In this document: piece by piece, positions 1-64,000 of the stretch
Position numbering within the stretch: the first letter of the stretch is position 1
How the letters are laid out: the number at the start of each line of letters is the position of its first letter
DNA from: Oxynema sp. CENA135
GTDB taxonomy: Bacteria; Cyanobacteriota; Cyanobacteriia; Cyanobacteriales; Laspinemataceae
Direction: 5' to 3'
Assembly (NCBI RefSeq): GCF_016632315.1
Contig: NZ_JAEOXH010000002.1
Coordinates: 32,160 to 96,159, forward strand
DNA: 64,000 bases
Notes under the pieces: generated by a model
What the model saw: the letters and a program-made list of their open reading frames with translations, nothing else
What the model was told of the DNA's origin: nothing
The model's database searches: none
Position numbers and translations under genes: made by a program

Positions 1-440
1 AAGTAATGTTGCAGGTAGGTGCGCTGTTCTTGGTTGAGATCCATGTAGTCGAGGATGTGGATGCCGTGTTCCACGAGTATCGGGCGGATCTCTTGCTCGA
101 AATGTCGGTGTTGTTCGGCGACCATCGGATGGAGGCGATCGCTGATATCGTCGAGTTGTTGTTGGGGAGTGCGTCCGTCCGGGGTCAGGGAAGAGACTTT
201 GGCTTCGACTTGCTGTTTGAGTCCGGCGACGCGGACCATGAAGAATTCGTCGAGGTTGGAGCTGAAAATCGCTAAGAATTTGAGCCGTTCGAGTAAAGGC
301 GTGCGCGAATCGAGAGCTTCGTGGAGGACGCGGTAGTTAAATTCAACCCAACTCAGTTCCCGGTTGAAGTAATATTGCGGATCTCGCAAATTCAACTCGT
401 CGCCCGTCGTTGCTTCTTTATTCTTTTTGGTTTTGGTCAT
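1..440 (-). CDS. ppk: polyphosphate kinase 1, N-terminal part (C-terminus lies beyond window start)
   Basis: Reverse-strand translation from ATG at 440..438 gives MTKTKKNKEATTGDELNLRDPQYYFNRELSWVEFNYRVLHEALDSRTPLLERLKFLAIFSSNLDEFFMVRVAGLKQQ..., the conserved PPK1 N-domain (YFNRELSW, FLAIFSSNLDEFFMVRV). No stop before position 1, so partial and not in the ORF track. Confidence 0.8.
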   Translation of the reverse strand, partial: MTKTKKNKEATTGDELNLRDPQYYFNRELSWVEFNYRVLHEALDSRTPLLERLKFLAIFSSNLDEFFMVRVAGLKQQVEAKVSSLTPDGRTPQQQLDDISDRLHPMVAEQHRHFEQEIRPILVEHGIHILDYMDLNQEQRTYLQHY

Positions 441-537
441 GGTTCTATCGCAGGAAAGTAGAAGGGAGGAGTTCGGCGTTGAGGCGATGGGGTGGGGAAT
501 ACGATCGCCCCGACGTAGGCTTCGGAATTAAAGAGGA

Positions 538-750
538 TTAGGAACCAAAGGCTTCGTCTTCGATTCCGACCCACCATTCGCCCAGGTTCATCAAGTCCTG
601 GTGAATGTCCGCGAGGGCTTGGGAGTATTGTTCCGGGGAGAGACGATCTCGATTTTCCTTCAGTTTTTGCAAGCGTAGCTGCACTAACAGCCAGGGTTTG
701 CTGGCGCTGTTAGTGGATTCGAGATACTGGGCGATCGCTCGACTATCCAT
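538..750 (-). CDS. small hypothetical protein (70 aa)
   Basis: Intact ORF between ppk and the hybrid kinase; no recognisable motif. Confidence 0.35.
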   Translation of the reverse strand: MDSRAIAQYLESTNSASKPWLLVQLRLQKLKENRDRLSPEQYSQALADIHQDLMNLGEWWVGIEDEAFGS

Positions 751-880
751 GTCATCAAAGCATAAAAGGATCTGGGATTATCTTACTGGGGAAACCCAGA
801 CAAGTAAGCCGACTCGATCGAAGAGAAAGTCTCGATAGTGATATTGTTCGATCCTCGTCCCGTGATTGGCGGGGAGTCTG

Positions 881-6874
<5,994 letters not shown>

Positions 6875-6965
6875 TTCCTACATTCGAGAGATTCTGCGCG
6901 ATCGCCCCGAGCGCTCTTATCCTTTACAATCGCGATCGATCTGTCTAAACCCAAGGAGTCAAACG

Positions 6966-7226
6966 ATGCCCGATTCGATTATGTATCAAGAAGAAGAGCA
7001 CTATGTCGTTCTCGAAGCCGATCGCCCGGAAGAATTTCTCAGCGCCCCGGAACTTTTAGCAAAATTGTCCGCGATTTTAACGCGCCGTCAAGATGATTTA
7101 CCCCGAGAACTTCAGAAGTTCTCAACCGTAGCAGAACAAGCTCGCTATTTACTCGAAAATCATTGCGAATTTGATGTCGCCCCCGGTCATTTTCTCCAGT
7201 GGTATGTGGTGCGTTTGGAAAAATAG
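6966..7226 (+). CDS. small conserved hypothetical protein (86 aa)
   Basis: ATG at 6966 preceded by AAGGAG 8 nt upstream. The upstream part of track ORF 6468..7226 is antisense to the kinase and is probably not translated. Product MPDSIMYQEEEHYVVLEADRPEEFL...HFLQWYVVRLEK. Confidence 0.5.
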   Translation: MPDSIMYQEEEHYVVLEADRPEEFLSAPELLAKLSAILTRRQDDLPRELQKFSTVAEQARYLLENHCEFDVAPGHFLQWYVVRLEK

Positions 7227-7374
7227 GCGGCAACAGGGACAGAGGCGATCGAGGCGACAACAAGGACAGGGGCGATCGCCCATTTTTGGGTTGATGGTTG
7301 CCCTCGCGATCTTCACCGGGAGCCAACCACCAACCCCTTAAATTCCTCCAGGAAAGCTAAAAATCACTCAACTT

Positions 7375-7932
7375 TTAAGCCGCGTCGTCGGCGATCGCAA
7401 TTAAAGCCACCTCAACCCGACCTTTGCGGACTTCACTGAGGCGCGATCGCACCCCCGGACCGAAAAATTTTTCGATTTTTTCCTGCTTTTCCTGCCACAT
7501 TTCTAAGGCCAAATTGGGCGAATTAAACTCTAAAATGAGTGCATAATTCCCCTCGATCGCCTCTTCCCGAATTCCCTCCAGAACCGGACAAACTTCATCG
7601 TTCGGACTCAACCCCAACCGTTCGAGCGCCTCTTCGAGATGAACCTTCTGACCGTACCGATAACGACTGACATCCTTGCGAATTTGATTTTGAATCGGCG
7701 TCGCCTGTCGTTCCCGTAAGGCGATCGTTTCCTCAGAACTCACTTGAGTCAACGGCGTCGGTTCCAATTCCGCCGCCTTCAGAGCTAACCCACCGAGTAA
7801 CACCGGAATTCCATAGAAAAACCCCGCTAAATTCAACGTGGCATTGTCATTGAAATACGCCACAAAACCGACGACGGTTAAAACCCCACCGACACCCAAC
7901 GCCAACAGCGCTAAAGAAAGATTGCGTAACAT
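7375..7932 (-). CDS. two-TM membrane protein, conserved cyanobacterial/plastid-type family (DUF2854-like)
   Basis: 185-aa ORF with two N-terminal hydrophobic helices (LALLALGVGGVLTVVGFVAYF; GFFYGIPVLLGGLALKAA) and a soluble C-domain; the family assignment is from memory. Confidence 0.55.
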   Translation of the reverse strand: MLRNLSLALLALGVGGVLTVVGFVAYFNDNATLNLAGFFYGIPVLLGGLALKAAELEPTPLTQVSSEETIALRERQATPIQNQIRKDVSRYRYGQKVHLEEALERLGLSPNDEVCPVLEGIREEAIEGNYALILEFNSPNLALEMWQEKQEKIEKFFGPGVRSRLSEVRKGRVEVALIAIADDAA

Positions 7933-8181
7933 GATCGCTTTGCTAGATGTTTTTTTTATTGTCCCTTGTCGCGAGCCGTTGGGGGGAGGGAGGCGAAGGC
8001 AAGAAGCAAGAATGCATCCCCATCGGTATCGTCAACTGTGGCGCGGGCATCTTGCCCGCCGCTTCCCCATTCCTTTAGAATGCAAGAGCTACAGACATAT
8101 TTCTAGATTAAAAACCGATTTTCTGACCAATTGCCCTAAATTTCAGCAAATAAATACTTTCAACCCCCATTTTTTCACTTC

Positions 8182-8214
8182 AAATCTAAAATCTAAACTC
8201 TAAACTCTAAACTC
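8182..8214. repeat. heptanucleotide tandem repeat array (ATCTAAA/CTCTAAA units)
   Basis: aaatctaaaatctaaactctaaactctaaactc read directly in the divergent intergenic region. Confidence 0.8.
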
Positions 8215-8302
8215 CCCACCCCCGCCAAGATCGCCTTGAGATAATGTAGAAATAGCTTAGTCGCCTTGCCTCCACTCGAAAATCTCAATACTGAACTGCT
8301 CC

Positions 8303-9901
8303 ATGTCCGGGTACAAAATCGGCCTCGATTTCGGGACGACGAACTCGATTATCTCTTACTTCACCCCCTCCGCCGAAGTAGAAGCCTTTCAATATGGCGG
8401 TCCCGACGGTCGCCGCTATATTCCCTCGTTTATCGGCTACGACGAGGAATTTGTCGAAATTGGCACCGCCGCGCGGACTCTCGCCGCCAATCACGGGGAT
8501 GTGGAAACTTACGGCAATTTTAAAATGCGCTTGCCCATTCCCGCCGACCAATTGCCGGAGTACATTCGCCACGATCGCACCCCCGCCAGCGTCACTACGG
8601 ATTACTTGCGCGAATTGCTCGTTTCTCCGGAAAATCCTTACAGTTTTTGCAAACAACAAGGGGAAATCTCCGGTTTGGTGGTCTCGGTTCCCGAAATTTG
8701 GCAGCGCGATATTTACAATCGCGGACGAGAATTGTTAAAACAGGCGATCGCCGCTCTCGATTTGCCCCTCATTCAATTGGTCAGCGAACCCGTCGCCGCC
8801 GCCGCTTACTATACTTGGGACATGCAACGACGGGCAAAACAGGCGGGTGATGAGAGTTTTTCCGGCAATCTCCTCGTGTGCGATATGGGTGGCGGTACCT
8901 TTGATGTGAGTTTATGCCGAATTTACGGGGAACAAAAAGTCGATGTCCTCTATTTTGACGGGCAGGGCGATCGCGGTCTCGAATCCGCCGGGGTAGCTTT
9001 CGATCGCCGTTGCGTGCAAGCAGCTTACAGGGCAAAACACGACTCGACTCTCGACGAAAACGACCCGGAATTCCTGCGCCTGTTACGCGAATTTGAAACG
9101 GTCAAAATTAGCTCTCACGCCCGCGTGACGCGATACCTCACAAATGCCGTGCACGAGCCGGAAATTTACGGCGATCGCCAGATTTACGTGTTTGCCGGGG
9201 GGTATTCCCTCAATTTCGCACAAGTTCGCGAGGCATTCGCACCGATCGCCGCCGGAATTACCGAAGTCATCGAAGGAGTCCGAACCTGGATCGCCGAACG
9301 ACAACAGACGATCGATCGCGTCTTCCTCGTCGGCGGTTTTTCTCAGTTTTTCCTCGTGCGACGGGCGATCGCCTCGGCTTTACAATTCGCTACAGACGAT
9401 CCCCGTCTCGACGAAACCTTTAACCTCACCCACAGCGCTTACGCGATCTCCTACGGCGCCTGTTTGATCGCCAACGATCGCGTCCAACCCAGCGAAAAAT
9501 ATCTGCACAATCTCGGGATCGTGGTCGATACCATCGACGCCAACGCCGAACGCCAACGCCGCGCGATCGAAATTATCAAAGGTGGCACCCGCTTGGAAGA
9601 GTTATCTCAACCGCAATTTGCCGATATTCCCCCTTTAGTGACCTTTCAACAAGATGCACCCTTGACCCTCACCCTCTGGGTAGACCCCCAAGGAAAAGGC
9701 GTCTTGGTCGAAGAATCCTTACCGGATATGGTGAAGTTACCGAGTTATTCTCCCGAGGATAAATGGCGGGTGGGAATGCGCGTCGATCGCTCTCAAATTG
9801 CTTATTTAACCATTGAAGAAGTTCGCGGGGAAAAACGAGTGGAATATGAGTTAGGCAATGTTTTAGCTAAAATGTTTCCCGGTTTCGTGTTAATTGAATA
9901 A
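8303..9901 (+). CDS. atypical Hsp70-family actin-fold ATPase (YegD-like, lacks a canonical substrate-binding domain)
   Basis: N-terminal phosphate-1 motif IGLDFGTTNS, phosphate-2/connect motif LVCDMGGGTFDVSL, adenosine motif FLVGGFSQFF. At 532 aa it is too short for DnaK; the architecture resembles E. coli YegD. Confidence 0.8.
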   Translation: MSGYKIGLDFGTTNSIISYFTPSAEVEAFQYGGPDGRRYIPSFIGYDEEFVEIGTAARTLAANHGDVETYGNFKMRLPIPADQLPEYIRHDRTPASVTTDYLRELLVSPENPYSFCKQQGEISGLVVSVPEIWQRDIYNRGRELLKQAIAALDLPLIQLVSEPVAAAAYYTWDMQRRAKQAGDESFSGNLLVCDMGGGTFDVSLCRIYGEQKVDVLYFDGQGDRGLESAGVAFDRRCVQAAYRAKHDSTLDENDPEFLRLLREFETVKISSHARVTRYLTNAVHEPEIYGDRQIYVFAGGYSLNFAQVREAFAPIAAGITEVIEGVRTWIAERQQTIDRVFLVGGFSQFFLVRRAIASALQFATDDPRLDETFNLTHSAYAISYGACLIANDRVQPSEKYLHNLGIVVDTIDANAERQRRAIEIIKGGTRLEELSQPQFADIPPLVTFQQDAPLTLTLWVDPQGKGVLVEESLPDMVKLPSYSPEDKWRVGMRVDRSQIAYLTIEEVRGEKRVEYELGNVLAKMFPGFVLIE

Positions 9902-9905
9902 TGGA

Positions 9906-9927
9906 AATTTTAGATTTTAGATTTTAG
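9906..9927. repeat. heptanucleotide tandem repeat array (TTTTAGA units), inverse orientation to the 8182 array
   Basis: attttagattttagattttag immediately after the stop codon at 9899-9901. Confidence 0.8.
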
Positions 9928-10106
9928 CTACTAGGCGGGAAGCCCCGCGCTCTCCCGAAGGGGAGCGTCGGGATGAGAGCCGCGCTTGCTGAGTGGGGTA
10001 CTCTCCGAGAAGCCGCTTCGCGTCTACGATGCCCCCGAAGCAAGCAATAGTCTACGCAACGCAACCAGTATTTATCAGATTACTGGGTTCATGCTAAAAT
10101 AGCGGT

Positions 10107-11312
10107 ATGTTGAAAGCAATCAAGGTCAGAATTTACCCTACCGACGAGCAGTCTGTCACACTAGCCAAGCATTTTGGCTGTACAAGATGGCTGTGGAATC
10201 ATTGCCTGTCTGTGATGACGGAAACGTACAAGACGACAGGCAAGGGAATTTCTGCCTTGACTATGAAGAAACAGATTCCTACGCTAAAAGCAGAGTATGA
10301 ATGGCTGAAAGAGTGCTATTCACAATGCTTACAACAGTCGGTACTTAATCTGTCTCAAGGGTTTCAGAACTTCTTTGAGGGTAGAGCAAAATATCCCAAT
10401 TTCAAATCAAAGCATCGTCGCCAGTCTGTTCAGTTTCCCCAAAACGTCAAAGTGATTTCTGAGTCGGCAATCAAGTTTCCTGGCTTGCTGGGAACGGTTG
10501 CAGCAAAGATTCACAGACCGATTGAAGGACAACTAAAAACAGTTACAGTGTCGAAGATGCCAGACGGAAAATACTTTGCATCGTTGTTGGTGGAAGATGG
10601 CACAGAAAAGCCCGATTCTTCCAGTGATGGTAAGGCGATTGGGATTGATTTGGGATTGACTGACTTTGCTATTACATCCGATGGTTCAAAGTTTGCCAAT
10701 CCTCGCCATCTCAAAAAGCATGAACGGAACCTGAAGCGTAAGCAGCGTAAGTTGTCTAGAAAAAAGAAAGGCAGTCAGAACCGAAACAAAGCACGAATCA
10801 AAGTTGCTAAAGTTCACGCCAAAATTGCCAACACGCGAGCGGATTTTCTCCACAAGCTATCCCGCAAGATAGTCAACGAAAACCAAGTGATTGTGGTGGA
10901 AGACCTAGCTGTTAAAAACATGGTCAAGAATCACAACCTAGCCAAAGCGATAAGCGATGTCGGCTGGGGGCAATTCTGTACCCTGCTCAAATACAAGGCA
11001 GAGTTTGAAGGGAAGGTATATCTGGAGGTTGGGCGATTCTTCCCAAGCTCACACCTTTGCTCAAACACCCTGTTGCCGCTAGAAAAGATGGATCTCTCGA
11101 TTCGCTCATTTGTGTGCCCTCATTGCTCAGAGAGGCACGACAGGGACATCAATGCAGCAATCAATATCAGAAATGAAGGCTTGCGGATATTGGACTCAGG
11201 AAGTGGGTCTACTGCTCTCGGAGGGAATGTAAGACCAAAGGGAGGCAGGCGAAAGTCTACCCTCCTAGAGGCGGTTCCCGGTGAAGAGAGAAGCCCGCGC
11301 TCTATTGCGTAG
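10107..11312 (+). CDS. tnpB: TnpB (IS605 OrfB-family RNA-guided endonuclease-like transposon protein)
   Basis: MLKAIKVRIYPTDEQ N-terminus, RuvC-like segments (IGIDLGLTDFAITSDG; VVVEDLAVKNM) and a C-terminal zinc finger CPHCSERHDRDINAAINI. Confidence 0.9.
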   Translation: MLKAIKVRIYPTDEQSVTLAKHFGCTRWLWNHCLSVMTETYKTTGKGISALTMKKQIPTLKAEYEWLKECYSQCLQQSVLNLSQGFQNFFEGRAKYPNFKSKHRRQSVQFPQNVKVISESAIKFPGLLGTVAAKIHRPIEGQLKTVTVSKMPDGKYFASLLVEDGTEKPDSSSDGKAIGIDLGLTDFAITSDGSKFANPRHLKKHERNLKRKQRKLSRKKKGSQNRNKARIKVAKVHAKIANTRADFLHKLSRKIVNENQVIVVEDLAVKNMVKNHNLAKAISDVGWGQFCTLLKYKAEFEGKVYLEVGRFFPSSHLCSNTLLPLEKMDLSIRSFVCPHCSERHDRDINAAINIRNEGLRILDSGSGSTALGGNVRPKGGRRKSTLLEAVPGEERSPRSIA

Positions 11313-11345
11313 CAATGAGCGTCGGGTACTTCACATTGGCTCTTT
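11180..11345 (+). ncRNA. candidate TnpB omega-RNA (reRNA) region overlapping the tnpB 3' end and RE
   Basis: By analogy with IS200/IS605 TnpB systems, the guide RNA derives from the tnpB 3' end plus RE. This region has hairpin potential (cgctctattgc-gta-gcaatgagcg). Inference only, with no covariance data. Confidence 0.3.
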
Positions 11346-11359
11346 ACTCCCCCTTACCC

Positions 11360-12400
11360 ATGTCCCTCGATCGCCTCGCCCAATCGATCGCCCGTCTCCA
11401 ACACCTCGCCTCTGAGGGCGAACGCCCCTCGTTGACCTTCGAGACGATCGCCCTCCCGTTGCAATGGCTCGAAATTCTGCTCGATGTTTGGGCACAACTC
11501 TATCCACCCGAGGTTTTGCAACAGTTGGACGCGACCGAACCGGAAACTTTGGAAGCGTGGGCGATCGCGCTCACTCGCGCCTTAGACGCCCAACTGCAAT
11601 GGCTCGATCGCACGGGCGCGACCCTCGATCGCCTCTCGTTGTTAGACGCCCTCAAAACCAAAATCGGCGATCGCGCCCGCCAATTACAACAGTTGCGCGG
11701 GCAAAACAATGAGTTGCTAGCTAAAACGGGCGAATTTTTGGCGATCGATGGCGAAATGCGCGATGCGATCGCCGAATTAGAGCAACTGCAACACGAAGCA
11801 GAGCAATTCGACCGACTGCGTGGGGAGTTGGAACGCACCGATCTCGATGGCTTGCGCGCGTCGATCGCCCGCGATCGTGCCGTCTTGGCACCGCAACAGG
11901 CGCAATTGAGCGAACTGGAGCGAGAAAAAGCCGATCTCGACGGTCAAATCGAGCAGTTACGGCGTCAGCAGTCCCAACTCGGCGAAGAAATCGAATTATT
12001 GCGCGGACGGCGCGATCGCCTGCAATTGCGAACTGAAGAAACAGCGAAAGCGGCGATCGCGGACTACGCCCGACAGCGCGATCGCCTCGGCGACAGCTTA
12101 CAACAGCTCTTAGACGAACTCGACTCCCAACGCCGGGAGTACGATCGCCTGCGCGGCGAGTTGGATCGGGCGATCGCCGAGTCGAACGAGTATCAAACGG
12201 CGATTCGACAGGGGCGCAACGCCCTCGAAACCCACTATCGCACCGATGTCGAACTCGGGCGCCGTCTGCCGACCAATGGGTCGGCGATCGCCCGTCTGGT
12301 CGGGGCGATCGAGGACAATTTAGCTGCCTTAGACCGGGAACTGGCCCGGGCGCAACAGGAGAATGAAGCGACCCGGGTCAAGCAAATTTTTACGTTTTAA
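11360..12400 (+). CDS. long coiled-coil protein (the track ORF begins at 11315 inside the IS right end; the Met at 11360 is the likelier start)
   Basis: 346-361 aa composed almost entirely of heptad-like E/R/Q/L-rich helices (ELEQLQHEAEQFDRLRGELERTDLDGL...) with no catalytic motif. Confidence 0.55.
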   Translation: MSLDRLAQSIARLQHLASEGERPSLTFETIALPLQWLEILLDVWAQLYPPEVLQQLDATEPETLEAWAIALTRALDAQLQWLDRTGATLDRLSLLDALKTKIGDRARQLQQLRGQNNELLAKTGEFLAIDGEMRDAIAELEQLQHEAEQFDRLRGELERTDLDGLRASIARDRAVLAPQQAQLSELEREKADLDGQIEQLRRQQSQLGEEIELLRGRRDRLQLRTEETAKAAIADYARQRDRLGDSLQQLLDELDSQRREYDRLRGELDRAIAESNEYQTAIRQGRNALETHYRTDVELGRRLPTNGSAIARLVGAIEDNLAALDRELARAQQENEATRVKQIFTF

Positions 12401-13034
12401 GGGTCAATCCCCGGCCTGTTTTGGCGAAGTCTTCGACGGTTTTATCGGAAAACTCGTGCTGGGCGATCGCCGCTAACATCGGCAACGGTAAGGTCAAGTG
12501 GTCGGCGCCTGCTTGTAAGGCGGCGGCAGCTTCTTCGGGAGACTTGATACTGGCGGCTAAGATTTCAACCCCACTGTCTTCGAGGATCGCGGCCATCTCG
12601 CGCACGAGGGCGATCCCGTCGCCCAAAAGCCTCGTGGCGCGGTTGACGTAGGCGATCGCGATTTTGGCTCCGGCTTCCCGGGCGATCGCCGCTTGAATCG
12701 GTCCGTAAATCCCGGTCACCGAACAGGTCATCTCTTTTGAAAGAATGGCGACGGCTTCAAATCCGGTCGGCGTGGCGGGAATTTTGAGGATGGTGCGATC
12801 GCCGATAATCTCGTAAGCTCGTCGTCCTTCGGCGACCATTCCGGAAACGTCGCCAGCTAGCAATTGATAGTAAAGCGGACCGTCGGCAAACGGGAGTAAG
12901 TTTTTTAGGGTCGTTTCCGGCGGATCGTCACTTTGCGCGAGTAAGGTCGGGTTGGTGGTGATGCCTTTGACCCAGCCGAGTTTTCGGGCAGCTTTGGCGT
13001 CGGCAACGATCGCCGAATCGAGATAAATGGCCAT
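12390..13034 (-). CDS. tal: transaldolase / fructose-6-phosphate aldolase family (short Tal type)
   Basis: MAIYLDSA...GITTNPTLL, then the catalytic Lys region ILIKIPAT-like (ILKIPATPTG); 214 aa is typical of the Fsa/TalC subfamily. Confidence 0.85.
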   Translation of the reverse strand: MAIYLDSAIVADAKAARKLGWVKGITTNPTLLAQSDDPPETTLKNLLPFADGPLYYQLLAGDVSGMVAEGRRAYEIIGDRTILKIPATPTGFEAVAILSKEMTCSVTGIYGPIQAAIAREAGAKIAIAYVNRATRLLGDGIALVREMAAILEDSGVEILAASIKSPEEAAAALQAGADHLTLPLPMLAAIAQHEFSDKTVEDFAKTGRGLTLKT

Positions 13035-13143
13035 AATTTACGGGAAAAATACAGGAAAAAAGATCCAAAAAGAACCAACGGCGGTTGAATTGCCGTTGCG
13101 CGATCGCGAAAACTTTGGTCTCTCAGTTGCTCGTTCCCCCGTT

Positions 13144-13722
13144 TTACTCGGGAAAAATTTTGGTTAAAGAGAGCAAAGAATCGGGAAATCCAGGGAGAGG
13201 AATGGCTTCGTTAATGAAGGGAATTCGTTTGGTTCGATAGCCGAATTTTCCGGGACTGAGTTCGTCGGGTTCGCTGTAAATTTCTAAATATTTATCGTTT
13301 AAATTGAAAATCCAATAATCTGAAATTCCCGCTCGGGCATAAAGGGGTTGTTTGATGGCGCGATCGTATTCGAGAGAGAGTTCGTCCGCAATTTCGATCG
13401 CCAGTAAAACTTCACTGGCTTGGGGTAACCGGGCGCGATAGTAATCGTCGGCATAGGCTAAAATCGCGAAGTCCGGCTGCACTTCCGTATTCTCGTTGAG
13501 AACGATCGCCCCTTGGGTTTGCACGAGGGCGCGTTGGGCCACAAACACGGGCAAGTCTTCTAATAAAGCACGCAAACAAGCAGCGTGGTCTTGACCGATC
13601 GGAGCCATCTGCACGAGGGTTCCTTCTACGAGTTCGACGGCTTCCTCTTCTTTGAAAAAGCCGCGATCGGCCAGTTTGTGATATTCGTCGATACTCAAGA
13701 TTTGGGGTTGAGAATTGGTCAT
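13144..13722 (-). CDS. Uma2-family (DUF820) putative restriction-endonuclease-like protein
   Basis: 192 aa with the characteristic EL..G..V.MAP and PD-(D/E)xK-like core (QPDFAIL...EIADE); the family is abundant in cyanobacteria. Confidence 0.75.
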   Translation of the reverse strand: MTNSQPQILSIDEYHKLADRGFFKEEEAVELVEGTLVQMAPIGQDHAACLRALLEDLPVFVAQRALVQTQGAIVLNENTEVQPDFAILAYADDYYRARLPQASEVLLAIEIADELSLEYDRAIKQPLYARAGISDYWIFNLNDKYLEIYSEPDELSPGKFGYRTKRIPFINEAIPLPGFPDSLLSLTKIFPE

Positions 13723-14768
13723 CGCTGCTGTGTGTTTTTTGCCTTTTAAATCAACAAAGGATTTGTCGATTATTTTAATACAAAAGCTTGAAAATTCCCG
13801 AAGCTTCAGTCTCTCTGGGAGCGTTGTGGACGTCTTTCAAGATCGCGTCCGGCGGCTTTGAACGACGGGCTAATTTGTCGAGGGTAGCGTTCGCGTCGCG
13901 TCTCCAAAACAGAATCGCTGACTCTCGACGAGCGGCTGCGCGGTTCCCCAGCCCGTAATCCCTCGCCGATCGTTGAAATTTCCTAGGGGAATCGGTGAAA
14001 TTTGGGGTCGTTTTCCGGGGCGATCTTCCCTTGTGAGAGCAAAGACAGCCCGGGCGCCCTTAAAGCCCTTGGCAGCCACCCCCAGTTCACCCGATCTCCC
14101 CGTCGATTCACGAAGAGTTTGCAGGGAATGTTGGGCGATCGCCCCCGATGGTTTGACCCCATTTTTACCCGGGCAGACGATCGATTCGTGACTTGTTAAA
14201 AAGGGAGATGACCCCCGTCACGGATCGAATCGCAAGTCAACTCATAGAACAGTTGTTGACGTTGGCTCGATGTTTTTGGCTGGGGCAATTTTGACAATGG
14301 AATCCAATAGAAACCCATCCCGATCCAAGCCACTCGATTGTTTGAGGAGGATGACATACAAATGACGAGTTCGCCGCACGATCGCAAGGCGATCGAACCC
14401 CTCTTAGCTGCCGAACTGGAACGGCCATCGAGCGCTTTAGCGTTGCAACTTGGCCTCGCCTAACCCCTCAACCCCTCGCCTCCCGTTGACGCCACCCGCA
14501 TCCGAGGCTGGAACTTACACCAGTAACAGGCCGTAAGCGAACGCGATTCCCCAGTCAAACAAGCCGTCCGAGGGGCGATCGCCGCCGTTTGTTCCGATCC
14601 GTTGCGAACGGCTAATGTTTGTCACCAATACGATTAAAATTAAGATGTCCTCCCCTGCCTGCCTTTCGAAGGGCAGGACACCCAGATCGTTTTTTGGGCT
14701 AACAAGGGTATGTTTAAATTAGCAATCGGCTAACCGACCGGAGGACTCTTTTCACCCCAGAACCAGGA

Positions 14769-15152
14769 ATGATGCAGATGAGTACCGTTCTGATTGTAGA
14801 CGACAGCGCAACCGCTAGAGAAATGGTTGCCGGACTTCTCAAAAAAATTGGCCTCGACGTGATCGAGGCCCGCGATGGTGTGGAAGCTCAAGAAAAATTG
14901 CAAGGGAAACTTCCCGATCTCGTTGTCATGGACATTATCATGCCTCGCATGAACGGCTACGACCTCTGCCGATGGCTCAGACGCCAGCCCCAAGGTCAAA
15001 ATATCCCGATTTTAATGTGTTCGAGTAAAAGTGAAGAATTCGATCGCTATTGGGGGATGAAACAAGGGGCTGATGCTTACATTACCAAGCCTTTTCATCC
15101 GTCCGATTTAGTGGGAACAGTCAAACAGTTACTCAATACCAACGCGGGTTAA
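14769..15152 (+). CDS. single-domain response regulator (CheY-like receiver)
   Basis: TVLIVDDSATAREM...DLVVMDIIMPRMNGYDL...CSSKSEE...AYITKPF: the Asp pocket, phospho-acceptor Asp and conserved Lys are all present. Confidence 0.85.
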   Translation: MMQMSTVLIVDDSATAREMVAGLLKKIGLDVIEARDGVEAQEKLQGKLPDLVVMDIIMPRMNGYDLCRWLRRQPQGQNIPILMCSSKSEEFDRYWGMKQGADAYITKPFHPSDLVGTVKQLLNTNAG

Positions 15153-15317
15153 TTGACCCCCTCGGATTGACATCATTTCTCAATCCTGATGCCCTCAAAT
15201 GCGATTGTTCGCGTTCCTCCACGTTTGAGGGCGACCCCAAGGGCGACTGGGGCTTTTAAAAGCGCTGCTTGGGGCATGAGGAGGCCGCACGGCCTCGCGA
15301 TCGCACCCTCGGGGAGT

Positions 15318-16208
15318 CTACAATCGAAAGTCACGCACGCTTTGCCAGTAGGAAAGAGGAACCCCCGTATCGAAACATTCTCCTTCCAAACAACAGCCAT
15401 ACATTCCTTCCAACTGACGCAACTGTTCTAAGGCTGTCGTGAGTTGGATTTCGCCGCGATCGCGCCGTCCGTCTCGGATGTTTTGTTCGAGAATCTCGAA
15501 GATTTTGGGCGTTAACAAATACAGCCCAAAAACGGTTAAAAAATCGTTCTCCGCCAATCCTTCGACCCGCAGATGCGATCGCGCGTAATTCAAATCCGGC
15601 TTTTCGGTTACTTCGCTTAAGTTTATCAGCCCTGTTTCCGGCTGCCAACTCCCCGCCACACAACCGCAATGATACAGCTCCTCGGCGGGAGTGACGGTCA
15701 CCCCGATCGCACTTTTTCCGACTCGTTCGTAGACTTCAACCAGTTGACGCGCGCAAGAGATTTCCCGCGTCGAACGATAAATATGGTCGCCTAACATTAA
15801 TAAAAAAGGTTCTGTGCCAACCCAATCTTTAGCGCAATAAACGGCGTGACCGAAGCCGTCTTGTACGGGTTGAGTCAATATATTAATCCGTTTGCCGACA
15901 GTTTCTAAATAACGGACGTATTCTTTTTGATGGGGTTTTATTTTATGGGCAAAGGCTTCGGAAAGGGGCGTTTTAAAAAAGTCTTCAAATTGGGCGCGAT
16001 CGCTCTCGCGGGTGACGATCGCAATTTGTTCGATTCCGGCACTGATGGCTTCTTCGGCGATCGCCAATATAATCGGTTTGGCGATCCCGTCGCGATCGAC
16101 GATCGGAAATAATTCTTTAGCGATCGCTTTGGTCGCCGGAAACAGTCGGGTTCCAAATCCACCCGCCGGAATGACAGCTTTACGAACCTGTGATTTGACT
16201 TCGGTCAT
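15318..16208 (-). CDS. galU: UTP--glucose-1-phosphate uridylyltransferase
   Basis: N-terminal KAVIPAGGFGTRLFPATKAIAKELFPIV is the GalU nucleotidyltransferase signature. Confidence 0.8.
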   Translation of the reverse strand: MTEVKSQVRKAVIPAGGFGTRLFPATKAIAKELFPIVDRDGIAKPIILAIAEEAISAGIEQIAIVTRESDRAQFEDFFKTPLSEAFAHKIKPHQKEYVRYLETVGKRINILTQPVQDGFGHAVYCAKDWVGTEPFLLMLGDHIYRSTREISCARQLVEVYERVGKSAIGVTVTPAEELYHCGCVAGSWQPETGLINLSEVTEKPDLNYARSHLRVEGLAENDFLTVFGLYLLTPKIFEILEQNIRDGRRDRGEIQLTTALEQLRQLEGMYGCCLEGECFDTGVPLSYWQSVRDFRL

Positions 16209-16326
16209 TTCGATCGAATTACGATTAGCAAAAGGGGGCAGTTTTTGCCGTTCTCGGCGATCGCCTTCACTCGGTCAATTTTGATTGATTTTAAGGGTGG
16301 CGGCGATCGGCGAGGGCCTTAACCCT

Positions 16327-16444
16327 CTACAGCAATTCGCGCTGTCATGAGGTACAAGAGGCAAAGATCCCCCCAATCCCCCTTAAAAAGGGGGACTTTC
16401 ACTGCCCCCCTTTTTAAGGGGGATTTAGGGGGATCGAAATGTAC
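16327..16444. repeat. MITE-like repeat element, copy A (about 118 bp, G5/C5-palindrome rich)
   Basis: tacagcaattcgcgctgtcatgaggtacaagaggcaaagatccccccaatccccc...ttttaagggggatttagggggatcgaaatgtac. Near-identical in reverse complement to 27768-27878 and related to 58085-58227. Confidence 0.8.
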
Positions 16445-16541
16445 TGCCGAACAGCGAAAACTGCTCTATGCTCTTTTCCTGACAGCGATTTAGATTTATC
16501 TGTGGTAAATTCCCCCTAGATTTTACCCCAGAAGATCCCCA

Positions 16542-17480
16542 ATGACTGTCAAACCTACTCTGGACTCTCCTGTAAAAAATCCCCTGGCGTGGAAGCTCAA
16601 TCTGACGATCGCGGTCGGGGTTTTAGCGGTCTCCACCGCCGCCATTTTTATCCGCTTGACCCTGGAAGCTGCGGGAACCCGAGGGATTGGCTTTAGTTTG
16701 GTGATGGCCGCCACTCGTCTCACAATTGCCTCACTTTTGTTGGCTCCCGCGTGGCGCAACCTCAAACCCGCCCGTCTCGAAAAAGCGGCGATCGCCCAAG
16801 CTGCCCTCGCTGGCGTGTTTTTAGCGCTCCATTTCGCCGGGTGGATCGCGTCGCTCTCTTATACTTCGATCGCCGCTTCGACGACGATCGTCACCATGAA
16901 TCCGATTTGGGTTTCCTTGCTGTCCTGGTGGATTTACAAAGACAAACCCACGAAAATGACGGCGATCGGAATCGCGATCGCCTTAATGGGGGGAATGGCG
17001 ATCGGATTGGGAGATAGTGGCGGGTTGTACGGCGGAAGTAACCCAATTTTGGGAGATCTGCTCGCGTTGTTAGGATCTTGGACGATTAGTATCTATTTAT
17101 TGCTGGCGAAGTCGGTGCAAAGTCGGGGGATGGGAATTGGTCCGTACAGCGCGATCGTTTGTACTTGTGCGGCGCTGGTTTTACTACCGATGCCGTTTGT
17201 TTTTCAAACTTCATATTTTGGCTATCCCACGGAAGTTTATTTTTATATTCTTCTGATGGCTTTGATTCCTCAAATGATCGGTCATACGAGCTTAAATTGG
17301 GCTGTTCGTTGGACCTCTCCCACTTTAGTCGCGTTGGCGGTTTTATTTGAACCCGTTGCATCGAGTTTTTTGGGCTTTTTGGTCTTTAATGAAGTTCCCG
17401 GGATCTCGGTTTTAATTGGGGCGATCGTTTTGTTATTTGGAGTGGCGATCGCCGCGATCGGGTCGCGTCCCCAGGGATGA
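16542..17480 (+). CDS. EamA/DMT-superfamily transporter (10 TM)
   Basis: 312-aa polytopic membrane protein with two EamA-like halves. Confidence 0.75.
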   Translation: MTVKPTLDSPVKNPLAWKLNLTIAVGVLAVSTAAIFIRLTLEAAGTRGIGFSLVMAATRLTIASLLLAPAWRNLKPARLEKAAIAQAALAGVFLALHFAGWIASLSYTSIAASTTIVTMNPIWVSLLSWWIYKDKPTKMTAIGIAIALMGGMAIGLGDSGGLYGGSNPILGDLLALLGSWTISIYLLLAKSVQSRGMGIGPYSAIVCTCAALVLLPMPFVFQTSYFGYPTEVYFYILLMALIPQMIGHTSLNWAVRWTSPTLVALAVLFEPVASSFLGFLVFNEVPGISVLIGAIVLLFGVAIAAIGSRPQG

Positions 17481-17509
17481 AAATATACAAATAGTCACTT
17501 TTTTGTATT

Positions 17510-20383
17510 TCACCTTTGAGGACATAATTCTATTATGTGAGGCGGCGAACTGGCACCGGACGATCGCGCCGCCGTCAGCAAGATTTGGCCGTCGGCAGTG
17601 CGATCGAAGCCGCGCGCCTCGATTAAAGGATCCGAAGGGCGATCGCGGGATGAGTCTGTCGCCGAGGGTTCCCCCCGGGTCTCCCAGACGGGTTCGACCA
17701 ACTCCACCGACACCCCGTCGCGGCTGAGGGGTTGACCGGGATTGACGGGTAAGCCACCGCGTCCGCGAATGGCGAAAGTACTTTCGGCGAGTTGTTCGGG
17801 ATTGCAAGGGCTGCGCGCGATCGCCGCATCCGGGTCGGCGACCTCGACTTCGGGCAGATTGGCGGGTTCGATATCGATATCGCCGTCAATATTCAACTGT
17901 CCTCGGGCATTGATAATACTGTCGGGAGAGAGCAGAACTAATAACTCGTCTCCTCGGATGGCGCCAATGGCGATATTGCTGCCTCCTTGAGGGTCCGTGG
18001 CGCTGGTGACGATCTGGCTGGCTTCGAGCAATACCAAAGTTTCGGCGGCGATCGTGATATTGCCTTCCTGAGTAACATTCCCGGTTTGACTGCCTGCGGC
18101 GACAATTTCGCTGCCATTGCGTAAGAGAATATCGGGCGATCGCAGGTCAATATTACCCCCTTTTCCGATCGCCGATGACGCTTGCAAGGCGCCGCGATCG
18201 AGTTCCACGTCCGACGCCGCAATCTCAATATTGCCGGGGGTTCCCGTCCCTTCCCCGTTGACGCCGATCCGGGATCCGTCGGCCACCTGGAGGCGGTCCG
18301 TGGCGATCGCGATGCCGCCGCCATTGCCCGATCCGAGGGTGCGCGCGTCAATTTGAGCATTCCCGACAATTTCGACGCTTTCCGCCGCTTCTAAGCGCAA
18401 ACGGCCCGCATTCCCTTCCCCAGAGGTTCCCAAGACCACGATCGCCCCGTCGCCCACCGTCAAGCGGGGAGTGGCAATCGTCACGTTCCCCGCATTCCCC
18501 GCCCCGTCGGTATCGGCAGTGATTAAGGTCGGCAAACTGCCATCCGGCGAGGTCCCTCTAAACTCGATCGCCTCCGACGCCTCCAACAACATCAACCCGC
18601 CGACCCCGTCCACCGAGGTACTCGTCCCGATTTCGCCGCCATCGCGCACGATCAAACGGCGGGTTCTCACGGTCACGTCCCCCGCATCTCCCGCGCCAAA
18701 CCCTTTCGTCGTCAGCAAACTGCGTTCCCCGTCCGCACTGACTCCGGCAATATCTACTAACTCGGCCCCCTCGATCTCCAGTCTGCCGCCCTTTCCCGTC
18801 CCGTTGCTGGCGGCTTCGATTTGGGCGCCGTCGCTCAAACTGAGTAAGGGGGTGACGATCTCGATTTCCCCCGCATCGCCACTGCTGTAAGCGGTCGCCT
18901 CGATTTGGGTCGATGTTCCGCTTTCGGGGTCGGTTCCGTTCAACTGCACCGATTCTGAGGCGCGGATGGTCAAGTTGCCTCCCCGTCCCGGGCCGAAGGT
19001 TCGCACCCGCACTTGGGCGCCGTCGCGCATCGTCAGGCGCCGGGTGGTAATATCGACATTGCTGGCGTTGCCGACTCCGACGGTGGAAGCGTCGAGGATG
19101 CTGGCAAATTGGCCATTCACTGGAATTCCGCTTAATTCTACCGATTCTGAGGTGGCGATCGCGATCGTTCCCGCTTCGCCGTCGCTGACGGTTCCCACGG
19201 TAATCCAGCCGCCGTCCAACACGTTTAATTGGGTTCCGCGCACTTCGACGCTACCCGCATCGCCATTGCCGAAGGCGCCAGATCCGACGATCGTGCGAGA
19301 GGTGCCATCCCTGGAAACCCCGCTAATTTCGACGACTTCCGACGCTTCTAGGGCGATTTCGCCCCCATCTTCTTCGCCGAGACTGTCGGAACGAATTTCC
19401 GATCCTCCGGTAATGGTGAGATTGCGCCCGTGTACGCGGACGCCGCCATCGCCGCCCAACCCGGTGAATAAGCCGGATTCGTTGGTGATGGAGATATCTT
19501 GAAATGAGGAGAAGGGGGAGGTTTCTTCAAACCCGAATTCTCCTCGTGTTCCCGTCGTTTTCAGTTGTCCGTGGCGACCGGACCACAACTCGATCCGACC
19601 TTGGGGGGCTTTTAATAAGGCCCCGTCTAAGACAATCGGACCGCCAACGAGGGCTAAGGTGCGATCGGGTCGGACCCCCAACCCGTCTTCGCGGGCGAGA
19701 ATGCTCAGTTGAAAGGCGATTTCTTGGCGCGCGGTTTCGACGTTCTGGGTCGCCGTTTCGGTTCCGTCGAAATCTGGGGTGGCAAAACCGCGCCCGAGTC
19801 CGATTCCGTTGACGGCGATCGCCCCGGGATTGTCCCCCAACTGCAAGCCGACGGGAACGCTAACGGTGAGGAGAGTGTCGGTTTGAGGGGCGATCGCGCT
19901 AAAACGGCTGCCGTCGTCGAATAAGACCGCGTCCGCACTGGTTGCAACAAAGGAACCGCCTACATTTAAGGAGGCATTCGGCCCGAAAACGATGCCGTTG
20001 GGGTTGATTAAAAAGAGGTTGGCGCCGCCGTTGGCTTGGAGGAGACCGTCGATGTTACTCAGGTCGGTTCCGGTCACCCGCGAAAAGATATTTTCGATCG
20101 TTAGGGGGTTGTCGAAGGTGGCGGTTGTTCCCGTAGGGATCGAGAAGCTTTCAAAACTGTGGAATAAATTGCGCGATCGCGCCGTTCCTCCGGTAATCTG
20201 AATTGTATTTCCTTCGACGGTGACCGTGGAGCGATCGGGTAAGGTCCCATCGGGAACGATTTGAGCGATCGCCTGTCGTTCGATCGTACCCGATGCGAAG
20301 ACACAACAGGCGATCGCTGCAAAAAAAGCAGTTCTCCGGCGATCCGTAGAGGTTCGCCGTCGTGTTGTTGTAGCGTTATTCAT
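17510..20383 (-). CDS. filamentous haemagglutinin N-terminal (TPS) domain exoprotein with a long beta-helical repeat region (TpsA-like)
   Basis: Signal-peptide-like AFFAAIACCVFASG. TPS domain motifs NLFHSFESFSIP, NIFSRVTG, LINPNGIVFGPNASLNVGGSFVATSA, then about 700 aa of G/D/N-rich beta-helix repeats. Start chosen at Met 20383 (MNNATTT); the track ORF extends to 20428. Confidence 0.85.
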   Translation of the reverse strand: MNNATTTRRRTSTDRRRTAFFAAIACCVFASGTIERQAIAQIVPDGTLPDRSTVTVEGNTIQITGGTARSRNLFHSFESFSIPTGTTATFDNPLTIENIFSRVTGTDLSNIDGLLQANGGANLFLINPNGIVFGPNASLNVGGSFVATSADAVLFDDGSRFSAIAPQTDTLLTVSVPVGLQLGDNPGAIAVNGIGLGRGFATPDFDGTETATQNVETARQEIAFQLSILAREDGLGVRPDRTLALVGGPIVLDGALLKAPQGRIELWSGRHGQLKTTGTRGEFGFEETSPFSSFQDISITNESGLFTGLGGDGGVRVHGRNLTITGGSEIRSDSLGEEDGGEIALEASEVVEISGVSRDGTSRTIVGSGAFGNGDAGSVEVRGTQLNVLDGGWITVGTVSDGEAGTIAIATSESVELSGIPVNGQFASILDASTVGVGNASNVDITTRRLTMRDGAQVRVRTFGPGRGGNLTIRASESVQLNGTDPESGTSTQIEATAYSSGDAGEIEIVTPLLSLSDGAQIEAASNGTGKGGRLEIEGAELVDIAGVSADGERSLLTTKGFGAGDAGDVTVRTRRLIVRDGGEIGTSTSVDGVGGLMLLEASEAIEFRGTSPDGSLPTLITADTDGAGNAGNVTIATPRLTVGDGAIVVLGTSGEGNAGRLRLEAAESVEIVGNAQIDARTLGSGNGGGIAIATDRLQVADGSRIGVNGEGTGTPGNIEIAASDVELDRGALQASSAIGKGGNIDLRSPDILLRNGSEIVAAGSQTGNVTQEGNITIAAETLVLLEASQIVTSATDPQGGSNIAIGAIRGDELLVLLSPDSIINARGQLNIDGDIDIEPANLPEVEVADPDAAIARSPCNPEQLAESTFAIRGRGGLPVNPGQPLSRDGVSVELVEPVWETRGEPSATDSSRDRPSDPLIEARGFDRTADGQILLTAARSSGASSPPHIIELCPQR

Positions 20384-20470
20384 AGGCTTAGGCGATCGTC
20401 GTGAATTCGTACAACACCCGACCCCCAACAGTTGGCGAGGGAAGCGGCGCGACAGTCGGCGCCGACTTCG

Positions 20471-20968
20471 CTAAACTTCCGATTCCCAGTCGGGACAGCT
20501 TTCTCCATCCCAACCGTAAGGATGCATCCCACACACGAGCAAATTACCGCCGTAAACGTGACCGTGATAGTGATTGCATCCTACACAAGCCGGATGTCGC
20601 CCTTGGGTGGGTCGGACGTAAGTCACGAACGGCTGGGGGGGGTCTGGAGAGTCTTCATCGAGGGACCGATCTAAATCGAAGAGGTCTTCTAAATCGAATC
20701 GGTTTAATTCCTCGGCGAGGGTCGGATCGAAGACTTCCAAGAAAAAGCGATCGATTTCGAGAAAAAATCCCTCTTCCAGTTCTTCTACTAAATCCACACC
20801 GTCGTTAAAATCCCGGGTGATTTGTTCGGGAATCTTCGCCAACTCGTCAAAAAATTCGTTGACCTCTTCGCTTAAGTCCTGAAAAAAGCCTTCGACATCT
20901 TCGGCGGCGCTTTCGAGGAGTTTAAATAAATCAGTCGGCCAATTTTCCATAAGCTTTTGCCATGTCAC
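20471..20968 (-). CDS. hypothetical protein: acidic N-region with (D/E)xFF(x)E repeats plus a Cys/His-rich C-terminus
   Basis: Seven acidic FF-type repeats (EGFFQD, NEFFDE, EGFFLE, DRFFLE...) then PACVGCNHYHGHVYGGNLLVCGMHPYGWDGESCPDWE, a putative metal-binding motif. Confidence 0.5.
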   Translation of the reverse strand: MTWQKLMENWPTDLFKLLESAAEDVEGFFQDLSEEVNEFFDELAKIPEQITRDFNDGVDLVEELEEGFFLEIDRFFLEVFDPTLAEELNRFDLEDLFDLDRSLDEDSPDPPQPFVTYVRPTQGRHPACVGCNHYHGHVYGGNLLVCGMHPYGWDGESCPDWESEV

Positions 20969-20984
20969 TACAGCCTCGGCGAGA

Positions 20985-21392
20985 CTACTCGTTTTGCAGG
21001 CGGCGCAGTTCGTCTTGAAGCGATCGCACGCGATCGCGCAGTTGGTCTACATCGTCGGAACCTTTACCCTGGGGGGCTTGTGTCGGTGCTTGCGCTTCCG
21101 TCTCCCCGGGTTCCCCTTCTTCATCTTCGAGAATTTCGATGCGACGCGGTTCTTTCGGTGTCTCGTCTCCCGCCGACTCGTTCACCGACTGACGACCCTG
21201 ATTGACGATATCTTCGACAAAACGGCGGGCTTCGTCCGTACTCATCTCCCCGCGTTCTACCAGTTCGTCCGCTAACTTTTGGGCTTGTTTTTGTAACTCG
21301 GTCAGTTTGGTTCCCGCTTTTTCTCCCGCATAGGACGCCAAACCCACCCCGAGATAGAAGGCTTTTTGAACCACATCTCCGAAACCAGCCAT
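20985..21392 (-). CDS. phasin-like / coiled-coil small protein
   Basis: MAGFGDVVQKAFYLGVGLASYAGEKAG...ELQKQAQKLADELVERGEMSTDEARRFVEDIV resembles cyanobacterial proteins annotated as phasin family; the C-terminus is acidic and low-complexity. Confidence 0.5.
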   Translation of the reverse strand: MAGFGDVVQKAFYLGVGLASYAGEKAGTKLTELQKQAQKLADELVERGEMSTDEARRFVEDIVNQGRQSVNESAGDETPKEPRRIEILEDEEGEPGETEAQAPTQAPQGKGSDDVDQLRDRVRSLQDELRRLQNE

Positions 21393-21650
21393 AACGACTG
21401 TTGCTCCTTGTTATGCAATTACGGTACTGATTCCAGGATAGGGTGCAAACCTGCCGAGTGACCAGAAGTTGAAATCCAGTCCTAAAAAGTGACCCGGAGT
21501 CCACGCCTACCGCAAGCATCCCGTGTTGCTGCTCCCTTCCGGGTCTGACAAGGTTTAGGCGTTGCGATCGCATGGGTCCGGATCGCTTACTAGCATATCA
21601 TTATTAAAGGAGAAAACAAGGGTTCGGGCTGAAAAATCCCCAAAAATCCC

Positions 21651-21917
21651 TCATTCCACCACCACGCGCCACTCGTAAAGCACGTATTTGACGCAATCAT
21701 TGACCACCAGGGGATCGGCTTCGACAATGGCCCGGGCTTCCTCCATCGATGTTGCTCGAAATAGCAACATTCCCCCGGCTGCGCCCGCCCAATAGCCCGT
21801 TTTGGCTTGATGTCCTTTGGCGTTGAGATCGCTCACGTAGGCTTTGTGAGCCTCTACATATTGGTCGAAAATCGGTTTTTCGACAATTCCTTCCTCAATT
21901 TTGGCAAACCAAGGCAT
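21651..21917 (-). CDS. YciI-like family protein
   Basis: 88-aa ORF: MPWFAKIE...HKAYVSDLNAKGHQAKTGYWAG...GMLLFRATSMEEARAIVEADPLV. Confidence 0.7.
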   Translation of the reverse strand: MPWFAKIEEGIVEKPIFDQYVEAHKAYVSDLNAKGHQAKTGYWAGAAGGMLLFRATSMEEARAIVEADPLVVNDCVKYVLYEWRVVVE

Positions 21918-21965
21918 TTTATTTAACGGTTCTCGTTGTTATTGCTGAATTTCGGTTCATTTTCC

Positions 21966-22538
21966 ATGGAAAAATCTCCCCGTCTCTACTTTATCGCGCT
22001 CTTGCCTCCGACCGAACTGCAAGCGGAGGTCACCGCCATCAAGCAGGATTTTGCCGATCGCTACGGCAGTTCTCACGCCCTCAAATCTCCCCCTCACGTG
22101 ACTTTACAAGCCCCGTTTAAATGGGTTGAGGAGGATCTCGATCGCCTGACCGAACTGTTGCGCCAATTTGCCCGATTTCACGATCCGATCGCGATCGCCC
22201 TTTCCGGGTTCGGGGCTTTTCCCCCTCGGGTCATCTATATTCATGTCGAAAAAACACCGGAACTTTTACAAGTCCAAGCCGAGTTAGCACTTGATTTAGA
22301 ACGCCGTTTAGGGATTGTAGACGATCGCGCCCGAGGACGCGCTTTTTCCCCTCACATGACCGTGGCCTTTAAAGATTTAAAACGGCAAGCCTTTAAAGCA
22401 GCTTGGCCCGAATTTCGCGATCGCCCTTTTGCCGCCCAATTTACCGTTCCCGAGTTAACTTTACTCCTTCACCGCGATCGTCAGTGGCAGATTTACACCC
22501 AGTTTCCCTTTGAGGGGGAAGAAAACCATAATGCTTAA
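21966..22538 (+). CDS. 2'-5' RNA ligase / 2H phosphoesterase family (LigT/ThpR-like)
   Basis: Two H-x-T-x motifs (PHVTLQ and PHMTVA) about 85 aa apart; start placed at MEKSPRLYFIALLP (the track ORF starts at 21936). Confidence 0.8.
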   Translation: MEKSPRLYFIALLPPTELQAEVTAIKQDFADRYGSSHALKSPPHVTLQAPFKWVEEDLDRLTELLRQFARFHDPIAIALSGFGAFPPRVIYIHVEKTPELLQVQAELALDLERRLGIVDDRARGRAFSPHMTVAFKDLKRQAFKAAWPEFRDRPFAAQFTVPELTLLLHRDRQWQIYTQFPFEGEENHNA

Positions 22539-22893
22539 AAGATAGATAGATATAGACAGATAAAAGATAAAGAGACGCTAACGATCGGGCATTGCCTTGT
22601 CCCTCCGGGGGTTTTGCTATTTTTAGAAACCCTTGCGGATCTTCTCTTTTTTGCCTTAAAAACGATTTCTTCCCGATTCCCCATTCCCATTCCCTAGAAT
22701 TGACATCCTTTCACCCCATCAGATCCCCCCATCGGGTGAAGTGAATCGTAAAATTTCAAAGTTAAAATAGCATTTCGAGCGATCGCCATGACGAGTTTAA
22801 GATCGATTTAAGAGCAATTTAACCTTACCCTAAAATCAAAACAATATCGATCTGATAACTTGGCGATCGGACAATTCAGGGAATTAAAATCTG

Positions 22894-24330
22894 ATGGAAA
22901 GAATCGCAGCAAAATCACCGATTTTATCGGAAGTTAAAGCCTGCCTACAATTATCAATTCCCTTAGCGGCTGCCCAACTCGCTCAAGCCTCGACCAATTT
23001 TGTCGATACGATCATGATGGGATGGTTGGGTAGCGAACGTTTAGCGGCTGGGGCATTAGGTTCGATTTCATTTAGTACCCTTCTTTTAATTGGAACCGGG
23101 CTGTTATCCTCTGTCGGGGCAATGGCTGCTGTAGCCTATGGGGCTGGAGAATACAAAAAAATTGGCCGAATTGCCGAACAAGGATTGTGGTTGGGAATGG
23201 GGGTTTCGATCCCGATCGCGATCGTCATTTGGAACTTTGCAGCGATCGCTGTCCACTTCGGTCAAAATCCCGAGACTGTAGCCATTGCTCAAACCTATTT
23301 GCGCGCGATCGTCTGGGGCTTTCCCGGTGCAATGGGATTTATTGTTTTACGCAATACTTATTCTGCCATTCACCGTCCCAATATTATTTTAGCGATCGTC
23401 ATCGGCAGCGTGCCAATTAATGTAATTGGCAACTACATTTTAATGTTTGGTAAATTCGGATTTCCCGAACTCGGGTTAGCCGGGATCGGTTGGGCGAGTA
23501 CCTTTTCTTTCTGGGCTGCTTTCCTAACGGCAGTGGCCGTTATCCAGCTTAAAAAAGAGTTTAAACCGTATCGAATTTTTGCAACCATCCGCCATTTTTA
23601 TCCCCCCGTTTTTTGGGAAATCCTCCACATTGGATGGCCGAGTGGTATTTTATTGGCCATTGAAGCGGGTTTATTTACCGTGACTACGTATTTAATGGGA
23701 TACCTGGGGACGGTTCCCCTCGCCGCCCATTATGTTGCCCTCCAAACGGCCTCGATTACCTTTATGGTCCCCGTGGGTATTTCTTACGCGACGACCATGC
23801 GCGTCGGTCACGAACTGGGACGCAAAGATCGGCAAGGGTCGAAACGGGCCGGATCGGTGGGTATGGGCATCGGCGGCTTGTTTATGGCAGTTATGGCGGT
23901 GTGTGTCTGGCAATTTCCGCGATCGATTGTTGAGGTTTATCTCGACGTAAGTAATCCGGAAAATAGTGCGGTGGTCGAGTTGGCGATTTCGCTGTTGGGA
24001 ATTGCTGCATTTTTTCAAATTTTTGATGGGGTTCAAGTTATTGCAGCAGGTGCGTTACGCGGTTTAAAAGATACCCGCATCCCGATGGCGATCGGTTTGT
24101 TTTCTTATTGGGGGGTCGGTTTGGTTTCTGCCTATTGGATGGCGTTTAAGTTGGGCTGGGGGAGTTTGGGATTGTGGTGGGGTTGGGTGCTGGGTTTGGG
24201 AGTTGCCGCCCTGATTTTGCCCTGGCGTTTTTATGCTCTAATTTCCGATAAGTTCGAGGGTGAAACTGCACGATCGCAGGGGGTCTTGGAATTGAAAACA
24301 GGTGGAGAGCAGACCTTGGAGATCGAATAA
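22894..24330 (+). CDS. MATE-family multidrug/oligosaccharidyl-lipid efflux transporter
   Basis: 478 aa, 12 TM, NorM-like N-terminus (LQLSIPLAAAQLAQASTNFVDTIMMGWLG). Confidence 0.85.
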   Translation: MERIAAKSPILSEVKACLQLSIPLAAAQLAQASTNFVDTIMMGWLGSERLAAGALGSISFSTLLLIGTGLLSSVGAMAAVAYGAGEYKKIGRIAEQGLWLGMGVSIPIAIVIWNFAAIAVHFGQNPETVAIAQTYLRAIVWGFPGAMGFIVLRNTYSAIHRPNIILAIVIGSVPINVIGNYILMFGKFGFPELGLAGIGWASTFSFWAAFLTAVAVIQLKKEFKPYRIFATIRHFYPPVFWEILHIGWPSGILLAIEAGLFTVTTYLMGYLGTVPLAAHYVALQTASITFMVPVGISYATTMRVGHELGRKDRQGSKRAGSVGMGIGGLFMAVMAVCVWQFPRSIVEVYLDVSNPENSAVVELAISLLGIAAFFQIFDGVQVIAAGALRGLKDTRIPMAIGLFSYWGVGLVSAYWMAFKLGWGSLGLWWGWVLGLGVAALILPWRFYALISDKFEGETARSQGVLELKTGGEQTLEIE

Positions 24331-24405
24331 CTGCCCAGGGGCGATCGCGCGCTGCCCGCTCGCTACAATCGAAAGTGTCCTGTTCCCAAGCTGTTTCGAT
24401 CTATC

Positions 24406-25470
24406 ATGCGCGTGTCGATCGCCCCATTTACCGTTCGCAAACGCTTCGCCCTGACCATCAGTCGGGGAACGACCGCAGAAAGTACCAATCTTTGGCTCAA
24501 AGTCGAACACGACGGGATCGAAGGATGGGGGGAAGCGTCCCCGTTTTCGGCGGGCGGACCGCCCCAAACCACGGAGACGATCGCCCGTTCCCTCGAACCG
24601 ATCTTCAATCTGGCCGATTGTTGGTCTCCCTTCGACCGCCAACAAATCGAACTGGCGGCGATCGAATGGAAATTACCCTCGGCGGCGAAAGCGGCCCTCG
24701 ATACGGCCCTGTGGGACTGGATCGGCAAAAAGGCGGGATTGCCGTTATGGCAATTATGGGGCTTACAGCGATCGCGCATCGTCCCCACGTCGGTGACCGT
24801 CGGGATCGGTTCCCCGGAAAAGGCGATCGAACGCTTACAAGATTGGCTCAAATTCGTGCGAGTTAAAGCGGTTAAAGTCAAACTCGGATCCCCGGACGGG
24901 ATCGACGCGGATCGCGCCATGTTCGAGGCGATCGCCCGCGAAACCCCGCCGCGACTGAAGTTCAGCGTCGATGCCAATGGCGGCTGGTCTCTAGAAGAGG
25001 CAATAATTATGTGCGATTGGCTGGCAGGCCAAAAAGGGGTTAAATACGTCGAGCAGCCCCTTCCCGTCGTCGCCAGAGCCGAATTACGGGAACTTTACGA
25101 CCGTTCCCCTCTACCGATTTTTGTCGATGAAAGCTGTCACACCAGTGCCGATATCCCCCCATTGGCAGACCGGGTTCATGGCATTAATATCAAACTGATG
25201 AAATCTGGCGGCTTGAGTGAAGCCATGCGGATGATTCATACCGCCAAAGCCTGCGGGTTGCAGGTGATGTTCGGTTGCTATTCCGACAGTATTTTAGCGA
25301 ATAGCGCCCTCGCCCAACTCTCTCCCCTCGCCGACTATCTCGATTTAGACAGTCACCTCAACTTGCGCGACGATCCCTTCGAGGGGGCGACGATGCAACG
25401 AGGTTGTTTACTTCCCAACGATTTACCCGGTTTAGGAGTCCAACACCGTGCAACTCACTCCCGATCGTAG
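24406..25470 (+). CDS. L-Ala-D/L-Glu (dipeptide) epimerase, enolase superfamily
   Basis: Enolase-superfamily (MR/MLE subgroup) barrel with K-x-K (VKVKLG) and metal ligands (DANGGW, EQP, DES). Confidence 0.8.
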   Translation: MRVSIAPFTVRKRFALTISRGTTAESTNLWLKVEHDGIEGWGEASPFSAGGPPQTTETIARSLEPIFNLADCWSPFDRQQIELAAIEWKLPSAAKAALDTALWDWIGKKAGLPLWQLWGLQRSRIVPTSVTVGIGSPEKAIERLQDWLKFVRVKAVKVKLGSPDGIDADRAMFEAIARETPPRLKFSVDANGGWSLEEAIIMCDWLAGQKGVKYVEQPLPVVARAELRELYDRSPLPIFVDESCHTSADIPPLADRVHGINIKLMKSGGLSEAMRMIHTAKACGLQVMFGCYSDSILANSALAQLSPLADYLDLDSHLNLRDDPFEGATMQRGCLLPNDLPGLGVQHRATHSRS

Positions 25471-34983: not shown

Positions 34984-35721
34984 ATGAACATCGGTATCGT
35001 CACGCAAGCGAGAATGACCTCAACTCGCTTACCGGGAAAAGTATTAAAACCCGTTCTCGACAAACCGCTTTTGCAATATCACCTCGAACAATTACAACGA
35101 GTTCAACTGGCCGATCGCGTTATTGTAGCAACGACAACAAACGTAACGGATAATCCAATTATTGAATGGTGCGATCGCCTCGCTATTCCTTACTATCGCG
35201 GTTCGGAAAATGACGTACTTTCCCGATATTATCACGCCGCAAAAACGTATCAAATCGATCCAATTATTCGCGTCACTTCCGACTGTCCCCTGATCGATCC
35301 CGAACTCGTCGATCGCCTCATTCAAAGTTATCTCGACAGTCAGCCTCAAGTCAATTATCTCTCCAACTGTTTGGAGAGAACTTATCCCCGAGGAATGGAT
35401 GCAGAAATCTTTTCTTTTAAGAGTTTAGAAGAAGCTTTTCAAGAAGCAACCGCCCAACCCAATCGCGAACACGTTACCCCATTTATTTACCGTCAGCCCC
35501 AACGCTATCGAATCGCTCATTTAAAGGATAAAGAAGATAACAGTCATCATCGCTGGACGGTCGATACACCGGAAGATTTTCAATTAATTGAAAAAATTAT
35601 CAGAAGCTCGTGTACTTTAGGAAAACCACTTACCTTGAAAAATTGTTTAATATTGTTAGAAGAGCATCCAGAATGGTCGAAAATTAATACCCATATAGAA
35701 CAGAAAAAATATGGGCAATAA
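34984..35721 (+). CDS. pseF: acylneuraminate/pseudaminic-acid cytidylyltransferase family protein (SpsF/PseF-like)
   Basis: MNIGIVTQARMTSTRLPGKVL N-terminus (CMP-sugar cytidylyltransferase fold), SDCPLIDP motif. Confidence 0.7.
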   Translation: MNIGIVTQARMTSTRLPGKVLKPVLDKPLLQYHLEQLQRVQLADRVIVATTTNVTDNPIIEWCDRLAIPYYRGSENDVLSRYYHAAKTYQIDPIIRVTSDCPLIDPELVDRLIQSYLDSQPQVNYLSNCLERTYPRGMDAEIFSFKSLEEAFQEATAQPNREHVTPFIYRQPQRYRIAHLKDKEDNSHHRWTVDTPEDFQLIEKIIRSSCTLGKPLTLKNCLILLEEHPEWSKINTHIEQKKYGQ

Positions 35722-37246
35722 TCAGTCAAACTTCAAATTTCTGATTCGCGCCGATGCCTCTACAGCGATCGGAACGGGTCACGTGATGCGCTGTTTGGCA
35801 TTAGCACAAGCTGCCAAACAAAACGGCGATCGCCCGATCTTCGTTATGGCTGATTGTAGCCGCGCGATCGCCGATCGCCTCAACGCAGAAGGAATCAAAG
35901 CAATCGAAATTGAACCGCAACCCGGTAGTGTAGAAGATTGCCAAAAAACTATAGAAATTTCTCGTAAATTGAACATAAAATACTTGGTTTTAGACGGCTA
36001 TCAGTTTAAAACTAAGTATCAAAAAAGGATCGCGGAAGCGGGATTAAATTTTTTATTTTTAGACGATTACGGACATGGTGAAAGTTATTATGCGAATTGG
36101 ATATTAAATCAAAATATTTACGCCAATGACAGCTTTTACAAACAGCGATCGCCCGACACCCAACTGTTACTCGGCACTCGTTACGCCTTACTGCGCTGTG
36201 AATTTTGGGCGTGGCGGGGATGGCGACGAGAAATTGCCCCGATCGCCCGTAAAATTCTAGTCACATTAGGTGGCGGCGATCGCGATAACGTGACTTTAAA
36301 AGTCATTCAAGCCTTACAACATTTAGACAACTCGGATTTAGATGTTGCGATCGTCATCGGTGGAAGTAACCCCCATTATTCTAGTCTCGAAAAAGCGGCT
36401 CGATCTTCAAAGTTTTCAATTCGGTTGCTGCAAAATATCACCGATATGCCAGAATTAATGGCATGGGCCGATCTAGGGATTTCAGCCGGAGGGAGTACCT
36501 GTTGGGAATTGGCGTTTATGGGATTGCCGAGTTTGACAGTGATTCTCGCAGAAAATCAACGGGCGATCGCCGAAACTTTAGCCAAAGAAAAGATCGCTAT
36601 TAATTTAGGAGACTATCGAGAGTTAGACCTCAATAGAATGACGCAGGCGATCGCAGATTTACTAGGTTCTAAAACTAAACGCGCGCAAATCTCGCAACGC
36701 GCCTGTCAACTCGTAGATGGAGAAGGAAGCGAACGAGTTTTAATGCTTTTAGAAGGTGAAAAGATTCGATTGCGATCGCCCCAGGATCGCGATTGTCGGT
36801 TACTGTGGCAATGGGCCAACGATCCGGATGTAAGAAATACCTCATTTTCCAGCGATCCCATCCCTTGGGAACATCACGTGCAATGGTGGCGATCGCACTT
36901 GAATAATCCGAATTCATTAATTTATTTAGCACTCGATCGCGACGATCGCGCGATCGGTTCGATTCGCTATTTAATTGTCGAGAACGAAGCCGTTGTTTCT
37001 ATCAATATCGATCGCCAATTTCGCGGTTTGGGTTACGGAACCCATTTGATTCGCTTGGGAACGCAAAAGCTATTTTTAAACACCACCGTTCCAATCGTCC
37101 ACGCCTATATCAAACCGACCAATAAACCCTCGATTAAAGCTTTTTCTAAATGCCATTTTAAATTTAAGGAAAACATTAGTTATCGCGGACAGCCAGCCCT
37201 GTGTCTATCTTTAATTAGACAAGAATATTTCAATAATATTCAATAA
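35711..37246 (+). CDS. pseG: UDP-2,4-diacetamido-2,4,6-trideoxy-hexose hydrolase (PseG/SpsG-like) fused to a GNAT N-acetyltransferase (PseH-like)
   Basis: N-terminal FLIRADASTAIGTGHVMRCLALAQA (PseG glycosyltransferase-B fold); the C-terminal 150 aa has a GNAT core (VSINIDRQFRGLGYGTHLI). Confidence 0.7.
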   Translation: MGNNQSNFKFLIRADASTAIGTGHVMRCLALAQAAKQNGDRPIFVMADCSRAIADRLNAEGIKAIEIEPQPGSVEDCQKTIEISRKLNIKYLVLDGYQFKTKYQKRIAEAGLNFLFLDDYGHGESYYANWILNQNIYANDSFYKQRSPDTQLLLGTRYALLRCEFWAWRGWRREIAPIARKILVTLGGGDRDNVTLKVIQALQHLDNSDLDVAIVIGGSNPHYSSLEKAARSSKFSIRLLQNITDMPELMAWADLGISAGGSTCWELAFMGLPSLTVILAENQRAIAETLAKEKIAINLGDYRELDLNRMTQAIADLLGSKTKRAQISQRACQLVDGEGSERVLMLLEGEKIRLRSPQDRDCRLLWQWANDPDVRNTSFSSDPIPWEHHVQWWRSHLNNPNSLIYLALDRDDRAIGSIRYLIVENEAVVSINIDRQFRGLGYGTHLIRLGTQKLFLNTTVPIVHAYIKPTNKPSIKAFSKCHFKFKENISYRGQPALCLSLIRQEYFNNIQ

Positions 37247-37268
37247 CATTAAATAATATTCAATAACC

Positions 37269-38318
37269 ATGAACACGATTAAAATCGGTAACTATTCGAT
37301 TGGAATCGAGCATCCGCCCTTTATTGTGGCTGAAATGTCCGGCAATCACAATCAATCTTTAGATCGCGCCTTAGAGATTGTCGAAGCGGCGGCGGCGGCT
37401 GGAGTTTCCGCAGTTAAACTACAAACTTATACGGCGGAGACGATGACCCTCGACCTCGCCGAAGAAGAGTTTTTTATTAACAATCCCGATAGCCTTTGGC
37501 ACGGTTATTCTCTTTACCAACTTTACGAAAAAGCACATACTCCCTGGGAATGGCACCAGCCTATTTTCGATCGCTGCCAACAATTAGGCATCATCGGCTT
37601 CAGTACGCCTTTCGATGCAACTGCCGTTGATTTTCTCGAATCTCTAGCCGTTCCTTGTTATAAAATTGCGTCTTTTGAAAATACCGATTTGCCGTTAATT
37701 CGTAAAGTTGCCAGTACGGGAAAACCGTTAATTATTTCTACAGGAATGGCGACGATCGCCGAATTAGATGAAACGGTGAGAACGGCGAAAGAAGCGGGAT
37801 GTCGATCCCTCATTTTATTAAAATGTACGAGTACCTATCCGGCGACACCGGAAAATAGTAATTTGCGAACTCTTCCCCATTTACGCCAACTTTTTGATGT
37901 CGAAGTCGGTCTTTCCGATCACACGATGGGTGTCGGCGTTGCGGTGGCGAGTGTGGCTTTTGGAGCCACATTTATCGAAAAACATTTTACCCTCAGACGA
38001 GCCGATGGGGGTGTCGATTCCGCTTTTTCGATGGAACCACAGGACATGCAACAATTGGCGATCGAAACCCAGAGAGCTTGGCAATCATTGGGGCGAATTC
38101 AATACGGCCCGAGTGACGCAGAAAGGGCTTCAATGGGCTTTCGTCGTTCTTTATATGTGGCGCGAGACATGAAGGCGGGAGACTGTTTTACTCCGGAGAA
38201 TTTGCGGGCGATTCGTCCGGGGTTGGGGTTGTCGCCCAAATATTATCAAATCTTGCTGGGGAAAGTGGTTAAAAAAGATTTAAAAAAGGGAACTCCGGTA
38301 AGTTGGGACGTGATTTAA
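37269..38318 (+). CDS. pseI: pseudaminic acid / N-acetylneuraminate synthase (NeuB family)
   Basis: IGNYSIGIEHPPFIVAEMSGNHNQSLDRALEIVEAAAAAGVSAVKLQTY, NeuB TIM barrel, C-terminal SAF/antifreeze-like domain. Confidence 0.85.
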   Translation: MNTIKIGNYSIGIEHPPFIVAEMSGNHNQSLDRALEIVEAAAAAGVSAVKLQTYTAETMTLDLAEEEFFINNPDSLWHGYSLYQLYEKAHTPWEWHQPIFDRCQQLGIIGFSTPFDATAVDFLESLAVPCYKIASFENTDLPLIRKVASTGKPLIISTGMATIAELDETVRTAKEAGCRSLILLKCTSTYPATPENSNLRTLPHLRQLFDVEVGLSDHTMGVGVAVASVAFGATFIEKHFTLRRADGGVDSAFSMEPQDMQQLAIETQRAWQSLGRIQYGPSDAERASMGFRRSLYVARDMKAGDCFTPENLRAIRPGLGLSPKYYQILLGKVVKKDLKKGTPVSWDVI

Positions 38319-38363
38319 TTTTAGATTTTAGATTTTAGATTTTAGATTTTAGATTGAGATTTA
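38319..38363. repeat. heptanucleotide tandem repeat array (TTTTAGA x about 6)
   Basis: aattttagattttagattttagattttagattttagattgagattt immediately after the pseI stop. Confidence 0.8.
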
Positions 38364-38412
38364 TTGGGAGAAAGGATGACTGGGTTGATGGATTTTAAGG
38401 TTTAATCTACGA

Positions 38413-38439
38413 TAGGGACACGACAATACCGTGTCCCTA
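38413..38439. terminator. strong hairpin between convergent pseI and fabG (possible bidirectional terminator)
   Basis: TAGGGACACG-acaatac-CGTGTCCCTA, a perfect 10-bp stem 10 nt beyond the fabG stop; no strong U-tract, so function is uncertain. Confidence 0.45.
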
Positions 38440-38448
38440 TTGGTGATG

Positions 38449-39228
<780 letters not shown>

Positions 39229-39433
39229 TCACTTGATTGCAAACTCACTTATTTTAAGGTGAAATGCGATCGCGCGCATGGGATTGTTTTCTCTCGCAAG
39301 CTGCGCCGATTCTCATCGCATCTAACGGCGATCGATATTTGTGCATTTCTAGAAAAACGGGATCGCACTTGCACCCAAGTCTCGCTATCATAGAAATGTT
39401 TTCACGCCACACCGTTAATGGTGTTTGTGACTG

Positions 39434-39751
39434 ATGGCCGTCAAAAAACAGTTCAACAGTTTTGATGAAATGCTCCAACAATCGGAGTTGCCCGTGTTGG
39501 TCGATTTTTATGCCAATTGGTGCGGGCCTTGTCAGATGATGGTGCCGATTCTGAACGAAGTTAATGCCAAACTCAAACAACGGCTAAAAATTGTCAAGAT
39601 CGACACGGAGAAATATACAGATTTAGCCACGGATCATCATATTTATGCATTACCGACGTTAGTTTTATTTAAAGCGGGCAAACCTGTAGAGCGTTTTGAA
39701 GGACTCAGAAGCGCCGAACAACTAATTGCAGAACTCGAACCTTTGTTGTAA
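39434..39751 (+). CDS. trxA: thioredoxin
   Basis: WCGPC active site (FYANWCGPCQMMVP), 105 aa. Confidence 0.9.
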   Translation: MAVKKQFNSFDEMLQQSELPVLVDFYANWCGPCQMMVPILNEVNAKLKQRLKIVKIDTEKYTDLATDHHIYALPTLVLFKAGKPVERFEGLRSAEQLIAELEPLL

Positions 39752-39819
39752 ATCGATCGCCCGTTTTTAAGTCTGTTCTGCGTTCTCTTCTCAGCCGTTA
39801 TTGTTTGAGCGTTTAACTT

Positions 39820-40413
39820 TTGAATACGCCATCTCATGCGTTAGTGAATTTGGCCATTTTTAGCCAAGTTTCCCTCTCTCAATATCCGGGGGCGATCGTC
39901 GTCGGGGCGATCGCCCCAGATTTACCGATTTTTGTGTTTTATTTTTACTCGAAATGGGTTCTCCGGCGATCGGAACGGGAAATTTGGACGGAGGGCTATT
40001 GGCATCCACGGTTACAGAATATCGTGGCGATCTTGCATTCGATTCCCTTAGCGATTCTCGGGGCGATCGCCTGTCATGTCTTCAATTTCATGGAGGGAAA
40101 AATCTTCTGTCTGAGCATTCTGCTCCATTGTTTCGGAGATTTACCCGTCCATCACGACGACGCCCACCGTCACTTTTTCCCTTTTAGTTCTTATCGGTTT
40201 ATCAGTCCGTTTTCTTACTGGGATCCGAACCATTATGGTCGGTGGGTCGCATCGGTAGAACTGGCGATCGTCTTATTAGCGAGCGTGCAAATTTTGCCAA
40301 TTTTTACCCATGCGATCGCGCGCGGGGCGATCGTTGCCATCAACAGCTTTTATGCATTCTTTTACAGCCGCTATTATTTAATCCCACTCTTGAGAAAACT
40401 CGGGTCATCCTAG
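39820..40413 (+). CDS. His-rich polytopic membrane protein (possible membrane-bound metal-dependent hydrolase-like); TTG start in the track, start uncertain
   Basis: 197 aa, 5-6 hydrophobic helices, conserved His clusters (HCFGDLPVHHDDAHRH). Confidence 0.45.
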   Translation: MNTPSHALVNLAIFSQVSLSQYPGAIVVGAIAPDLPIFVFYFYSKWVLRRSEREIWTEGYWHPRLQNIVAILHSIPLAILGAIACHVFNFMEGKIFCLSILLHCFGDLPVHHDDAHRHFFPFSSYRFISPFSYWDPNHYGRWVASVELAIVLLASVQILPIFTHAIARGAIVAINSFYAFFYSRYYLIPLLRKLGSS

Positions 40414-40426
40414 AACCGTGCGATCG

Positions 40427-40484
40427 TCTAAAATCTAGAATCTAAAATTTAAACTCTAAAATCTAAACTCTAAAATCTAAACTC
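40427..40484. repeat. heptanucleotide/14-mer tandem repeat array (AAACTCTAAAATCT x3 plus variants)
   Basis: tctaaaatctagaatctaaaatttaaactctaaaatctaaactctaaaatctaaactctaaaatctc between convergent gene ends. Confidence 0.8.
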
Positions 40485-40491
40485 TAAAATC

Positions 40492-41388
40492 TCAAGACCG
40501 CCGAATATTAAAACAGCACCAATCTTGACGCCGCCAGAGAGTCGCGACGACCCAGCCATGCTGTTCGAGAGTATCGGCGACAGGTTTCGCTTGTTCGAGC
40601 AGTACCCCACTAATAATTCCCCAGGTACTCGGTTTGCAAATATTATCCATCTCGGGAATTAAATCTAAAATGGTTTCGGCGAGGATATTGCAAATAATCC
40701 CATCGACAGGTTCTTCGATCAGTTGTTTGACCCGTTCGACACTGCCGAGTTTAACTAACATTTTCGACTCGGGAATTTTATTGAGTTCGCGACACCGACG
40801 GGCGGCCCGAACGGCGAGGGGGTCGATATCCACCGAGTAGGCTTTCCCGGCGCCCAACAACAGCGCCCCGATGGATAAAATTCCCGAACCGCAACCGATA
40901 TCGGCCACTTGTACCCCAGAATCGCTCGGATCGAAGCCCAAACGCATTTCTAACGCTTCGAGACAAAGTTGAGTGGTGGCGTGGGCACCCGTACCGAAAG
41001 CGGCGCCGGGGTCCAAGCGTAGGAGCAGGCGATCGCACTGTTCCGGAAGGGGAAGCCACGCCGGATAAATCAAAAAGCGATCGCCGATCTCTTGCGGGTG
41101 CCAATGTTTTTTCCAACTGATCGCCCAATCTTCCTCCTCGATTAAATTCCACTGCATCGCGGGAGTGGGCAATCCGATCGCGAGAGCATCTTGGCGCAAC
41201 AGTAGGGAAAGCGCGGACAAATCCAGCATTTGAGCGCGTTCCTGGGGCAGATAGGTGGAAATCAAACAGGAATGACCCTTTAGCTCCGTAGCCATCCCGC
41301 GACAGCCGAAACTTTCCAAGCGCCAGAAGATCGAATCTTCCAGAGCGGGATCGCACAGCACTTGAATTTCCCACCAATTGTTGGCCAT
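40492..41388 (-). CDS. prmA: ribosomal protein L11 methyltransferase
   Basis: Start [10 protein letters not shown] (typical PrmA N-terminus; the track ORF extends to 41475); SAM motif [20 protein letters not shown]. Confidence 0.85.
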
Positions 41389-41512
41389 AGTTTGCAATTG
41401 AAGACTTCGGGGGTGAGCAGTTGGGGAATGCACCGAGAGGAGAGGGGCGGGAGATCCGGTCGTCCGCGACCCCACCGATCCCCTTTCCTTGTGATTCAGT
41501 GGCGATCGCCGC

Positions 41513-43096
41513 TTACAGCGTTACGGTGTAGGCATCCCGGATCCCCGGTACTTTCTTAATTTCATCGAGCAATCCATCCGGCAGGGGATCGTCAATACTC
41601 AAAACCATCACCGCATCGCCGCGTACAATTTTGCGACCGACTTGCATACTGGCAATATTGACGTTAAAACTGCCGAGCAAAGACCCGATTTTACCGATAA
41701 TTCCCGGCATATCGCGGTGTCTTGTAAACAGCATATAGTGATTTGGGGGAACGTTAATCGGAAATTCGTCAATATCGGTGATTCGGATTTCACCATCCCC
41801 TAACAAAGCCCCCGTCACCGCGTGATCTCCTAACGATCCCTTAGCTTCCAAGTGAAGCGATCCGGCATAGTCGCGAATCGATGCATCGCGGGTTTCGATC
41901 ACGCGGATGCCCCGTTCTTTGGCTTCGATGCTGGCGTTGACGTAATTGACGCGCTCGCGCAGGGCTTGGGATAACAAACCCTTGAGGGCGGCGACGACCA
42001 CGGGCTGACTGTCGTTGTTGGCCAAATCCCCTTGCATCCGGACGTTGAGCAACTCGATACGACCCCCTGCAACTTGTCCGACCAAATTACCCAACGTTTC
42101 GGCCAGTTGCAGATAAGGTCTGAGTTTTTCGAGGGCGTCGGGATAGAGTCCGGGGATGTTGACCGCCGAACGGGCGGGCAATCCGAGCAGAACATCCCTG
42201 ATTTGTTCGGCCACATCGATCGCCACATTCACTTGAGCTTCTGCGGTAGAAGCGCCCAAATGCGGGGTAAGAATCAACTGTTTGCCGACACTGCGCAGGG
42301 GGGAATCGGCTTCGAGGGGTTCGTTTTCAAAAACATCTAAAGCGGCGCCGCCGATCCGTTCTTCCCGCAGGGCTTCCGCTAAGGCGGATTCGTCGATAAT
42401 CCCGCCTCGGGAGCAGTTAACAATCCGCACGTTGGGCTTCATTTTCGCCAAGGCGGCGGCGTCGATCATGTTCGCCGTTTCTGCGGTTTTGGGAACGTGG
42501 AGGGTGATGTAGTCGGCTTCGCGGAAAAGCAAATCCAGATCGACCAACCGACAGCCGATTTGTTCGGCGCGTTCGGTGGAAATGAACGGATCGTAGGCAA
42601 TCAATTTCATGCCCATCGCTTTAGCGGCGGCGGCGACGTGGGAGCCAATTTTCCCCAAGCCGACGATCCCGAGGGTTTTTTTATAAACTTCGGTACCGAC
42701 AAACGCCTTGCGGTTCCACTTGCCGCTTTTGACCGATTGGTTGGCATCGGGAATGTAGCGAGAAAGGGAGAGCATCATGGCGATCGCGTGTTCGGCGGCG
42801 GCGATCGTATTGCCTTCGGGCGAGTTGACGACGACAATCCCTTTACGAGTGGCTGTGGCAACGTCCACATTATCGACACCGACGCCCGCACGGCCAATAA
42901 TTTTAAGCTGGGTGGCAGCTTCGATGATTTCTTTGGTGACGCGGGTGCCAGAACGAATCATCAGCGCGTCGTATTCTGGGATGACGCGCACTAAATCTTC
43001 CTGGGATAGACTGGTTTCGACATCGACTTGAGCAACTTGCGAAAGGATATCAATCCCAGCTTGGTCAATTGGATCGGAGACGAGAAGCTTTGGCAT
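41513..43096 (-). CDS. serA: D-3-phosphoglycerate dehydrogenase (with C-terminal ACT domain)
   Basis: [11 protein letters not shown]..., NAD motif [13 protein letters not shown], catalytic R/E/H residues; 527 aa long form with ASB and ACT domains. Confidence 0.9.
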
Positions 43097-43435
43097 GGTC
43101 AGCGTTTAAGTGGCAACAAAAAACAATAGTCCCGGAACGACTGAGGGTGAATGCATGAGCCGCAATAGCCGCCTAGCATTGGCGAGCTTCGGGACTTGAC
43201 GGGCGATCGACATCGGTGGTGTCAAGCAGCAATCTTGCGCTTACCTCGCCACTCGGCAGACTTGCTGCAGTAGGACATTTTAACCGTAAATGGGGCGCTT
43301 ACAGGGTCGAGGGGGGAAATTTTTTAGGTTGGCAAGGGGCGATCGCCTCGGCTTCACTCCGGTTGCCCTGTTCTCGATTCTCCCCATTGCTCTAAAATTT
43401 TTATTTAATCGCAAGGATTTTTGTTTTTTTAGTTT

Positions 43436-43942
43436 ATGAATTATTTGGTTGCCGTTTTTCCCGATCGCATTCAGGCCGAAGAGGCGTACTGTACCCTCGA
43501 AAAAGAAGGCTTATCTGCGAATCAAATCCAAATTTTAGGCAAAGGCTACAAAAGCGCCGATGAGTTTGGCTTGATCGACCCGAACGAGCAAGCGTACAAA
43601 CAAATCAAATTTATGGCCCTATGGTTGGTTCCGTTCGGATTTGCCGCCGGGACGACCTTCAGCATCATTACGGGCTTGAATACCTTCGCTTGGGCGGGGG
43701 AACTCGGCAATCACTTGGTCGGTGGGTTGCTGGGAGCTGCTTCGGGAGCAATGGGCAGCTTTTTTGTCGGTGGCGGGGTCGGGATTGCCCTCGGCAGTGG
43801 CGACGCCCTCCCCTATCGCAATCGCCTCAATGCGGGGAAGTATTTAGTCGTGGTCACCGGAAGCGAAACTCTGACGCGCCAAGCGTCGCGACTGTTACGC
43901 AAGTTAGAACCGGAAAATTTGCAAGGGTACCAACAACTCTAG
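43436..43942 (+). CDS. hypothetical membrane protein (Gly-rich TM pair, DUF1269-like)
   Basis: 168 aa; soluble N-domain then two Gly-zipper hydrophobic segments. Confidence 0.45.
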   Translation: MNYLVAVFPDRIQAEEAYCTLEKEGLSANQIQILGKGYKSADEFGLIDPNEQAYKQIKFMALWLVPFGFAAGTTFSIITGLNTFAWAGELGNHLVGGLLGAASGAMGSFFVGGGVGIALGSGDALPYRNRLNAGKYLVVVTGSETLTRQASRLLRKLEPENLQGYQQL

Positions 43943-44286
43943 TGCGAGAGCGCGGCAACGGGGAGCGGGCGATCGCCGTTGCCGCGCTCTTCTCGCTTCG
44001 TCGATCGCCAAAAAATATTTGTAAATCCCTCTAGACATTGTAAGAACTCAGTGCTAATAATTGGGGAGCATCGAGGGGAAATTCGCCCCCGAATTGGCCT
44101 AGTTTTTAAACTTCTTTGACCGCGCGATCGCCCGTTTGGCCGCAAACGAGGGCGATCGGCGAGGGTCGCATCTATACGCCATTTTTATATAACCGATGAA
44201 ACGTCAGGGTTCGTCGGCGATGACTGCCTCGGGAAATTTGGCATTTCCCCGGGATCGATCGCCGATTTCAAGATCGCCCGATCGCG

Positions 44287-46068
44287 ATGGCTCCAGTGAC
44301 GCGATCGCCCTGGACTCCTCTCTTTTTGCCTAAAGTGAGACAAATAACAGATAATTTAGATCGATTTTCCCTTCGCCTTGCCCTTCGCCAAGGGCTTTAC
44401 CGATTCGCACGGCTCAGTGTTTCCCAACAGTTCTCCATTTTTTTGCGATCGAGCCTCGGCGCGATCGCCCTCGTCAGCGCGGGATGGGCCGATCTCGGCG
44501 CGATCGCCGCGCCCAGAGAAGCGGATCCCCTCGCTCAAATCACCTCGGTCTCACAATTGTCCGACGTGCAACCGACGGACTGGGCCTTTCAAGCCTTGCA
44601 ATCCCTCGTGGAAACCTACGGCATCCTCCAAGGCTATCCCGATGGCAGCTTTCGCGGCGATCGCGCCCTCACCCGCTACGAATTCGCCGCCGGACTCAAT
44701 GCCTTTCTCGACACGATCGCCGTCGGATCCGTAGACCTGACCCCGGAAGATCTCGCCGTTGTCGAACGACTGCAGGCGGAATTTGCCGCCGAACTCGCCG
44801 CCACCCGCGATCGCCTCGCCGACGTGGAAACCCGCCTCGCCGAGGTAGACGCCCGTCAATTCTCCACTACCACCAAACTCAACGTCCTCGCCACTTTCAA
44901 CGTCGCCGCCGCCACGGCGGGGGACGATCTGCGGGTCAATCGCCTCGATCCCGGCGATACGGGCAGTGGTTCCGGACGCGACGCCGACGGTCGGGCGATC
45001 GTCAGTCGCGTTCGCGAAGACCCCAGCATCACTTTTTCCGAGGCGATCGCCTTCTTTCTCACTACTTCTTTCACCGGAAAAGATACTTTAATTACCACCT
45101 TGGTCACGGGAAACGGTAATTCGCCGACCAACAACTATACATCAGACGGCTGGTTTAACAGTTTCGGCACCCCGGTTTTAAATCTCACGCCCACCCCGGA
45201 AACGAACCGCCTCAGTATTTCCGAGGCCATTTATATTTTCCCCGTCACCCCTTCCGTGCAACTGGCGATCGGGCCGAAATTCCTGTGGTCGCGCTTCTTC
45301 GACAGTAACGCCTTTACCTCCGCTTTCGGTCGCGGCGCCAGTGGTTTCGATACTTACGGCTCCCCCCTGATTAACGATCTCGCCCGCAGTTCCGGAGCTG
45401 TCGCCACCTGGCGCATCAGCGAACAGTTCGAGTTACGCCTCGGTTACGCGGCGATCGATAGTAGCGACCCCAGTGAGGGTTTATTTCGCGGCGATCGCGC
45501 CCTCACCACACAATTGACCATCTCTCCCCTTCCCAATCTCAACTTACGCTTACTCTACGATCGCTCCCAAATCGCAGCCAGCAACGGTCAAGTGAGCGGC
45601 AGACCTCTCATCGGTGTCGCCGACGACGGCTTCGGCGGCGATCTCGAAGACGCCAACGCCGATGTCTTCGCGGTCAACTTCGATTGGTTAGTTTCTCCGA
45701 AATTCGGGCTGTTCGGACGCTACAGCTACGGCAATATCGATATCGATCCGGCGAGCGATGCGGTTCCCGGCGGCGATTTGACCGTGCAGTCCCTCCAACT
45801 CGGCATGGCATTTCCCGATTTGGGCAAAGAAGGATCGTTAGCCACTTTATCTTATGTGATTCCCTTCAGCCCGATCGAGGGACGACGATTTTTAGTGTCC
45901 GGCGATGGCGATGGCGGAACTCAGTACGAAATCGAAGCGACCTATTATTTTCCCGTTACCGATAAAATTGCGGTGATTCCTTCCTTATATTGGATTGGTA
46001 ATGCCAATAATTTTAATAGCAATCCCAATATTTATACGGGAACGGTGAGAACGCAGTTTAATTTTTAG
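44287..46068 (+). CDS. SLH-domain porin (cyanobacterial OprB-like outer-membrane porin)
   Basis: SLH motif TDWAFQALQSLVETYGILQGYPDGSFRGDRALTRYEFAAGL, coiled-coil linker, then a C-terminal beta-barrel with alternating aromatic residues and a terminal F. Confidence 0.75.
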   Translation: MAPVTRSPWTPLFLPKVRQITDNLDRFSLRLALRQGLYRFARLSVSQQFSIFLRSSLGAIALVSAGWADLGAIAAPREADPLAQITSVSQLSDVQPTDWAFQALQSLVETYGILQGYPDGSFRGDRALTRYEFAAGLNAFLDTIAVGSVDLTPEDLAVVERLQAEFAAELAATRDRLADVETRLAEVDARQFSTTTKLNVLATFNVAAATAGDDLRVNRLDPGDTGSGSGRDADGRAIVSRVREDPSITFSEAIAFFLTTSFTGKDTLITTLVTGNGNSPTNNYTSDGWFNSFGTPVLNLTPTPETNRLSISEAIYIFPVTPSVQLAIGPKFLWSRFFDSNAFTSAFGRGASGFDTYGSPLINDLARSSGAVATWRISEQFELRLGYAAIDSSDPSEGLFRGDRALTTQLTISPLPNLNLRLLYDRSQIAASNGQVSGRPLIGVADDGFGGDLEDANADVFAVNFDWLVSPKFGLFGRYSYGNIDIDPASDAVPGGDLTVQSLQLGMAFPDLGKEGSLATLSYVIPFSPIEGRRFLVSGDGDGGTQYEIEATYYFPVTDKIAVIPSLYWIGNANNFNSNPNIYTGTVRTQFNF

Positions 46069-46521
46069 AACGGGGATCGAAATCGGAAATTGTCACTCCT
46101 CCAGTGCAACCGTAGAGTTGCTGATTTTAACCCCGGGAGATCGCCCAGGGAAGACGGGCGATCGAAAACATCATTCACCCCATTTGTTTGAACGAGAAAT
46201 GTAGGGATGCGGCATGGCCGTCTCCCTACCTCATCAACCTGAATTTAAAGATTTATTGAAAAAAATCGGACAAAAATAAATCCAGATCGCCCCCCATTTC
46301 GATCCCCTTTTCGAGGATGACGAGGGGCGATCGCCCCCGGTCACCCTGCTGCAACCGGGTTAGCTTTGAAACCCTCATGTTAAAATTAAGTAAAAGCACG
46401 TAAGCAACTGACCGTAAGAATACCGAATCGAGAGCGATCGCGCGATCGCCAATCCGATTCGATCGCGATCGCCGATTGAGGTCAACTCCGCCAACTCATG
46501 CAGCTAGGAGGCACGATTTCC

Positions 46522-47079
46522 ATGAACCGTCCCACATTGCTGACCGCCAGCGCCCTCGCCCTCGTCCTGGGATGCTCCCTTCCCATCCTCGCCCAAGTCA
46601 ACGCCCCCGTGCAAGAGCTGCTAGAAACCGGGAACGGTGCGGGTTTCAACCTCAACGGCGCCGATCTTTCCGGTAGGGATTTGGCGGGGGTCGATCTGCG
46701 TGGAGCCAACCTCAACGGCGCCGATTTATCCGGCGCCAATTTATCCAGTGCGAACTTAACCGGAGCCAACCTCAGAGGGGCAAATTTACGCGCAGCCAAT
46801 CTAACAGAAGCCGATTTATCCGTTGCGAATTTAGTCGAGGCGACCTTAGACGGAGCTAATTTACAAGACGCACTGTTAAAAGCTGCAAACTTGAGTGGAG
46901 CCCATTTAGTAGAAGTAGATTTGCGCAATGCCGATTTATTTCGGGCAAATTTGAATGCGGCAAACTTAAGAGGCTCGAATTTACTCAATGCCAATTTTAA
47001 TGCAGCGAATTTAATCGGGGCGAACGTCCTCGGTTCGAGAGGCGGTAACTTTACCAATGCTATTGGGTTTACGCCATAA
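46522..47079 (+). CDS. secreted pentapeptide-repeat protein
   Basis: Signal peptide MNRPTLLTASALALVLGCSLPILAQ, then about 25 tandem A(N/D)LxG pentapeptides. Confidence 0.8.
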   Translation: MNRPTLLTASALALVLGCSLPILAQVNAPVQELLETGNGAGFNLNGADLSGRDLAGVDLRGANLNGADLSGANLSSANLTGANLRGANLRAANLTEADLSVANLVEATLDGANLQDALLKAANLSGAHLVEVDLRNADLFRANLNAANLRGSNLLNANFNAANLIGANVLGSRGGNFTNAIGFTP

Positions 47080-47286
47080 ATAAGAAGGTTTGAGGACGTC
47101 GGAGCGATCGCCGCGACGAGACCGAAAGTAAAGGTCAGATTGTGGCGTTTTTATTTGTTTTAAAAGAATAATTATTGAAGGTCTGCGGTCGATGGAAAAT
47201 GGAGATTTTTTGTAGAGAGAACCTGTTAGCGATCGCCGGAGCGGGGGAACACTAAGCGGCAAGATTATAAATTACGGGGGGAAACC

Positions 47287-47898
47287 GTGAAACTCAGTCT
47301 TTTACTCTCTTTAGTTTTACCCGTAGCCATCGCTTGGTCTACTCCCGGTCACGCTGCCAACCCAGAACACGTCACCCAATTGTTAGAAACGAAACAATGC
47401 GAGGGATGCGATTTAAGTAATGCGGATTTAGTCGGGGTGGATTTGCGCGAAGCGAACTTAAGGGGTGCGAATTTAACGGGAGCGAATTTGGAAGCGGCGA
47501 ACCTGTGTAATGCGGATTTATCAGAAACTAATTTAGAAAAAGCGACATTAATTAATGCCAATTTATTTGAAGCGAACTTATCTGGGGTCAATCTCAAACA
47601 AGGGCAGTTAGCAAATGCCAATCTCAGTTTTATTAATTTAAGCCGTTCGGACTTGAACGGGGCGAATTTATCCCAAGCCAATTTAGGGATGGCTAACTTG
47701 AGCGATGGGAACTTAAGTTATACCGATTTACGCGGAGCCAATTTAATCGGTGCGAATTTAAGCGGGGTCAGTTGGGAAGCGGCAAATCTGACCGACGCTC
47801 ATTTAGATCCTGCCAGTATTAACGAGGCGAATGGGTTGGCAACGGGAGAAACCAGCGCCGTCGAAGTGACGGAACGCGATCGCGCCCGGGTCCGATAA
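47287..47898 (+). CDS. secreted pentapeptide-repeat protein (paralog)
   Basis: Signal peptide MKLSLLLSLVLPVAIAWSTPGHA, then tandem ANLxx pentapeptides. Confidence 0.8.
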   Translation: MKLSLLLSLVLPVAIAWSTPGHAANPEHVTQLLETKQCEGCDLSNADLVGVDLREANLRGANLTGANLEAANLCNADLSETNLEKATLINANLFEANLSGVNLKQGQLANANLSFINLSRSDLNGANLSQANLGMANLSDGNLSYTDLRGANLIGANLSGVSWEAANLTDAHLDPASINEANGLATGETSAVEVTERDRARVR

Positions 47899-48312
47899 AG
47901 GCTTTTGAGTTGATTTTGAGTTGAAATAATTCAGTCTTATCAATTTACCAATAACCCGCAAAGGTGTGTTATTTTTTGTTGGCGATCGAAAGGACAACCA
48001 AAAAACAACCGGAGCGATCCAGGTCGTGCTATTTATGGGTTGCAGGGACACGGCCATGCGGTGTTAGTAAAGAGATTTGGCAACTTGACAAGGTCGATCT
48101 CAGATTCCATGGATTTAGGGGGACTATCGCCCTTTTTTGTCATTTTCGGGATCGAAATTTCGATCGCAGCCGTTTAATTCTTCTCAAATAGCAGCTTTGA
48201 GAGATCTTTCGACTCGAATTTTAGAAGTTGTATATTTTTTGCGCCTAAAATTTCCCCAGATCGAGTTCTGCAAGACGTTGGGGACTTTTTGTAACAGGAT
48301 TTCACCCCTGCT

Positions 48313-48346
48313 TGACAAAAGAGGGATATATTCTGATATTTGAAAC
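48313..48346 (+). promoter_or_regulatory. sigma70-like promoter candidate TTGACA-N17-GATATT inside a 1.1-kb gene-free region
   Basis: cTTGACAaaagagggatatattctGATATTtg read directly; the downstream transcript is unknown. Confidence 0.3.
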
Positions 48347-49041
48347 CTATCCGGAGCGACGATCGCAAAACTGCTCGGCAAAATTAGTACGCAACAGTGC
48401 CATGTTTTAGAGACAATCGAACTCCCTCGCCACCACGACCCACCCCCTCGCATCAATCCCCCTGGTAAGCCCCCTGGTGAGCGATCGCCCCGACAATATG
48501 AACAACCGTCTCAAAACACTAATTTTTGTGAATAGCAGCCCTCGAAGGCGCGATCGCAGGCGTTAGAATTAAACTCAAGTTCTTCCTCTAGCAGGCGATC
48601 TGTATCTTTTTTTAGAACGTTTAAAAAAAACTAAAAGCTCCGAGATTGTCTAATCTCGACCGTCAAGAAACTTGCGGTTAACCCCAAAAAACCGGAAAAA
48701 GAAAATCATCCTTCGGGATAATTTCTAAAGATCTAAAGCTAGAGATCGAAAGCCCCTACAGCCCTTTACCTCTTGAGTAAGGGGCGATCGCATCTACCTG
48801 TTTTCGCTGAAAACAGCTTAGCCCAAGGGAATTGAAGGTCAGCTTCAGCCAGGGCGATCGCCGTGACCGCCACCGCTCGCAACTTTCAATCAAGAGCAAA
48901 TGCTTTCGATTTTGTAAACAAATGTAAACAAAATCGGCAATCTGCAAAGCCGAGGGTGAAGTCAATACTCAGCAAGTGCGAAATCCTTGTAGGGAGGTTT
49001 CGCGACTGAGGTCGATTGGCATTTTAGTATTTAGGGAGAGT

Positions 49042-49668
49042 ATGAGGGTGCTAGATATATTAGAAGATTTGCGTTCGGCAAGCAACCGATCGCCGAAAAA
49101 TAAAACGCAACCAACCCCTCACAAGGGTTTGAACGGAGTCTTTGAATGGGTTGCGGGAGGGTTATGTACCCTGATCGCCACCACTTACGCCTTGGGACTT
49201 TCCGAAAGTCGCATTGCAGCCCAACCCCTGACTGACGCCGCATTACTGACCGCCGAAAGCACTGACACGGGCGCCACCGCGACCCGTCAAGGTCCGCAGT
49301 TATCCGACGGAGTGTACTTGTACGGTCAGTCCGCCACGCCGGAAGAAATCGGACAAGCCTACATGGTCTTTGAAGTCCGGGGCGATCGCCTTTTGGGTGC
49401 ATTTTACATGCCTCATTCTTCCTTTGACTGTTTCTACGGCAATATCGAAGACCGTCAACTGGCGTTGACCATCATCGACAGTTACGAACAAAGCGAATAC
49501 GCTTACGCCATGCCCATTGAAGCCCAACCTGTCGCTGGCGCCAACGATTCCGGCGTGGGTGAATTTGGACTGGAAGGAATGAGCCGCCTCAAAGAACTCA
49601 GCGACAACGATCGCCGGATCTTAGGCGTGTGTCAGCAAAACTACCAACAAAAACTGTGGGGAGAATAA
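49042..49668 (+). CDS. hypothetical exported/membrane-anchored protein
   Basis: ATG at 49042 preceded by AGGGAGAG; N-terminal hydrophobic anchor (GVFEWVAGGLCTLIATTYALGL). The track ORF starts at 48976. Confidence 0.5.
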   Translation: MRVLDILEDLRSASNRSPKNKTQPTPHKGLNGVFEWVAGGLCTLIATTYALGLSESRIAAQPLTDAALLTAESTDTGATATRQGPQLSDGVYLYGQSATPEEIGQAYMVFEVRGDRLLGAFYMPHSSFDCFYGNIEDRQLALTIIDSYEQSEYAYAMPIEAQPVAGANDSGVGEFGLEGMSRLKELSDNDRRILGVCQQNYQQKLWGE

Positions 49669-49988
49669 GAGCGAGATTCGAGATTCTTTGTTAAAATCTT
49701 GAACCATCCCTCCCTCAATCTCCCTCAATCGTGACGTTCTCCCGACGCTGACCTATGCGCTTCGTCCAGGCTTCGCCAAGGGTACAGCGCGGGCTTCCCA
49801 CCTCACGGACAGAAGTCCATCTGCCCCGGCGTCTTGGGAAGTTCCTGTTTCATCCGGTCTGGTCTAGGCAACGCCCCCGACCGAACCCGTCCACAGGCAT
49901 TTTGTTTGACATCCACGACCCGTCCAGCCGCAGATTGGGAGTCTTTCGTTTTGAGGTGCGTAGAGTGCGGGGCTTCCCGCCGATTAAG

Positions 49989-50645
49989 CTAATATTCAAT
50001 TCCCGGTTGAGCTTTCACTCCCTGTTCCCGGAAGGGATGCTTGACCAGGCGCATTTCTGTGACCAAATCCGCGCGATCGATGAGGGCGTCCGGGGCGCCG
50101 CGCCCGGTTAAAATTGCGTGGGTGTCTTCCGGTTTTTGGTCGAGACCTGCCAGTACGGTTTCGACGGGCAGATAACCCAGTTTCATCGCTACATTAATCT
50201 CGTCGAGTAAAACCAACTTGTACTCCGGTTGGTGAAGGAATTCTAGTCCTTTCTGCCAAGCTTCGAGAGCCTTTTGGGTATCGCGATCGCGATCTTGCGT
50301 TTCCCAGGTAAAGCCTTCCCCCATCGCGAAAAACTCCAGTTGCTGCGACCACTGGTTTAACACCGCCTTTTCCGCAGGTTCCCAGGCTCCTTTGATAAAC
50401 TGCACAATACCGACCCGATATCCGTGACCGAGCGATCGCATCACCATTCCGAGGGCCGCCGTGGTTTTTCCTTTCCCATTGCCCGTATTGACAATAATCA
50501 AACCCTTTTCGCGGTTTGACGCCTTCAGCCGTTCCTCTTGAACCGCCTTGCGGCGTTGCATCTTTTGGCGGTATTGTTCCGCCGTCAAACCCGATTCTAC
50601 AGAATCGGTCGTTGCTGGCATCGCACTGCTGTGATTGCTTTCCAT
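49989..50645 (-). CDS. cobO: cob(I)yrinic acid a,c-diamide adenosyltransferase (CobA/CobO/BtuR family)
   Basis: P-loop TGNGKGKTTAALG; the track ORF extends to 50759, start chosen at MESNHSS (50645). Confidence 0.85.
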   Translation of the reverse strand: MESNHSSAMPATTDSVESGLTAEQYRQKMQRRKAVQEERLKASNREKGLIIVNTGNGKGKTTAALGMVMRSLGHGYRVGIVQFIKGAWEPAEKAVLNQWSQQLEFFAMGEGFTWETQDRDRDTQKALEAWQKGLEFLHQPEYKLVLLDEINVAMKLGYLPVETVLAGLDQKPEDTHAILTGRGAPDALIDRADLVTEMRLVKHPFREQGVKAQPGIEY

Positions 50646-50936
50646 ATCTACTTGAATCCCTGACAATCTTGCTGATGCGGATCGTGCGTTTTCTCCCGAG
50701 GGGGCACAAAGCGGCGATCGACGCAGATCTATGGTATCGCCGTTATCGCCCCGAACCACCGGATCGGCCCTCCCCGAATCGCGATCGCCCGTCGGGTCTA
50801 TCGAGATTATTTAAACTTTATCTAGAAGTTAACAAGAGGTTAAAACTATACTGTTCATTAGGAAACTGAGATCCCAGACCCGGCTTGTTTTCGGAATTTC
50901 AGTGATTTAGATAACCGATCGACAACCACGAAAACT

Positions 50937-51194
50937 ATGTCTGAAAAATCCGATTTTCTCTACCCGCGCGGTCGTTACTACGGCGATTTTACGCCTCAAA
51001 AACTGGCATTTAATGCCAACTTGCAGGAATTTGCCCAAAAAGTCAGTTATATTTGCAATTTGGAAACCGGGGGCAAAATTTCGAGCATCGAAGCCTACGA
51101 AGAAATCAAAAAACTTTGGAAAGACCTCAAAACCTCGAAAAAAGAATTGCAAATTGGGGAAGAACCGCCATCGGAACCTTCAGATCCCGCTTAA
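50937..51194 (+). CDS. small hypothetical protein (85 aa)
   Basis: Intact ORF; no motif recognised. Confidence 0.4.
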   Translation: MSEKSDFLYPRGRYYGDFTPQKLAFNANLQEFAQKVSYICNLETGGKISSIEAYEEIKKLWKDLKTSKKELQIGEEPPSEPSDPA

Positions 51195-51261
51195 AGCTGA
51201 CCGACTCAGTCCGATCGCCCTCAACGGATTTCCCCTAAACTATCGGGAGAAAAAAAGCTGA

Positions 51262-52515
51262 GTGCTTGCCATGTTGTCCGTCCGAGACGCGCAATCGATT
51301 ATTCTAGACCTCATCCGACCGTTCGACCCACAAACCGATATCGAAACGGTCGATTTGCAATCTTGCGGCGATCGCCTGCTCGCCACCCCCCTGTCCGCCC
51401 ACTCCGACTTTCCCTATTGGGATAACTCCGCAATGGACGGGTACGCCGTGCGCTACCAAGACGTAAGCGGCGCCAGTCCCGAGCGCCCTATCCCTTTAGA
51501 ACTCGTCACCGAAATTGCCGCCGGAACGACCCCGCAAACGGCGATCGCCCCCGGACAAGCCGCCCGCATTTTCACCGGGGCGATGATGCCCCCAGGAGCC
51601 GATACCGTGGTCATGCAGGAACAGACCCGCCGAACGGGCGATCGCGTCGAAATTCTCGCTTCCCCCGCCGAAAAGGGCGATTTCGTGAGGATAGCAGGTT
51701 CGTTTTACCGGGCGGGAACCCCCTTACTGCCTGCGGGGGTTCGCCTCGGTGCTGCCGACGTCGCCCTGCTGGCGATCGCCCAATGTAGCCGAGTCCCGGT
51801 GTACCGCCGTCCCCGAGTCGCCATCCTCTCCACCGGAAACGAACTCGTCCCCCCCGGCACCCCCTTACAAGCGGGACAGCTCGTCGATTCCAACCAATAC
51901 GCCCTCGCGACCGCCGTCACGGCTGCCGGAGCCATTCCCCTGCTCTCGGGAATCGTTCCCGACCGACCCGACGCCCTCAAACAGGCGATCGCCCGCACCT
52001 TAGAGCAAGCCGACCTCGTTGTTTCCACCGGAGGCGTCTCCGTCGGCGATTACGATTACGTCGAGCAAATTTTAGAAGAATTAGGCGGTCAAATTCACGT
52101 TAAATCCGTCGCCGTCAAACCGGGTAAACCCCTTACCGTCGCCCGCTTTAGTGCCGAAACCGATCGACCGAACCGCCTCTATTTCGGCCTGCCGGGAAAT
52201 CCAGTTTCGGCATTAGTCACCTTTTGGCGTTTCGTGCGACCCGCCCTTAAAAAATTGGCCGGAGAACCGCAGGGATGGGAGCCGACCTTTCTCACCGCCC
52301 GATCGCGCCACGAATTGAAAGGAGCGGGCCGTCGGGAAACCTATCTGTGGGGCAAACTCCATCCCGTCTCCGGAGGATACGAATTTGAACTGTCCCAAGG
52401 CTCTCACAGTTCCGGGAATCTGATTAATTTGGCGCAAACCACCGCCTTAGCCGTCGTCGGGGTCGATCGAGGTCCGATCGCCCCGGGAGAACTCGTCAGC
52501 GTCATGCTCGTGTAA
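51262..52515 (+). CDS. moeA: molybdopterin molybdotransferase
   Basis: FPYWDNSAMDGYAV, GxxGGxS-type MoCF-binding segment (VVSTGGVSVGDYDYV), 417 aa. Confidence 0.85.
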   Translation: MLAMLSVRDAQSIILDLIRPFDPQTDIETVDLQSCGDRLLATPLSAHSDFPYWDNSAMDGYAVRYQDVSGASPERPIPLELVTEIAAGTTPQTAIAPGQAARIFTGAMMPPGADTVVMQEQTRRTGDRVEILASPAEKGDFVRIAGSFYRAGTPLLPAGVRLGAADVALLAIAQCSRVPVYRRPRVAILSTGNELVPPGTPLQAGQLVDSNQYALATAVTAAGAIPLLSGIVPDRPDALKQAIARTLEQADLVVSTGGVSVGDYDYVEQILEELGGQIHVKSVAVKPGKPLTVARFSAETDRPNRLYFGLPGNPVSALVTFWRFVRPALKKLAGEPQGWEPTFLTARSRHELKGAGRRETYLWGKLHPVSGGYEFELSQGSHSSGNLINLAQTTALAVVGVDRGPIAPGELVSVMLV

Positions 52516-52539
52516 ACTGCCGCCCCAGGTGCGCCGCTT

Positions 52540-53334
52540 TCAGTCGCGATCGCCCTCGTAGACCCGGCGCCGGACGTTCTGCGTCGTTCGCGGTGCGGAC
52601 ACGGGAATCGATAAGGGGTCGCGACCGACGCCCAATTGATGGGGTCTGCCGTCCTGAGTGGGTTTGAGACCGTCGAGTACCGCATTGCGGACGATCGGCT
52701 CGGTTTCGCGAGCGAGCAGCAGGCGGAAACAATCGGCGATCGCCTGACGGTCTTCAGCCGTGCTGGCGTTCATCATCCGGGTCAGTTGTCGTACGGCGAT
52801 CAGTCGTTTGAGCGGGTCGGTGTCGGTGAGATCGTCGAGTAAGGCGTGGAAACGGTCTCGTCCCGATCCGGTTTGGCGGTCGAGAAAATGCCAGGTCAGC
52901 AAGCCCAAAGTTGCCATCGTACAGAGTCCTTGGAAAATCGCCCCGGTTGCCAGCCACGGGTTCTCCGACTCGACCCAAATCGAAACGGCGAGGTAGCTGC
53001 CGAAGGTCGCCACCCCTCCACTACCGACGGCGATCGCCAGATCCCGGTTGGTTCCGTGCAGGAATTGGCGCAATTTCGTCTCGAACCCCGGCCAGTGGCT
53101 GCTTTGCAAGGCGTAAACTCCGAGCATGGCCCCCGTTCCGATCGCGATCGCGACGGCCAACTTCCAGTTACAAGCCAGCAGGAGGGTCGCGACAAACAAG
53201 CCCAAGATCAAACTGGGATTGTTTCGCAACCGAGTTCGCCAAAGGCGATCGAGGGTGGGTTGATCGAGAGCGGAAAGGGGGATCGTCCGAACGAACTCGG
53301 ACAACTGCCGCCACTGGGAGGACGCCTGTGCCAC
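52540..53334 (-). CDS. hypothetical membrane protein with a C-terminal HEAT-like region
   Basis: 264 aa; three or four TM helices then an alpha-helical repeat tail. Confidence 0.45.
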   Translation of the reverse strand: MAQASSQWRQLSEFVRTIPLSALDQPTLDRLWRTRLRNNPSLILGLFVATLLLACNWKLAVAIAIGTGAMLGVYALQSSHWPGFETKLRQFLHGTNRDLAIAVGSGGVATFGSYLAVSIWVESENPWLATGAIFQGLCTMATLGLLTWHFLDRQTGSGRDRFHALLDDLTDTDPLKRLIAVRQLTRMMNASTAEDRQAIADCFRLLLARETEPIVRNAVLDGLKPTQDGRPHQLGVGRDPLSIPVSAPRTTQNVRRRVYEGDRD

Positions 53335-53793
53335 GTTACTTACCTAGTTACTGCGAATTGAAGCCAAATTCAATCTCAAACCAATCTCGAATCCGATGGA
53401 ATGCGTGAGCGGACGGTCGCGATTGACTGGAGCAATTTTAACCCGTCAGCCACCCCGCTTGGAATCTTTGCGCGACTCGCGGGTCGATGAGATCGCCTGG
53501 CGCCACCGAGTTGAGGGGTCTTGCTGTGCGGTTTGAGTTTCCTTTGCTCTGTAGCCCTAGGCAGGCGATCGCCCCACCCGATGGCTAAAATATTCCCAAT
53601 TAAAGTGCAGATTAAAACAATAATTTAATTTGAGACGCGGCGATCGCCCTCGTTTTCTTGGTAAATCCCTTGTCTTTAAACGATTTTCAAGTTAAACAAG
53701 CGAGCGAATTCGAATCTCGCGGGGAAAATTTGTTTAAATTTGCATTTTCTTGCCGCAGTCGCTCCCGGAACGGGCGATCGTCGTCAGCTCGTT

Positions 53794-54426
53794 CTAAAAT
53801 CCAAACGCAAAATCGGCCACCGTTAATTGACCGTCAAAAGCATAAAAGCCGATCCGATGAATATTTTGACCGTCGAGACTCAATAGGGTATTTGGAGACA
53901 AATTCGATTGAGATCCGGCCAAATTAGGAGCGCTCGTTTCCGTTTTAGCTAACAATTGACCGTCGCGATCGTAAGCGGACAACACCGTGCGTCGCGAACT
54001 GGTCACCAGGGCTCTTACCCGAGAAATCGGCTGAGTAAAAATGACTTCCATCGAGCCACTTTTGGGACCTCCCATCAAGACGATCGAACCGGAGTGAGTC
54101 GGAAACGCCGGATTCGACGGACTCAAGGCGAGTGCGTTGCGGAAAATCGCCCCCCACTTCTCAAATTGTCGTTCGACGACTTCAAAACAGTTTAAGTCTT
54201 GAAGATTCAAGCGCACGTCGATTTCTGAAGGTATCGGCAACTCGAATGGTACGCCGTTGGTGGCGATCGCCCGTCTACGCTCTGCGGGGGACAATTCGGA
54301 CCACGGCATCGGCGAGGGGGGGGACACTTGAGCCGGGTCGCCGTTAACTTGCACTCGATCTACCATAAATCCCTGTTTGACTGTCATTAACTTCTCCGTC
54401 ATTCGATAGCACTTCATGAATGGCAA
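53794..54426 (-). CDS. hypothetical protein
   Basis: 210-aa ORF; no motif recognised. Confidence 0.4.
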   Translation of the reverse strand: MPFMKCYRMTEKLMTVKQGFMVDRVQVNGDPAQVSPPSPMPWSELSPAERRRAIATNGVPFELPIPSEIDVRLNLQDLNCFEVVERQFEKWGAIFRNALALSPSNPAFPTHSGSIVLMGGPKSGSMEVIFTQPISRVRALVTSSRRTVLSAYDRDGQLLAKTETSAPNLAGSQSNLSPNTLLSLDGQNIHRIGFYAFDGQLTVADFAFGF

Positions 54427-54572
54427 AGCTTCAAGTCAACTGGCTCGGGTCGGTCGCCGCCAGGGGGTCAAGCGGATGCCAGTCGTTCTTTGATTCCCTT
54501 TCCCTAGTTTTCCCCGTAGTACCCTTGCTTTTTTAAAAAAAGTCGATCGCAACTTCAAGGTGGGGAAAGGGG

Positions 54573-54593
54573 GTGTGGGGTTACACCCCACAC
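54573..54593. promoter_or_regulatory. perfect palindrome GTGTGGGGT-tac-ACCCCACAC in a divergent intergenic region
   Basis: Read directly; 9-bp arms with a 3-bp spacer, flanked by A/T tracts, lying between the divergently transcribed 53794-54426 and 54833-55747 genes. Confidence 0.35.
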
Positions 54594-54832
54594 TTTAAAA
54601 ATTATTACCGATCTGGCGTATTTTGGCATTAGGAAAACAACAAGTTTAAGAAATTGAGGCATCGGGTGCGCAGATTGCATTTATAAAACAGGCGATCGCG
54701 CCCGCCATCCGGACAGTTTTTAAGATTTTTCGTGAATCTCTATAAAATGCCACTGAACTTGATGTTACGGCGATCGCCCGTTCTCGGCGCGCGATCGCCC
54801 GTGTCCCGTACCGCAGCAACTAGAGGTCTTTT

Positions 54833-55747
54833 ATGTATATTCCCCTCGGTTTTGACCAGCGCTCGATCGTGACCTCCCTCGGGAGAATGGTTTATTACAC
54901 CGCCGTCGGCGAACCCTGGCCGATCTCCACCGACGCAGCATCCGGAGAGGCTCCCCTACCGACCTTAGTGTTTCTGCACGGCTTTGGAGGGGGATCCTCC
55001 GCTTACGAATGGTCGAAAGTCTATCCCGCATTTGCCAGCGACTACCGGATTTTGGCACCGGATTTAATTGGCTGGGGGCGATCGGAACATCCCCAACGGG
55101 ATTACCAGATCGAGGACTACACCACCACGATCGCCGAATTTTTAGAACAAACCTGTAGCGAACCCGTCCCCGTCGTCGCCTCCTCCCTCACCGCCGCCTT
55201 CGTCATCCGGGTGGCGATCGCCCGTCCCGAACTGTTCAAAAGCTTGATTTTAACCACTCCGGCGGGACTGTCCGACTTCGGCGAAGATTATCGCGGCAGT
55301 TTCTTCGCCCAACTCGTCAAAACCCCCTTAATCGACCGCTTCCTCTATAGCAGTGCGATCGCCACCCCCGGAGGGATTCGCAGCTTTTTAGAAACCCGTC
55401 AATTTGCCCGTCCCAACCGCATCCACGACGAAATCGTAGACGCCTACCTGCGATCGGCCCAACAACCCAACGCCGAATACGCCGCCTTATCCTTCGTGCG
55501 CGGCGATCTGTGCTTCGACCTATCCGCCTACATCCATCAGCTCGCCGTCCCCACTGCCATCATTTGGGGACGCCAATCCCAATTTACCGGACCCGAAATC
55601 GGCGAGCGACTCGCCAGCCTCAACCCCCGAGCCATTCGCTATTTCCAGCGCCTGGAAGAGGTCGGACTCACCCCGCAATTAGAAGTCCCGGCGATCGCGA
55701 TCGGACTGATTCGCCACTTTCTATCCTTACTCGACGGCGCCGCCTGA
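54833..55747 (+). CDS. alpha/beta-hydrolase fold protein
   Basis: LVFLHGFGGGSSAYEW, nucleophile elbow region ASSLTAAF. Confidence 0.75.
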   Translation: MYIPLGFDQRSIVTSLGRMVYYTAVGEPWPISTDAASGEAPLPTLVFLHGFGGGSSAYEWSKVYPAFASDYRILAPDLIGWGRSEHPQRDYQIEDYTTTIAEFLEQTCSEPVPVVASSLTAAFVIRVAIARPELFKSLILTTPAGLSDFGEDYRGSFFAQLVKTPLIDRFLYSSAIATPGGIRSFLETRQFARPNRIHDEIVDAYLRSAQQPNAEYAALSFVRGDLCFDLSAYIHQLAVPTAIIWGRQSQFTGPEIGERLASLNPRAIRYFQRLEEVGLTPQLEVPAIAIGLIRHFLSLLDGAA

Positions 55748-55831
55748 TCTCCCACCGACGAAAAAGGCAGGGGAAGCGCATCCCCCTGCCTCGCGATCGC
55801 CCTTCTCTCAAAACCGCTTCTAGCTATTCGT

Positions 55832-56359
55832 TTATTTAATCCGAACGTCGATCACGCTCGCATTAAAGTTATAGGTCAGTCCTTCCAACTCCACCGGGGT
55901 ACCAATTTTGAGTTTGTTGTTCCCCAACACCGGGCCATTCTCCGTAATCTGAGCGCGACCACCCAAAGTAATCATCAAATTAGAACTAAAAGATTCTTCC
56001 TGTCTCGGATCCGGAAGCGCTTTTACTGAGCCGTCCGGCTGCGGAACTGCTAAAGTTTTGGTCAGCAATTCGATCGATTTAACGTCCACCGCTCCGTGCG
56101 GTTGGTTGCGGATAATAATATTAGTTTGGCCTTTTTCTCTAAATTCTTCGAGTAAGGCTTGGGGATCGCGAACACTCAACCCGCGCACAATCAGATCGAC
56201 TTCTACGGGTTTGGTCGTCACGCCGACTTGTGCCACCGAACCTGTTTGTCCGGGGAAGAAAAAGATCCCGATAATCACGAAAACAATCACCAGGGCCGCA
56301 CCCAAGTCCAAGACGCTAATTTTGCCAAATAAACGTCCTTTTGAATCCAAAATGTTCAT
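55832..56359 (-). CDS. DUF4330-like membrane-anchored protein
   Basis: 175 aa; N-terminal TM (LGAALVIVFVIIGIFFF) plus a beta-rich domain; the family assignment is from memory. Confidence 0.5.
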   Translation of the reverse strand: MNILDSKGRLFGKISVLDLGAALVIVFVIIGIFFFPGQTGSVAQVGVTTKPVEVDLIVRGLSVRDPQALLEEFREKGQTNIIIRNQPHGAVDVKSIELLTKTLAVPQPDGSVKALPDPRQEESFSSNLMITLGGRAQITENGPVLGNNKLKIGTPVELEGLTYNFNASVIDVRIK

Positions 56360-56598
56360 TTTTAGAGCGTCGTCCTTTCTTAAGCGAAATCAAACGTGAA
56401 GTGAAATCAAAAGCGATCGCACTAACCGTTGCAACTCTTTATTTCTATCGGGCGATCGGGTCTTCCGCATCAAACCATCTCCTCAAGTTGAGGCTCGAAC
56501 CCCAGTCTCTTGAGAGTGGGGTGGGGACTCGATGGTTTCCGTTCCCTCGAATCCTCTGTCAGATTATCACGACTTTCATAGGCTTGCTCCTAGGGCGT

Positions 56599-57500
56599 GT
56601 CATCAATTATGTAGGTTGACAAAAGTGACCAAATGTGGAGGAAAGCGCCTGCGGACATTTAAGCCAGCCAAATCACGGATGCAGCCAGGTAAATGCCACC
56701 CAGGAAGTTCACCGAGCGCTTGTCATAACGAGTGGCAATCCCTCGATACTGTTTGAGCTTGGCAAAGAAGTTTTCCACCAGATGTCGGGTTTGATACAAG
56801 AATCGATCGTAATCGTGGGCTTGTTTTCGATTCTTTTTCGAGGGAATGACGACTTCAATCCCTCGCTCGTGCAACGGTTGTCTGACTCGTTCGTCGGCAT
56901 CGTAAGCTTTATCCGCTAGCAGTGCCTGGACTTCCACTGATGGTAGCAACCGCTCGGCACCGACTAGATCGCTGGCCTGACCGGGAGTTAAAAAAAAGAT
57001 ATGGGATTCCCCAAAGCATCCACCACCGCATGAATTTTCGTACTCAACCCGCCTCGGCTACGACCGATATTTTCCTCTTCGGCTGAACTCCCTGATGCTC
57101 CAGCACTGTGCTGATGCGCTCGCACAATGGTGGAATCGATGGCAGCATATTCGTTATCGGCTTCCTCGCAGAGGACTTGGAAAACGCGCTCCCACACCCC
57201 AGTTTTTGACCAGCGAGTGAAGCGTGTGTGGACGACTCGAAAATCCCCAAAGCGTTCGGGAAGATCTCGCCAAGGAATCCCTGCTCGAAAGCGATACAAC
57301 ACGGCTTCGACGAATAAACGGTTATCTTTAGCTGTGACCCCAACTGTACCCGGACGACCCGGAAGCAGGTGTTCAATGCGTTGCCATTGGTCGTCTCGTA
57401 AAGCGTAACGCCGTTTCATCCCGGTTTTGAGCTATCTTGAGTGAACGGGTAGCAGGCTACACACATTTCACTATTTTTGTCAATTTTCTTAATTGATGAC
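56599..57500 (-). mobile_element. IS5-family insertion sequence (IS427/ISL2-like) with about 35-bp imperfect terminal inverted repeats
   Basis: IRL gtcatcaattatgtaggttgacaaaagtgaccaaatgtg (56599-56637). IRR reverse complement gtcatcaattaagaaaattgacaaaaatagtgaaatgtg (57462-57500). The element encloses a two-ORF frameshifted DDE transposase. Confidence 0.75.
56659..57419 (-). CDS. IS5-family DDE transposase produced by programmed frameshifting (orfA 56988-57419, orfB 56659-56949)
   Basis: orfA MKRRYALRDDQWQRIEHLLPG (HTH); orfB ...ADKAYDADE...VIPSKKNRK...YRGIATRYDK (DDE/K motifs); a slippery A7/T7 run at the junction (56991-57000). Confidence 0.75.
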
Positions 57501-57505
57501 AGACC

Positions 57506-57886
57506 CTAGGAAGCTCTCATAGGAACCGCGTGACATCCTCCCGACATTGTGGTCTGCAACACCTGAGAATGCACCTGACCCAGATGTGGGAATTGCTTCT
57601 TCGCTTTGGGCAGGTTGTTCTGCTGACGATGGTAAGACGGGAATGGTTCATCGGCAGGAATGGTGTATTCCTTTTCCAACGAGCATCGGTCTACCTGACA
57701 CTTACGCGAAGCAATCCAGTCTTTGAGTTCGCGCAAAGCGTAGTTATATACGCCTGGGCACGTCTCAAGCCACGACCGCAGTTCAGTCTGCCCGGTGGCG
57801 TCTGGATAGATTCGGTAGGTGTAGTTCATGGTCAGCATGACCGGAGTTGACCACAGGCTATAGCTGCTGATAAATGCTGGTCTCAT
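57506..57886 (-). pseudogene. truncated TnpB (IS605 OrfB-family) N-terminal fragment, abutting the IS5-family element
   Basis: MLTMNYTYRIYPDATGQTELRSWLETCPGVYNYALRELKDW matches the TnpB N-terminal HTH/WED region (compare tnpB at 10107, MLKAIKVRIYPTDEQ...). Only about 126 aa are retained and the RuvC and Zn-finger regions are absent. Confidence 0.6.
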
Positions 57887-58084
57887 ACCGATCGTAGGGC
57901 TTGGCCCTTCCCGCAGGGCGGGACTTATCGCTCCCCGAACCCTTCAAAAGTTAAATGAGCTGGTTGTTGCGACTCGAAGTATCCCGACGCCCACCTCAGT
58001 CTAAACAGCTCGAATCCGGTAGCCAGTGGGAAAAGATTTCTGGTGGGAGCTTCTCCCACCGTATGCTTGCATCGGTGTCGGGAA

Positions 58085-58227
58085 TACAGCACTTGGGCGT
58101 CTGATGAGGTACAGTACCGATCCTCCTATCCCCCCTTCGCCCCTCTTTCAAAGGGGGGTTGGGGGGATTTCGGGGGGAACGAGCAAAGTCCCCCTTTTTA
58201 AGGGGGATTGAGGGGGATCTAAATGTC
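58085..58227. repeat. MITE-like repeat element, copy C (diverged, about 143 bp)
   Basis: tacagcacttgggcgtctgatgaggtacag...ccccttttttaagggggattgagggggatctaaatgtc shares termini and G5/C5 palindromes with copies A and B. Confidence 0.7.
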
Positions 58228-58322
58228 TTGCATAGCAGAGGAAAATGCTGTAGGTCACCTCAAGTGACCCACTGAGGGTTGAGCCAACTCCTCAACAGTT
58301 CGATCGCCCAGGAGATTTCCGG

Positions 58323-59552
58323 TTAGCGCAACAGGAGTAAAACGGTTTGCAATAAACCGACCAGTGTCCCTAGAACCCCACCCAGATTGACGATCGCTTG
58401 CAGTTCGCTGCGGACGATCCCTTGTACGGCGGCTTCTAAATTTTCCGGCGAAGTGCCTTTAACGCGATCGACGATGACGCCATCGATGTTGAGAATCGGG
58501 ATGGCTTTGGCGACAATGGTTTCTAGATCTCTTTCTAAATAGCGTTCGAGAATTAAGGCTAATTCTTGGCTGACCAATCCCAAGGAGGTACTGACTACGG
58601 AGGACGCTTGCAGGCGTTTGAGGATTAAATTGGCGACATTTTCCCAATTGACCGAATCGCTCAATCCTTGCAACAGTTCGGCGCCGCGATCGCGGATGTA
58701 AGCGCGCACGGTATCGCGCATGGTTTTACGCAGTTGGCGAACGGTAGAAACGGGCAGATTTTGCAGGGAAATATTTAACAACCATTCTTGGAAGCGGTCG
58801 GACAGGGCTAAGGTCTCGATTAACTCGGCAATACGGGCGTTTGCTTGTTCTTTTTCGTCCAAACAAAAGGTTCGCAGGCGGGTTAAGGCGTTGCGCAAGC
58901 CGAATAAATTGGCAACGACCCAATAGGTGCCACTGGTTTTTTCTCGAAATCCTTCATCGATAATGGCGATGTTGCGATCGGTGAGGAAATCGACGAGGTT
59001 TTGACGGATGACATCCGGGGGAATGACCGCCGCGAGCAACCAATCGGAGAGTTGGCGTGCTTGGAGATCGGAGAGTTGAAATTCGAGTAAAACTTGGTCG
59101 AAAATTTGGTTGAGTTGTTCTTCGAGAAAGTCTTCCCGACGTGCGAGAACTTTGATCAGGCGGGGTAAAGATTCGCCGAGCAAATCGCGCAAAATTCCGG
59201 CGAGAATCTTGGCGGTTTTTTGTTCCGTATCCGATTTAAGCTGGTCGAGAGCGAGTTCGAGTAACCAGAGGATCGCCGATTGCATTCGTTCTGTCGCCAG
59301 CAGTCGTCGCGCCAGGTTTTGCAATTCTTCCGGGGTCAGCAACGATCCCATGATCGTATCGGCGACCCGTTGGGCGAGGCGTTCTTGATTGCGCGGGATC
59401 AAGCCGGGAGTGAAGGGAAGGCGACGCCCGCCGATGAAGATCGCCCGATAGGGACGAAAGAGCATGTTAATGGCGAGATCGTTGGTGAAATAGCCAATAA
59501 TGCCCCCCGCGATCGGCGGTAAAACGTAAGGCCATAGGGTTGCAACATCCAT
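58323..59552 (-). CDS. DUF445-family membrane protein
   Basis: N-terminal [16 protein letters not shown] motif typical of DUF445; 409 aa. Confidence 0.7.
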
Positions 59553-59615
59553 CGGGATCCGGGATTGGGGTTGGGCAAGAGGAACGGCAAATCGGCGGGG
59601 TTCGGGTGGGTTGGG

Positions 59616-60521
59616 TTACAGGTGCGGATCGTGGGGTTTGGTGGCGCGTAAGATGCCCATCATCCCTCCGGCTAGGGTGTAATGGTTGGGGCGATCGAAT
59701 CCGGCTTGTCGGGCGAGGGCGACCTGTTCGGCGCCGACGGGAAAGCGATCTAAACTCGGACTGATGTAAGCGTATTCCTCGGTCAGTCCGAACTGACGGG
59801 CGATCGCGACGACGACGCGATCGAGATACCACTGTTGGAACTGTCGCATCCAGGGCTGTTCGCTGCGATGGAAGTCTAGGATCGCGACGGTGGCGCCCGG
59901 TTTGAGGACTCGGTGGAGTTCGCGCAAACATTGGGAAATGTCGGCGACGTTTCGCAAGCCGTATCCCATTGTAGCGGCGTCGAAGCTGTCGGGGTCAAAA
60001 GGGAGATGGAGGGCGTCGGCTTCGACCCAGGCGATCGCGGTCGGGCTGTTTTTGCAGCGATCGCGCGCGACTTGAAGCTGGATGGGGGAAAAATCGACGC
60101 CGAAGACCCGCCCCTCGGGACCGACTTCGCGGGCGAGGAGTCGGGCGAGATCCCCACTACCGCAACAAAGATCGAGGGCCGTATCTCCGGCTTTGACGCG
60201 ACTCGACGCGATCGCCATGCCTTTCCAGATCCAATGTTGGCCGAGACTGAGCCAGTCGTTGAGGGGATCGTAAACTGGGGCAATGCGGTTGAAGAGCTGT
60301 TGGACTTCGGGGTTGGAGACCTTACGCGATCCGCCTAACTCCTTCGGAGTCGCTTCGCTAACGGCGTCGCTACGCGAACGCGCGGTCGGGGTGGTAGATG
60401 CGGGAGAATTCAAGGGGTTCACGGATGGTAACGGGTACAAGTGAGGGCGATCGCCGCTTGTTGCACGCACAGGTGCAAGGTAGAGAGTTCGTCTTCGCGC
60501 AGGGTACACGGTCGCTTCCAC
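59616..60521 (-). CDS. menG: demethylmenaquinone/2-phytyl-1,4-naphthoquinone methyltransferase (UbiE/MenG family); true start probably internal, near 60320
   Basis: VQQLFNRIAPVYDPLND...LDLCCGSGDLA...ILDF SAM-methyltransferase motifs. The 5' 100 nt overlap the upstream regulator ORF, so the N-terminal extension is probably not translated. Confidence 0.8.
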   Translation of the reverse strand: MEATVYPARRRTLYLAPVRATSGDRPHLYPLPSVNPLNSPASTTPTARSRSDAVSEATPKELGGSRKVSNPEVQQLFNRIAPVYDPLNDWLSLGQHWIWKGMAIASSRVKAGDTALDLCCGSGDLARLLAREVGPEGRVFGVDFSPIQLQVARDRCKNSPTAIAWVEADALHLPFDPDSFDAATMGYGLRNVADISQCLRELHRVLKPGATVAILDFHRSEQPWMRQFQQWYLDRVVVAIARQFGLTEEYAYISPSLDRFPVGAEQVALARQAGFDRPNHYTLAGGMMGILRATKPHDPHL

Positions 60522-61366
60522 TGCAAGGACAGCAGGGCGATCGAGACCTCCCGGTATTTAATCGGGATGATTAAATGAGCCTGCACGTCGGATTTTTGAT
60601 AGTGGCCTAATTCCGCCAACTTGTCATCCGCAGGCACGTTGACGACGACCTGGATCGATCCGGTGGCGATCGCCTCTTTGACGAGGGGATCGTCCGCGAG
60701 CCAGTTTTCCGCTTCTCCTTCCCGAGCGTAAATCCCGTGAGCGCCAGCAATTTCGCTGCCTTCGAGCATCTGCACGATCGCGATATCCGCAGAAAAGTTC
60801 TCGCCAAAGGCACGGGCGATCGGTTCAAAACATTCGTCAAAACTCTGGGACTCTTGCGCCGAACGGACTAAGGTCATTAACAAGTTGGTTTGCGCTTGAG
60901 CCCGGCGCAACTCTTCCGTGCGCTGTTTGAGCAGTTCGTAAGTTTCTGCGGCCCGTTGCACGACCGCTTTGAGTTCGTTGGGGTCCCAGGGTTTTGTGAT
61001 ATATTTATAGACCTGTCCGGAGTTGATCGCTTCGACCAAATCCTCGATATCGGTAAATCCCGTCAGGATGATCCGAACCGTGTTGGGAAATTGGGGAACC
61101 GTTTTGCTTAAAAACTCCGTCCCTTTCATCTCGGGCATTCGCTGATCCGAGATGATTACGGCAACTTCTCCTTCTTGCGAGAGAATCTCTAAGGCACTGC
61201 CGCCGCTTTCCGCTTTGAGGACTTGAAATTCTCGCCGGAAGGTGCGGTAGAGCAAATCCAGATTGTCTGGTTCGTCGTCTACCACGAGCATTTTCGGTTT
61301 TTTTCGTCTCTCTAAGCTTTTCAACTGACTTCTGATGTTATCGAGTTCGGGGATTGCGTTATCCAT
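60419..61366 (-). CDS. response regulator with REC and GAF domains
   Basis: KMLVVDDEPDNLDLL...IISDQRMPEMKG...KYITKPW receiver, then a GAF-like C-terminal half. Confidence 0.8.
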   Translation of the reverse strand: MDNAIPELDNIRSQLKSLERRKKPKMLVVDDEPDNLDLLYRTFRREFQVLKAESGGSALEILSQEGEVAVIISDQRMPEMKGTEFLSKTVPQFPNTVRIILTGFTDIEDLVEAINSGQVYKYITKPWDPNELKAVVQRAAETYELLKQRTEELRRAQAQTNLLMTLVRSAQESQSFDECFEPIARAFGENFSADIAIVQMLEGSEIAGAHGIYAREGEAENWLADDPLVKEAIATGSIQVVVNVPADDKLAELGHYQKSDVQAHLIIPIKYREVSIALLSLQWKRPCTLREDELSTLHLCVQQAAIALTCTRYHP

Positions 61367-61739
61367 AACAATACAATAAACTCCTTATGCCCTAGAGAGC
61401 CGGACATTGCCCTCCATCAGCCCTCCTCAATAGTACCCAATCTCCGCTCGCGATCGGCACTGGGGGCGCGAACCCTCCTGATAGTTGGCCGCTTGCGCCG
61501 CGCGATCGCCCGTTCGCGGAGCATCTCCGTAGGAGAATCGCGCCGACACGTTTGTTTTGAAGGGGCGCAGTCCCCTCCATCCCGCCTCGCAGACTACGGG
61601 GCGATCGCTGCTGCTTCCTTCATCCCCACCGTTCCCTCAGCCGGATCCGGCGCGATCGCCCTACAATAAAGGTCAGAATAGGTCAGATCTTGCAGGTTCG
61701 ATCCTCCAAGTCCGATCTCCCCCGTCCCTTCTTTTTGCC

Positions 61740-63470
61740 ATGAGTCAGTTTCCCGACTTCACCGCCCACGGCTACCAGATTCAACGGGAATTAGGTCATA
61801 ATTTTGCCGGGGGGCGCGTCACCTATCTCGCCCGCGACCTCAAGGGCGATCGCTTCGTCACCCTCAAGCAATTTCAGTTTGCCCGCGCCACTGCCGAATG
61901 GTCCGCCTACCAAGCCCACGAACGCGAAATCGCCGTTTTGCAAGAACTCGACCATCCCGGAATTCCGCGCTACCTCGATTCGTTTGCGACCCCCTCCGGC
62001 TTCTGTCTGGTTCAAGAGTATAAACCTGCCCGTTCTTTAGCCGTTCCGCGCAGTTTCGACCCGGAACAGATCGAGCTGTTGATGGCGCGGTTGCTCGATA
62101 TTCTCGTGTATTTGCAACGGCGAGACCCTCCGGTGATTCACCGCGATATCAAGCCGGAAAATGTTTTAGTGGACGATCGCCTCGGGGTTTATTTGGTAGA
62201 CTTCGGTTTCGCTCGTTTTGGCATGGGCGAAGTCGCCATGAGCAGCATGGTTAAAGGAACCCTCGGTTTTATGCCGCCGGAGCAAATGTTAAATCGAGAG
62301 TTGACCCTCGCTTCCGATCTCTACGGCGTCGGGGCGACCTCGATCTGCTTGCTGACTCGAACCCCTTCGACGGCGATCGCCGATTTACTCGACGAGGATT
62401 ATCGCATTCAATTCGCCGATCGCCTCCCCGACGTTAGCGAATCTTGGCGCCAGTGGCTGGCGAAATTGGTCAAACCGAATCCGGGCGATCGCTTTCCCGA
62501 TGCCCTCAGCGCACGAAGTGCCCTCGAATCGATCTCGATCGTCCGTACTCCTCACGTACAACTCCAACCCGAGGCGTTGGCTTTAAGTGCGGACAAAATC
62601 GATCAAAAACTAAGTGCGATAATTTTGATTAAAAATACTATATCAAAAACCCAGTTAGTCGGACGCTGGCAAGTGAGGAGCCATCGGGGCGATACCCCCC
62701 TGTTGCCGACCGCATCCGGTGCTGCCCATCCCTGGATAACAATAACTCCCGAGGAAGTGTGCAGCAACCGGATCGAGTGTCAAATCGAGGTCGATACGGC
62801 CTTGTTGCAGGCAGGGCGGACTTACGAGCGCCTGTTAGTTCTGCACGGCAATGGCATTCCCGCCGAGATCGAGGTCTCGCTCTCGGTTCGTACCGCTCCG
62901 ATTCCCGCGATCGCGCGCCATTTTCCCTATACTTCTTTATTCAGTTTGTGGGCGATTTGTGTGATATCGGCGATCGTGGCTTTACCGACCGTTGCCAGCC
63001 CGATTGCGATCGCCCTCGGCGGTTTCGTCACCTGGGCCGGACTGTCGAAGCTGATGCAGTCAAAAGCCCTGTGGATGAGGTTTTTAGTCACCGCCGGGGC
63101 GACGGGTTGCCTCGCCGCGATCGCCGGATTTACCCTGGGAACTATTGCCGGAGCCACCGTAGCGGGAGCCTTTGCCACCGCGATCGCCCTCGCCTCGACC
63201 ATGGTCACCGGGGGCGCGCTGTTGTGGACCGCAACCCGAGTCAAGCGCGATTTCGGCGCCCGGTGGGCTGCCGGACTGTCCTTGCTCAGCGCCCTCTCGG
63301 GAATGGCTGTAGGAATCGGTCTAAAATGGGCCGCATGGCCGCCATTATTGCTACTCGGTATCGCCGTAACGACCCTCCCGGTGGTCGCCGTCGGTATCTC
63401 ACTTCCGATTGCCCGCGCCCTGCACCTCGCCCGTTATCGGCGATCGCAACAGCATTTGATCGGCTCGTGA
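61740..63470 (+). CDS. serine/threonine protein kinase with a C-terminal multi-TM region
   Basis: Start MSQFPDFTAHGYQIQRELG (the track ORF begins at 61557); catalytic loop HRDIKPENVLV, DFG motif, MPPEQ; 4-5 hydrophobic helices in the last 200 aa. Confidence 0.85.
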   Translation: MSQFPDFTAHGYQIQRELGHNFAGGRVTYLARDLKGDRFVTLKQFQFARATAEWSAYQAHEREIAVLQELDHPGIPRYLDSFATPSGFCLVQEYKPARSLAVPRSFDPEQIELLMARLLDILVYLQRRDPPVIHRDIKPENVLVDDRLGVYLVDFGFARFGMGEVAMSSMVKGTLGFMPPEQMLNRELTLASDLYGVGATSICLLTRTPSTAIADLLDEDYRIQFADRLPDVSESWRQWLAKLVKPNPGDRFPDALSARSALESISIVRTPHVQLQPEALALSADKIDQKLSAIILIKNTISKTQLVGRWQVRSHRGDTPLLPTASGAAHPWITITPEEVCSNRIECQIEVDTALLQAGRTYERLLVLHGNGIPAEIEVSLSVRTAPIPAIARHFPYTSLFSLWAICVISAIVALPTVASPIAIALGGFVTWAGLSKLMQSKALWMRFLVTAGATGCLAAIAGFTLGTIAGATVAGAFATAIALASTMVTGGALLWTATRVKRDFGARWAAGLSLLSALSGMAVGIGLKWAAWPPLLLLGIAVTTLPVVAVGISLPIARALHLARYRRSQQHLIGS

Positions 63471-63558
63471 GCGACTCCGTAGGACAAGCATCTTGCCCGC
63501 CAGAATTCCGGGTTCAAACGCCCTACTTCATTCCATTCATGTCCGCAACTGCAACACA

Positions 63559-64000
63559 TCAGACAAAACTCAACGAGTTGCTATCAAGGCTAAAATCAGT
63601 ATTTCCCAACAAAATCCCAATCAGTTCACCTCCATTTTCTGGCTGATAGAAAATCGCGGTTCCTGCAGGTAAACCTTCTGGGGATGGGGCAAGCAGATAA
63701 TCTGCCGAACTTCCCTGTAACTGGATTCGATCGACAGTGGCATCAAAATCGGCAACCAGCGAGTAGTCACCGTTTCCAGTCTCGGTATAGTAAGCCGTTG
63801 TTCGATCGCCCAAGACAAAAGTATCGGCACCTTCCCCACCCGTCAAACGATCGACCTCGCCGTTTCCGGGAGAGCCTGCATCGGGTTGAACCCCAATTAA
63901 AATATCGTTGTCATTGCCACCCAATAGCACGTCATTGCCAGCGCCACCCGTAATCGAATCCTTGCCTGGTTTTCCATCAAGCACATTGGCACCTGCATTG
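63559..64000 (-). CDS. RTX / haemolysin-type calcium-binding repeat protein, C-terminal part (N-terminus lies beyond window end)
   Basis: GGAGNDVLLGGNDNDILIG and GGEGADTFVLG nonapeptide repeats. The reading frame stays open past 63984 to the window edge. Confidence 0.7.
   Translation of the reverse strand, partial: NAGANVLDGKPGKDSITGGAGNDVLLGGNDNDILIGVQPDAGSPGNGEVDRLTGGEGADTFVLGDRTTAYYTETGNGDYSLVADFDATVDRIQLQGSSADYLLAPSPEGLPAGTAIFYQPENGGELIGILLGNTDFSLDSNSLSFV

Follow-up and report, generated by a model that had tools for sequence, protein, structure and literature searches.

The window analysed here is a 64-kb stretch (64 000 nucleotides) of DNA from an Oxynema-like cyanobacterium. All features described below lie on the + strand unless noted otherwise. 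The tnpB gene (10107–11312, 401 aa), which was assigned by Pfam and NCBIfam matches and by homology to ISDra2 TnpB, lies between an Hsp70-family gene upstream (8303–9901, 532 aa) and the gene of its coiled-coil partner downstream (11360–12400, 346 aa, start ATG at 11360). The stop codon of the Hsp70-family gene comes 26 nt before the left border of the element that carries tnpB. A promoter-like sequence, TTATCA-N17-TAAAAT, is found at 10072–10100, with its 3′ end 6 nt from the tnpB ATG.

The TnpB protein is full-length and matches the Pfam families OrfB_IS605 (PF01385, 2e-32), HTH_OrfB_IS605 (PF12323, 3e-18), and Cas12f1-like_TNB (PF07282, 1e-17), and it scores 426 bits against NCBIfam NF038281 (IS200_TnpB), for which the cut-off is 425. 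Residues 3–379 align with the structures of ISDra2 TnpB (8BF8, 8EXA, and 8H1J) with E = 8e-75. A RuvC domain with a CPHC zinc finger had been proposed for this protein in the initial annotation. The RuvC part stands, as the triad D181/E265/D347 aligns with D191/E278/D361 of ISDra2, and 77 of the 80 relatives have it. The zinc finger, with residues H316/C318…C337/C340, is not the classical one: position 321 is Thr, so the CxxC…CxxC pattern is without one Cys, for which the covarying His-316 probably substitutes. The dN/dS of 0.07–0.13 against the closest relatives indicates that tnpB is under purifying selection. A plasmid search returned distant TnpB genes only.

There is no room for a tnpA gene in the element, since the stretch from the left border to the tnpB ATG is only 178 nt long and contains no ORF. 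Furthermore, a Y1-transposase probe of the 64-kb window gave no match, so the element is without tnpA, as first described. The second, truncated TnpB that had been noted at 57506–57886 (− strand) is also real, with a match to HTH_OrfB_IS605. It retains only this N-terminal domain, is unrelated to the main element, and adjoins IS5-family transposase ORFs at 56659–57419 (− strand); no further TnpB-like sequence was found to the left of it.

Ends and borders of the element

The left border was set at TTAG|C and the right border at TTCAC| by alignment with 80 related loci, all cyanobacterial, in which the flanks outside TTAG…TTCAC are unrelated. The last shared sequence in 77 of the 80 is GGTA(C/G)TTCAC, with unrelated DNA downstream. 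By this alignment the element ends at 11334 and is 1407 bp long, rather than about 1415 bp and reaching 11345 as was initially supposed; its exact borders are now fixed, which is a gain for annotation. The left end (LE, 9928–10106) contains the guide tetranucleotide G_L, the imperfect palindrome IP_L, and the promoter-like motif. The right-end (RE) core (11290–11334) contains G_R, IP_R, and the right cleavage site C_R, which is TCAC at 11331–11334, inside the element, with the cut after 11334. The termini, CTACTAGG… and …GTACTTCAC, have no inverted terminal repeats. The window shows no target-site duplication, and the flanks of the relatives are likewise not duplicated.

On the left, TTAG at 9924–9927 is flanking DNA outside the element and serves as the target and left cleavage site (C_L). 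It is also the predicted TAM, by analogy. Among the 47 relatives in which the LE could be located, to which this count is restricted, 43 have TTAG in front of the LE, as the window does, and the remaining 4 have TTAA. The TTAG of the window is the final unit of an (ATTTTAG)3 array. Our first guess, a 5-nt target and TAM of TTAGC, was dropped for TTAG on three grounds, namely the guide-pairing rule and its covariation, described below, the deletion border at TTAG| in Oxynema aestuarii, and the heptamer periodicity that is regained when the flanks are joined at TTAG|ATT.

The end motif CCCGCGCTCT..GAGCGTCGGG occurs in exactly two copies in the 64-kb window, at 9944–9972 and 11294–11326, where none is expected from 100 shuffles. 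Both copies are on the + strand, and both form imperfect hairpins in which a T is bulged, so that the description of a related, directly oriented motif with hairpin potential at each end was correct. IP_L (9944–9972, T9968 bulged) is preceded by the 4 nt of G_L, AAGC (9940–9943), and IP_R (11294–11326, T11322 bulged) by the 4 nt of G_R, GAAG (11290–11293). The tnpB stop codon falls in the loop of the right hairpin. The hairpin sequence of this element is CCCGCGCTC/GAGCGTCGGG. Compared with shuffled sequences, the fold has z = −4.2 on the right and z = −1.4 on the left, and the subterminal hairpins are retained among the relatives with compensatory changes in the stems.

In IS608, the cleavage tetranucleotides are read by the 4 nt on the 5′ side of the hairpin foot (PMC3201880), and TTAG/AAGC fits this pairing pattern. 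Position 4 of the target and position 4 of the guide are always paired in 32 left ends (30 G-C and 2 A-T), although this covariation is thin, with just two A-T cases. In 28 of these 32 ends, the distance between the left cut and the hairpin foot is 16–17 nt, within a family range of 14–19 nt.

The omega-RNA scaffold and the predicted guide

The initial annotation expected an omega-RNA from the 3′ end of tnpB and the RE, and a scaffold was found there by covariation and by an independent covariance model. The omega-RNA (reRNA) scaffold covers 150 nt (11185–11334) and shares sequence with both the 3′ end of tnpB and the RE. Its helices, defined by covariation, are 11192–11198/11204–11210, 11215–11217/11288–11290, 11223–11228/11274–11279, 11235–11236/11270–11271, 11240–11245/11261–11266, and 11247–11250/11255–11258, followed by the RE hairpin. 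RNAalifold gives 33 pairs, of which 24 have compensatory changes. The alignment cells are paired in 94.8% of cases, vs 79.5% when shuffled, and the covariation score is 0.469, vs 0.19 for shuffled alignments and 0.06–0.10 for slid registers. The minimum-free-energy fold of the window's own sequence agrees with the consensus structure. We had considered a pseudoknot for AGAC..GGGAGG..GTCT.CCCTCC, and this was rejected, as the covariation gives a nested hairpin in which GGGAGG/CCCTCC encloses AGGC-GAAA-GTCT. On this comparative evidence, the tnpB 3′ end and the RE together encode an omega-RNA scaffold that is conserved and covaries.

The covariance-model search that had been proposed as a check gave a divided result. 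Our own model (R1), built from 53 relatives with the window left out, has a single match in the window, at the scaffold, with 153 bits and E = 2e-40. However, no Rfam model detects the omega-RNA: a search of the whole window at the gathering thresholds found no omega-RNA family, and a search at E ≤ 10 over 9800–11500 found nothing relevant, the matches to IS009 and to snoRNAs being noise. The Rfam null reflects the coverage of the library, not a missing structure.

In ISDra2, the reRNA is about 150 nt, with which the present scaffold agrees in size and position, and the guide consists of the roughly 16 nt of flank that follow the RE (PMC8612924). The guide here is predicted, from its position and by analogy with ISDra2, to be ATTGGCTCTTTACTCC (11335–11350), which is flanking DNA and occurs once in the window. 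The 16–20 nt past the RE would then direct TnpB to TTAG|ATTGGCTC…, the donor joint that precise excision would leave; the earlier placement of the guide just beyond the RE is upheld as a prediction of this kind. A literature search turned up nothing relevant on a TTAG TAM.

The insertion locus, mobility, and the allele in Oxynema aestuarii

Where does the downstream gene begin? A longer ORF of 361 aa starts at ATG 11315, inside the RE hairpin, and the distance of 2 bp between the element and the downstream ORF in the initial annotation depends on this ATG, which is supplied by the element. The 346-aa form is the one annotated by JGI in L081, and the alignment of this form with the Sodalinema and GCA_011390955 orthologues, which lie behind the Hsp70-like gene, starts at residue 2. 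The conserved start, judged from these sequences, is ATG 11360, and the annotation of the coiled-coil gene moves accordingly. The NCBI model of 361 aa in O. aestuarii begins inside a leftover right end. The Hsp70-like and coiled-coil genes are adjacent in O. aestuarii, in Sodalinema, and in one further cyanobacterium, and the insertion splits this conserved gene pair, much as had been suggested for a former two-gene unit. PADLOC gave only coiled-coil noise on the flanking genes and no defence-system match.

The O. aestuarii locus is collinear with that of the window, with 95–96% identity on both sides of the element, and has the same sequence minus exactly 9928–11279 (1352 bp). The deletion opens exactly at the left cleavage site, 9927|9928, and the surviving piece of RE (11280–11334) is identical in 55 of 55 nt. 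The empty-site allele that was anticipated in related strains was not found; this sister species has a deletion derivative with 55 nt of RE rather than a precise empty site. Because a remnant of the RE stands at the same locus there, the insertion is old and predates the split from O. aestuarii. The comparison indicates that the O. aestuarii lineage later lost 9928–11279.

We consider it very likely that positions 9928–11334 are an intact, non-autonomous, tnpB-only IS200/IS605 element of the IS1341 type. This degree of confidence is meant for the whole explanation, comprising the element, its ends, the omega-RNA scaffold, the inferred cycle of excision and cleavage, the split gene pair, and the age of the insertion. 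The original assignment to the tnpB-only IS200/IS605 type is supported by the Pfam and NCBIfam matches, the ends, and the lack of tnpA in the window. Cyanobacteria carry many elements of the TnpB kind, and this one is an ordinary but complete further example. By analogy with ISDra2 and IS608, the top strand would be cut out as a circle by a Y1 TnpA acting in trans, which would then insert it again 3′ of TTAG. tnpB would be transcribed, probably from the promoter abutting its ATG, and the 3′ part of the transcript with about 16 nt of flank would become the omega-RNA. TnpB with this omega-RNA would then cut the vacated site, TTAG-ATTGGCTC…, and recombination with a sister copy would restore the element.

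Does this cycle still run? Any current mobility of the element is putative, since neither a tnpA nor a second copy was found within the 64-kb window. One relative, L045, is the only one to retain a truncated Y1_Tnp fragment upstream of tnpB, which points to descent from tnpA-bearing elements. The element may be a relic that was once mobile but, lacking a transposase, has been stranded at this locus from a time before the Oxynema species diverged, with TnpB and its omega-RNA either idle or kept for a host or selfish purpose other than transposition. That O. aestuarii, whose genome is about 5% divergent, has the insertion at the same site would agree with this, as would the lack of a tnpA and of a sister copy in the window, and the closest relatives are in other genera, with 84–93% amino-acid identity. 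We think it rather unlikely, however, because both ends, the cleavage sites, the guide tetranucleotides, the omega-RNA helices, and the DED triad are all intact, and a long period of neutral decay would not be expected to leave them so well preserved. Furthermore, copies of the family are found at unrelated sites in many genomes, and near-identical members at different sites in related Microcoleus genomes show that the family is active. The 64-kb window also leaves room for a tnpA elsewhere in the genome.

Apart from its bearing on the age of the insertion, the O. aestuarii allele raises the question of how the 55-nt scar arose. Recombination between the two hairpins was rejected, since the 5′ part of the scar is right-end sequence (GGTGAAGAGA), not left-end. 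TnpB cuts 15–21 nt inside the flank, so a border exactly at TTAG| would not result from interrupted repair after such a cut, which is an unlikely origin. We suggest, tentatively and as a possibility rather than as the expected answer, that the allele is the product of an aberrant TnpA reaction and not of a random deletion. The sequence TCCC (11276–11279) directly precedes the right border of the deletion. It sits 14 nt 5′ of the right hairpin, within the range of left sites in the family (14–19 nt), and at positions 1, 2, and 4 the contacts open to it with the right guide GAAG are those of the true site TCAC. On this view, the right hairpin with its bound transposase would have served in the geometry of a left end, and the 55-nt scar would be what remained after excision of tnpB together with the left end and the greater part of the omega-RNA. 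In such a scar the TAM would be separated from the target of the guide, and so the scar could not be cut by the TnpB homing nuclease. If this is true, it would be a route for the permanent loss of a TnpB element despite its self-restoring mechanism. The comparison in any case provides a dated pair of orthologous alleles, a full element and a 55-nt scar, and if the borders of the scar reflect transposase chemistry, the pair would show how TnpB-guarded elements can still be lost.

The scar could conversely be the ancestral state, a REP-like or miniature element to which the tnpB segment was added later. With TTAG at its left edge and TCAC at its right, it does look like a very small element, but in 77 relatives the same sequence is the continuous 3′ end of a conserved scaffold of 150–200 nt. 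The helices H3 and H4 pair across 11279|11280, so the 55-nt unit is a fragment of the whole, and neither the rest of the window nor the O. aestuarii loci contain a further copy of the motif; this origin is very improbable. A metagenome scan with the pattern TTAG-N6-16-GAAGCCCGC…GTCGGGTASTTCAC showed no recurrence of the O. aestuarii type of scar, its one match being a unit of a different kind, a single hairpin that is an LE/RE hybrid (L089). No solo right ends were found in the compared loci apart from Oxynema. Finally, the reading as a decayed pseudogene or as an arrangement due to chance, without the structure of an element, has nothing in its favour beyond the z of just −1.4 for the left hairpin, and we regard it as refuted by the Pfam, NCBIfam, and ISDra2 homology, the repeated end motif, the conserved borders, the covariation, and the covariance model.

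Relation to known elements

Like members of the IS1341 group, the element has tnpB alone between ends of the IS200/IS605 type, and gene content is what defines membership in that group. The autonomous elements of the IS605 group have both tnpA and tnpB; here, no Y1 HUH TnpA of its own is present. The O. aestuarii allele (TTAG plus 55 nt of RE) and the L089 unit resemble PATE- and MITE-like derivatives in being gene-less and in keeping a hairpin and cleavage sites, but they are single-locus scars with one hairpin each, whereas PATEs are repeated and have retained both ends.

The ends share with IS608 of Helicobacter pylori, the reference for the ends of the IS200/IS605 family, the subterminal imperfect palindromes with an extrahelical T. 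The left cleavage tetranucleotide is outside the element in both, 16 nt 5′ of the hairpin foot here and 19 in IS608. The right one is inside the element in both and 3′ of the foot, with the cut at 8 nt here and the site at 10 nt in IS608. The left cleavage and guide sequences are TTAC/AAAG in IS608 and TTAG/AAGC here, with the same position-by-position pattern, and on the right TCAA/GAAT in IS608 is paralleled by TCAC/GAAG. The first two bases of the IS608 right guide, G and A, are confirmed (PMC3201880). The present element differs from IS608 in its sequences and distances and in the missing tnpA.

The closest parallel to the coding and RNA parts is ISDra2 of Deinococcus radiodurans. The TnpB proteins are homologous with a common D-E-D triad, although the zinc finger is Cys4 in ISDra2 and His/Cys3 here. 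The target is TTGAT in ISDra2 and the 4-nt TTAG here, and the element described here is without tnpA. The layout is the same, with a scaffold of about 150 nt over the tnpB 3′ end and the RE and a guide derived from the flank, and for both elements the TAM should be identical to the target of the transposase. The structure has been solved for ISDra2, whereas the helices here are defined by covariation. The predicted TAM (TTAG), the predicted guide, and the 150-nt scaffold are thus put forward for a compact TnpB that is near the genome-editing enzyme ISDra2 TnpB.

TnpB and the borders of the element

The tnpB ORF (10107-11312, + strand) is uninterrupted and encodes 401 aa, with the three Pfam domains of TnpB, HTH_OrfB_IS605, OrfB_IS605 and the Cas12f1-like TNB zinc finger. 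With the NCBI model 'IS200/IS605 family element RNA-guided endonuclease TnpB' the protein scores 426 bits (cut-off 425), and the ISDra2 TnpB structures (8BF8, 8EX9, 8EXA and 8H1J) align to residues 3-379 with E 8e-75. These matches confirm the initial annotation of a 401-aa TnpB. By alignment, the RuvC triad is D181/E265/D347, equivalent to D191/E278/D361 of ISDra2.

Relatives came from a search of the prokaryotes in which each species was represented by a single genome; the best 80 of 499 confirmed loci were taken (L001-L080). These 80 are all cyanobacterial, with 62-90% protein identity, the nearest being in Thermostichus, Allocoleopsis and Leptolyngbya JSC-1. The DED triad is kept in 77 of the 80, and dN/dS of tnpB against the closest among them is 0.07-0.13. 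The zinc finger departs from the classical CxxC...CxxC, with His at 316 and Thr at 321. Residues 316/318/321/337/340 are H-C-T-C-C in 68 relatives and K-C-C-C-C in the other 12, so His-316 and the loss of the second Cys covary, suggesting a ligand swap in which His replaces Cys.

In the alignment around tnpB, similarity among the relatives begins directly after TTAG (9924-9927) and ends at ...GGTA(C/G)TTCAC (11334), and beyond these points the flanks of different loci are unrelated. This sets the element at 9928-11334 (1407 bp); the start proposed earlier was exact, but the end had been placed 11 nt too far. Neither terminal inverted repeats nor a target duplication was found at these borders. 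The 64 kb contain the end motif CCCGCGCTCT...GAGCGTCGGG exactly twice (9944-9972 and 11294-11326, + strand in both cases), where none is expected by chance. Each copy folds into an imperfect hairpin whose 3' arm has a single bulged T, as had been anticipated for directly oriented motifs at the two ends.

Recognition of the cleavage tetranucleotides in IS608 works by base pairing with the four nucleotides immediately 5' of the foot of each hairpin. TTAC is the left site, 19 nt 5' of its hairpin, and TCAA the right site, 10 nt 3' of its own; AAAG serves as the left guide, and the hairpins have an extrahelical T (PMC3201880). The left end of our element matches this layout, with TTAG, 16 nt, the left guide AAGC (9940-9943) and the hairpin. 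Read base by base, TTAG/AAGC has pairs at positions 1, 2 and 4 and a purine-purine contact at position 3, as does TTAC/AAAG. The right end is similarly arranged, with the guide GAAG (11290-11293), the hairpin and 8 nt more ending in TCAC (11331-11334). A clear hairpin was present in 32 left ends of the family. Of these, 30 combine a TTAG target with C at guide position 4, the other two (relatives L072 and L076) combine TTAA with T, and in 28 the cut lies 16-17 nt from the hairpin foot. This covariation comes from two variant cases only, and still puts the predicted left cut directly 3' of the G in TTAG, making TTAG the target and the expected TAM.

An (ATTTTAG)3 heptamer array (9906-9927) ends where the element begins, and comparable ATTTTAG/AAAATCT arrays are found next to family members of other genomes (L006, L009 and L041). 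Such arrays may be a source of repeated TTAG targets and act as insertion hot spots.

Transposase, transcription and neighbouring genes

With an IS608 TnpA sequence as probe, no tnpA was found inside the element, in agreement with the initial annotation, or elsewhere in the 64-kb window. The same probe found a truncated Y1 (IS200-like) transposase fragment, confirmed by Pfam as Y1_Tnp, in Desmonostoc, where it lies divergently 5' of a tnpB of the family (L045, 2207-2389, - strand). This fragment, the only tnpA trace among the best 80 of 499 relatives, argues that the family descends from tnpA-bearing elements. The window copy would depend on a transposase acting in trans.

A sigma-70-like promoter at 10072-10100 (TTATCA-N17-TAAAAT, its -10 preceded by TG) stops 6 nt short of the tnpB ATG, and no Shine-Dalgarno sequence is present. 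Since it abuts the ATG and close relatives share the TTATC...TGnTAAnAT-6/7 nt-ATG layout, the tnpB mRNA may be leaderless. No intrinsic terminator was found after the element, so transcription could possibly read through into the coiled-coil gene.

What did the element interrupt? Upstream lies an atypical Hsp70-family protein of 532 aa (8303-9901, + strand) with a weak, partial HSP70 match; downstream is a coiled-coil protein of about 350 aa (11360-12400) without a Pfam family. PADLOC gave no defence match for either gene. The Hsp70-like gene is directly followed by a full-length coiled-coil orthologue in Sodalinema gerasimenkoae (35% identity, spacer 51 nt) and GCA_011390955 (36% identity); the pairing is not present in Planktothricoides. 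The pair is thus conserved in several cyanobacterial genera, which supports the proposal that the element separates a former two-gene unit. Removing the element leaves a spacer of 26 + 25 = 51 nt, equal to that of Sodalinema. Orthologue alignments begin at residue 2 of the form from ATG 11360; ATG 11315 sits in the right-end hairpin. GCA_011390955 also has a different TnpB gene, split in two, immediately upstream of its Hsp70-like orthologue (L086, 856-2132).

The second, truncated TnpB noted earlier is indeed present at 57506-57886 (- strand), with the N-terminal HTH_OrfB_IS605 domain only. It gave no tblastn match with TnpB of the element and so belongs to a different TnpB lineage. It adjoins IS5-family ORFs with DUF4096 and DDE domains (56659-57419, - strand), whose division into two suggests a frameshift, and beyond which there is no more TnpB sequence. 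The only gathering-threshold Rfam match in the window is a bacterial small SRP RNA (RF00169, 59 bits; 21488-21584, - strand).

The right-end scar in Oxynema aestuarii

The Hsp70-like neighbour is 98% identical to the O. aestuarii protein, and the locus is found without tnpB in the O. aestuarii chromosome (CP051167.1), one JGI genome and one Logan contig. It reads ...GATTTTAGATTTTAG|GGTGAAGAGAGAAGCCCGCGCTCTATTGCGTAGCAATGAGCGTCGGGTACTTCAC|ATTGGCTC..., so this is not the empty-site allele sought in related strains, but a locus keeping 55 nt of the right end (6626-6680 in L081/L082, the O. aestuarii loci). By blastn there are two collinear blocks, window 3291-9927 at 95.8% and 11280-16232 at 94.8% identity; the sole structural difference is therefore the missing 9928-11279 (1352 bp). 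The 55 nt are identical to the window, form the uninterrupted 3' end of the omega-RNA scaffold in all relatives, and contribute to helices that pair across the breakpoint. Thus the full element is the ancestral form, from which the O. aestuarii allele arose by deletion, and the insertion is older than about 5% genomic divergence. The NCBI 361-aa model of the downstream O. aestuarii gene starts at an ATG inside the scar, whereas the JGI 346-aa model does not.

Recombination between the two hairpins is ruled out as the origin of this scar, the 5' part of which is right-end sequence, and there is no microhomology at the deletion borders. The left border is exactly the left cleavage site. On the right, the deletion stops just after TCCC (11276-11279), a tetranucleotide 14 nt 5' of the right hairpin that is like the genuine right site, TCAC, where it matters for pairing with GAAG. 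These borders hint at an aberrant transposase reaction, a tentative and on balance rather doubtful reading of a single example. A metagenome scan for further such scars gave one match of a different type, a single-hairpin unit of ~54 nt (L089, contig JAAUYH010150387.1, 9089-9146), TTAG|CTAACCTCGCGGGAAGCC-hairpin-GGGTAGTTCAC|, with left-end sequence in its 5' part and right-end sequence in its 3' part. This unit looks like a scar or mini-element from recombination between a family member's two hairpins.

Omega-RNA scaffold and predicted guide

Rfam has no match for an omega-RNA over this region, so we built an alignment of the window with the final 200 nt of 77 relatives. RNAalifold gives 33 pairs in 7 helices, with compensatory changes in 24 of the pairs. 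Standard pairs fill 94.8% of cells (79.5% when shuffled), and the covariation score is 0.469, compared with 0.19 for shuffled alignments (0 of 500 reach it) and 0.06-0.10 at registers slid by 1-3 columns; taking structure and test from one alignment favours the structure somewhat, but the independent pair types are many. As an independent test, a covariance model built from 53 relatives, leaving the window out, gave a single match in the window, end to end at 11185-11334 (153 bits, E 2e-40). The consensus helices also recur in the window's own minimum-free-energy fold. We consider the predicted omega-RNA scaffold, from the tnpB 3' end and right end as first proposed, well supported by covariation and this model. 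By position, the predicted guide is ATTGGCTCTTTACTCC (11335-11350), unique in the window.

Both hairpins, the cleavage sites, the guide tetranucleotides and every RNA helix are intact. The element is a complete, ordinary tnpB-only IS200/IS605 member with predicted TAM and guide. Only the orthologous 55-nt scar of the sister species is mildly out of the ordinary, and its borders may inform on how such elements are lost. The scaffold at 11185-11334 is like the ISDra2 reRNA in size and position, the latter being ~150 nt with the last ~16 nt derived from the flank (PMC8612924).

Follow-up and report, generated by a model that had tools for sequence, protein, structure and literature searches.

The window, by which we mean the whole stretch of 64,000 nucleotides from Oxynema sp. 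CENA135 analysed here, holds three copies of a short palindromic sequence, set in unrelated flanks. Its EamA protein is 100% identical to the one of Oxynema sp. CENA135, while exact look-ups of three other proteins of the window gave no match. A motif scan with the patterns GATC-C5-7...C5-7, G5-7...G5-7-ATC and C5-7-T(W)n-G5-7 found G5/C5 unit motifs at exactly three sites, which we call copies A, B and C. Copy A (16328-16468, 141 nt) lies between the divergent genes of an NTP_transferase protein (15318-16208, minus strand) and an EamA/DMT protein (16542-17480, plus strand). Copy B (27742-27878, 137 nt) occupies the spacer between xfp, encoding phosphoketolase, and ackA, both on the minus strand, and is 19 nt upstream of the ATG start codon of ackA (27722, minus strand). 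Copy C (58085-58252, 168 nt) is found 71 nt downstream of a DUF445 gene (58323-59552, minus strand) and adjoins both an IS605 OrfB remnant (57506-57886) and an IS5-family element (56588-57511). All three copies are intergenic, sited between Pfam-assigned ORFs, lack coding capacity and are shorter than the 600 bp by which MITEs are recognised. The original prediction, made from the same sequence, had described three such copies, one in the xfp-ackA spacer and one abutting IS remnants, and direct reading of the sequence together with the motif scan bears it out on these points.

Several other features of the window were observed alongside. The IS5-family element next to copy C encodes DUF4096 and DDE_Tnp_1_2 domains between 50-nt terminal inverted repeats (TIRs), and the orthologous place in O. 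aestuarii AP17 is without the element. In xfp (28004-30436), codon 663 (28448-28450, minus strand) reads as an in-frame TAA, whereas both AP17 and a JGI Oxynema encode Gln there (CAA); the difference falls in a HIP1 site (GCGATCGC to GCGATCGT), and xfp in CENA135 is either a pseudogene or affected by a sequencing error. The gene beside xfp (30644-33358, minus strand) encodes a protein of about 890 amino acids, whose orthologs in two related Oxynema sequences (L121, 4336-7005; L132, 405-3074) match domains of the eukaryotic major vault protein (Vault, Vault_2/3/4 and MVP_shoulder), making it a vault-like cyanobacterial protein. Arrays of 7-nt repeats of the AATCTAA / TTTAGAT type, resembling STRR heptamers, occur in both orientations at 8182-8231, 38318-38355 and 40424-40508, and a long degenerate run of 15-nt periodic repeats, as in genes of pentapeptide-repeat proteins, extends over 46721-47805. 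The window also contains a full-length bacterial small SRP RNA (21488-21584, minus strand; 59.1 bits, Rfam).

The three copies share a common layout, in which TIRs of 29-31 nt, with TA on either side, read TA-YAGCR-N14-ATGAGGTACA. In copy A, the left TIR (16328-16356, plus strand) is TACAGCAATTCGCGCTGTCATGAGGTACA and the right TIR (16440-16468, minus strand) is TGTACTGCCGAACAGCGAAAACTGCTCTA; between them the G5/C5 core (16366-16435) is an inverted doublet of units of about 30 nt, bounded by GATC at both ends and closed by a central loop of 9-10 nt. In copy B, a 31-nt left TIR (27742-27772, plus strand; TACAGCACTCGGGCGATCCGATCGAGGTACA) and a right TIR (27850-27878, minus strand; TGTAACTCATGACAGCGCGAATTGCTGTA), which belongs to a stretch 97% complementary to 16328-16387, enclose a core (27778-27840) made of a perfect 41-nt palindrome (ATCCCCCTAAATCCCCCTTAATAAGGGGGATTTAGGGGGAT, minus strand) followed by G6-TT-G6-ATC. 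In copy C, the core is enlarged to 101 nt (58119-58219) by additional C/G-run units, and lies between a left TIR (58085-58113, plus strand; TACAGCACTTGGGCGTCTGATGAGGTACA) and a degenerate right TIR (58224-58252, minus strand; TGTCTTGCATAGCAGAGGAAAATGCTGTA). Copies B and C read TA-CAGCA...TGCTG-TA, and copy A differs at its right end, TGCTC-TA. The six ends sort into three types, T1 (left of A, right of B), T2 (left of B, left of C) and T3 (right of A, right of C), so that each copy is a mosaic: T1+T3 for A, T2+T1 for B and T2+T3 for C.

These boundaries revise part of what had been claimed for the repeats, and the original prediction is overall only partly confirmed: the three copies with their nested palindromes stand, while the coordinates, the right terminus and the identity figure do not. 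The intervals given for the copies (16327-16444, 27768-27878 and 58085-58227) are too short. Of the shared termini, described as TACAGCA...(A)TGTAC, the TACAGCA start is found on all three copies, but the right terminus was misplaced by about 24 nt: the "(A)TGTAC" belongs to the conserved block on the inner side of the 29-nt right TIR (TGTACCTCAT), and the element ends farther out. Similarly, the identity of over 90% between copies A and B holds between A and reverse-complemented B in one 60-nt arm (97%) and one 31-nt stretch (94%), but falls to 80% over the shorter coordinates first proposed and to 76% over the full elements; A and C are 66% identical over their full elements.

The window was compared with O. 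aestuarii AP17, with the MAG J007 and with several assemblies of Oxynema from JGI. Four sequences carry the element at site A (the window, L128, L129 and L130, the last being AP17), and three have an empty site (L124, L125 and L127). The empty allele is CCCTCTATGCTC and the filled allele is CCCTC-TA[CAGCA...TGCTC]TA-TGCTC, with flanks that are otherwise identical. Since the empty site has one TA and the filled site two, strains differ at site A by the exact insertion or absence of the element, the TA target having been duplicated. The TA could formally belong to the terminal repeat, but the empty site argues otherwise. Beside site A, one of the empty sequences shows a strain-specific indel, a 31-nt segment with CTTAA repeats at its bounds (L124, about 9905-9935). 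At site B every one of the three lineages compared, represented by the window, AP17 (L132) and a JGI Oxynema MAG (L121, L122), has a copy; in the JGI strain an insert of about 70 nt (L121, 9767-9836) abuts the TA of copy B. At site C, AP17 lacks the copy together with 70 + 8 nt of flank, which indicates a larger indel rather than a clean empty site, and site A has thus given the one clean empty site obtained. It can serve as a clean strain-level marker for Oxynema. The view that the repeats are small non-autonomous mobile elements therefore stands, with a TA duplication at site A and conserved termini on all three copies.

The family from which these elements derive could be traced through their ends. 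Among the loci that were fetched, many cyanobacterial genera have ends of the TIR class TA-YAGCR-nTT...ATGAGGTACA. In the 24 distinct ends, which were collected with a pattern fixing the terminal (positions 1-7) and inner (positions 22-29) blocks, the positions left free by the pattern also agree: TT occupies positions 9-10 in 23/24 ends, A position 20 in 16/24 and T position 21 in 21/24. A metagenome scan for the terminal repeat returned a single match (L123), an element of about 250 nt with the same TIRs, without the G5/C5 core, and with a 58-codon ORF (MKAYSIDLREK...KNWFTNCCYCTS). This ORF is a fused N- and C-terminal remnant of an IS630 transposase (78% identity over 32 aa, E = 2e-11, by tblastn against plasmids); NCBIfam did not recognise the 58-aa remnant. 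Complete elements were found on plasmid pOSC7112.02 of O. nigro-viridis PCC 7112 (1,021 nt; L139, 696-1716) and on a plasmid of Nostoc sp. C057 (about 1.02 kb; L140, 698-1716). Both encode HTH_Tnp_IS630 (5.8e-8) and DDE_3 (4e-29 and 5e-31) domains in a protein annotated as an IS630 family transposase, and the ends of both read TACAGCACTTCCGGGTGTTATGAGGTACA / TGTACCTCATAACATCCGGAAGTGCTGTA, with TA on the outside; the stop codon of the transposase falls within the right TIR. The ends of the Oxynema copies match the TIRs of these two elements at 24-25/29 positions for T1, 22-24/29 for T2 (the left end of copy C agreeing with the O. nigro-viridis element at 24/29) and 18-21/29 for T3. With TIRs and flanking TA shared with complete IS630 elements, and with the TA duplication at site A, the three repeats are very probably non-autonomous MITE copies of IS630/Tc1-mariner origin. 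Of the six ends in the window, two (right of A and right of C, both T3) are degenerate, and judging from these ends some copies may no longer be mobile. A tblastn search of the 64-kb window and of about 60 kb of related Oxynema sequence found no IS630 transposase gene with these TIRs, and lone terminal repeats among the at least 120 core loci described below had no adjoining transposase.

While the TIRs stay nearly constant, the interior of the elements does not. The central 21 nt of copy A are inverted with respect to AP17 and L128 (GGGGGACTTTCACTGCCCCCC vs GGGGGGCAGTGAAAGTCCCCC), and once this segment is re-inverted, one substitution and one indel are left between the window and AP17. The orthologs of copy B have conserved TIRs, with a few substitutions, and three different cores: the core of AP17 (L132) is A-like, that of the JGI strain (L121, L122) is roughly reverse-complemented and C-like, and in the window an imperfect palindrome has been turned into the perfect 41-nt palindrome. 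These changes are those expected from recombination between inverted arms and from palindrome-templated strand switching, which may be the mechanism behind them. Exact inversions and palindrome-perfecting changes in close strains offer a natural record of cruciform/template-switch mutagenesis that is directly measurable.

The nested palindromes had been proposed to form cruciforms or structured RNA, and the predicted folds agree with this. The RNA of copy A is predicted to form one long, nearly perfect hairpin from either strand (-72.6 and -83.5 kcal/mol; z -8.5 and -9.8), and its DNA is also predicted to fold (-39 kcal/mol; z -7.8). Copies B and C likewise fold far better than shuffled sequences in these predictions, with -58.3 kcal/mol (z -6.2) for the minus-strand transcript of copy B. 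Copy B also contains, at 27803-27837 on the plus strand, the run G5-ATTTA-G5-ATTTAA-G6-TT-G6, a canonical four-run, short-loop G-quadruplex motif, which lies on the template strand of xfp-ackA. Scans around copies A and B found no sigma-70-like promoter or intrinsic-terminator consensus inside the elements. Rfam, at gathering score over the whole window, gave nothing at the elements and returned the SRP RNA elsewhere, and at E<=10 copy A drew sub-threshold matches to generic hairpins.

The termini place the copies in one IS family, to which their core is not confined. We scanned for exact matches to a 29-nt pattern (CCCCCTTWWTAAGGGGGATTKAGGGGGAT), taking one genome per species, and found at least 120 loci across Nostocales, Oscillatoriales, Chroococcales, Pseudanabaenales, Synechococcales and Spirulina, the matches listed including Nostoc, Microcoleus, Microcystis, Pseudanabaena, Moorena, Chamaesiphon, Spirulina, Scytonema, Lyngbya and many other genera. 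The family had been called novel, but its parts are not: many cyanobacteria have the TIR class and, even more notably, the G5/C5 core. Conservation extends beyond the pattern itself, with C following GGGGGAT in 113/125 and CAAAGT preceding the pattern in 61/125 of the matches listed. The typical core consists of two inverted units of about 30 nt, GATCCCCCCTAGCCCCCCTTAAAAAGGGGGG-(about 15 nt ending in TCAAAGT)-CCCCCTTTTTAAGGGGGATTTAGGGGGATC, with the consensus GATC-C6-YAR-C6-TTAAAAA-G6, about 15 nt, C5-TTTTTAA-G5-ATTKA-G5-GATC. Among the matches listed, 116 cores could be evaluated, of which 54 are doublets, their commonest spacer being 15 nt, and 48 have no second unit within 400 nt; cores or single units without a detectable outer TIR are common, and some cores bear tandem additional hairpin modules. 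The boundaries are always at GATC, and the sequences outside GATC differ.

The core is carried by at least six TIR classes: AGAGGATGTTTGAAAAGT (about 20 cases), GCTACGGTGTACACACAAGT (about 10 cases), ATACCAATTCTTTATGAAGCTGCA, CTAGGGCGTGTTTTCAAA, AGAAACCATTTAAGAATT and the IS630 class TA-YAGCR-nTT...ATGAGGTACA. Further core-carrying ends are specific to Microcystis or to Microcoleus. The IS5-like class CTAGGGCGTGT shares 16/19 terminal bases with the IS5-family element of the window (CTAGGGCGTGTC...), and the same cassette is therefore present in MITEs from two IS families or more. Conversely, at least four TIR classes include members without the core, namely those we label F1, F2 and F3 and the IS630 class (L123 and the full-length ISs L139 and L140). 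When copy A was compared by BLAST with 72,556 plasmids, only its positions of about 35-132 matched, nearly all of the matches falling within 38-117, a span that takes in the core and at most some bases of linker or TIR edge, and the whole TIR never did; with copy A or a consensus core as query, 24 of these plasmids carry the core, all of them cyanobacterial, and in nearly all the DNA concerned is unannotated. A scan of 2.9 million viral contigs (IMG/VR) gave 0 matches to the core.

A number of particular loci deserve mention. One exact 29-nt core unit occurs in a MAG of the Trueperaceae (L045, 6116-6144; OZ243956.1), that is, in a Deinococcota sequence with 61% GC and no HIP1 sites. At this length the match is much too long to be due to chance and reflects either horizontal transfer or a chimeric assembly. 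At several loci (L006, 1694-2029; L008; L026; L063; L115; L038; L089) other MITEs or inserts lie within the hairpin loops or at the centre of the core, and elsewhere palindromic CCTTAATAAGG-like sequence also borders the GCTACGGTGTACAC class, a placement that suggests that inserting MITEs may target hairpin loops. In Synechocystis plasmids (L134-L138), a core without detectable outer TIRs is found at the same place, the DUF87-hydrolase spacer, in four plasmids that differ in their number of internal modules; a fragment ending like the AGAGG...TTTGAAAAGT TIR class is present in two plasmids. At this spacer pSYSX of PCC 6803 has unrelated sequence, too diverged for comparison. Among Picosynechococcus and Synechocystis plasmids we found no clean empty site for a solo core, the unit or core being conserved among close relatives. 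Full-text literature searches for the core sequence found no paper, and MITE reviews and cyanobacterial genome papers did not describe it, though the cassette may have been described elsewhere.

Other explanations of the three copies have to be weighed against an IS630 origin. It is scarcely credible that they arose by local duplication or recombination rather than by transposition, the alternative which the original prediction had itself raised. It would account for the window having only three copies, with their halves shuffled (T1+T3, T2+T1 and T2+T3), but the flanks are unrelated, the genes around the copies differ from site to site, which excludes a segmental duplication, the TA filled/empty polymorphism is precise, and ends of this TIR class recur in many genera, complete IS630 elements among them. 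Very improbable, too, is that the copies are REPs or REPINs moved by a RAYT (Y1 transposase). A pair of short hairpin units, inverted and closely spaced, is indeed how a REPIN is built; against this, the unit has no GTAG or CGTC tag, TA duplication and long TIRs are not features of REPINs, no RAYT gene was seen beside any copy, and the sole cyanobacterial RAYT-associated REP that we compared, from N. punctiforme (gttgggtttcgttcctcaacccaac), is unrelated. RAYT/REP membership was rejected on this difference of sequence and on the missing tag. We also consider it unlikely that the copies have been preserved for a cis-regulatory or RNA function (for instance as an attenuator, a processing site, an mRNA stabiliser or a promoter in the xfp-ackA spacer), with their MITE appearance being secondary. 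Copy B does stand at the same place in three Oxynema lineages, so close to the ackA start, its minus-strand transcript is predicted to fold strongly and all copies are intergenic. However, no sigma-70-like promoter, intrinsic-terminator consensus or Rfam family was found in the scans above, three strains lack copy A, which is thus dispensable, and the core structure of copy B differs in each of three strains, which speaks against a constrained RNA structure; taken together, these observations leave a regulatory role unsupported. The suggestion that copy B acts as an attenuator or promoter thus retains the predicted strong hairpin alone, with no promoter-like or terminator-like consensus in or adjoining the copy. 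For the phosphoketolase/acetate kinase pair, this hairpin 19 nt before the start of ackA is at most a candidate for an effect on expression.

A different question is raised by the core, and here the alternative complements the IS630-derived MITE explanation and does not exclude it. We tentatively consider that the G5/C5 cassette could be a discrete module, mobile or selected by the host and comparable to REPINs, BOX elements or SDRs, with GATC...GATC ends of its own and with the IS630 TIRs as one vehicle of several. The exact core at so many loci in many cyanobacterial orders, the conserved bases flanking the pattern, its invariable GATC boundaries inside MITEs of at least six TIR classes, including IS5-like ones, the core-less members of at least four of these classes, the frequency of solo units and the presence on 24 plasmids, all cyanobacterial, with one exact unit in a Deinococcota MAG, point in this direction. 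On the other side, the plasmid comparisons gave no clean solo-core empty site, the RAYT-associated REP of N. punctiforme is a different sequence, the core is absent from the viral contigs, solo cores could be decayed MITEs, and recombination between shared palindromes could shift the core from one family to another without any mobility of its own. We know of no protein associated with the G5/C5 core. Based on this balance, it is possible, and in our view somewhat doubtful, that the doublet is a cyanobacteria-specific cassette with its own fixed ends, spread or exchanged independently of any one transposase and riding in the MITEs of several IS families or alone. If so, it would represent a new class of hitch-hiking module and not a mere filler of MITEs. 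The near-identity of the cassette across the phylum may arise because a conserved host or mobile-element protein recognises the core, or because nested palindromes regenerate themselves by templated repair.

Taking the IS630-derived MITE as the preferred explanation, a possible model would be the following. Each copy is built of two bipartite TIRs of 29-31 nt (YAGCR-nTT...ATGAGGTACA), short linkers and the internal G5/C5 palindromic cassette, and encodes nothing. An IS630-family DDE transposase, presumably supplied in trans by an Oxynema IS630 element, would bind both TIRs and insert the element at a TA dinucleotide, with the TA being duplicated in this step. The cassette, a separate module found across cyanobacteria, would lie outside the signal recognised by the transposase, and would have entered the element at some point in its history; with its two inverted units of about 30 nt (GATC-C5/6-linker-C5/6-TTAAAAA-G5/6) about 15 nt apart, it could snap the whole element back into one long hairpin, which may in turn benefit transposition. 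Because it is a nested palindrome, the cassette would evolve by inversion of its own arms and by palindrome-templated correction, with the TIRs staying constant. The MITE family itself is routine, one more IS630-derived family beside many cyanobacterial ones, and the shared palindromic cassette is the more interesting part: about 75 nt of palindromic sequence are common, almost base for base, to mini-transposons with different TIRs and parent IS families throughout the phylum. If the cassette is a unit in its own right, this bears on what fills the interior of MITEs, on repeat-driven misassembly of cyanobacterial genomes and on a conserved protein that would read it.

Several known repeat systems resemble the Oxynema copies in part. 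The Correia/NEMIS elements of Neisseria are about 100-155 bp long, with 26-bp terminal repeats and a TA duplication; they form a long RNA hairpin that is cut by RNase III, and can carry promoters. We know of no parent IS for the Correia elements. By analogy, the Oxynema copies would be similar to them in size, TA duplication, whole-element hairpin, intergenic location and possible co-transcription with neighbouring genes. The sequences are unrelated, however, a parent family is identified for the Oxynema copies, and promoters and processing are traits of Correia elements. Nezha, from Anabaena/Nostoc (Zhou et al., 2008), is, as summarised in passages of two later papers, a MITE of 130-170 bp that shares its TIRs with an IS, its partner being ISNpu3, and that shows filled and empty sites between strains (PMC3184786, PMC6042816). 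As far as these summaries go, it is thus like the Oxynema copies as a cyanobacterial MITE of similar size, with IS-shared TIRs and strain-level filled and empty sites. Membership of Nezha was nevertheless rejected on its description, which in the passage concerned gives a 10-bp direct repeat, CATTATCTAC (PMC6042816), as opposed to the TA found here.

The core recalls other systems in form only. It is REPIN-like in pairing two short, inverted hairpin units across a small gap, its variable internal hairpin modules between two fixed end modules are like those of the pneumococcal BOX element, and its mosaic combinations are BIME-like; unlike all of these, it has another sequence, no GTAG/CGTC tag and no link to a RAYT, and sits as a module within TIR-bearing MITEs. 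The STRR/G-quadruplex heptamer repeats of PMC4692102 were also considered and rejected as a match, being a different repeat. A further comparison is with the SDRs of Nostocaceae (Elhai et al., 2008), for which a length of 21-27 nt and no occurrence beyond Nostocaceae are reported (PMC5861425). Compared by such descriptions, SDRs and the G5/C5 unit are both very small, hairpin-forming cyanobacterial repeats nested within other repeats (PMC5861425, PMC3116915), whereas the G5/C5 unit is about 30 nt long and phylum-wide. Finally, the IS630/Tc1-mariner insertion sequences of cyanobacteria and their MITEs share with the Oxynema copies a TIR that agrees at 24-25/29 positions and starts with CAG after TA, as well as the TA duplication, and the deletion derivative L123 ties TIRs of this class to a transposase gene. 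The Oxynema copies differ from these elements in that they keep no transposase remnant, their interior being replaced by the G5/C5 cassette that they have in common with mini-transposons of other families.
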